From positions 1,121,261-1,185,260 of the forward strand of contig JAWQFM010000007.1 of NCBI GenBank assembly GCA_033442325.1: 64,000 bases of DNA, given 5' to 3'. Both the position numbers and the translations under genes were made by a program. Source of the stretch: Salpingoeca rosetta (lineage: Eukaryota > Protista > Choanoflagellata). Numbering within the stretch: the first letter of the stretch is position 1; each line of letters opens with the position of its first letter. The notes under the pieces are model-generated. The model worked only from the letters and a program-made list of their open reading frames with translations. It had not been told where the DNA came from and searched no databases. Shown one piece after another: positions 1 through 64,000 of the stretch.

Positions 1-61
1 ACACGCACACAGACACAGGCACCAGACACACACACACAGACACAGACACAGACACACACAG

Positions 62-95
<34 letters not shown>

Positions 96-209
96 AGACA
101 CACACACACACACACACAGACACACTCACGCACGCGCGCACGCACACATACGTGCACACACAATCTGCCTCGCTTTGATGTCTGCACGTATGGTACTGCT
201 TCGCTTCAT

Positions 210-1310
210 CTAAAGGATGTCGTCCAGTTCTGAGATTCTGAAGATGACCGTGCTCGGGTCGAAGCTCAGCGCACGCATTGTCGTGACACCTGTGGCAGGG
301 GAGAGGCAAGCACAGGCGTGAGTAAGCATGCGGCAGGGCAAGGCAGTAAAACAAACACACGCACACACACGCGCGCACACACACACACAGACACAGGCAC
401 AGACAGACACAGACACAGACACACACGCACACACCATAAACAAACACAGACAAGCACACATGTACACAGCCTCACACACACACACACAGAGACACACACA
501 TTTGCGTACATTGTGGAGGCAGTGTTGCCCACTCATCTGTCGCCTTTTCAATGCTGGCGACGGAGCGCTGGGATGCGCGAATGTTGTCAAGCTGGAGCAA
601 TCAAACACATGGTTTGTGGTGATGAGGAGATGAGGGGATGAGCAAGGGCACACATACACACACACACATACACACACAGACACACACAAACACAGACACA
701 GACACACACACACAGACACAGACACAGACACAGACGGACAAAAACACACAGATACACACACAGCACCAGTTGTTGGTTGGTGTGCACGACTGTGCGTGTG
801 TAAGCTGTGACGTCCTGGGCACCCATAACAAACTCGGCCACAGAGGCGTGAGCGGTACCACGTTCCTCCATCTCCGATACGCTGTGCTCTGCACATGCGG
901 TATGCGGTGCCACGCGAGTTTGCGTTGGCAGGTCAAAGCGTGAGACACACAAGCAACCGCAGCTGCGAGTGGAGCATGGGGCAACGCGCAGTGGCAGTGC
1001 TTGGCGTTGGTGATACCTTTGCATAGCTGAGTGAATGACGCTTGTATATCCGCTTCCACCCTGACCATGTCATTGAGCGCTTCCACGACTTTATCCCTGT
1101 CAAGAAACAAGCATGTGAACCAGACTTGCAGACACGCAAGAAGACACCAGTACATGACAACGGCGTGCACGACGTGTAATACGTGCAAGCACGCATGTCA
1201 CACAGACACAGCTACACAAACACAGGTGAACACATATCACATGCAGACGCACAGACAGCCGCAGACACACACAGACACACGCAGACACACACACACACAC
1301 ACAGACACAG

Positions 1311-1341
<31 letters not shown>

Positions 1342-1937
1342 TGGGCGCACGACTCCGCTAACCAAGCTGTTGTAATGCGAGCGTGCTGGGCTTCTGCGCT
1401 GCGCGCGTGACACAGCCTGAGACGCTGTTCGAGGTTGGGAAACTTGCGAAGACAGGTCAAGGCATCCTCGGGCACCGCAGCTTGCTCCTCTTGCTCTTCC
1501 TCCTCGTCTCCTTTGCTGTTGCCTGTGTCGCTGGTTGTGAGTGTTTCCAGCGCTTGCGCGCGCTCCACCATGCCATGCAAGCGTTGCAGCTGCTCCACCA
1601 CTTCCAATGCGGCTGTGTCTTGCCGATCGGCACACGACACAATCTCCTTGAACTGAGCCCTGAGGACAAGAAGAGCACGGGCACGTGGGATGTGCGTGCG
1701 CCGTGGCAGAGCGTGAAACACATGTACAGAGAGAGGCAGAGAGAGACAGAGACAGAGAAACAGCGAGACAGTAAGAGAGAGGCACACACACACAGACACA
1801 CAGACACACAGACACACAGACACACAGACACAGACACAGACACAGACACAGACACAGACACAGACACAGACACACACACACACACACACACAGACACACA
1901 AGCGTGCTCACGCAAAGGCTCGTCGTTCCTCGTCCAT
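210..1937 (-). CDS. C1orf109/AIRIM-like protein (AFG2/SPATA5-interacting ribosome maturation factor family), about 6 exons
   Basis: Spliced reading MDEERRAFA|AQFKEIVSC...[26 protein letters not shown]|[13 protein letters not shown]...|[28 protein letters not shown]|LDNIRAS...DEWATLPPQ|[13 protein letters not shown]...ELDDIL*. It resembles the remembered C1orf109 motifs LRAFPDLKERLRRK...DKL and SPSVADMLEWLQDI. The junctions checked are in phase; the exon-2 donor is ambiguous. Confidence 0.6.
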
Positions 1938-2303
1938 CTTCCAACAGGAGGAGTTGTGAAGACTTTCAAGACACAATCAGATTGTTTCTGTTGCTGTGTT
2001 TCATGTGTCACACATCACATACCACATCACCACACCATGCAGCGTCCCCTTCATGCCCATCACACCGGTCCGTGTACTGCTGATAGAGAGAGGAGATGGA
2101 AAGGAAAAGGATGTACAAAGCAACCAGGAAGCAAGAAGCAAGCGGAGAAACAAGCAGCGTGGAGCCGACAAGAAGGCAGGCCAGCAAAGGCACTGGCTAT
2201 TGCATTGAAATATAGGCAACGAGTAGCACGCGCGCGTGTACGTGTGCAGGTTTGAAGCTGGTGGAGATTGAGAAAGGAGGTGGGGGGGGGGGAGAGCAGC
2301 TGC

Positions 2304-2593
2304 TCATGCAAAGGAGGATGATGCACCAGGCTGCTGTGGGTTGCCTTGGCTCTGCTGGTAGCGGGCATACACCTCGTCTGGGCTTGGTACTTGCACAGGT
2401 TGGGGGCAGTCCTGCTGTGAGGTGTTAGTATGTGATCAAAGGGTTGTGTCGTGTGAGCCATGGAAAAGCGGGATGTGGTTGGGGCAAGGAGCAAGGGAGA
2501 AGGGGAAAGAGGGAAGGGAGAAGATGAACAAGGAAGGAGGAAGAGGGAAAGGAGGGGAAACACACACACACACACACAGACAGACAGACAGAC

Positions 2594-2632
<39 letters not shown>

Positions 2633-3788
2633 CACACACACACACACAAACAGACAGACACCCCAGCAAAGCAAGGAAGCACGTACTTGTCCCGTGGAGT
2701 GCTCGTTGGTGAAAGCGCGAATTTCGTCATCGCTGCTGAGCGTGCGGTAGTGGTCAACACAGCCCTGGAGGCGAGCAGACTGTGCGGCGTTCATGTCGAG
2801 GATCGTCTGGCAGTAGCGGCCGACTGTCGCCCCGACAAAGCGGTGGCGGTCGCGCTCAGCATCCTCAAACGTCTGCCCAAACCAAACCACAGCACACAGC
2901 GCAGCGTCCATCAGATGCGAGAAGAGAGCGGAGGGGGGGGGGTGGAGAGGAAGTCACAACGGACAAGTTGCGCAAAACAAGAGCACACAAACACACACAG
3001 CCACACACACCCACACACACACCCACACACACACACATTGGGTGTGGCTTACGTTACAGCCCTCGATCATGGTGTCAACCCAGGCCTTTTGGCGTGTGTT
3101 GAACTTGGTGACGTGCTTGTTGTAATCCTCCGCAGCCTTGTTCACCTTCTTCTCATGCTTCGCACGCGCGTCCGCAAGCTGCACCCCCCCCCCCCCAAAT
3201 TAAAGCATTAATCAACAACAACACATGTGAGCAATCAGCACCGACACCACAGCCAGCAATCAAAACAAGACACACGAGGATGTTCGCAGCAACACCCACG
3301 TCATCATTCACAACGGCACACCTTCTGCAGCTCCTTGTGGGAGGCGCCGACAGCCTGGGCGTGGGAAAAGTTGTCGCAGGCGCGGCCGTAGTCAATGCAC
3401 TTGTCAACGTAGTGCGCATGGGACTTCTCAAGGCCGGGCACCGCGCTCGCAAGGTCCTTGCGCGTCTCAAGAATCGTCTTCTCAAACTGTTTGTGGTATT
3501 GTGAAGAGCAGGAAACACCAGAACGTAACGTGAGCACATTGCGTGTGTGAATGTGCACGTAGATGTGTGCGTGTTTATGAGTGCGCGTGTGTGTACGTAT
3601 GCGTGCGTGCCGTGCGGTGAGCGTTCGTGCTTACGGATTTGCGGGCAAGCTTCTGCTGGTCCTTGAAGCTCATAAAATCCTTGTCCAGCTCGGTAGACAG
3701 CTGCACAACACGCATAGCGGTGACGAGTGAGCAAAACAGGCGAGCAAAACACCTCAAGGCAGACACGCACACACACCCACACACACCC

Positions 3789-3851
<63 letters not shown>

Positions 3852-4348
3852 AACCTGGATGGCAAAGGTGGCGCGGTCACGCGCCTCTTCTGCAATGTCG
3901 TTCTTCACATTCAACCAAATCTGACGCATGTGTCTGCACATCACACAAACACACACACACACACACACACACAAAATACACACGCGTCGAACACAGCAAT
4001 GAGGACGACACGATACAGCATACCGCGCGTGCAACACACGAACAAGGCGTTCAATATCCGTTTCTTCGACACAGCGCACGGCCACCAAACCTTTTCCTCC
4101 CCCTCAAGGTTCATCCAAGCTTCGCCTCATACCCATGTTCAGTACGTACCCTTCCTCCATGTCACCGAGCGTGACCTTTGCCAGCTTGGCAAGCGCCTTT
4201 GCGTACTGGTCCTCAACAGCCGCCCTGCACACATACACAAATGCAGGATAAGCCACAAAAAAGAGAGTGTGTGTGAGAGAGAGTGTGTGTGTGTGTGTGA
4301 GAGAGAGAGAGTGTGTGTGTGTGTGTGAGGCACAACCACGATGGTTGC

Positions 4349-4418
<70 letters not shown>

Positions 4419-6945
4419 GGTGGTGCCCACAGGCGACGCGACACTAAGAAAACGAGAACTCCCTCAACACGAGGCGATGACTGACCTGAGACGCATAAAC
4501 TCGGCCAGGTCTTTGCACACCTCCTTGCCATTGCGGTGCTTCAGCACAAGCAGATCAAAGCCAGGCTTACCATCCGCCTAACAAATCGGCGTCAACACAG
4601 CGGCACAGCCATTGTGAGCGTGGTGGTATTATTGGGTACGCATAGCGACGCAAAGCATGCAACGCAGCTGAAGCATGCAGCCCAGCCATTGTGCCCACGA
4701 AAACGAAATGCCACACACACAGAGACACAGACAGATAGACACACAGACACGCACACACACACACAAGAGTGTCTAGGTGCAAGCTGTTGCAAGGCACGCA
4801 CCGCATCCTGCCAGAAGTTCTCGCGGTAGTGGAACTTGTTTGGATCGCGCATGCTCGTATCGCGCTGGAGCGTTTGGAAACTGGGATGCACCGGCTGGCA
4901 TCATGTCACACCAGAATGATGGCGACGTTGGTGAGTCTTGCAGTATGGAAACAGCAGCAGCTAGCAAGCGCACGTCACTATGAAAGCGCGCGCGCACACA
5001 CATACACACACAACACCACAAAACAACGCCAGCGTACCTGGGCCTGCTGCTGTGGCTGCTGTGGCTGCTGAAACTGCTGCTGCTGCTGGCCGGGTGGCAT
5101 TGGCGGCCCCTGTGGTGGCCCCTGTTGCTGCGGGTATCCTGGCTGCTGCATGTGCTGCATGTGCTGCTGCTGTGGTGGCTGTGGTGGCTGCTGCATCTGC
5201 ATCTGGCCGTACTGCGATGGCGGGCGCATTGGCGGGCGCGGGTTGCCGGGTGGTCCCGGGGGCGCGGGCTCGCCGTACATGGAGTTTCGCATCTGTGGTG
5301 GCTGCTGCGGGGGCTGTGGGGGCTGTGGGGGCTGCTGCGGGTCCTGGTCTGGCAGGTCGCCGTACACGTCGTCGTTCATGATGGGCGGCTCGGGTGCCGA
5401 GGGCACGAGCTTTGGCTTGGGGGCCTGCGGTGCCTGAGGCGGCCCACCGGGGCGGGGTGCCTGTGGCGGCTGCGGCGCACCCTGGCCCGGCATTGGCGGT
5501 GGAGGGATGGACACCTGGATGGCAGAGCTGGGGGCGATGATGCCATATGCATTCTCTTCCTCATCAGCCGGCTGCTGCGCCTGCGGCTTGTCCCACCGCG
5601 TTTCTGTTCAGTCCGCGTAAGCAAACGATGTGGTTGTGTGATAAAATGACACGAAGGGTGAGAAGAGTGAGGCACGGGCTGTTCAATAACAGCCGAGAGC
5701 GCAGCTGTGACATGTCACATGAAGTAATCCAACACAGCCACCAGAATCCGGACTCATCCATATCTTGTCTCTTGTGTTGTCACACCTACGAACACACACA
5801 CACACATTGTCTTTCTGTCTCTATCTCTGTCAATGTGTCCATTCATCTGTCTCCTTCACAAGCACAAGACAAGCGGGGAGCACGACACCTTGAGTTTGCT
5901 CGTTGACATAGTATGAACGGCCAGATGCCTGGTCAACAACGGCCTTCCAGCCCGGTGGCAGATCTGGCGAGCAAACGAAGGCGCAGGGTGCAAGAAGGGT
6001 GCAGTGAGTTTGAAAGGCCAAAGCCGTCTGAGTACCTGGCGAAAACCACAAAGACACACACATGCACACAACTGCACAGTTGCACACACACACACATGCA
6101 CAACTGCACACACACACATGCACACATTGCGCCGTACCGTCATTGCTTGGTGCTGCTGGTGCCTGAGGCGGTGCTGGTGGCGAAGGCACAGACACTGGCT
6201 GGGGCTGGGGCTCGGGCTCTTCTGGCGCGGGCGGGGGAGACGCCTGTTCCGGCTGTTGTCGCAGGCAAAAAAAAGAAGGGGGGGGGGAGGCAGCAGCAGC
6301 AGTACAGTCAGCTGCCACAATCGGTTCCAGCACACACGACATACGACACACGACACACGGCATACGACACACAACACACGATAATGGTTGAACATCGACA
6401 AGTATCACAGCAGCGACAGCAGCGACGACGACAGCATTAAGACATGTCAATCACCTCAGCAGGCTTCACGTAGCTGCTGGGAAACCATCTGTGAGCCCAT
6501 TCAGGACGCGGCATGTGTCGGTGTGCAGGTGTTAGAGGTTGGTGGTGGCAGGGTGCACCCGTGTATGCCGAGGTGGATCACACACAAGGTAACAGAGGCA
6601 CAGAGAGTGTCGTTGTCACACAAACCAAACATACAGCAGAGGCTGAAAAGAGTCAGACAGGTTTACAAAGTCAGATAGGCTTACAGACAGACAGACAGGC
6701 TTACAGACAGACAGGCTTACAGACAGACAGACACACGCAGACACACAACACATATCGAAACACACTCATCTACATCCAAACACACACATCCACACACACC
6801 CCGATTGCTGTGTTGATGTGTGCTTGCCCTTGGTCCAGCCCGAGGCGTCGCGTTGGATCACCTCGATGCGATCACCTGCCGCGAACGAGAGGCCATTCTC
6901 GTTTGTGGCTGAGAAAGCGTACAGCGCTTGCACCACGTCGGCCAT
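2304..6945 (-). CDS. GAS7: GAS7-like SH3 + WW + proline-rich + F-BAR protein (multi-exon)
   Basis: SH3: MADVVQALYAFSATNENGLSFAAGDRIEVIQRDASGW...WFPSSYV. WW: LPPGWKAVVDQASGRSYYVNEQTQ|ETRWDKP. Pro/Gln-rich linker. FCH/F-BAR: FHYRENFWQ|ADGKPGFDLLVLKHRNGKEVCKDLAEFMRLR|AAVEDQYAKALAKLAK...TFEDAERDR. The last exon ends PGASSSFA* (stop 2304-2306). The SH3-WW-F-BAR order is that of GAS7. Confidence 0.85.
4345..4424 (+). repeat. (GTT)n/(GGT)n microsatellite in a GAS7 intron
   Basis: Direct reading. Confidence 0.95.
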
Positions 6946-7515
6946 AGTCGACGATGATGATGATGATGATGATGATGAGGAGGAGGAGGAGGAGGAGGAG
7001 GAGGAGGAGCTGGCTTGGTCTTGGTCTTGGTGGTGGTGGTGGTGGTGGGTGATGCTGTGTTGTTGTGACAGTGGGCGGCGATAGTGGGTGTGTTTGTGTT
7101 TCTCCTTCGCGCTGTGCTGAGTCGAGTCCTGATGATTTGTCGTATCTTCCATAAAGTACCAGGAACCACACTCTGCACTTTTCTTATTCTTGCCGTCTCC
7201 GAACGCTGTCCTGCTCCGTCGCCGACAGCTCGCGGCGTTGCTGCCATCTCCACCACGACTTTGATTGAACAATCAATCAATACAAACACCCCCGCAACAC
7301 AAACACTCAACAAGTTCGCGCGCAGGGCCTTGATCCCTCTCCATACACCACACCGCACACCGCACACAGCACACCGCACACAGCACACCGGGAGTTGCTG
7401 CTGTAGTTGGTGGTGCTTGGTTTCTTCTCTCTTCCTTGCCTGTCGTTGCGAAAGGCAAACAACAACACCAACAACACCACCAACAACAACAACACCAACA
7501 CCACAACAGTGGGAG

Positions 7516-10500
7516 ATGGCGCTGAACAAGAACGACCAGCAAAACAAGAACAAGAAGGGCAACGGCGCCCGCAAGGAGCTCTTCTCCATCATCTGGCTCG
7601 TGTTTCTGCTGGGCTCAGCCGTCCTGCACTGGTGGGGATACTACTTCACGGACAAGTGGATTGTCACTCAGAAGGGCGCAACAGACCCCCGCACAGTGGG
7701 CCTGCTGCAAAACTACGAAAAGCACGATGCGTGGTTTGCCACCGTCATCTTGCTCGGCATCAGCCTCGCGTGCGTGACCATCGCCTTCCTGGCCGGGTTC
7801 TTCTTCTTCTTCGTCCGCCTCAAGCGCGCAGCGAAGACCCGCCACATCTGCCTCAAGGTCGCCAAGGTGTTCTCCTTGCTCGGCGCCTTGTGCATGTTTG
7901 CCGGCCTCATCGTGTTCCCAGCCGGATTCGAGTCCGCAAAGGTGCGTTGCGCGTTTGTGCGCATGCCGTGCGTGCAGTGTAAGCGTTTTTTGGCTGATTT
8001 GCACGCTACACGCACTGTGCTTTGTGTTTGTGTTGTGTGTGTGTGTGTGTTTGAGACTGCGCGCGCGTGTGTGTTTGAGACTGCGTGTGTTTTTGAGACT
8101 GTGTTTGATCTAGACATGTTCTGTACTTTATGCTTGTGGCTGTATGTGTGCTTGCGTGTGCGTGTCTTGTTTGTGATGATGATGGTCCCGTACCAGCACA
8201 ACAAGCACTGCCATGAAGTACTGTCGTGATGGCGAGGCTGCCTATCACCGCGCACCATGACGCACGTTACCTCACCACCATGTCCCGTGTTATCCTTCTT
8301 CTTGTTCTTTTTTTTTTGTTGTTGTTGCGCATTGCAGTTGCTGCCATGCTCCTTTGCGGCCACAAAGGAAGCCGCCTACCATCTGTGCAACCCTTGGCAA
8401 ACTGGCCTTGCCGTGTACCTTCTCATCGTGTCCCAAGTCCTGCTTACCCTCGCCATCTGCTTCTCCGCCTGCGTGCTGAGCAAAATCGATGAGGATCGCA
8501 AGGAGAAGGAGAAGCGCAAGCGCCAGGGCAAAGACGACGAGTACGTTTTCGTTCTGTTTTGGTCGTGGTTTGCCTTGTTTTGTTCTGCATGCTCCAACAA
8601 CCCCATTTCTATCGCCCTGTGCGGAGTGCTGTGCCATGCTGTGGTGTGATGTGGTGTGGTGTGGTGTGTGGTGTGGTGTGGTGTGGTGTGGTGTGGTGTG
8701 GTGTGGTGTGGTGTGGTGTTTGGTGTGGTGTGATGTGCTTTGGTATGTGTGCGTGTGGTGTGTGGTGGTGTGTGGTGGTGTGGTTTGGTGTGTGTGTGTG
8801 TGTGGTGTGTGGTGTGTGGTGTGTGGTGTTTTTGGCTCCTACTCTTGCACATGCGACACCCGTACTTGTCCATCGTATTCTTCAGATTGACCGCTGCTTT
8901 TGTTTTGGTCCTCTTTGCGTTTGTGTCGCTTTTGTGTTGTGTATGCCAAGTTCTCACCGCGCTCCTTGCTTGTCCAACACGCCCTTGTGCTGCATGGTGC
9001 GCTTGCCACGGCAGGTGGTTCGACAAGTACGGTACCGCTCCGCTCATCACCGAGACGGGCATGGGCGACGACGACACGGCGCACAACAAGGATCCACACC
9101 TCCTCGACGAGGTCATGGCCATGAACGCCAACGACGACATGGTGCGTCATTGCGTGCTATTTCATTTATGCGTTTGTGAGAGTGAGCGAGTGTGTGAGTA
9201 CGCGTGTTCTCGTGTGTGAGTACGTGTATTCTCGTGTGTGTGTGTACGTGTGTTCTCGTGCGTGTGAGTGTATGTGCGTTGTCGGGTGTGAGTGTATGTG
9301 CGTTGTCGGGTGTGTGTGTGCGTGAGAAAGTTTGTGTGCCCTTTGCCCCCCCAGGCGGTGCATGCCAAGCCGTGTACACAACAGGCCGCCCCATGTTCCG
9401 TGCCGTGCCTGCTGCCACTCGTTGGCTGCGCATGCCCTCTTTTTCGCTTTTTCGCTTTCCGCTCACCGCACTTGCCCTTTGCTCTCTGGTGAATGGTACG
9501 CTGCAGGAGAACATGCACATGCCTGGGTATCTGGACCTGGACGAGCCCCAGCAAGACCAGCAGAAGCAGCAGGAGAAGCGCGCCTCGTTCATGGAGACGG
9601 TGTTCGACAACGGCTACCTCGACTTTGCCCAGGAGTCGCAACAGCCAGGAGCACCCATCGACATGGTTGGTGGCAGCGGCGACGACGACGAGGATGAGGC
9701 CGGGTACCTTGAGTTTGGAGACGACGGCGTGCTGCGCGACACGACTGGCAATGAAATTGCGGAGACGTACCTCGACTTTGATGAGCCGGATGTGCAGCAG
9801 GAGTCGACGCAGCAGCTCGCGCCCGACACGGACACGGCGTACCTCGACTTTGACCAGGACGACGAGCCCGAGACGCTGTATCCCGATGCCCTCCCACTGA
9901 AGGCACTTGACGCCGGCGGCGCTGGTGATGACACCGACGCAGCGTACCTCGACTTTGAGCAAGAGGAGCAAGCAGAGGAGGATGAAGCAGAGGAAGAAGA
10001 GGAAGAAGAGGATGAAGAGGATGAAGAGGATGAGGTGGAGGCGACGAACGAGGGCTACTTGGACTTTGACCAAGCAGATGAGGAAGAGGACGAGGAAGAT
10101 GAGCAAGAAGAGCAGGAGCAAGAGGAAGAACAGGAGCAAGAGGAAGCAGAGGAAGAGGAAGAACAGGAGCAAGAGGAGGAGGAGGAAGCACCAGTGGCCG
10201 AGGAGGCGAACGAGGCATACCTCGACTTTGACCAAGCAGATGAGGAAGAGGACGAGGAAGATGAGGAAGAAGAGCAGGAGCAAGAGGAAGAACAGGAGCA
10301 AGAGGAGGAGGAAGCAGCACCAGTGGCCGAGGAGGCGAACGAGGCATACCTCGACTTTGACCAGGCCGATGAAGAGGAAGAGGAAGCAGAGCAAGAGGAA
10401 GAACAGGAGCAAGAGGAGGAGGAAGCAGCACCAGTGGCCGAGGAGGCGAACGAGGCATACCTCGACTTTGACCAGGCCGATGAAGAGGAAGCAGATCAAG

Positions 10501-10907
10501 AAGAAGAACCGGAACAAGAGGAGGAAGAAGCGCAAGAACAAGCGCCTGAGCAACAACAGCCCACCGCAGAGGCAGAGGACGTCGTCCTCAACTTTGATGA
10601 TGATGACAACGACGACGACAATGGCGGGTACCTCGACTTTGATGCCGACGATGATGCGGCCGTTGGGCCGGATGCAGCAGCTCAGCAGCAGCAGCAAAGC
10701 CAGGACCAGCAAACGCTGCCCTCGTTTATGGCGGATGCCATGACTGCCGACAACAACGACAACCCGATGGTTGACCTGGATGCGCTGTACGGCGATTTGG
10801 ATGAGGATGTGCTGGACTTGGACGCGTTTGATCCCGAGACAGACGAGATGGTGCTGGATCTCGATGCGGCTGGAGACGACGACGATGACGCCGATCAGTA
10901 CTTCTAA
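7516..10907 (+). CDS. LHFPL/claudin-superfamily four-TM protein with long acidic cytoplasmic tail bearing repeated YLDF motifs (exons 7516-7941, 8338-8540, 9015-9141, 9507-10907)
   Basis: Four hydrophobic helices: LFSIIWLVFLLGSAVL, WFATVILLGISLACVTIAFLAGFFFFFV, VFSLLGALCMFAGLIVFP, LAVYLLIVSQVLLTLAICFSACVL. The loop GLIVFPAGFES...C...YHLC..W resembles LHFPL 'IFPxGW-S...C...Y.LG.C...W'. All three introns are GT-AG and in phase. Confidence 0.75.
10040..10500 (+). repeat. Coding tandem repeat of about 111-129 bp units encoding (AP)VAEEANEAYLDFDQADEEE
   Basis: ccagtggccgaggaggcgaacgaggcatacctcgactttgacca recurs at 10191, 10320 and 10431, with a diverged copy near 10040-10080. Confidence 0.9.
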
Positions 10908-11720
10908 GCCACTGGCGCTGACCTGGGGCCCAGTGCCGGCATGCCACATCATCGCCATCTTGTTTTCTGTTGTCGGTGCTGCGCGTTTGTGGTGTGCAAC
11001 TGGGCCTCGCATTCCTTGCTGTGCGCGCGCTGTGGTGTACGTTTCCACGCTGTTTCCATTCCGTTTGCGCTGTTCACTCGCGTCCCACGTTGATTGGCGA
11101 TGTTGTGTTACTGTTTGTTTGTTTGTTTGCGCCCGGTCCCCACGCTGGTGTGGTGGCCGAGGTGCTTTTGCTCGCGTCGCTTATTTCTGTTTCACATTCC
11201 ATTGTTGACGTTTTGGCTCTTTGCCGCTCGCGGTGTTGTCGTTGCTGCTTCATTCTGGTGTTGACCTACCTGTGCGTTTGTGGCATGTCACACTTCTGCG
11301 AAGTGCTTGCTTGCAGCGCGACTTGACATCCCATCACATTTAATCCCATCACATTTCATAACATCACATCACTCCGCATACGAGCGGGTTGTTTGTTTGC
11401 GTGCTTTTTCATTTGATCGACCCCATATTCTTGCTTTCATTGCCCTCTTTCTGGCCGCCTTTGCTGTGGTCTTGTACTGTTATTAACTTGTTGCTTGCTT
11501 GCTCATTTTTGTTTGTTAATCAGCAACCAACACCAATATATCCAAACGATGACAAGAAAGCCCATGTGCGCGCGTGTGTGTGCTTGTTTGTGTGTTTGCA
11601 CGTGTGTGTACATGTTTGTTTGTGTATGTGTGTGCGTCTCTGCGTATGTCTGCGTGTACATTATTTGTTTGGTGATGGGAGATCACGGATGCATGCGCGG
11701 ACAGTAGCGGACGACAGCCG

Positions 11721-16661
<4,941 letters not shown>

Positions 16662-16782
16662 CGTCCCAAGTCGACGTGCTTGTTTGTGCTGTGTGTGTGT
16701 GTGCTTGTTTATTTGTGCGTGTGCGCGTATGTGTGTGTGTGTTTGTTTGTGCGTGTGTTTGTTTGTGTGTGTGCGTGTGCGC

Positions 16783-16837
<55 letters not shown>

Positions 16838-17021
16838 CGGTTGCTTATTTGTGAGTTTGTGCGAGTTGCTTGTCTTCTCACTGTCTGTCTTGGGTGTCCT
16901 TCTCCGCTCGAATTTTAGCGACGACATCCGTATTTTTCTACAAATCGAGTTGTTGTGTTGTTGTGGTGGTCGAGGTGGGAGAACAAAACAGCTGGCGCCG
17001 CACACCTTCTGCTGTGCCACG

Positions 17022-18329
17022 ATGGCGTCCGAGCACTCGTCAATGAGTGCGTGGGAGAAGGCGTGGTTGAAGGATGCATTCAACACGGGGGCATGGATGA
17101 CGTCAAAGGAAGGCCAGCTGTTCTTCCTTTGCGCCCGTGGACCGCACGTCAAGCTCGTGCGCGATAATCAACTCCGGCATGTGCAGGTTCGTTTGTGGTT
17201 TTGTGTGCCTACTTTCAACGCCCAGCAGACATACAGCTCTCCCACGTGTGCGGGTGTGTGAGTGTGCGCGCGCGTGTGTGCGGGTGTGTGTGCGCGCGTG
17301 TGTGAAACAATGACGGCATTTTTGCTTTGCGCTGCTCACTGGTTGTGGACGTCACCGTTGCTGCCGACGCTTTAGGTGAAATTAATCAGCCAGGGTCCAT
17401 CCGGACACGTGTGGGTCGTGGATCACAGCGGGCATGTTTGGGTGCGGGTGCAGCAGAACCCTCTTGCACGCGCCCTTCCAGGACATGAGGTGCGTTTGTT
17501 GAGCCCTGACATTTGTCCAACAATGTGGTGCCGTGTGGTGTGAAGCCTCATGTGCGAGGTGGGGTGTTGCGCTGCTTGCGCTGCTTGCGCTGCATCGTGT
17601 ACATGACCCGGAAGGATTTCGGTTGTACCTCGTGATGATCGGCGCCTTTCTTGCTGACACGAAAACACGTCCACTGTTGTGGTTTACGTACATTCACTGA
17701 ACCAGGTTATGGGCATCGGCACGACGGAGGTCGTGTATGAGCAGCAGAAGTGGCTGGCGTCATCGCGGTCGTATGCGGCATCTCGGTTCGTCACCCCTGC
17801 TGGCGACTCCTACGACTCCTTGGACGAAATCACACTTCCGTCCTCGCGATGGCAATGGGATGCAGATTGGGAACTGGAGACAAGTGCGTTTGGTGGTGTG
17901 CGTGTGTGTGTGTGCGTGTTATGTGCGTGTTATGTGCGTGTGTGTGATGTGTGTGGGTGTTATGTGTGTGTGTTATGTGGTGTGTGTGTTAGGTGTGTGT
18001 GTTATGTGTGTGTGTGTGTGTGTTATGTGGTGTGTGTTAGGTGTGTGTGTGTGTGTTATGTGGTGTGTGTGTTAGGTCCGTATGTGCGCGCGTTTGCGAT
18101 TCAGTGCAGGATTTTGAATCTTTCATCCTTCCGGTGCGCTGTGCTGTGCCGTGTCCAACTAACATACGCCACTTTAACCCCCTCCCCTCCCCCGGCCTCG
18201 TCTGCGGATCGTCATTGCAGCACTCGGCGAGAGTGATTCTGGTGGCTGGGAATTCGTCTCGTCTGGAACATCTCGTGTGCAATCGCTCTTCACTTCAAAG
18301 TGGGTCCCATCAGCGCAGTGTGTGTTGTC

Positions 18330-18399
<70 letters not shown>

Positions 18400-18744
18400 A
18401 CACACACACACACCTTGGCCACATTCACATCCGCATCCAACCAACCAACCACTGACCTCTCCCCGTCTTCCCGCCTCTCCCGGCACCTCTCTTCTTCTTC
18501 TTCTTCTTCTTTTTCTTCTTCTCCGCCAGAACAACCATGCGGCGGCGCGCGTGGCTGCGAACGCGGTCCATCAAGGATCCCTCTCAGGCGTGGTTCATGC
18601 TGCCCAAGTGGAGCAAGCACGAGGTCGTCTCCATCGCCGTTGCTCAGAGCGGCGCGTGGATCGTTCTTGACAAGTTCAAGGTGATTCTGTGCCCACTCCA
18701 TTGCGTTTTGGGTGTGCATGAAGCAAACGGCCTGTGTGCGTGTG

Positions 18745-18791
<47 letters not shown>

Positions 18792-21700
18792 CAGTGTGTG
18801 TTTGACATGTGTGACGTGTTTGTTTTCGTGCGCGTGTGACGTGTTTGTTTTCGTGCGTGTGTGACGTGTTTGTTTTCGTGCGCGTGTAACGTGTTTGTTT
18901 TCGTGCGTGAGTGCGTTTACGTTCGGCTACATGTGTTATCGCGTCATGCTGGTTCCGTGCGGACGATCCACACCGCCGCTCTCATCCCTCCATTCCCTCG
19001 CCCCCTCTTCCTCTCCGTGCCACGCTGCCATTGTGTCAGATTGCGCTGCGCGAGGGCCTGGACCCGATTCACGTGGAGGGCCGCGCCTTTGAGGCCGTGG
19101 AGGAGCCAGAGTTTACAGGAACACCCATCCACAGCGGCTGCATTGCCGTCAATCAGAACAACAGCACGTGGCTCAGTGCGCCCGACGGCAGTCTGTACTT
19201 TCGCCAGGGCATCACGACGGCAACGCCAGCCGGCCGCGCATGGGTGAAGGTGCCCAACACGCCGCTGCTCACCCACATCACCGTCACATCGCACGCACTC
19301 ATCGGTGTTGGCGTCGACGGGAATCTGCATGTGTTTGACGCACCGTCTAACCCGTTTGCCGTGACGGCCGGGCAGTGGACAGAGCTTGCACCGCCGTCAG
19401 CGCAGGATGTGGCGACGGCAGCGTTGGAGGCTGCGCTGCTGCACGTGTTTGAGAGCGGGTGGGAGGTGGTCGAACCAGAGCCTGGCGACTTCAACGAATA
19501 CGACGATTACGACCCGCACATCCAGACACTTGACGACGATGATATTGACGATGACGACGACGAAGGTGCAGAGGAAGAGATGCTGGAGGACGAAGCAGAG
19601 GGGCAGGTGAGCGGAACGGGCGTGGGTGGGCAGACACCTGGCGACGGCTTGAGCAGTGACCCCAACGCCGTTGTCCGTCGCCGCCATTCCAACCGCAACT
19701 CGAAGCGGCGGTCCATGATCCAGTCTGCACGTGGCAGCGTGCTCATCTCGCGACCAACCATCAGCCAGCTGGCACGACAGCAGGCATTGGCGCACGGCGC
19801 ACGCAAGACCATTGGGGCAATGCGACGCGAAAGCGCATACTTCAACAGCGACAACGACAACGCGCCGAAGCGGCCGGCGCAGCCCGTGTGCTGGTGCACC
19901 GCCACGGAGAACCTGGATTACATTGTCTGCTTGGATGTCCACGGTGATCTCTACGTGCGCATGGGCATGTCCCTTACTCGCCCCTTTGGCACCGCCTGGC
20001 TCAGGTATACATGTGCGCGTGTATAATGTGTGTGATTTTGTGTGTGTGTGTGTGTCTTCTGTGTATGTGTGTGTGTGTTTATGTTTTGTGTTTTGTGTGT
20101 GTGTGTGTGTGCATGCATGTACGCGTTCTGTGCGTGTTTTTGTGTGTGTTTTGTATGTGTGTGTATTTGAGTGCCCGCATAGACGGTTGCATGTGCACAT
20201 GTGTGCTGTGGATCGCTTTCTCAGTCCCATTTCTGCATTCACGCATTGAACCCCGTGCCTTCGCTCTCTGTCTCTCTCTCTCTGTCTCTCTTTGTCTGTC
20301 TGTGTCTCTCTGTCTCTATCTGTCTGTGTCTCTCTGTGTCTCTCTTGCTAATCACCTTGACGGCCAATGCAAAACGACCATCAGGGCTGAGGCAACCTTC
20401 CTGGGCGGAGAATGCGGCGGCATCGAGTGTTGCGAGCTTGGCCTGCTGCCCTTTATTGGTGACGTTCCTCTCCCCGCCCTCACCAGCCGCGCACACGACC
20501 GCGTCATCTCAAAGATGGTGCGTGTGTCGTGCGTTTGCTTGCGCGTGTGCGGGTGTGCGGGTGTGCGTTTGCAAGCGCATGTGCTTGTTCTTGTTTTGAT
20601 GGAACCCAGACACTCATCCCACAACGCTCACACTCACTCACACTCACACACACACTCACTCACTCACTCACACTCACACACACTCACACACGCTCACACA
20701 CACTCACGTGCTCCCCCACTTGTTCAGCTGCGCGCGTCAGCACCTGCACCGCGGCCAAACTTCATCAGTCAGCGCATGCTTCGAGAGACGCTTCCAGAGA
20801 CGGACGCCGTCGTGCGCTGGTTCAACAGCAACAACACATGCAAGCTGCGGCTGGACACGCGTGCGCACCAGCTGTGTCTCGATGTCAAGGCGAAGGAAGG
20901 CACCACATTGGAGGACACACAGCAGTCGGAGTGCCACTTGCTGCCGCTCATCCAAGTGCGCAGCGTGCGTCCCAGCTCGAAAGAAACACACTCCTTTCGC
21001 CTGGAGACCACGGTGAAGCACTTCCAGACAGTGGTGGTCACGGTGCGTTCGTTTGCAAAGCGGCGTGACTGGGTCACGTACCTGCAGCGGTGGGTGTGTC
21101 TCGCGCGACGACAGCTGCGGGAGGCGGAGTCCACGTCGTTGTCAGCACCGGCCCTTGGCGATGCGAGCGGTGGTGTACTGCCCGCCAACGCCGGCGCGCC
21201 AGCGGCAACATCGCCGGACCAGGTGGGAGATGGTGTGCAGCCGCACGGGCAGCAGGTGGTGGCGCCTGCGCTGTGGGCCATCGACACGAACAACCGGCTC
21301 TGGTTCTGCGATCTCGTGTCGGACCACATGGTGAGCGAGGTTGGCGAGTGCTCCCCAGTGTTTGACAAGTGCAGCTACCGCGATGGGAAGGCGTCGGGCA
21401 AGATACAGTTCATGCCCAAGCTCTACTGGCACCCAACAACCGACCTGACCTGCCAGACGAACAAGGGCCCTGTTGTCATCCACGCCAAGCAGGTGTTTGC
21501 GTCGCCTGCCGGGCTTGTGTGGGTGCTGAGCGCCAGCGGCCGCGCGTACGCGCTGGTGAAGGGCGAGGAAGGCGGGGACGTGCGGCACAAGCGCGCGTGG
21601 CGGTACCGACGGTGGCACGAGGCCGAGGACGCGTACGTCAGACAGGGCGAGCAGTTGGCGTCGCAGCAGGGTGCGCAGCAGGCGGTTGAGCCGTTTGCAC

Positions 21701-23381
21701 ACCCGTCGTGGGCACGGCGGCCCACCGGTGCACGCCATCTCACCACCAACGGCATTGCGCCGCCGCCCTTCGCCCGCAGCTCAACAAACGCCGGCGGCCG
21801 CAAGAAGGGCAGGGGCACGCGCGGTGGCGGTGGACGCGGTGGGCTGTGGTCGACGACGGGGACACAGGACGGGTTTCGCCAGTCGCGGCAGTACACGGCT
21901 GCTGTTGCCCGCACGTGTGCCGCACAGGCCACCGCGGCGGGCGTGCACTGGGTGTCTGTGCCCATGTGCCCGTATCACGTGCGTGGACAAGCCGGGCAGG
22001 AGCGGATCAAGGACGTCGGCCTCTCCATGACTGCGGCGTGGGTGGTAACCTCATCTGGGCTGGTGTATGTGCGCAGCGATGTGACTGTGACCTCGCCCAT
22101 CGGCGTGGACTGGGTGCCGGTGCAGTCGCCAGAGCTTGTCAGCTCCGTCTGCGTGCGCGACGGCAGCGTGACCATTCTCACTGTGCAGGGGCACGTGTAC
22201 ACGCGCGTTGGGTTTGGCGAGTCAACCCCGCACGGCACGCACTGGGAGACGGATCACGGCGCCATCAGCTCCGTGTATCTGACACGGAAGCGGCCTGATC
22301 AGGTTGTGGACTCGGCCAACGCCCTGCAGTCGGGGGTGAGCATCACGCACGATGCGCGCTGCGTGTGTGCCCTCAGTCCCCAGCTGGTGCAGATTGGCCT
22401 TCGGTCCACTTACGGCCGCATTGTCTGGCAGCTGCGTGCAAGCAACCACGAGTTTACCTCGGTGAGTGCCAGAGCGCTCAAGTATCGCGGTTGTGTTTGT
22501 ATTTGTGTGTGTGCGTGTTGTGTACTCGTGTGCGTGTTGTGTACTCGTGTTTGTATTTGTGTGTGTGTGTGTGTGTGCGTGTTGTGTACTCGCGTGTGTA
22601 TTTGTGGTTGTGTGTATTTGTGGTTGTGTTTATTTGTGTGTTTGCTTTGTTTGCTTTGTTTGTGTGTTTGTCTGTTTATTTGTGTCGGTTTTGTGACAGC
22701 ATGCTGTTCGATGGTCAAGGCGACACAAGCAGCAAGTCCACGTGACAATGCAAACGTGCGCACGCGCGTGATCACGCACGTGTACGTTTGCGTATGTACA
22801 CTTTCGTGTATTCATACAAATGCAAGAACTCACGTTGAACCATTCCTGCGCCTGCCTGGGCTGCGGCTGATGTAGGTGTCGTGCGATGGGTTTTCGCACG
22901 TGTGGGGTGTTGACTCTGCTGGCTACCTTCGCTCCATGACCCTCAACATGCCCTTTGACATGCACAGACCGTCCCCTTCCACCGCGGCCCTCGAGTTTCC
23001 CACGTGCGTTCCTGGGGCAATTGTTGCTGTGCAGTGCTGCGATGCAACGTGGCATGGTGTGCTATGATGCGTGCTGTTGTGTGCTATGTTGCGTGTACTG
23101 TTATGTGTACTGGTGTTGTGTCAGCGGATTTTGTTTCAACCGGGTGTGATGGTCATGCTTGCGAGAAGTTGACCTTGATTTCACGTTGTGTCCCTCCTCA
23201 ACATCTCATCTCCTTCGCACGGCACAGAGAGAAAGAGCGCGATCAGAAGCCGTTTACAGAACTCCCACTGCTGTTGTGGAAGAGTCTTTCTGTTGGCGAA
23301 GAAGACGAACTCAAGTTCACGTTCATGACTGCCGCGTGTGCCCGTCCTCGCGTGGTGCGTGCATGTGAGATGTGCGTGTGC

Positions 23382-23468
<87 letters not shown>

Positions 23469-23519
23469 CGTTCGTGCATGTGTGTGTGCGTGTGTGTTGT
23501 GTGTGTGTGCATTCGTGCA

Positions 23520-23558
<39 letters not shown>

Positions 23559-24819
23559 TCCGATCTCGAGGCGATACAGGTTGCTTTGTGTTGGCTGGTC
23601 ATTGTACTCATCCCTGCATTGATTCACACACACACAATCACACGCAATCACACGCAATCACACATGCAAACAGCGGCGGCCGCCACACGGGCACTGCATG
23701 CTGGGCGACGACACCGTGGTGCCGACGAAAGAGTGCTCTTCGCTCGGAAAGACGTTCATGTCCCTGTTGTCGAGGCAGAACAAGAGAATGCGCATACGCC
23801 TTGACCGCACGCACGCGCAAGTGCGGTGGAGGTTCATTGTGGATCCTCTCGAAGTGAACGCTGAAGGTATTATGCATGCGCGGAGTATGAGCCTGCAAGT
23901 GTGCTTATGTGCATGTGTGCATGTACACACGTGTCCAATTGTGCAGTTCACGTGTGTATGTGTGTGTGTGCTCTGTCTGTCTGTCTGTCTGTCTGTGATC
24001 GCAGTATTTGCGCGTGAGCGGACTGGTCTGTGGTGGTCTGGCCTCATCACCAGCAAAGTTGACGAGCGAGAGGCCGGCGGCAAAGCGAGCTTCTTCCTCG
24101 TTCATCCCCACGAGATGCGCGAAGACTTCTGGGTCGACAGGTGAGTCATGTGTGTACGTGTGTGTGTGTGTGGTTTGTGTGAGAGACTGAGTGAGTGTGT
24201 GAGAGACTGAGTGAGTGAGTGAGTGAGTGAGTGTTTATGTGAGTGCTGTGTGCATGTGACTTGTGTGCGCGTGTCCGTGGCTTGCATGTGCTTCTGTTGC
24301 CTCTATCGCTTGTGCTCGCCCTCCAAATTTCATCCACCACCACCAATTCATCATGGCTGTCATTTCACGGCCATGTCGTTCGTATATCATCCCCTCCCCC
24401 CGCACACAGGACGCGTGTTGCGCCGAAGGTGAAGCCCAACAAGGGTGCGCTGTACATTGGTCTCTGTGTTCTCGTTCCGCGCACGCGCGAGGGCGGCGAG
24501 CTCGTCCTGGCCACCGTCATCGCCGTCGACGAAAAGTGCGCCACTTGCTTGGTGTGGTGTGGTGTGGTGTGGTGTGGTGTGCGTACGTGCGTGTGTGTGC
24601 AATGCGTGTTGTTTGTTTGATGTGGGGTTGTGGTGCGTTCCTGTTCCTGATGCATCACCTCCACTCCCCTGACTATCTTCCAACAGGAGCAACACCGTGA
24701 CTGTGGAGGCGGCAGAAGCGAACCTGCGCCCGTACACGCGCCAGTTCAATATGGGCGACATCTTCGTTGGCCCCAAAGAGGAATACCGCGGCCTCAGCCC
24801 GGCCTGTTCTCGCTTCTAG
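17022..24819 (+). CDS. TECPR1: TECPR1-like protein (tectonin beta-propeller repeats, dysferlin domain, PH domain) with extra C-terminal Tudor-like region
   Basis: DysF: YEQQKW...[17 protein letters not shown]...GGWEF...[10 protein letters not shown]. Tectonin repeats: [70 protein letters not shown]-like segment ending [13 protein letters not shown]. The last exon ends GLSPACSRF*. Confidence 0.8.
18811..18910 (+). repeat. About 24-bp minisatellite (gtgacgtgtttgttttcgtgcgyg) x4 in a TECPR1 intron
   Basis: Direct reading. Confidence 0.85.
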
Positions 24820-25138
24820 CCGTCGCTTTGCGTGTGTATGCATGTGTTGTGTGTGTGTGTGTTGTGTGTGTGTGTGCGTGTGTGCGTGTACGTGTGTACG
24901 TCTGTGTGTGTGCGTGTGCTGGCTTTGTTGCCGCCGTCCATTTCGCGTTACCTTTGTCTTTGTTGTTTTGCTTCTCATGTGCGTTTACTTTGAGCTGATG
25001 ATACTTGACTGTACGCAGCAGCATGTTACAACTTCTCTGTTAGACCTGCGCTTCTTCCTGCAGCATTAGACAATAGACGACCCGAACCTTCACACATAGC
25101 GGAACGATAACTGGCACCTATTTGTATTACATGTGGAT

Positions 25139-25343
25139 TCAGAGGTCATACGGCGGCTGCAATAGCCAGTCCAGCCGCCCGCTCCGCAGTGGTCTGAAAG
25201 CGCAGATTCAGATTAGTTAGGGTACATCCGTGAGGGTTGAGCGGTGGGTTGGAACATGCCTGGGAAACGGCGCACTGGCTCTCGTAGCGGAACCACGGAC
25301 ACCCACGGACACCCACGGACACCCACGGACACCCACGGACACA

Positions 25344-25404
<61 letters not shown>

Positions 25405-25443
25405 ACACAACAACACACACACACACTCACACAATCACACAAC

Positions 25444-25500
<57 letters not shown>

Positions 25501-25657
25501 GCACACCGACACTGACCCTGGGAATCGTCGCCTGATGACGTGACCGTATGTGATGAGGCGTGATGCCTGCGCTTTGGTGTAGTTGTCCAAGTCAGGGAAG
25601 CGCATGCTCCTGTTGTGTGGTTGTGTGTGCGTGTTTGTTTGTGTGTGTGTGCGTGTT

Positions 25658-25699
<42 letters not shown>

Positions 25700-27015
25700 G
25701 TTGTGTGATTGTGTGAGTGAGTGTGTGTGTGTGTGTGTGTGTGTGCGTGTGTGAGTGCGTGAGCGAGTGAGTGAGCGGTGCGAGTCTCGGTGCAACAGCA
25801 GTGCGGGAAGGGTGCAACCCATACAAAATACAGTAGTGACCACAAGAAAACCAAACGGCTGCCCGTGTTTGCATGTGATGGGAACACGTCTTTGTGGCGT
25901 GTTCTGCAGAGCAAATTGTAAATGTCAAGTACTCACGCGTCCCGATAGAGGTTTCGAATAAATGAAAGCTGTCGCGTCGTGGCGGGTTGCTTCTGCATAC
26001 TCTTTGTTGCGTAATACATCTGTCGTGCGAGTGCATGCAAGCAACCGTACGGGCCAACATCAGCACCACTGAGTAGTTCTCGAGGATACGTATTACCTTT
26101 TGGCACACTCGCCAGTTCCAGCATCCGCTCAGTGACACGTTTGAAGCATCATTATCTCGTCCACCGTTCATCAGCCATCCGCTCAGTACGAGCACCACGC
26201 ATCACCAGCACCACTTGAACCACTATGGTCCATCATGACCCATCGCACCCGCTTCAAGTCGTCGTCGACAAACGAGTGCGCGTGGAGAACGGCGAGTATA
26301 TCCGCCGGCTTGCTCGCGTTGATGTTCACGCGAACGTCGCGCGGGTTCAGATACTGGCGCACCGTCCACCGATGCGACGCGAGGTGGATGATGGCGGCAA
26401 TGTACTTGTCTGCCATTGCGGTGGTGGTGGTGGTGGTGGTGGTGGTGGTGGTGGTGGTGGTGGTCACGGGGGCGAAATGGGAGTGAGGGCAGTGTGAAGG
26501 ACGAGAGGAAGGAGGGGAGGGGGAAGCAAGCGTGAAGGGGTGGGCGCAGGTGGGTCGTGTTGCTCAAGAAAATGAACAATCACAAGTCAATGAGCAAACA
26601 CCCAATGGATGGCAGAAACATGCACTCTGTTTCAGAGGCAGGCACACTCACAAACAGCCACACAAACACAGGCGCACGCCGAACACACGGCATGCGCGCT
26701 TGTACTGGCAGTGCTGGTGGTACGAACCTTCCTTTGGATGAAGGACAAGGAATTCATCTTTGGTGTAGAGAGGAAGAATGTATGTTTCCGCCACCTTGAA
26801 CAGGTCGCTCTGCATGCGTGCATGATATCAACATTAGGCCAACGCGATGACAAGGTGTGGTGGTGGTGGCGGTGGTGGTGGTGGTGGCGGCGAACAATGC
26901 ACACAATTTCCATGATCGTCCACGCCTGCGCATACATTTATAAGACACAATGCACGGGCGTTCACGGAAGCTTACCAGTGTCAACCGGCGTGAAGGCATT
27001 GACCGCCACTAACGA

Positions 27016-27058
<43 letters not shown>

Positions 27059-27397
27059 ACACACACACACACAGCACGCGTTCAAGCGACGTGAGGAGAA
27101 AGGAAGGTTCAAACAAGTGCAACGCAACCAGGATTGGCAATCAGGAGGAAGTGGCCCTCACCTCCGGCACCTGCCACAGAGGATCCACCTCTTGCGCAAC
27201 CTGTCGGGACAACGGACAGCGGGTGGAGTGACAATAAACCCCGTGAGATAACAAGAGGTGAAAGCTAAAGAATGGGCGCAACCGTCACATGGCAGCGACC
27301 TCCAACCCGAGCAAGTAAGCGACGACGGTGGCAGCGACGATGACAACAACAACAACAACAACAACAACAATTAACAACAACAACAACAACAACAATT

Positions 27398-27471
<74 letters not shown>

Positions 27472-30034
27472 CTTAATCAACTTAATCAACTTAAACAACA
27501 ACTTAATCAACTTAATCAACTTAAACAACAACAACCCAGACAACACATTTCATCAAAGCCATGGCAGCCATCAGAAGAAGTTGTCACAGGCACTTCCAGG
27601 CGGGCATCCCACAACAGCACCCACGCTCACCATGTTGACGTGCTCGAGTGATTGCGTCTCCTCCCACTCATGGGCGTCTTCCACCTTATCATTGTCCTCC
27701 TTGTCTTGAACCTCGTCCTGGCCATTCTCTTCGCCGTTCGGGAGTGCTGGCCCATCGCGATTGGCTGTTGTCGTGTGCACACGTACACAGAAGGAAGGGG
27801 AAGAGGAAGAGAGAGAAGGAACATGTGGTGGTGAGATTGCAGATGAGGACGAGACAGACTTTGAGCAGGTGCATCTGCAGTTGTCCATGCAAGCAGAAGA
27901 CAGGCACGCAGGCTGACTGGCGGAGAAACAGGCATTTACGCACGCATGGACGCACGGACGCACGGACGCATAAACAAACAAATCAAAACAAACAACCAGG
28001 CACATGCGCCTACCTCTGATGGGATGGAGGGTGGGCTCGAGGTAGAGGGAGAGCGAGGCGAATGTTTTCATGCAATCGAGGATGAGGCAGTTCTCCTTGT
28101 CCGGATACAAGCGAAGGCCCCGCCCAACCATCTGCGCCAGCAGCGTGTGCGAGCCGACGCGCCGTGCAATCACAATGCAGTCAACACACGGCAGGTCTGT
28201 TCCCTCTGTCAGCACGCCGACGTTGATCAGAACGGGAAACCTGCACAGGCAGCCATGGTGTGTGTGTGTGCGTGTGTATGTGTTTGTGTGTGAGCTGAAG
28301 GAAATCGCAGCAGTACACACGGAGGCAAACAGCAACTGTGACACACACACACACACATTCGCGCACACACACACACATAGCACGTTTGCAGTACTTTCTG
28401 GCTCTGAAGTCGGAGAGGATGCGATCTCGAAGATCGAGACGTGTCTGTCCCGTCAGCTGGCGCGCATCCACACCGTTCTCTCGAAACACGTTCTGAATGT
28501 TCTCGAGATGCACAATCTTGGACACAAACACGAGCGTGCTCTTGCGGCCCTCAGCCAGCCGCTTCCACTCCTCATACACCAGCGAGAACGAAATGGCGCT
28601 TTCGGGCCCACCGCTGCCGTTTTCTGCATCCCGCTCATTGATGCTGTCGTTGTCGTCATCGTAATCGTCGTTGCCGTCGTCGTCCTGGCTGCGTGTGCGT
28701 TCGAGCGTGTGGTAACGCGTGTTACCGGCGCTAGTGTGCTGCCCAAGATCCGATGATGCACCCCCACCGATGCTCCTTGGCTGCACAAGCACGTCGTTGC
28801 CCATATGCGGGGGTTCTTGCACGTCAACCTGCAACACGGTGACGGGGGACACGTATCCCCACTCCAGCATCTGTGGCAGTGACACTTGGTAGGTGATCTG
28901 TTCAAACACGTTCGCAAGCGGCACCCGATCCGGCCGCACAAGCGTGGCAGAGCAGCCCCACACGTGTGGCTTCGGGTGTGCAGATGAAGGCGGTGCAGAT
29001 GCCACGGTGCTGCTTGTGCCATTGGTAGTGGTGTCATCGTGGGGGAAATCGCCATGCACACGCGCCCCAGCAGCGTCGTCACGCGCGCTGTCGTCGGCAT
29101 CAGTGTTGCTGTCGTTGCTGTTGCCGGCTTCATCGGGGTCATCGGCATCTTTGAGAAAGTAGTCGAGTACGCGCTGATATGTCTCTGCGGTTGCGTGATG
29201 GGCCTCGTCAATGACAATGAGCTTGAACTCCTCAGGGTCAAAGCGCTCCAGGTGGATATCGGCCTCCATGCGGCCCAGCTTGGGCACGCTGGCCAGCACA
29301 ACGTCCACATCGTCCGTTTTGGCCAGGTGGGATGTGCCAGAGTCGATGCCGACGGTGAGGGTTGGGTTGCTGGCGCGGATCTTGTCATGTGCCTGCTTGA
29401 GCAGCTCTTTGCGGTGTGCGAGGACAAGTGTCTTGGTTGCCTTTGTTGTCGGCGGCGGGACGAGCGGGATGAGGTGGCTGAAGATGACGGTTTTGCCTGC
29501 GCCCGTTGGCAGCGAGATTGCTTGCGCGTGGACGCCATTCTTGATGGCTTCGAGTGATTTCTCGATGGCCTCGACCTGATATGGGCGCAGCGTGATTTGA
29601 TTGCCTGAGAGTGGCGCAAGCTTGTCCAGCCAACTTGCCTGCGATTGCGGTGGCGACGCCGCTGCAGTGGACACGGGCGACGTGCTGCCAGATGCAAGGT
29701 GGTCGGACGCGGCGTCTGGCGCTGTTGCAGAGCCGTCAACCTCAGCAGATCCTTGTGTTGCGCTTGTGGTGAATGATGAGACGCTGCAAAACATGGAGTG
29801 TGGCACACTTCCAGTGCCGGCAGCAACAACGGCACGGCGATCGAGCGCACGCAGGTGTGGACGAGGCAATGTAGTGACAAGCCGACGGGCTGCAGCATGA
29901 CTGCGTATGCCTTGCGCGGCATGCCTCCACGACGCCCTGCGCACTGCACTGCCACAGCACCTCAGCAGCCATGGTGCTGCTGCCACCGCGGTCACGCTGC
30001 TGGCAGCGCACACCGCAGCTCCACCATGCAGCAT
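25139..30034 (-). CDS. IRC3: Irc3-like mitochondrial SF2 DExH helicase (multi-exon; small C-terminal exons in 25139-27200)
   Basis: LRPYQ, motif I LPTGAGKT, Ia LAHRKELL, II DEAHH, III SAT, V GVLTEGTDLP, VI QMVGRGLR. Arg/Ala/Ser-rich presequence-like N-terminus. Downstream exons ETYILPLYTKDEFLVLHPKE|DKYIAAII..., QPATTRQLSFIRNL and YTKAQASRLIT match the Irc3-type C-terminal pattern. The 3' end is approximate. Confidence 0.72.
25294..25341 (+). repeat. (ACCCACGGAC)n 10-bp tandem repeat, intronic
   Basis: Direct reading. Confidence 0.85.
27343..27534 (+). repeat. (AAC)n microsatellite with TTAA-containing higher-order units, in an IRC3 intron
   Basis: (aac)n followed by two copies of aacttaatcaacttaatcaacttaaacaac. 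Confidence 0.9.
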
Positions 30035-30130
30035 CGTTGTTGGCTGGGCGGTGGTTGTAGAAAGTTATTGAAATACTTTCACACATTTCAGCAACCACGT
30101 TGCGGCAGGCAACCAGCAAGAAGCGACAAC
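30035..30130. promoter_or_regulatory. Candidate minimal bidirectional promoter (96 bp between IRC3 and EEF2KMT start codons)
   Basis: Divergent ATGs at 30034 (-) and 30131 (+), with an AT-rich imperfect palindrome gaaagt-tattgaaat-actttc at 30060-30080. Confidence 0.45.
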
Positions 30131-31209
30131 ATGTGGAGCGATGGTGGTGGTGGAGTGAGGGATGCTGCTGCTGAGCGGGCTGAGCTGGGGTATGGCGGGC
30201 TGCTGGAAGAGGTTGGCCCGAGTGAAGATGGAGAGGAGGGTGGGGAAGCGGAGACGGGGGCGATCATGCGAGCCAGACAGCAGCTGGTGCTGCGGCTGTT
30301 GCGGGCGTGTCCCATCCCGTTTCTGGGCTTGGCGAGTCTGCACATGGACTCGCAGCAGCTGCAGGCGGATGTGGCGCGCGTGCTGAGTTGCCCGGCTGTG
30401 AAAGAGCTGCCGCTACCTGCAGGATATGCAGTGCAGCTACTGAAAGTGGTGATGCGGAGCGTGGAGCGGAGCGGCGACGCGGTGGACGAGGACATGTACA
30501 GCTGCATGGGCGCTGCCATGTCCCGCGCAGCGGATGCGCCTGCCTTCCGCCACTACGTGATGATGGCACGGCCGCGCATCTCCCTCGTCTGCCAGGAGGC
30601 GACGGCGTTTGTGACACAGGGCACGACGGGCCTGCGGACGTGGCCGGCGGCCCTGCAGTTTGTTGGCTGGGCGCGGAGGCACAAGGCCGATGTCATGGCA
30701 CCCTGGTCAGGGCGACGCAGCCGCGGCAGCGATGCGGCGTGGTCCGGGGATGAAAATGCCCATGCTCGCGCTGATGGTGCGAACAGCTGTGGCGATGTTC
30801 AAGACAGCGCTGACAACGATGCTGAACACAAGGCGGATGGTAATGTGCAAGCAAAAGCACCTTTGGCAGGACCACCGGTGACGGTGCTTGAGCTCGGGTG
30901 CGGCACGGGCCTGCTGTCCATGGCGCTGGCCAAGCTGTGGCCGGGCACGCGTGTGATTGCGACAGACCGCAGTGCAGAGGCGCTTGCTCGCTGCGCGGCA
31001 AACTGTCGCTTCAACGGCATCAGGCTTGAGGGCGAGGACGATGGCGATATGGAACGGCAACAGCGAGAGGAAAAGGGGGTGATTGAACAGGAGGCACAGC
31101 AGGGGCTTGGGGAGGAGGCACATCACGAAGCAGAAGAGAGAGGCAGGGACAACGGAGGGACGGATGCAGAAGATTGGGGCATGAGTACTTTGAAGCATGG
31201 GCAGGAAGC

Positions 31210-31245
<36 letters not shown>

Positions 31246-31684
31246 GCAGCGATTATCGTGCGTGCGGGTGCAGCAGCTCGACTGGACACAGGTTTCTTCC
31301 AGCTCAGATGAGGAAAGAGGTGATGACGGTAGTGATGGTGATGATAGAGATGTTGTTGCTGGCGGTTGTGATGGCTTGCTGGCAGAGGCGGACGTGTTGG
31401 TTGGCGCAGACATTGTGTTTGACCCAAGTGTGGTACCGAGCCTTGTACGCGTGATTGCCAAGGCATTGCGTGGACAACGGCAAGCCACGCGCGTCAAGCG
31501 CGCTGCGTACATCTGTTCCACCATCCGCAACCCCGACACGTACGCCACGTTTCTGGCTGCCATACGAGAGGCGGGCTTGCAGTACACGCAGCTGTGCACA
31601 GACGCAGATGGCGATGCCAGCGATCTTGTGGATGACACCACCTGCCCCATCATCCTCTGCCGCATCCAGCCAGCTTCACAATGA
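30131..31684 (+). CDS. EEF2KMT: Protein-lysine N-methyltransferase EEF2KMT/FAM86A (Efm3), apparently intronless
   Basis: FAM86 N-domain (YAVQLLKVVMRSVE...DEDMY), GTTGLRTWPAA, motif I VLELGCGTGL, VIATD, LDW, GADIVFDP, TIRNPDT. Confidence 0.85.
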
Positions 31685-32185
31685 GCAGCTTCTGTGTGTG
31701 TGTGTGTGTGTGCGTGTGTTTGTGATGTGTGTGTGTGTGTTGCATGTGATGTGTGTGTGCGTTTGTGTGTTTGTGACACGTGTGTGTGTTGCATGTGATG
31801 TGTGTGTGTGTGTGTGTGTGCGTGTGACGCAAGTCTGTGAAATCACGTGTTGCTGCTGCTGTGTGAAATGACATGAAAATGTAATGGCACATCTTTGAAT
31901 ACAGTTCTGTAAGCCTGCTTGCGGTTGCAAGGGAGTTTAATTACACTAACAGCCCCAGCTTTCAGTAAGGCAACGCGAGCGAGGGGAGTGTGACTGCGAT
32001 CGAGCTAAAAAAGAGATAATGTAACATAACGAATGCAACAGAGTACGTACAAGTTGGAGTGCGTTAGGATGGGCCAGTGCTTACAACACTGACACATGGG
32101 GGATGGATGGGGAAATTGACTTTCAACCATCTCAAAATACCACCACGCGTCCAAAGCCAGTTGCACATGCGCACGCGGGCACTGG

Positions 32186-32851
32186 TTATATCTCCTTCTG
32201 CTTGCGTTTCAGTACTGCACGTGCCTCCATCTGTGTGGCACACAAGTCATGGGCGTGAACACAATACAGGCGTGTGTGTGCATATGTGAGTGAAAGACTG
32301 TGGGAAGGCTGGTTTAGTTGTTGTCTGGATTGTTGTTTAAGTTGTTTAAGTTGTTGTTTAAGTTGTTGTTTAAGTTGTTGTGGTCGTTTGTTGTTGCTGT
32401 CGTTTGTTACTGTTGTCGTTGTTGTAAATGAGCAGTCTTTGGCAGCATAGAGACGTGCTTACCCATCGCTTGCGGCAGGCATTGTATGCGTCAAACTGCT
32501 CCTGGCATTTGGTCTTGTCATAGTGGTTGTCGTCCAGGCACTTGAACGACGCCTGCTTCTCCTGTACAGGGAGGGACACAGACGATGGGAGTGCATGCAG
32601 GTGAGAGGCTGGGGGGGGGGGGACGAGGCAGCAGGGAGAGAAGGGAAGGCACATTGCAAAACAAGAGACAGAGAGAGACAGACAGAGAGAGACAGACAGA
32701 GAGAGAGAGAGACAGAGAGAGACAGAGAGAGAGACACAGACAGACAAACACACACAGACAGACACACACATACATGCACACACACACACATGCACACACA
32801 CTGAACCTGCTTGCAGGGGTGCTGGTCGCGCGCAAACGCCTCCACATCCAT
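32186..32851 (-). CDS. CHCHD7: Twin CX9C mitochondrial intermembrane-space protein CHCHD7/Cox23 (3 exons)
   Basis: [15 protein letters not shown]|[33 protein letters not shown]|[14 protein letters not shown]. Spacing is C-x9-C-x10-C-x9-C, with the CLDxNxYD signature. Confidence 0.85.
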
Positions 32852-33186
32852 CGCCGCAACAGCAAAACAGAACACCACTGCTTCGCGCACCTTAATGCAA
32901 TTTGCAACGAACCTCGAGCAGCGCACACCGCAGTATCCACCGAACCGCGACTCACAGCAATTTTTGTGCGAGTCGTAGCGAAGCGTGCGCATCAGAGGAC
33001 CGCCGCTTGCTTTTCCAATTTGCAAATTGCGCACCAGACACACCCACACACACACAAACAGCCACACACACAGCCACCACAAAAGACAGCACTTCCCACC
33101 CACCCACGACCGTCGTCACACACCAGCAGCGGCAGAACTTGCGGTGGTGGTGTGAGACCGACATCAGCCTCAACAACAACAACAGC

Positions 33187-33259
<73 letters not shown>

Positions 33260-33428
33260 CACACACGCACACACACGCACGCACACGTCGTTGCTCACCC
33301 GCACATCAGAAGATCAAGCCGTCGGGGCGTGTTGCACCACCCACAACAGCACGGGAAATCAACGGCCACCCGCCTAACGGAGGAGTTGCCACCAACCCGC
33401 CCACCCCACCATCACCATCACCATCACC

Positions 33429-33896
33429 ATGGTGTCCGCGCACCGAGCTGCGCGCATGCCGCTGCCCATGGCCGTGCTGGCACTTGCGATGCTGGTTGCC
33501 ACATGCGCCAGTTCCGCCAAGGCCGCAGAGTGCCAGCAGCCATGGACGCTGCTGGTGCGCCATGATGCCCGGGCGGGCGTGTTCCCAAAAGGCGAGTTGG
33601 ATGTAAACGCAAACGACGACAGCAGCCTCATTTACGCCAGCCTCACAGCGCTCGAATCGCAGCGCAGCTTTGACGGGAACTTCTACTTCAAGCTCGTCTG
33701 GAACGACCTCTGCGAATCGGGCTGCCTCAGCAACAAAACTGCCATCATCTGGTCGCAGACATCCAACCCCACCACCTCAAACAACGTCACAGGTGCGCAA
33801 AAGACCCTCGCAGTGCTTCTTTTCAGCCCTACCTGTGACTCGAGATGACGGGAATTGCGTTGCGCACCACAGTGTACGCATGTATGTGTATGTGTA

Positions 33897-33928
<32 letters not shown>

Positions 33929-36672
33929 CATGTGTATGTGTATGTGTATGTGTGAGTGAGTGAGTTGAAGTTGTGAAGACAAATCCGCAAGAACAGCCGC
34001 ATGCGTTCTCGCCTCCTGTCCTCACACATCACTTGCATTTTTTCTTCTGCACCACCCACATGTTCTCTGGAACAAACACCCCCACCTCCACCCCCTGCCC
34101 CCTGTCCCTATCTTGCTTTCCCCATGCTTTTTTCTCCCCTCTCCTCTTGCGTGCGCGCATGTGTGCAATTCGCTCGCATGGCAGGGTACATGCCCTTTGA
34201 TGTGGCGCCGTATGTGAGTTTTGAGGGCATGAAGCTTGGCAGCTATGCTCTCTTTGACGGGCAGTCAGGCTTCAGCTTCTGGTACAGCGTGGGCATGTTC
34301 GAGCTCTTCAACGAGGAGATTCCAGGGCCCATCCCTCCCGGCCATTTACAAGGCATGACCACGCCCCGCGTGGAGCTGTACGTGAAGCGGCTTGACAGCG
34401 GCAGCATCGCCGTCGATGGCCCTTGCCCAGAATTTGCCACGTGCACAGATATTGGCGAGGGCAACCACACCTGCGCGTGCCCGTCTGGCTTTGAGGACAC
34501 GCTGCCCTCCGCCTGCGTCGACATCAACGAGTGCGAGACCACAACCAAGTGCCACGCCGACGCCACGTGCGTCAACACGCCCGGCAGCTTCGCGTGCGTG
34601 TGCAACGACGGCTTTTACGGCGACGGCACCACCTGTGAGCCAAACGAGTGCCTTGAGCAAGGCATCTGCCACGAGCACGCGACCTGCAGCAAGACCACCG
34701 GCGACTACACCTGCACGTGCAACGATGGCTTTGTCGGCAATGGCACGTACTGCGCGGACGAGAACGAGTGCCACAGCGACCCTTGTCTTGCCGACGCCGT
34801 GTGTGTCAACACGTATGGCAGCTTCCACTGCGTTTGCCGCAACGGCCTTGATGGTGATGGCATCACCACTTGCCAAGGTGTTTACATCATTGCCGTGTTT
34901 GTGTTGATATCTGGCACATTTATATCTTGCGTGCGCGCGTCTTCGCGTGTATATCGAGTGCATGTTTTGTTTCTGTGGTCCTTTGGTGTCTTGTAACATG
35001 CACTCTCAGCCACACGCACACACACATACACACACACACACACGATGCTGTCTATTTCCTCACGCATGCACAACCCACACCGGCGCGGTCCTGTTCTTGT
35101 GCAGACGACCTGGTTGTGTGGCTGGAGGGCTCGGACTATGTGCACGGTGCGGATATGTGGCTGGATCGCTCTGGCGACAACAATCACGCCTTCATTAACG
35201 CCTCCGCCGTCATGTTCGATGCGTCCCGCGGCCACTTTATCTTCAACGGAACAATGGAGGGTGTGTGTGTGTTCGTGTGCGTGTGCGTGTGCGTGTGCGT
35301 GTGCGTGTGCGTGTGCGTGTGCGTGTGCGTGTGCGTGTGCGTGTGCGTGTGCGTGCTTGTATCTGCGGCAACAGCACGGCACACTCGTCAGCTCAACAAT
35401 CGTCCCCTGTGCTTCTTCACTTGCCCACATCTCTTCACCCCTCCCTCCCCCTCGCTGTCCAGAACTGATCACGGTTGACCTGGACATTGGGCCCAACACC
35501 TTCCCCTCACTCACCATCGAGGTGCTCTTCCTCCCCATCACCGCCGTTGGCGATGGTGCTGTCATTGACGCAGACAACGGTGCGTGGCGCAGTTCTATTC
35601 ATGCGTAGCTGTGTTTGTATGTGTGTGTGCGCGTGTGTGTGTGCATGTGCGTGGGCGTGTATTTGTGTTTGAAAGTGAGAATTGCACCTGCATGCCGATC
35701 TGTCAGGATGACCAGCAACACACAACAGGCACCAAGTGACCAGTGTTTCCTCACGGTTTCACACCACCACCACCACCACCACCACCACCACCACCACCAC
35801 CACCACCACCACCGCTATCATTTTCGCCAGGTGGGTATGACCGCCACTTGGACTTCAACGACTACGAGCTGTACGGGCCGGGCATTGCGTCGGGCACGGG
35901 CAGCCCATACGAGGCAGGCAGTACCGCCATTTTCCACCGCTGCTGGCAACACGCCTTTGCCGGTCCGTGTGTATGTGTGCATGTGGGGGAGGGGGGAAAG
36001 GTTGTTGTCGTTGTTTTTGTCGTTGTTGTCGTTGTTGTCGTTGTTTTGTCTTTGTCGTTGTCGTTGTCGTTGCTGTTGCCGGCTGTTGTTAAAGCTGTAG
36101 CTGTTGTTGATGTGCACCACCATCACCACTGTGATTCCTGCTGCTGCTGCTGCTGCTGTTGTTGCCACGACCCACTTGCGCAGCATTCTCAGCCAACACT
36201 CACCCAACAACAACACTCACCCAACAACAACAACAACAACACGCGTGCACTTCCTCTCTCGTCTGTGCGGCGGTGTGCAGTGTTTGAGCAGAGCGGGCGC
36301 CGGGCGTCGTTCACGGTGCGCAACGGGCACGTTGGTCGGCCTACCACGGCCTTGAACACGGAAGGGTACACCAACTTCACCATTGGTGGCAGCAGGTGGG
36401 ATGGTGGCGCCCTCAACGGGTACGTGCGGCGCGTCAAGGTGTACAACCGCGCGCTGACAGAGGAGGAGATCCAGATCAAGTACGACGAGACAAAGCCAGA
36501 CCTCTTTTGCGAATGTCTTCCAGGATACCGCGGCGTGGAGGAAACAGGCTGCATCGGTACGGTTCTCACGGGCTACTGTGTGGTGTGCGTATATGCGTGT
36601 ATTGGCTTGTGTGTGTGTGTGTGTTCGTGTACAATTGTGCATGTGCGCGTGTTTCTGGACAATCTTGTGCGT

Positions 36673-36744
<72 letters not shown>

Positions 36745-39628
36745 GCTGCTTCAAGCCCAATCCGCTCCCCCGAACAAGCTCACCACCACCACCACCACCA
36801 CCACCACACGCTCCCCACTCCTCCAGACATTGACGAGTGCGTTGAGCAGACGGACACGTGCAACCCGCTGCGCGGCGTGTGCACAAACGTGCCGGGCTCC
36901 TACAACTGCACCTGCGCTGAGGGCTTCTTTGGCGATGGCCGCACATGCGATCCGCCAGCACCGTGCGTCGTCAGCGACTGGGAGGTCACCGAGGAGTGCA
37001 GCGCCTTCTGCGGTATTGGCACGCGCACAGAGACGCGCGACATTCTTCGCATGCCCGTGGATGGCGGTGCCAGCTGCCCGTCCCAGCTCACGCGCCAGAC
37101 ACCATGCATTGTTGCGTCATGCCCATCCTCCACCAGCATCGACTTTGTCATCACCACCAGCACGGACACGTACAACGCCAGCAGTGGCACGCCGTTCCCT
37201 GCACTGGACACGGCCCTGGGCAACCTGGGAAGCGGCACCACATCTGCCATCACGGGCGTTGTTGTGGACGAGGCAACAGGCACCGTGCTGGTGCAGGTTG
37301 CCGTGGACACCCCAGACAGCAGCGCTGCCTCCGTTCGCTCCGCCCTCAACGGCCTTGCGTCTGCGGACGTGGCTGTGGACTCGCAGGACATTGGCGCCTG
37401 CTACTGCTCTGCGCGGGAGGAGGACGGCGTGACGTGGCTCGGCGCCGCGTGCGGGCAGCTCAGCCCAACCGTGCACACGTGCGCAGGGTCCACAACAACG
37501 TTCATCACGCGCAACTGCACGGGGCGCATCGCTGACGGCGGCTGGGACCACCCGGACACGACGCAGTGCGTGAACGAGGACCTGGCGGCGCTGGCGGACT
37601 CGCTTGCCACCACGCCCATCTCGGACGTGCTTGCACAGGCCCTACTGCACACAGGCAGCCCGCAGCTGTTTGGCGTGCAGGACGTGGCCAACCTGGAACG
37701 CATCCTCAACGCAACCATCTACATGCAGGCCAACAACATCACCGACCTCGCTGTTGACGACGTGTTTGCGTTTGTGCGCCTCCTCTCGCGCACCATTGGA
37801 GCGCCGGAGGATGTTGTCACCGCGGGCCTGTCGACGTTCGGAGCGCTGACGGGCACGTCACTCATCCCGGACGCTGAGGAGATGTTGCTCTACTTTGCAG
37901 AGCACGTGCTGCCGCTGGACGAGTCCATCTCTGCCGTCGAGGCAAACGTTGCTGTCGACCTGTACCACACGTCGTTCAACCCCACGGCGCAGGTGTCTTG
38001 GCCGCCGCAGGATTCGCGGGCAAGCATCACGCGCCGCTGCTACGGCCCGGAGCCCGAGCACTACTGCTATGTGAACGAGTACGGCAGCGACGCAGCCGCG
38101 TTTGATGCCGACCTGTCCATCACCGTGCCAGAGACGCTGCTCAACCTCAGCATGACCGCGCCGCTCGCCTCGTCGCCATCGTCGTCGTCATTGTCATTGT
38201 CATCAAACGCGTCATCAAATGCGACAGCAAGCGGCGGCACGGGCGAGGACGCCACCCGGCCTCTGCTGGCCATTGTGGGCGCATACGCCACCAAGTTTCT
38301 GTTCCCCAGCATCTCGCTGCGCAACACCATGTCGCAGCTTGTGTACGCGACGCTGCCCACACTCCCGGACGACTACAACATCTCCTCTGATCCGCTCCGC
38401 TTCACCGCCACGCCGCAGTTCTACAACGGCACCGACACGGGCTGCGCCATCTGGACACCGGGCTCCTGGGACCCGACCGTGTGCACGCTGGTGAACCCGG
38501 ACGCGACCACGGGCGCGTATGCGTGCGAGTGCGAGCACCTCACCACGTTTGGGCTGATTGAGCTGCGGGAGCCACAGCCGTCGTTTGTGCAGCCCGTGTA
38601 CGAGGACTACGTGCGCGGCTGCGCGTCGCTCGCCTGCTTGTTCCTGGTCATCACCTTTGTTGTGCACTTTGTGCAGCCGAGCAAGTGGTCTCCCTCACGC
38701 ATGGTGGTCATGCACCAGTGCGCGCTGCTGGTTGCAGCCCTCATCATCTTCATGGTTGGCTTCTACGACATCCGCAACCCCAACTGTCGGGAGATTGCCG
38801 TTGCGCAGCACGCCATCGCCGTTGCCTTCTTCGCCTGGATCCTGGCTGGCGCCGTGCTCTCGGTCTTCCGCAAGGCGCGCGCGTGGCAGCTGCTCATCAT
38901 CGGCTACGTCTTCCCCGCCATTGTTGTGGTGGTCACCGCTGTGCTTCGCTACGACGACTACGGCCGCAAGCGCTACCGCACCGACCCGGACAAGCACTGC
39001 TTCATTGACACGGACATTGACCTCATCTGGGCCATGTACGGCCCCGCTGCCGGGTTTGCCGGCGTCGCCGTGCTCATCTACCTGGGCATCATGTGCTTCT
39101 CCGTGTGCTTCTGGCCAAAGGACCGCCTCAAGATGGTGGTCGGCGTGACCAGCGTCACGGGCACGCTCAAGCGTCGCCGCAAGCAGGCCAGCATCAGCAA
39201 CGGCGCTGGCGAAGAAATCGAGCTTGACGCGCTCAGCACGGGCACAGACACCATGAGCAAGAACGCCACGTCCACGTCTGCCCTGCAGGAACAGGAGAAG
39301 CCGGAGCACAGGGACATTGAGCCCGTCAGCCGCGGCCACGCGCTGTGGATGTCGTTTGCCAGCTTCCTGCTTGCTGGTGTTGGTGGCGGGATTCCGCTTG
39401 CCGAGCTGTTCCTGATCAACGGCGTGTACACCGACCTCTGGCGCCCGCTCTTTGCTGGCGGCGTCATCTTCTACGTGAGTGCATGTGCTTTTGAGGGGAG
39501 ATTGGGGTGGGGTAGTGGTGTGTGCATGTGCATGGAATGTCCGTGTGCGCGCGTGGGTGTATGGATGTGTACATGGGCATGTGGCACCGCCCCAGGGGGG
39601 GGGGGGCGTTGTGTTGATTGTGCTGCAA

Positions 39629-39694
<66 letters not shown>

Positions 39695-41501
39695 GTGTGT
39701 GTGTGTCGGTTGTCACTCGAGTCTCGTGTCATTCACAAACACGAGGACACACCCAAACGCAAACGCATACGCACACATGCGAACACATCCCACGCACATT
39801 CCCACCACACGCACACTTAGTCGCACACCAATGCACCCGCTTCACGCTCTCACTCACACACGCGCACACACACACACACACTCTCTCTCTGGCTCGCATG
39901 CTTACACGTGTACTTTACCCATTGTGTAGGGTGCGTTGATGCTGCTGGTGTTTGGGCTGCCGGATCTGCTGGCGTGCCTGTGCGGTCGCCGCCGCTCCTC
40001 TGTGACGGCGGACGAGGAGGTCATTGCCGGCGACGCAAACAAGCGCGTTGCAGAGTGGGATGAGTTTGGAAGGCAGAGCAGCGCGCGTCGTCGCTCGCGC
40101 CGCCGCAACGAGGCCACGCTGCGCTACCTGCGCACGCTCCCACCTGCAGAGCCAAAGCGCAAGCCACTGCCACAGGTGCAGGAGGAGCAGCAGCAGCAGC
40201 AGGAGAAGGACGCCATGTCTGCCGTGTCTGTGCCGTCCACAGCAACGGGCGCTGCTGCAAGCGGCATGGTGGATCTCTCCGTCACGCAGTTTGACACGGC
40301 GTCGCTCAATCTTGAGGGAGACATGGACGCGCCACTGCAGCCGGGCGTGCCAGACCCGTTTGTTGTCGACCGCGATGTGTTTGATGTGCTTGAGGCGGAC
40401 ATGGTGAAGCTTCGTGAGGAGCTTGCTGACCTTGCCGATGAGAGTGAGCTGGAGGAGTTTGATGCCATTCTGCAGGACATGGACACGGCGCACCAGGAGA
40501 GCCTGCAGCGGCAGCTGTACAACCGACGCAAGTCGATGCGCCGTCGCGCGTCGTCCAGCAGCCAGATGGGCATGCTCTCGACTGCATCCGTGCGCGGGTC
40601 TGAGGCAGACTTTATGATGTCTGACAACGACTCCATCAGCACGGCCGGCGTCATCCCCCGCAACTCCTCAACGCGTCGCAGCTCAGACTCGTCCCTGGAG
40701 ATGGACTTTGCCTTTGAGCGGCAGTCGTCCTCCGTGCGCTCGGAGCAGCGCCGCCCAAGCGCAGAATACCTGCAGACGGACGGGCTGAGCAGGGGAACAT
40801 CCATCCGCAGCGTGCGCTCCTCTGGGAGTCAGATGGTCACGGGAGCAATGAGCGACGCGTCACAGCCGTCTGTGCACTCGTCACAGCGCGGCGCATTGGC
40901 GGCCATTGTGGAGGCTGGCCAGGAGCGGGACGACCTTGGCGACGGCGATGGCGATGCGGCAAACAACACCAATGGCGACGCCAACAACGGGAACACCGGT
41001 GGCGACGCGAGGGGGCGCGACAGCACGATGACGACGACGGCAGCGCGTGAGGCAATGATGGCTGAACGGCTGAAGGACTTTGCCGACGAGTCTGAGGGGG
41101 AGGGCGGACACAACATGAGCGAGGCCGAGGATGGCGACAATGACGATGACGAAGAGCAGGAGGAGGAGCAGGTGCTCGTGGGCGCTGATGATGACGGTGA
41201 TGGTGACGTTGGCGCTGTTGGCGCATCGCTGGAGGATAGCTACGACAACAGCGACTTTGTGGGCACGGGTGCCGCAGACGATGTGTACGCGGACCCAAAC
41301 GCCCCCGACGAGAGCGCTGGGGAGAAGCGCGTGTCGCTCACGCCTGACGAGGAGTTTTCGGAGATGGCGGGCCTGTTGGCGACGCTGCAGGACAAGGTGG
41401 ACCGGCCCTCGCTGCCCTCTGTGCAGGAGAACGCTGAAGAGGAGGAGGACGATGATGATGAAGGCGGTGATGGTGATGGCCCAACGGTGTCGTACTTCTA
41501 A
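33429..41501 (+). CDS. Adhesion GPCR: signal peptide, unassigned N-terminal domain, EGF/EGF-Ca repeats, LamG/pentraxin-like, EGF, TSP1, HRM-like, GAIN/GPS, 7TM, long acidic tail
   Basis: Signal MAVLALAMLVATCASSAKA. EGF-Ca DINEC...CVNTPGSFACVC. LamG GYVRRVKVYNRALTEEEI. TSP1 CVVSDW...CSAFCGIGTRTETR. GPS CAIW...W...C...CECEHL/TTFGLI. TM3 CREIAVAQHAIAVAFFAWIL, TM4 IGYVFPAIVV, TM5 IWAMYGPA. Ends PTVSYF*. Confidence 0.9.
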
Positions 41502-42346
41502 GCGAGCAGTGGTGTCATCTCGAATCAGAACCAAGTCCATGTATGTGTATGTGTGTGCACGTACGTGCATTTGTTGTGGAAAAGAGTGTGAAGCTTCATG
41601 GGAGTTTGTTGATGCATTCCGTTCATCAGGGTGCGTGGTGGTGTTAGTGGTGATGCGCGTCTCTTTTCGTCTCTGGCGTTTGGTTTTGGAGTTGACGATG
41701 ACGTGTATTTTGACAGCGGCAGGGCGTGAACTCCAATCGCGCCGAGTGCTTGCGATGACGAGACACGATCGATTGCTTGTGAACATGGCGTGTAATTGGT
41801 GCGTGCCTCTCCACATGCCTATTGTGCATGCCTGCAGACGCGCGTGGCATTGCCGTGCTGCGATTGTGTGGTCTTTGGTTATGGTGGTTGTGTCGGCACA
41901 CGTGTTGCGGCTGCTCCCGTGAGCTGGGTTCTCTGCGGGGAGGACACGCAAGCATACTCGTCGATTATGGCGCATGTGCGTGTGCATGTGCATGTGCGAA
42001 CTTTCGTCTCATGAATTTGGTGGCACGACCTATGTTAGTTTCAACAAGCAATGTGTGTGCTTGGTTTCCTCTTCTTGTGTGTTTTGGTTGTAGTGTTTAA
42101 ACTTTGCCATAACCAAGCAAGAGCCACACAACAGCGGTGAGGAAGAGAGAGAGAGGGGGGGGGGAGAAGGAACACAAGGAGTTGGCAGAGGAAGGAATCG
42201 TAATCATGCTGACACGCACACAGTGACACGAAACCACGGAAACACAACCACGGAAACAGGATCACACGAACGTGGAAACAGGAGTAGACACACGCACAGA
42301 CACACAGACACAATCGCATACACACAGACACACACAGACACACACA

Positions 42347-42387
<41 letters not shown>

Positions 42388-42401
42388 GTGCAAAGGACAT
42401 C

Positions 42402-43102
42402 CTAACTGAGAGTGTGTGAGAAGAACGAGTCGACCAAGCTTCGCACGCCGCGGCCGCTGTTAGAGGAGGGCGTTGGCGAAGCATCGTCGTCGCTTGTGCT
42501 GGACCCAGACCCGCCATGGCCACTCAGTTTCCCCTTGAGGATGAGGGCGAACAACATGGCCACAACAATCAGCACGAGCAGGATGATGACATATTTCTTT
42601 GCTGCGCTCTTCTGGTACTTTTGACCCTGTGTGGCACGTTCGTTTGAGGTGCACGTGGGTGAGTGAGTGAGTGAGTGAGTGAGTGGGTGAGTGGGTGAGT
42701 GAGTGAGTGAGTGGGTGAGTGGGTGAGTGAGTGAGTGAGTGAGTGAGTGAGTGAGTGAGTGAGTGAGTGAGTGAGTGAGTGAGTGAGTGAAAGAGTGAGT
42801 GAGTGAGTGAGTGAGTGAGTGAGTGAGTGAGTGAGTGAGTGAGTGAGTGAGTGAGTGAGTGAGTGAGTGAGTGAGTGAGTGAGTGAGTGAGTGAGTGAGT
42901 GAGTGGGAGCTTCAACGAGCATTGCTGTGTGAGTGTGCGCCATTGCCCACAGAATCCAGTGTCGCACCTGCTCCAGCTCCCTCCGTCCGCTCTCCACCCG
43001 TCGTTCTGTTAGTTCGAGGTTGTAGTCGATGCGGTCCAGGATCGTGCCCTGTGCACCAACGAAGCAGCGACGCGTGCCAACATGAGTGACAGAATGTACA
43101 TG

Positions 43103-43163
<61 letters not shown>

Positions 43164-43779
43164 GGGGGGAGTTGTTTGTATCAAGTGTGCGTGTGTGTGT
43201 GTGTATGTGTGCGCGCGCGCGTGTGTGTATTTGTGTGTGACGTGTCGCCCAAGCGTTTGTTGGCGTTACAAACAACCCACTGGAAGCATGGCGCAAGGAT
43301 ATGAGGAAGGAGATACAACTGCGTTCATTCAGCACTTCGCACCTGATCAACAACAAGCTCTGCCAGATCCTTGAAGATGAGAGCAAGGTCGTTGATGCTC
43401 TGGCAAATCGCACGCACGACAGTTTGCAGAAAAAATCGTCATAATGAGCATGAGAGACACCAACCAATTGAACGCAAACGCACAAACACACAAACACACA
43501 CGCAATCACAAAAACAGAGACGTCATGGGCAGACAGACAGATGCACATGATGAAGAATGGCATACTTTGACAATGTTTGTGATTTCTTGTTCGCGCTGTG
43601 CAATTTGCGCGGTGTTGTCGCGTAATTGCTGCTGCTGTGTATCCGTAAACCCCTAGCAGATGTGTTGTGTTGTGTTGTGTTGTGTTGTGTTGTGCGTGTG
43701 TTTGCATGTGTGCATGAGCACAGGTGTAACAGTGCAGCTGCAACAAACCAGCGAAACAGAATAAGGCATACAAGCAGAC

Positions 43780-43822
<43 letters not shown>

Positions 43823-45541
43823 ACACGCACATACACAACAAGACAACGCACTGTGTCGAATGTAATGTCCTCTTCTTCGTCGTCATCCACACCCATCTCC
43901 ATCAGCTCGTCTGTAAAACCGTAGTCCTTCTCCTTTGCCTCGCGCCCACGCATTCCTTGAAAGCGGCGCAGCAAGAAGAAGGGTAAGCGCATGCGTGCGC
44001 GTGTTTGTGTGCGTGTATGTGCGTGCGTGTGTGTGTGTGTGTGTGTGTGTGCACATGGCGTGTGCGTGCACGTGAACGTGTGGTGTAACGAGGGTGTTTG
44101 CGGCGAGCGCCACACAGTGTAAAACAAGGCTGGTCGTCCATGTGCTTACGTTTGAGGTACAGGCCCTGGCCCTTGCGGAAGGATTGTGATAGTTCTTGCA
44201 ACTCCCCTGCGATGGAACGCATGACATTCTGCGTGACGCGTGCTTCCTGTGTGGACCCAGATGCCTTGCCCTGCACACACGTGCACGCGTGTGGGTGTGT
44301 GGTTGGAGTCGGGGAGATGCACAAGCAGGAACATGATGATAAGGATTGGCCATGCTCGAGTTTGCACTTAACACGGGACCGAGGCAGTTCGGCAATACGC
44401 AAGACACAGAAGAGAGACAAAGTGGGGGCAGAGAGACAGAGAGGCACACGAGAAGAGTAGACAAATCGACAGACGCAGACAGCCGGAAGGACAGAGAGAC
44501 AGACAGATCAAAAAACAGACACACACACAGACACACAGACACACACACACACACACACACACACAGAGGCAAGTGCACCTTTCGTCCAATGTTCTGAATC
44601 GTCTTTTGGCAGCGATGAAACATCTATTGCGGTGTGTGGGAGAAGCAGGGATGGGGGAGGGTGAGATGGCATTTGCGTTAAGGCCATGCATGTAGGGCTT
44701 GCACCGCGTCGTGCTGCCATCTCGCACGCAGCGACTTACCCCAGTGATCTCGGAGGTGGCAATCTCAATCTTGCGCTCTTCCTCCGCGTGTTCGTCAAAG
44801 TTTGGCGTGTTGATGTGCTGGTTGTGCATTTGGTTGAGCTCCTTGATGCGCGTGCGAATTGTGTTGATCATCTCCCGAGCCTGGAGAATGGAGCAACGAG
44901 GTGATGGTAGTCGTGAGAGCAGCCCTTGTGCGTGCGTGCGTGTTCGTGTTCGTGTGTGTATGTCTGTATTATGTGCGTGCGTGCGTGTACGTGTGTGTGT
45001 GTGTGTGTGTGTGGATAAACACTCTGTGAACATGCATGCTTTCGTGGATGCACCATCACGTCACGGCCGCCGCGCAAAGTGTGCACTCCGCTGATGATGA
45101 CGTCGTACCTCCTCCACATCGTCCACCCATTCTGGAGGAAGGGAGACTGTCGTCTGTGGCGAGTCCTCGTCCTCGCTCAGCAGCGCATCTCGGTCGTTGA
45201 TGGGCTGGTTGACATGGGCGATGACATTTGAGATCAAACACAGACGTGTGAGCATCTAACAAGGAAGGCCAATCAGCAGCAGCCGATTCGAGCAGCAAAC
45301 GACGGCAGGCACGACACGACGCAGGCACGACAAGATGCGAGATGGCAAGCTCAAGACACAATGGGCTACGATGACAATGGTGATGACAAGCCGCGACCAT
45401 CGCAAACCACAGGGGAGCCATGTGCAAGTTTCCACACCACCTCCCCCACCATCTCCCTACCTGCACGTGACTGCCTGCGCCCCTGCTGCTCCGCGCATTC
45501 CTCCGGCGCACAAACTCCCGCGTCCTGTCGCGATAAGCCAT
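42402..45541 (-). CDS. STX16: Syntaxin-16 (Qa-SNARE, Tlg2 family), multi-exon
   Basis: N-peptide MAYRDRTREF. LPPEWVDDVEE. Habc LQELSQSFRKGQGLYLK. SNARE motif REQEITNIVK|SINDLALIFKDLAELVVDQ|GTILDRIDYNLE. TMD YVIILLVLIVVAMLFALIL. Confidence 0.92.
42657..42905 (+). repeat. (GAGT)n tetranucleotide microsatellite in the last STX16 intron
   Basis: Direct reading. Confidence 0.95.
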
Positions 45542-45700
45542 GGTGGTCGTGGCAGTCAGTGTATGTGGGCAGTGTGTGCGTGTGTGAAGTTGGTTGATGG
45601 GTGAGAGTCGTGAATTTATGTGCTGTTGTTGCTTGTGTTGTTTTGGTTTGTGGCTGCTGCTGTCCTTCGTCCATTCACCCCCAGCGAGCAAGCGACGAGC

Positions 45701-46428
45701 ATGATGCGAACAGGCGTGCGGCTTGCGCTTGCGGTGAGGCTCGGCACTCCACACTGCCGGGTGTGTGTGTGTGTGTGTACCTCTTTGCAATTGTCAAACA
45801 GATAGATCAGACGGACAGGGGGAGGACGACTGGGTGTGCTTCACAATTCACTTGCTCACTGCGTTCTTTGCTTGTTCTTTGCTTGTTCTTTGCTCGCTTC
45901 AGAGGTGTCCCAGTGTCTCAAGACGTGCTGCAACTGCAGCGAACCGGCTGGTCACTGATCCACAGGTGCTCCAGGACAAAGTGGACGCATGGAAGGGGCC
46001 CTACACGCCTGGTGCGCTTCCGCAACGTGTCTTGTCATGGTATCACCCCGTCTGTATCTCTCAAAAGTATCGCTCGAGACCCCTTGCTGTGCCTGTGTGT
46101 GCCTGCATGTCAGGGCCGTGAATGGCCTTTCATGGTGTCCCGCCGATCACGGTATTGCTCTTGGATGGCGCTGTGCGTTGTTGAATGAGGCAGGCCCACT
46201 GACGGAGGCGGAGTTTGAACAGTTCTTCACAGACGGGTTTGTCCTGAAACGTGATATTCTCACACCCGATCTCCTCCACGCTGCGCAAGGCGAAGTGGAA
46301 AAGGTGTGTGTGTGTGCGTGTGTGTTTGTGTTTGTTTGTGCGTGTGTGTGTGTGTGTGTGTGTGTGCTTTTGTGTGTGTGTGTGCTTTTGTGTGTGTGTG
46401 TGTGTGTGCTTTTGTGTGTGTGTGTGTG

Positions 46429-46516
<88 letters not shown>

Positions 46517-47421
46517 TACCCGCGTGGACTCATGCGCTCAAGCGTCGGGTTGCACACACTGGCATACACTGGCTTTGATTTGCCCAACTGCTTTCTCTCT
46601 TCCAATATAACTTTCCCTTATATACTTATCCATCCCAATTCCTTCCCTTCACCGTGCCAGGAAGTGGACGAGGTTGCTCGCGCCCTATTTGCAGCGGGAA
46701 AGATCACGGTGTGCTTGCACTTGCGCCAACAGTGTCTTATTGAGTGGATCGAGTGCTTGTGTTCCCCTGCTGTTGGCATTGCCTGTGTCATTTGGCTTTG
46801 CCTCGCGGGCGATGTCTCTGTCAACACCGCCCATCCCATCCTGCTCTTGCCAATTCGCCACACTCTCAGTGACATTATGTCATGTTATGCTCCACTGCGA
46901 CGTGTCATCGCAACACGCATGTATGCCTTCACCGTGACACCAGGATTTGTGTGAGAAGGAGGGCTTCTTTTCCCGCTTGACTGCGTTGGAGAAGCAGTTT
47001 CCACACGTCTCTGTTCTTCTTCATAAGCGAGGCGTTCTTCGCCCAGGCGTGCGGCAGTGAGTCTCACGCACACCTGCGAAACAGCTCTGACTTTAACCAC
47101 ACGACCACCGTTGCTGTGCAATTCACCCTTCGTTGTTGCTCATGGCAATGAATGTGTTCACTCCGAGTCCACCACTGTTCTCTTCGCCTCCGTCTTTCTT
47201 CAGGCTGTGGTCTGCACCGGTGCTGCTCGACATTGCACAGCAAATCATCGGCCCCGACATTGCGGCACATCCCGTGTGGAACCTGCGTTGCAAGGTGTGC
47301 ATGTGGGAGTGTGTGTGAGTTTGTGTGTGTTCATGTGCGTGTGAGTACATTTGTTGTGTTTGTGTGACACAGAGAGTGTGTATGTGCGTGTGTGCGTGTG
47401 CGTGTGTGCGTGTGCGTGTGC

Positions 47422-47471
<50 letters not shown>

Positions 47472-48834
47472 CTTGAGAATGCATTCCTTGGCTTTGGCGT
47501 ACTTCTTTTCTGTGGTGCGTATTGACTGCCGTCCTGTTACTTGGCTGCTGCTCTGAATCATCTAGACCCCACAGCAAGAGCAAGCCACCGTGCCATGGCA
47601 CCAAGACATTGCGTACCTGGACGAAGAGTGCTGGTCAACGCTGCAGGTCTGTCATCTTCTTACTTTGACGAAAAGACTTCGAGGGGAAGTCTTTGGCTCC
47701 ATCAACACACACACACACATGTGCACACACACATGTGCTCACGTACACAGACACACACACACACACATGCACACACGCACACGCGCACACACACATGCAC
47801 ACACGCACACGCGCACACACACAATTTGATTAGTTGACGGCGTGGGTTCCGCTGTTGGATGCAAACGAGGAGAATGGCTGCATGCAAGTTGTTCGTGGTG
47901 GCCACAGGACCGGAAGAGCAGCGCACCACACATGCTGTGCGGGGGGCACCTGGTACGTTTTTGTGTGCACCTGTTTACGTGTCTCAGTGTGTGTGCATGT
48001 TGATGTGCGTTGACGTGTGTTGATGTGTGTTGATGTTACTGTGTGTTGCTGTGTGTTCCTATTTATGTGCGCATGTTGATGTGTGTTGACGTGTTGACGT
48101 GTTGGCTCCATGTTGCTGGCTCCTGCTTGTGATGGCGTATTGTCTGGCGTGATGTTAACTTGAGCGACCAACCCCCACCCCCGGACTGCTGTTGCTGCTC
48201 TTACAGGTATGTGGACTTGCCGGAGGAGCAGATAGAGGATGTGCTGGAGTGCAACATGGCGACGGATGTCGTCACTTGTCCAGTGCCAAAGGGCTCCGTG
48301 CTGCTCCTCAACAACCTCATCCCACACCGCTCCCTCAACAACATGTCCCCAAACATTCGCTGGAGCTTTGATCTGCGGTGGCAGAGCCCCCATGAGCCAA
48401 CGGGCTTTTGTACGTGTCCATGGTTGTGCGTTGCTGTGTGGTTGCATGTGTCAGTGTCTGCATGCATCCGTGCATCTGCGTGTGCTCGCCTGGTTGAGTG
48501 TGCTTGGTGCGCTTGTTTGTGATGGTCCTTGTTTGTGATGATGTTTGTGGCAGTGGTGGTAAGCGCCATGCACTGCCACGGCCTTTTCCCATTGCTGCAC
48601 GCAACTCACTCTACATTGTCATGCACATGTGTGCATGTGTGGCTGCAGCCGGGATCAAGGAAACCTTACCGATGCGCATGGGCGGCAACAAGGACTTCAA
48701 CATCAACTGGGACAAGTGGGCACGGGAGGTGAGCGCAACGGCACTGCCATCAGCGTTAAAGAGATTATGTTGGCTGTTGTTCCACATGCGAACAGCTTTG
48801 CTCATGCCACGCGTGTGTGTGCGTGCGTCATCAT

Positions 48835-48908
<74 letters not shown>

Positions 48909-49114
48909 AGCAGGATCGCCACACGGGCATGACTGAGGCTGCACAACGCAGATCAGCGGCAGCAGGCGCGGACGGGACCAGAGAGAACACCACGAGCAGT
49001 GATGACGAGAAGGAGTTTGACACAACCATTGTTGGGCCGTGGATGCACCGCTGGCCAATCACACACCACAACCGACACACGCGCGCCCTGATGCGCAGCT
49101 CAAACAACACGTGA
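45701..49114 (+). CDS. Phytanoyl-CoA dioxygenase (PhyH) family Fe(II)/2-oxoglutarate oxygenase, multi-exon
   Basis: [16 protein letters not shown]. HxD motif in [46 protein letters not shown]...IRWSFDLRW supplies the distal His and the 2OG-binding Arg. Confidence 0.88.
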
Positions 49115-49260
49115 ACAACACATGTGAGACATGATGTGAGACATGTTTTGAACACATCTTCAGTGTCCGTGTGCGTGTCAACCAACGAACAACCACCTGC
49201 TGCTCATAAACGAACGAACGCCCACTCGCTTGCATGTGAAAAGCGGACATCACCAACACG

Positions 49261-49429
49261 ATGAGCGAGGTTGAGGATGCTTATGGTGGCGTGTACGAAG
49301 ACGTGTTGGAGAGTGACTCAGACACAGACTCGGACGCCTCATTGGTGGGTGTGTGTTGCAGCAGCCATGTGTGTGTGTGTGTGTGCGTGTGTGTGAGTGT
49401 GTGTGGGCGAGAGAGCGAGTGTGCGTGTG

Positions 49430-49497
<68 letters not shown>

Positions 49498-49534
49498 CGA
49501 GAGAGCGAGTGTGCGTGTGCTTTTGTGTGTGTGT

Positions 49535-49565
<31 letters not shown>

Positions 49566-51324
49566 AGTGTCAGTGTGTGTGTGTGTGTATGTATTGCGTT
49601 TACATCTGCTCACCAGTGTGCTCGCGCCTGATGCTGTTGGTGAGCAGGATGAGCTGCCAGCGGAGTGGCCGCCCGCATATGCTCGTACAGAAACGGGCGA
49701 GGGAAGTGACAGCGATACGCAGGATGCAGAGACACGCACGCCACAGCAGGAGGAAGAGGATGGACCCGTAGCGGAGGAGGTTAAGGCGAGCGCACAAGGC
49801 AAGAACGACGAAGCCGTGCTCGCGTCGAAGGTGGTCGGACGGGATGATGCGGCGAATGCCAGTGGGCAGGCAGTGAGGGAAGGCGACGACGATGCAAGTA
49901 CGAAGGCAACAGGCGCCAGCAACACAGACACCGATACCGCCGAGGACAGCAAGGAGCAGGTCAACGCTGACGATGCTCAAGATGCTGAAGCTGGTGGAGA
50001 TGCTGTTGACCCGTCATCCAAATGGAAGGACATCCTTGCCCGCTGCCGCGCTCTCGGGCTTCCAACGTGCGAAACCTGTATGCGTGTGTGTCTGTGTGTC
50101 TGTGTGTGTGTGTGTGTCTGTGTGTGTGTGTGTCTGTGTGTGTCTGTGTGTGTCTGTGTGTGTCTGTGTGTGTCTGTGTGTGTCTGTGTGTGTGTGTGTG
50201 CAAAGGCACCTCGCCTGCTAACCCTTGCGGCGTGGTTCATCTGCGTCTGTTCATTCAGTGAGGCGAACGTATCTGAGTACGACCGCACCCTCATCCACTG
50301 CACCTTGCGCATGCAAGACCACAAGACAGGTGTGTTGGTGTGTGTTGCGTGCTTGCACCGTCTATTGATTTGTCCTTCGTGCACTCATGTATGTGGTCGG
50401 TGGCTTGCTTCTCTAATGCTTGCTTGCTTGCTTGCTCATGCAATGTGCCATCTCACCTTTGGCGAGCTTGCTTGTGCGTGTGCGTGTGCGTGTGCGTGTG
50501 GCGTTGCATTGCCTCCAGGTGCGACAACCAAGACGGCCGTGGTGCGTTCATTGAAGGATATGGAGGGTGTGTTGAAGCAGGTCGAAGATCACTACTCCCC
50601 TGCAGGATGGACGCTTGTGTGGTGCGAAGACCTCTCACGGCACTATTACATCAACAAGGACACAGGTGGGCAAGGCTGCGCATGTGCTTGCGTGTGTTTG
50701 GAGGAAGGGGGGGGGCAAAGGGGTTGCTTGGTTGATTCGGGTGTTGTGTACAAAGTTGTGTGTGTGTGTGTGTGTGTGTGTGGTGGTATGTGTGTGTGTG
50801 TGCCTGGTGTACTTGTGTGTGTGTGTGTGCCTGGTGTACTTGTGTGTGTGTGTGTGTGCCTGGTGTACTTGTGTGTAAGTGGCTGGTGTGCTTGTGTGTG
50901 TAAGTGTATGTGCAAGTGGGCCATGCCAGGCCTTTCGGTGTTACATCATCCTCACTGAAAGCAACATGTACTCAGGGGCAACGAGTTGGGAGGTCCCTTC
51001 ATCGTCAACACAAGCGAGTACTGACGGGAGCTCACAACCTGCGGCGAAACGCAGCAAGCGCGCCGACGTCGCCGTCATGCCACGCTCTCGTCGCTCGTAC
51101 GTGCCCTGACTTCTTTGACTTGCGGCCCTCTCGCTATCCACACAACACAACACAACACAACACAACACAGCACAACACAACACAACACAACACACGATTG
51201 CATGCGAGTGGTGTGTTGTTTGTTCGATTGTCACACCATTACGAGCTCACGATGTGTGGTATCACTTTGCCGTTTTAGGGCCAAGAAGCTGGCGTCCATC
51301 TTCAAGCAGTGGCAATCGTCCTAA
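49261..51324 (+). CDS. FNBP4: FNBP4-like WW-domain protein (compact form)
   Basis: RCRALGL...[22 protein letters not shown]|[48 protein letters not shown]|GATSWEVP, and C-terminal [11 protein letters not shown]. These parallel remembered FNBP4 segments TETRIADWREG...LKQYE...PKGW...W.FP and SLVKKWQS. Confidence 0.65.
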
Positions 51325-51732
51325 TGTGGTGAACGCATCCAGCTCAAGATGCTGTCTCTCTATCGTAACAGATCCCCTCGCCCTTCCCCCTTTCCACCCG
51401 CGTGTGTTTCTTGCTTTTGCTCATCATAAATGCCTCACACCCAGACCAGGATGCAACCAATGTGACAAAGAAGAGATAGACACACAGAGAATAGGAGAGG
51501 AGAGGAGGGAAAGCAGAGAAGGGAGCAGCAGAGCAAGGACGGCAAGTCATGGTGGTGCTGAGCTGAGCAAAGGGCGACAGACACAACAACACAACACAGG
51601 CTGCCATTGCTGAAATTATGTTAAAGATTTGAGTAAAAATTCTACATTCACCGCCACTCCGCCACTCCAAACAAACCACCAACGTCCCTCATCTTCTTGC
51701 TTCAGAGCTCCAGTCACAGCCACCGCCAGAGC

Positions 51733-54700
51733 ATGCCTGCAGAAGCGGAGACGGAGAAGCAGCTGTGGACGTCCATCCTCAACGATGTGACGGCACACAC
51801 GCGCACGCGCCACTTGCCCAAGCGCCATGTCGTCGTTCTTGGTGGGAATGCAGCTGCCTTTTTGTTTTGAGACTGGGGGTGTGAGTGTGAGCGTGTGAGT
51901 GTGTGAGTATGAGTGTGTGAGTGTGTGAGTATGAGTGTGTGAGTGTGTGAGTGAGTATGGGTGTGAGTGTGTGAGTGTGTGAGTGTGAGTAAGTGAGTGA
52001 GTATGGGTGTGAGTGTGAGAGTGTGTGAGTGTGAGTGTTTGTTTGGTTTGGGTGCGAGTTTCCTCGCACATGACGGACAAGAGATCATGTCAGATTCGGG
52101 CACCATCAAACACAAGCACACAATCACACCATCACACACGCAAATGCACACACAAACACAAGCACACAATCATACACGCAAATGCACACACATACACAAG
52201 CACACAATCACACACACGCACACATACCTTGTGTGCCATTCGTTCCATCCACACTCACCTTCGGCATCGTCGGTCCACTGTAGGTGATGAGGGCAGCGGC
52301 AAGTCGTCTTTGATCGCACGGCTGCAAGGCAAACCATACAACCCAGAGGATCACCCGCTCGGAACGGGTCTTGAATACACATACATCGACGTCAAAGACG
52401 AAGAGACGGAAGGTGCGGGTGCTCGTGACGTTGTATGTGGCTTTGTGTGTGTGTGTGTGTGTGTTGTGTGTTGTGTGTTGTGTGCAAGTGTACGCGACCG
52501 TGTGTAATCGCGTTCCTTGTGCATATGTACACACGCCGGCACGCGTTGAATTCTTGTGTCTGCTGCACGTTCGCCACAATCTCTCTCCCGCACTCCCTCT
52601 CACTCACACACGCCCTCCCACGCTCTCTCGCCCACTCTCACAACATCCTCGCGCTCGCTCACATCCTCCGCTTCTGTGTAGATGTAATTGGCCGTTTGGG
52701 GGTGTACACGTTGGATGGCAACGAGCAACACAAAGGCCTCTTGCAGTTTGTTTGCAACGAAGAGCAGCTGGAGAACACGCTCTTCCTCATCTGCCTCGAC
52801 TACTCCAAACCATGGTGTGTGCGTCATGTGGAAGCCACGTGCTCTGTTTGCACCCTCACACTCCATCTCGTTTGACATGACATGACACGCCTGCGCCCCT
52901 TCCCCCTCCCTTGCTCGCGGTCACGCACGTACGAGAACCCGCAGCTGCCATCCTTTCTCATGCAACCTTGTCCATCTCGTTGTGTTTGCCGTGACCTTCT
53001 GCACCTCAAAGGAATCTGCTTTCGAGCCTGGAGCGATGGGTCGATGTCATGTCCAACTACCTCAGCCAATTCGAAGGATCAGAGACCATGGACAAACTCA
53101 AGGCAGACCGTGAGTGCCACACGTTTGCCCTGATGCTTATGCTTTCACGGCCAGCGGACATGCATGCGCGCTGGTGTGTATGTGTGGGGAGGGGGATAAG
53201 CGTTGGCGACAGTTCCCCTGTCAGCTCTCACTTTTGATGCGTGTATGTGTTTCACGCGTGTATACATGTATGTGTGTGTGATTTGCTCTTTTTGTGCCCA
53301 ACCAACAGTGAAGCTGTACTTTCAGAAGTTCACAGAGCCTGGTGAATCGAACGAAGAGGGTCGAGACGACGACGATGATGACGACGACACGCTGCTGCCG
53401 CTCGAGGAACACGTGCTCACCGTCAACTTTGGCGTGCCCGTTGTTGTCGTCCTCACAAAGGTGCGTGCAATGTGTGTATGTGTTTGGGTGTTGTTGTTTG
53501 TTTGTACATGCGTCTGCATGCACCTCTGTGTGTGTGTGTGTGTGCTCTTGTTGCTTGTAGATTTGTCTGGATGTATCTGTGTACATGTGAGAGTGCTTGT
53601 GTGTGCGTCATGGATGAAGAGAGCCCAGCCTTGCTGTACGTGCGACCAACCGACTCACGGGCTGACTCGCGGACCGGCCTGACTTGCGTGCCACGTGCCC
53701 CCATTCGTTGCACCAGTGCGATGCAATGCCAACACTGCGCAAAGACCACGACCTGCAGGGCCAGCACTTTGACTTTATCCAGATGAAGATCCGGTGAGTG
53801 GCGGTGGCGGCTGCTGCAACGACTGCTTGTTCTCGTGTGGCTGCGCCCAATTCGTTTCGTGCTCGCAGTGCAATGAAAAGCCAATGCCCAATGAATGCTT
53901 GCGCCCTGTTTCTTTACCGTTGCTCCCATTTGCATGCGTGCCATGCCACGCTTTGTTTTTCAATTCACACACACACACACACGCACACACACGCACACAC
54001 ATGTGCGCAGGGAGTTTTGCATGACGTATGGCGCTGCTGTTGTGTACACGGGTCGTGACGGCACGAACAAGGACCGCCTGTATCGGTACCTCCTCCATCG
54101 CGCATACCAGTTCCCGCTCAAGGACCCAGCAGACATCACAAAGCCAGAGACAACATTCATCCCCAGCGGTACGCACGGCTGCACCGCACCGCACTTCGCA
54201 TGCGTACGCGTATGCGTATGCGTGTGTATTCTCATGTGGGGCGTGCATGCCCGTGTACAAGTGACTACACTTTGTTGCAGCGAGCGAGCGACGGCTTCCT
54301 TGACAGTGTCTCTTTTGCTTTTGCTGTGCATGACATGCTGTGAGTGAGTGCCTTGACCCCCGTCTCCATCACCACCATGTGCCACCATGTGCCACAGCGT
54401 GGGACAGCATGGCGAAGATCAGCGTGCTGCGAGGTCATTCGCGCTCCCATCCAGCAAAAGGTCAGCAGCGGGTGGTTTCAGGCAGTGTTATTGTGTGTGT
54501 GTGTGTGTGTCTGTGTCTGTGTCTGTGCGTGTCTGCGTCTGTGTCTATGTGTGCGTGTGCGTGCGTGAGTGCGTGCGTGTGTCTGTGTCTGTGTATGTGT
54601 CTGTGTGTGTGTGCGTGTGTTATTTCCTTCCACCTGTTCGTGCTCCCTGCGCTTTTGCTGTGCGTTTCTTTGTGCTGTTCCACCCAGCGTCTTATTCCTT

Positions 54701-55807
54701 TTTTGTCTCATTTCGCCTGCTTCAACTCCCCCTCCTTCTCCTCCGTTGTCTCCGATGATCACTTCCGCCAGTTCAAAGAGGAAGTGGTTGAGGTGCAGGA
54801 TGAACAGGAGTTTCTGAAGCAACAGCAGGCTCGCCTCGGTCGCGCCACCAACCTTGTCGACGGCCTCACGCGGCGCGAGTACGTCGCAGCGCGTGTGCTC
54901 CCGTGTTAGCTGTGCAGTTGACGCTTTATATTCACGTTCACTATGTCTCTTTGTCGCTCACGAACGCACAAATGCTCACGCACGCACACACGCACACGCA
55001 CACGCACACACTTGATCCTGCAGGTCGCTGCGCGTGTCGCGAGGCAGCATGTCGCGGGCGTCTGGTGGAAAGCTCGGCGGCGTGTCGTCCCTGCTCGGCG
55101 CCAGCAGCACCAGTGCAGCATCGTCGTCGCCTGCAGGCAATGGCGCGGGGCAGCAGCCCGTCCCCACCACCACCGCCTCCTCGTCCTCTACCACCACCAC
55201 CACGCCTGTTGCCACGACTGCATCGTCCACAGCCGCCACGGGCGCCGCAGACAGGAGAGCTGGATCCACCAGCCCAACAAAGGCGCCAGCCACCCCGGTA
55301 CGTGTTTGATTGTTGTGTTTGTGGTTTTGGTTGTGGTTGTGGTTGTGGTTTTGGTTTTGGTTTTAGTTGTGGTTGTAGATGTGCTGTGCGGTGTTGTTTT
55401 TGTGATTGTGTTGTTTGTGTGCTTGAATGTGGTCATCGTTTTGTGGCTTCGTCTCCTCATGTTTTGACACGCGCGGCTGTGCATGTAGTCCAAAGGCGGT
55501 GACGCGAGCCAGAACGACGTGCTTGCAAACTTCTTCAACAGCCTGCTGCAGCAGAAGTCGGCGACTCCACAGCGTGGCGATGCTGCCGCTGCTCTTTCCA
55601 GGTGAAATGGGCAGTGCATTGACCTTTTGCGATGCTGCGTTGCTTTGTCATGTGCTGCGTTGTCTTGTCATGTGCTGCGTTGTTCATTGTGCTGTCCCGT
55701 CACCTAACCACATACACACATGTGCGCGTGCACACACACATACACACACAAACTTCCACTCCACTCCCACTCACACACACTCACACATGCGCAGCTTGAA
55801 GAAGTGA
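51733..55807 (+). CDS. DYNC1LI: Cytoplasmic dynein 1 light intermediate chain, multi-exon
   Basis: LWTSILNDV, P-loop VL|GDEGSGKSSLIARLQG, GTGLEYTYIDVKD, NFGVPVVVVLTK, FCMTYGAA, FIPS|AWDS, and adaptor-binding helix VLANFFNSLL. The stop is at 55605 (unspliced) or 55807 (terminal micro-exon). Confidence 0.93.
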
Positions 55808-55915
55808 AGCTGGCACACAAAGAGCCAAACTGCCACCACAACCTGTTCTTTTCCATTCATTTCATTTGTCTGTTGTTGCCACAATTACCACTGCTTGCCG
55901 ACTGCATGCTGTCGT

Positions 55916-56027
<112 letters not shown>

Positions 56028-56641
56028 CCACGCCCTCTCGCTCCTCGCGTCGCTTCGTCATCATCATTGTCATCATTGTGGTCGTATGTGCTTGCGATGA
56101 TGACTCGACGACAAAAGTGCTGACGCCCCAAAATAGAAAATTCGTCCATTTTCACCTCAAGTTGACTGGCAGATTGGCTGGAAGGACACCAGCACAAACA
56201 GCAGAAGCAGCACAACCATTTCCATCCACACACAACACACAGCACAACACAAACAGCGGTGGTGAGTTGGATGTGTCCTTGTGTTGGTTTTGTTGTTTGT
56301 TGTGCTGATGTCGCACCGCTCCACTGCCTTTGGTTCCGAAGTGACTGTGTGACATTGTGACTATGGCGATGTGTGTTGCCCTGCGGTGTCTGCTTTCTGC
56401 TGCTGGTGTTTTTATGGGCCGTGTTGCGTTCTCGCAGTGGGTGTGACGTCAATGTGTCCGGTTGTGCAATGTGGGGGAGCGTGATGCTTCTCCCGCAGCT
56501 CAAACACGCCGGTGGAGGTGATGAGCTGTACAGCCCCCCTCCCCCTTCCACCTCTGCCCTGTGCCCACCTCATCCCACGATTTCCTCTCGGCCTTGATTG
56601 CATTCTCACGGGTTTCGAATGTGCCTGCCTGTCCCTGTTCA

Positions 56642-56678
<37 letters not shown>

Positions 56679-56879
56679 ACAGGAGCGCCAGTCAAGTAAC
56701 AGCCAACATACGGACAACCCCCCCCCCCAAAGCGACAGCACCCACGACAGCCAACTCACACCAGGCAAGAAAAGCAGGCAGTTACAATCATCCAAAGCCA
56801 ATCCACCACACCAACCACAGAAAAGCCCATTGAACACCCGAGCCAACCCAACAAGTTCCACCTGTACCAAGCTGACATC

Positions 56880-59202
<2,323 letters not shown>

Positions 59203-59483
59203 GCACTCGTGCAGGGGCAGGCGTGCCAATGTAGATGTTGGGGGAGGGGGGAATGTCGATGCACGATGATGGAGTGGTGTTGAGTGTGAAGAGCGTACAT
59301 GTGGGGTGATATGGTTAGTGCCTGTGCTTGTGTTTGTATGTGTGTGTGTGTGTGTCGTGTGTTTGTGAGTGCGGTTATGCATACTTCTTCAGTTGGCATA
59401 CGATGTGTACATTCATTTCTTTCATTCATCTGGTCACTGCAACGTGTTGCACTGTTCAAGTCTGGTTTTGGTTTTGTATGTGC

Positions 59484-59551
<68 letters not shown>

Positions 59552-59848
59552 ATGTGTTCTTTGTAGCGCTCTTGTGTTCCCCACCCTCGCTGCCTGCCTT
59601 TCTTTCCGTGAGCACCTTCAACAGTAGACGTAACACGACATGACATGACTGGGAGGAGTGATGACACCTGGAGCGTAACAGATGATTGTACTTCTCTAAT
59701 CCTCGCTCCCACCGCAAAACCAACGCAAACCAACGAGACACACTGGGCAAACGCAAACGCAAGAGTTGCGGTGTGGTGTGGTGGTGTGAAGTGATGTGTG
59801 TGGTGTGGTGTGGTGGTGTGAAGTGTCGTCATCGCGCCACGTCACCCA

Positions 59849-64000
<4,152 letters not shown>

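Follow-up and report, generated by a model that had tools for sequence, protein, structure and literature searches.

What is the long tail of this membrane protein for, and which of its features has selection kept? The protein is encoded on the + strand at 7516-10907 of a 64,000-nucleotide stretch of the Salpingoeca rosetta genome (contig JAWQFM010000007.1; "the window" is this whole stretch). Four hydrophobic helices occupy its N-terminal ~190 aa, and the rest of its 718 aa (~525 aa) is a tail with a repeated tyrosine motif.

The gene has four exons and three introns, all GT..AG, with a spliced coding sequence of 2157 nt that is in frame (Table 1). The RNA evidence consists of stranded raw reads (X21) and three independent sets of transcript contigs (X4, X6, and X11), and places the joints at 7939>8336, 8540>9015, and 9140>9506, with an ambiguity of 1-2 bases. 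Contigs that start before 7300 run through 7939 and join 8336. The second joint is covered by 28 stranded reads and the third (GT..AG) by 22 reads, in each case along with all three contig sets. The gene is real and expressed, and the tail exon is spliced to the transmembrane (TM) exons. An earlier note on this DNA had modeled this gene with the 9141/9507 junction, and its reading depended on exon 9507-10907 being joined to the TM exons; the RNA shows that it is, and all three introns are joined by reads and contigs as modeled.

Table 1. Features of the tetraspan gene (coordinates within the window)
Feature	Position	Strand	Content	Evidence or detail
5' UTR, minimum extent	7300..7515	+		stranded read depth 8-20; contigs reach upstream of 7300
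Exon 1	7516..7941	+	start codon, basic N-terminus, TM1 (7582-7650), extracellular loop 1, TM2 (7735-7815), basic intracellular loop, TM3 (7855-7923)	gene model, hydropathy, loop charges, RNA contigs
Exon 2	8338..8540	+	extracellular loop 2 with family-conserved PC...C-x-PW, TM4 (8404-8478), basic juxtamembrane cluster (8479-8538)	
Exon 3	9015..9141	+	conserved juxtamembrane W-F-D-K-Y-G-T-A-P-L (9016-9045), then start of acidic tail	
Exon 4	9507..10907	+	466-aa disordered acidic tail and stop codon	
11-motif array	9525..10640	+	Tyr residues 260, 289, 319, 340, 364, 399, 436, 490, 533, 570, 627	21-57 residues apart
Individual motifs	9525-9539, 9612-9626, 9702-9716, 9765-9779, 9837-9851, 9942-9956, 10053-10067, 10215-10229, 10344-10358, 10455-10469, 10626-10640	+		
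Tyr-less copies (4)	10584-10598, 10767-10781, 10809-10823, 10851-10865	+	VLNFD, MVDLD, VLDLD, VLDLD	last three form the C-terminal module
Tandem duplication	10120..10531	+	units of 129 and 111 nt, 84-90% matches	Tandem Repeats Finder
3' UTR, minimum extent	10908..11200	+		read depth 49-92; contigs continue past 11200

To predict the fold of the membrane domain, we used an AlphaFold2 (AF2) model of residues 1-235 of the ortholog P0001 (59% identical to the TM domain of the window protein). The model has a pLDDT of 85.9, four long helices, and short strands in both loops. Foldseek matched it with a probability of 1.00 to TARP gamma-8 and gamma-2, GARLH4 (LHFPL4), and claudin-15 (E ~1e-4, TM-score by target 0.65-0.70), and its structural neighbors in the Atlas are claudin-25, pickel, MOSMO, TMEM47, and clarin-3. 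By the features that define this structural superfamily (a four-helix bundle, an extracellular beta-sheet formed by loops 1 and 2, and cytosolic termini), the TM domain has the claudin/TARP/LHFPL fold.

In Pfam, L_HMGIC_fpl, Claudin_3, and Atthog give scores that reach or come close to threshold throughout the family. For L_HMGIC_fpl (PF10242; gathering cut-off 25.2 bits), exon 1 of the window gene alone, which encodes TM1-3, scores 23.1 bits, the full-length Microstomoeca ortholog scores 17.6-19.3 bits, and three family members are above the cut-off (P0010 at 38.0, P0008 at 36.3, and P0020 at 30.5 bits). For Claudin_3 (PF06653; cut-off 28.7 bits), exon 1 alone scores 26.4 bits and P0010 scores 27.0; the ENA ortholog P0002 has a precomputed PF06653 match. 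Exons 2, 3, and 4 had no Pfam match except for a spurious low-complexity hit to Utp14. The classical claudin signature W-GLW-C-C is absent: a Trp and V-G-L-L are present in loop 1 (residues 46-73), which contains no Cys. Taken together, the structural and Pfam matches bear out the earlier identification of a claudin/LHFPL-like tetraspan.

The conserved columns in our family alignment (A3) are C170, P172, P146, and G148. Just after the membrane domain, W-F-D-K-Y-G-T-A-P-L is shared in full with the Microstomoeca ortholog, the ENA ortholog departs from it at one residue, and most family members have a W-[YF]-[DE]-type motif after the basic cluster.

Both termini, and hence the tail, are predicted to lie in the cytosol because the N-terminus, the TM2-TM3 loop (5 K/R and 0 D/E), and the segment after TM4 are basic. 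This application of the positive-inside rule agrees with the orientation that had been assumed. Alternatively, the tail might be extracellular and its acidic tyrosines sulfated, as in PSGL-1 or the N-termini of chemokine receptors; tyrosines that are flanked by Asp or Glu, with few basic residues nearby, do fit the sulfation consensus. However, besides the loop charges and the strongly basic segment after TM4, the Cys pair and the conserved Trp are in the other two loops, and all of the solved claudin-fold proteins that Foldseek matched have the same topology as we predict. We consider sulfation to be highly improbable.

How widespread is this protein? An exhaustive search of 1.84 billion protein representatives found only 26 relatives. 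Those with a taxonomic name are all from choanoflagellates, namely nine species plus this genome; they include Microstomoeca, Hartaetosiga, S. infusionum, Monosiga brevicollis, Choanoflagellata sp. UC4, Barroeca, S. macrocollata, and Codosiga hollandica. The ortholog nearest to the window protein comes from Microstomoeca roanoka, and a word-index search with the tail matched this ortholog alone. At E<1e-3 the family profile reaches no animal LHFPL, so the family is a separate, choanoflagellate-only branch, as far as it has been sampled. The Monosiga ortholog is annotated merely as "uncharacterized." A literature search (LHFPL with choanoflagellate, and the Monosiga accessions) found no paper that describes the family or a protein of such architecture, which matches what the earlier note had said.

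The tail is of low complexity and disordered, with 42% Asp plus Glu and a net charge of -204. The spliced translation has 11 [GAT]-Y-L-[DE]-[FL] motifs (in order, GYLDL, GYLDF, GYLEF, TYLDF, AYLDF twice, GYLDF, AYLDF three times, and GYLDF) and the Tyr-less VLNFD, MVDLD, and two VLDLD, exactly as had been listed from the genomic sequence. In 20,000 composition-preserving shuffles of the tail, 0.1 such Tyr motifs were expected, and the maximum was 4. Three of the 11 motifs are near-identical copies that end in A-Y-L-D-F-D-Q-A-D, and these were generated by a recent tandem duplication. Transcript contigs break there, at about 10091 to 10462, and a few reads jump back by 72, so the exact number of motif copies rests on the assembly.

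Such a tail could be a polyanionic low-complexity expansion, either neutral slippage or a cation/Ca2+ buffer or electrostatic spacer, whose motifs were carried along by tandem duplication without any reader. GAG/GAA-rich, microsatellite-like repeats and the recent duplication of 111-129 nt do explain about 200 aa and three motif copies, and the net charge is large. But the acidity is not conserved: Asp plus Glu make up 42% of the tail in the window protein, 29% in Microstomoeca, 21% in Monosiga, and 9% in P0010, while the Tyr motif is kept throughout. In particular, P0010 has S-Y-L-D-V repeats in a non-acidic tail, which implies that the Tyr motif, and not the acidity, is what is conserved. 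Also, the eight motif copies outside the duplication have differing flanks and align to copies in the orthologs. A polyanion without a reader is therefore very unlikely.

Comparison of the tails supports the earlier expectation that the motifs are conserved relative to the spacers. The motif cores are 64% identical to the Microstomoeca ortholog, versus 18% for the spacers, and in six species the long tails bear arrays. Length, acidity, and spacers vary from tail to tail, but arrays of [G/A/S]-Y-[L/I]-[D/E]-hydrophobic are retained in almost every long one, with 7-14 copies in the long-tailed orthologs. The family consensus is [D/N]-x-[G/A/S]-Y-[L/I]-[D/E]-[V/I/L/F]-x-[E/Q], and the held positions are the Tyr, +1, +2, +3, and -1. 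Across the six species, 49 of 76 tail tyrosines are in Y[LIM][DE], and the relative information is 2.1 bits at +1, 1.3 at +2, 1.2 at +3, 1.05 at -1, and 0.35 at +4.

The earlier note had proposed that the selected core is a clathrin-box-like motif (hydrophobic-hydrophobic-x-hydrophobic-acidic) that is overlapped by a Tyr. We did not find this. The canonical clathrin box (ELM pattern L[IVLMF]x[IVLMF][DE]) has no matches in nine tails, those of the window protein and eight relatives. The acidic fifth position (+4) is little conserved, with an acid in just 23 of the 49 Y[LIM][DE] copies. And the Tyr is hardly ever exchanged for another aromatic residue: [GAST]-[FW]-[LIM]-[DE] occurs once, with Phe, versus 48 times with Tyr. 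Because the Tyr is kept, the acidic fifth position is not selected, and no canonical clathrin box is present, selection acts on the tyrosine motif and not on a clathrin box.

A more general form of the clathrin-box idea is that the motifs are hydrophobic docking sites in an acidic setting, recognized regardless of phosphorylation by the clathrin terminal domain, by adaptor ear or GAE domains (motifs of the acidic-Phe type, aromatic-x-[DE]-aromatic), or by a choanoflagellate-specific partner. The acidic setting does resemble that of ear-binding motifs, and in the clade of S. rosetta, Microstomoeca, and Barroeca, Y-L-D-F-D and V-L-D-L-D share the shape hydrophobic-L-D-hydrophobic-D. However, hydrophobic contacts would allow Phe, Trp, or Leu in place of the Tyr, and such swaps are not seen in the arrays. 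Furthermore, in Monosiga, S. infusionum, and P0010, the motif has V or I at +3 and then T, G, Q, or A. Given these points and the results for the clathrin box and +4, we think that this explanation is unlikely.

The Tyr-less copies form a separate C-terminal module, which we see only in the three closest species. It is kept in Microstomoeca (VDLD, VLDLD, ILDLD) and Barroeca (VLDIG, ILDFD) and is absent from the tails of Monosiga and S. infusionum. Relative to the clathrin box in the form L-[LI]-[DEN]-[LF]-[DE], the distal V-L-D-L-D, I-L-D-L-D, and I-L-D-F-D differ from L-L-D-L-D at the first position only. The Tyr motifs do not conserve the acid at the fifth position.

We also considered other motif classes. 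FFAT should have a small residue at position 5, which is Phe here; LIR should end in L, I, or V; and the AP-4 signal YX[FYL][FL]E was rejected as a class. The DxxLL at residue 236 and the LYPDAL at residue 376 are not kept in the orthologs. For NxxY/PTB sites, Asn is frequent at -3 in Monosiga and S. infusionum, but Microstomoeca has Asp.

The main rival to a phosphotyrosine role is that the motifs are sorting signals of the GYxx- or Yxx-hydrophobic type, which are read unphosphorylated by the mu subunits of AP-2 or AP-3. The protein would then be endocytic or lysosome-directed cargo, or a cargo adaptor, and phosphorylation would at most switch binding off, as it does for YVKM of CTLA-4. As sequence patterns alone, there are 12 Yxx-hydrophobic matches in the window protein's tail. 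A bulky hydrophobic residue is found at +3 in 40 of the 49 Y[LIM][DE] copies, and G, A, or S is found at -1 of 59 of the 76 tyrosines. A Gly at -1 and acidic neighbors favor lysosomal/AP-3 signals such as those of LAMP1, LAMP2, and CD63; the strict need for Tyr also fits binding by mu subunits; and the distal tail has clathrin-box-like [V/I]LDLD copies in three species and NPx[F/Y] in four distant members. On the other hand, known signals of this kind act singly, near the membrane or the C-terminus, and we know of no arrays of 9-14 Yxx-hydrophobic sorting signals spread over 400 residues. Nine of the 49 copies have T, A, or P at +3 (GYIDT in S. infusionum; PYLDP and AYMDP in P0010), which a mu subunit should not bind. 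Finally, +1 Leu and +2 Asp are more informative than +3, and mu2 reads mainly the Tyr and +3. We judge it rather unlikely that the motifs are sorting signals of this kind.

We propose, with about an even chance of being right, that the protein works as LAT, Gab, and p130Cas do, as a multivalent phosphotyrosine docking adaptor, with the tetraspan domain as its anchor. The sequence has the features of a docking scaffold, namely a disordered chain in the cytosol that carries several conserved Tyr motifs. The tetraspan domain would hold the protein in what is probably the plasma membrane, possibly next to another membrane protein as partner, in the way that TARPs and LHFPL4/5 accompany channels. 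The tail would be a multivalent docking platform: of the many tyrosine kinases in choanoflagellates, some would phosphorylate its tyrosines, and the resulting pY-[L/I]-D-hydrophobic sites would recruit SH2 (or PTB) proteins. The spacing of the motifs would suit readers with tandem SH2 domains, and many sites per chain could cluster effectors, as with LAT, nephrin, and p130Cas. A separate signal, for trafficking or for a partner, may lie in the two distal Tyr-less [V/I]-L-D-[L/F]-D copies or, in more distant members, in NPx[F/Y]. More tentatively, this could be a choanoflagellate-specific "tetraspan LAT," in which tandem-SH2 effectors, SHP-type phosphatases for example, are linked through the multivalent pY-L-D-hydrophobic array to a claudin-fold module that might itself serve a channel or receptor as an auxiliary subunit, as TARPs and LHFPL4/5 do; this narrower version is possible, but we would not bet on it.

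In animals, pY-L-D-L is the site at which SHP2 docks on Gab1/2 and PLC-gamma on FGFRs. Against the phosphotyrosine reading, a small residue at -1 is not optimal for the well-studied animal kinases, and the motif fits the class of unphosphorylated Yxx- or GYxx-hydrophobic adaptor-binding signals equally well. Phosphatases of the PTPN6/11 type, with two SH2 domains, are older than animals (PMC4342544), and tyrosine phosphorylation in S. rosetta is active and inhibitor-sensitive (PMC11984502). The latter paper, on p38 in S. rosetta, includes kinase-probe tables but no phosphosite table, and we did not find the motif peptides in its supplements.

We also noticed that a sister clade within the family (P0015/P0017) has a candidate SH2-like domain at the N-terminus, which would give weak side support to a docking role. 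Pfam finds no SH2 domain there, and the best hit in a sequence search of the PDB is the SH2 domain of Grb10 (E 0.9). An AF2 model built with three sequences has pLDDT <50 in that part. The Atlas feature neighbors are all SH2 clusters, at scores (0.76-0.82) that are below a meaningful level alone. The region lacks the phosphate-binding arginine of beta-B5, and a further word search found only near-identical copies without Pfam matches. As no single test is significant, we view this as a lead and not as evidence.

The tyrosine kinase, phosphatase, and SH2 repertoires of choanoflagellates are as large as those of animals, yet to our knowledge almost no physiological substrates or docking proteins are known for them. 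This family offers a concrete candidate docking protein: the family is small and restricted to one lineage, the one tail feature that it conserves strongly is an array of a single Tyr motif that matches the animal SHP2 and PLC-gamma docking sequences, and it is genetically tractable, since S. rosetta can be transfected and edited. If the "tetraspan LAT" exists, it would be the first endogenous signaling hub and multi-site substrate of tyrosine kinases to be defined in the sister group of animals, and the principle of the transmembrane adaptor would have been invented independently. The claudin/LHFPL fold, which in animals forms short-tailed junction proteins and auxiliary subunits of channels, would serve in the sister lineage to anchor a long signaling scaffold. 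If the motifs are instead sorting signals, the family would still be an unusual multivalent cargo.

Among known systems, LHFPL/TMHS/GARLH, TARP gamma proteins, claudins, and MOSMO share with this protein the four-helix bundle, two extracellular loops, and cytosolic termini. Their tails are short, however, ranging from tens of residues to the roughly 120 aa that TARPs can have, and we know of no animal member of the fold with a Tyr-motif array. The window protein also differs from claudins in that the family's two conserved Cys are in loop 2 instead of in a loop 1 signature.

The sorting signals of LAMP1, LAMP2, and CD63 (GYxx-hydrophobic) and of CTLA-4 resemble the motif in having a small residue before Y-x-x-hydrophobic and an acidic context, but they are single and position-dependent, while here there are multi-copy arrays in which +1 Leu and +2 Asp are tighter than +3. 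That one Tyr motif can be read by AP-2 when unphosphorylated and by SH2 domains when phosphorylated is an established principle.

LAT, PAG/Cbp, SIT, Gab1/2, IRS, p130Cas, and nephrin are similar in having a disordered chain that is tethered or recruited to the membrane, with a repeated Tyr motif in an acidic setting and a spacing compatible with tandem SH2 readers; Y-L-D-L-D is the SHP2 site of Gab1 and Gab2, and Y-L-D-L is the PLC-gamma site of FGFR1-4. The window protein has no homology to any of them, and its anchor is a four-helix claudin-fold domain, where these adaptors have a PH domain or one palmitoylated helix.

Splicing joins the acidic tail of the tetraspan protein to its membrane domain. 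Joined together, the four exons (see table) give 718 codons in one open frame of 2157 nt, and 3/3 introns are GT..AG. We mapped RNA over 7300-11200, using one stranded run of raw reads and three older runs as contigs. Depth was zero across introns 1 and 2 and about 1/10 in intron 3; 28 reads skipped from 8540 to 9015 and 22 reads from 9140 to 9506 (GT..AG). In three independent runs, the contigs followed the path 7300-7939, 8336-8540, 9015-9140, 9506-10091, each as a single transcript. Because raw reads of one run and contigs of three others span these junctions, the tail exon is attached to the exons for the transmembrane helices, as the earlier note had supposed. In the stranded run, nearly all mates were on one strand, which fits a plus-strand mRNA in a standard stranded library. 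The transcript of the nearest ortholog (P0001, from Microstomoeca roanoka) is unbroken over all three junction positions.

Intron 3 has low coverage (depth 5-7 versus about 40 in exons; about 5% of exon depth in the contigs). Translation that continued past exon 3 would reach a stop codon, so a transcript that retained this intron would encode a tetraspan without any Tyr motif, or the coverage may be just unspliced precursor. All three introns are full of microsatellites, several of which were excluded from the read mapping as repeats. The tetraspan gene and its divergent upstream neighbor probably have a bidirectional promoter region in common, as the neighbor's first coding exon begins only some 550 nt away from the start codon of the tetraspan. 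We saw no link between the tetraspan and the downstream neighbor.

Features in and around the tetraspan gene (positions in the window)
Feature	Position	Strand	Remark
Exon 1	7516-7941	+	
Exon 2	8338-8540	+	
Exon 3	9015-9141	+	
Exon 4 (tail exon)	9507-10907	+	
Intron 3	9142-9506		low coverage
Stop codon on read-through of intron 3	9217-9219		
Intronic microsatellites	8020-8090, 8620-8840, 9160-9330		(GGTGT)n / (GT)n type
Codons for L-Y-P-D-A-L	9876-9893		residues 376-381
Stretch where contigs are interrupted	10091-10462		
Tandem duplication	10120-10531		111-129-nt unit, 84-90% matches
Upstream neighbor	5830-6960	-	SH3 and WW domains
SH3 domain of upstream neighbor	ORF 6766-7272		PF00018, 40.9 bits; preceded by poly-Ser run
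WW domain of upstream neighbor, further on	ORF 5830-6450		PF00397
Downstream neighbor	12327-12950	-	dihydroxy-acid/6-phosphogluconate dehydratase C-terminal domain (PF24877, 55.8 bits)

The N-terminus of the protein is rich in Lys and Arg, and is followed by four hydrophobic helices (residues 23-45, 74-100, 114-136, and 165-189). By Pfam, exon 1 alone scores 26.4 bits for Claudin_3 (cut-off 28.7) and 23.1 bits for L_HMGIC_fpl (cut-off 25.2); strict family membership in the Pfam sense is borderline. More distant relatives exceed the L_HMGIC_fpl cut-off (38.0, 36.3, and 30.5 bits). We modeled residues 1-235 of the ortholog with AlphaFold2 from an alignment of 18 family sequences. The model (mean pLDDT 85.9) shows four long helices, and each of the two outer loops contains short strands. 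When compared to the PDB with Foldseek, it matched TARP gamma-8, gamma-2, GARLH4 (LHFPL4), and claudin-15 (E ~1e-4, TM-scores of 0.65-0.70 by target). The structural neighbors of the ESM Atlas model of the Monosiga ortholog are claudin-25, pickel, MOSMO, TMEM47, and clarin-3. Given these scores, models, and neighbors, we consider the predicted claudin/TARP/LHFPL fold to be sound. Unlike classical claudins, the window protein lacks the loop-1 signature and has no cysteine in loop 1; the family's conserved cysteines (P-C...C-x-P-W) sit in loop 2. Loop charges predict that both termini, and hence the tail, are cytosolic. An extracellular, sulfated tail would contradict this topology, and is the least probable explanation that we considered.

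After a basic cluster (residues 190-207), the tail extends for about 525 residues (42% Asp+Glu; just 15 Lys/Arg; net charge -204). The spliced tail has exactly the motifs that the earlier note listed: eleven of the form [G/A/T]-Y-L-[D/E]-[F/L] (Tyr 260, 289, 319, 340, 364, 399, 436, 490, 533, 570, and 627) and four copies without Tyr (VLNFD, MVDLD, and VLDLD twice). In 20,000 shuffles of the tail, the mean number of Tyr motifs was 0.1 and the maximum was 4. Three near-identical motif copies lie in a tandem duplication, where transcript contigs are interrupted and three reads "go back 72". The number of these recent duplicates therefore rests on the assembly, and this stretch may be polymorphic in copy number or mis-assembled. 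The tail also contains L-Y-P-D-A-L, which is like the late-domain motif YPx(n)L that binds ALIX; the stretch that holds it is absent from the Microstomoeca ortholog.

The family appears to be confined to choanoflagellates. An exhaustive search of 1.84 billion representative proteins with a profile of the transmembrane domain gave just 26 matches at E<1e-3, and no animal LHFPL or claudin protein was reached at that threshold. All of the matches with named taxa are choanoflagellates: Microstomoeca roanoka, Hartaetosiga gracilis, Salpingoeca infusionum, Monosiga brevicollis (XP_001750430), Choanoflagellata sp. UC4, Barroeca monosierra, Salpingoeca macrocollata, and Codosiga hollandica.

Arrays of the motif recur in these tails. 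There are nine Y-L-[D/Q]-[F/L/V] copies in Microstomoeca (29% D+E), ten Y-[L/M/I/F]-[D/E/Q]-[F/I] copies in Barroeca, eleven [G/A]-Y-[L/I]-[D/E] copies in S. infusionum (25% D+E; mainly A-Y-L-D-[I/V]-E-E-P), and ten Tyr motifs in Monosiga (21% D+E; mainly D-G-Y-L-D-V). The tail of another relative, P0010, is Pro/Ala/Ser-rich, with 9% D+E, and still has S-Y-L-D-V-G-R-S repeats. Between the window protein and the Microstomoeca ortholog, motif cores are 64% identical versus 18% for spacers, so the motifs are conserved against the spacers. From these comparisons, we infer that selection is on the Tyr motif and not on the tail's acidity or length. A mere polyanion or slippage product is very improbable, and the retention of the motif in the non-acidic tail of P0010 refutes it as the main explanation.

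We pooled 76 tail tyrosines from six species and computed information content relative to tail composition. Counting from the Tyr, the most constrained positions were +1 (Leu, 2.1 bits), +2 (Asp, 1.3 bits), +3 (Phe/Val/Leu/Ile, 1.2 bits), and -1 (Gly/Ala/Ser, 1.05 bits), followed by -4 (Ile/Ala/His/Thr, ~1.0 bits), -3 (Asp/Asn, 0.7 bits), and +5 (Glu/Gln, 0.7 bits). Position +4 has no favored residue (0.35 bits). In these six species' tails, we found 48 motifs with Tyr and 1 with Phe or Trp in its place. Because hydrophobic substitutes are not tolerated, we conclude that the hydroxyl of the Tyr matters.

The strict need for Tyr and the lack of constraint at +4 both argue against a hydrophobic-acidic docking motif that acts without phosphorylation, which we consider improbable. 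It includes the proposal that the selected core resembles a clathrin box. A clathrin box must have an acid in fifth place, but an acid there is not under selection in this family, and none of the nine family tails that we scanned contains the canonical L-[IVLMF]-x-[IVLMF]-[DE]. Part of the earlier note's interpretation stands, namely the architecture, the conserved motifs, and the idea of a scaffold; its clathrin-box core does not. The Tyr-less [V/I]-L-D-[L/F]-D copies constitute a C-terminal module of their own, common only to the window species, Microstomoeca, and Barroeca; S. infusionum has T-F-V-L-G-E-D three times at this place. Four distant relatives (P0007, P0008, P0009, and P0010) each have one NPx[F/Y] (NPMF, NPDF, NPYF, and NPLY) in their last 70 or so residues, with acidic residues after it. 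It may replace the [V/I]LDLD pair and serve as a PTB/FERM or endocytic signal.

Some relatives are organized differently. In P0020 (Choanoflagellata sp. UC4), an array of at least six [D/N]-N-Y-[L/I/F]-[D/Y]-T copies is on an N-terminal cytosolic extension (residues 1-190) instead of a C-terminal tail, so the array either shifted position or arose twice on the same anchor. In a sister clade, P0015 (residues 1-170) and P0017 (residues 20-200), from loci L004 and L005, have an SH2-like N-terminal extension on the tetraspan, and a single E-G-Y-L-D-V motif close to the C-terminus. The extension begins with W-Y-H-G-x-I-S, followed by F-H-L-V-Y-K, K-H-Y-N-V, and F-D-S-F-E-L-L-L-D-Y-F, and is interrupted by a helical (coiled-coil) hairpin of about 70 residues. 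It aligns colinearly with the SH2 domain of Grb10, but at an E-value of just 0.9; its Atlas feature neighbors are all SH2 clusters, but with scores of just 0.76-0.82. Pfam had no match to the extension, the AlphaFold2 model is poor there, and the phosphate-binding beta-B5 arginine (of F-L-V-R) is replaced by Tyr. The putative SH2 identity is unproven.

We propose, with about even confidence, that the tail is a phosphotyrosine docking array: its tyrosines would be kinase substrates, and the phosphorylated motifs would recruit SH2 or PTB proteins. This reading is suggested by the strict invariance of the Tyr and by the family's confinement to choanoflagellates, whose phosphotyrosine toolkit is very large. 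Also, Y-L-D-L is identical to the pY-L-D-L docking sites of animals (in Gab1/2 for SHP2 and in FGFR1-4 for PLC-gamma). Two-SH2 phosphatases of the PTPN6/11 type are older than animals (PMC4342544), and S. rosetta has inhibitor-sensitive tyrosine phosphorylation (PMC11984502), which are consistent with docking as well. The strongest rival, although unlikely, is that the motifs are unphosphorylated sorting signals for AP-2/AP-3. They do match GYxx-hydrophobic, and the distal tail has trafficking-like motifs. However, there are too many copies, +1 and +2 are more constrained than +3, and nine copies have Thr, Ala, or Pro at +3. Dual use of a sorting motif as a phospho-switch is possible.

Our literature search found no paper on this tetraspan/Tyr-array family, and its sole annotated member is labelled "uncharacterized". 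The claudin fold and the Tyr-motif scaffold are each known; their combination, and the choanoflagellate-restricted family, are undescribed. What the analysis shows is a single Tyr motif arrayed in many copies along a disordered cytosolic tail, with a claudin-fold domain as its anchor. The anchor's structural kin (TARPs, LHFPL4, and LHFPL5) are auxiliary subunits whose tails tie channels to cytoplasmic scaffolds, which suggests that the window protein may have a comparable membrane partner. The array's high valency (9-14) and regular spacing (21-57 residues) favor phosphotyrosine docking: both are usual in docking scaffolds (LAT, Gab, IRS, p130Cas, and nephrin, among others) and unusual in sorting signals.
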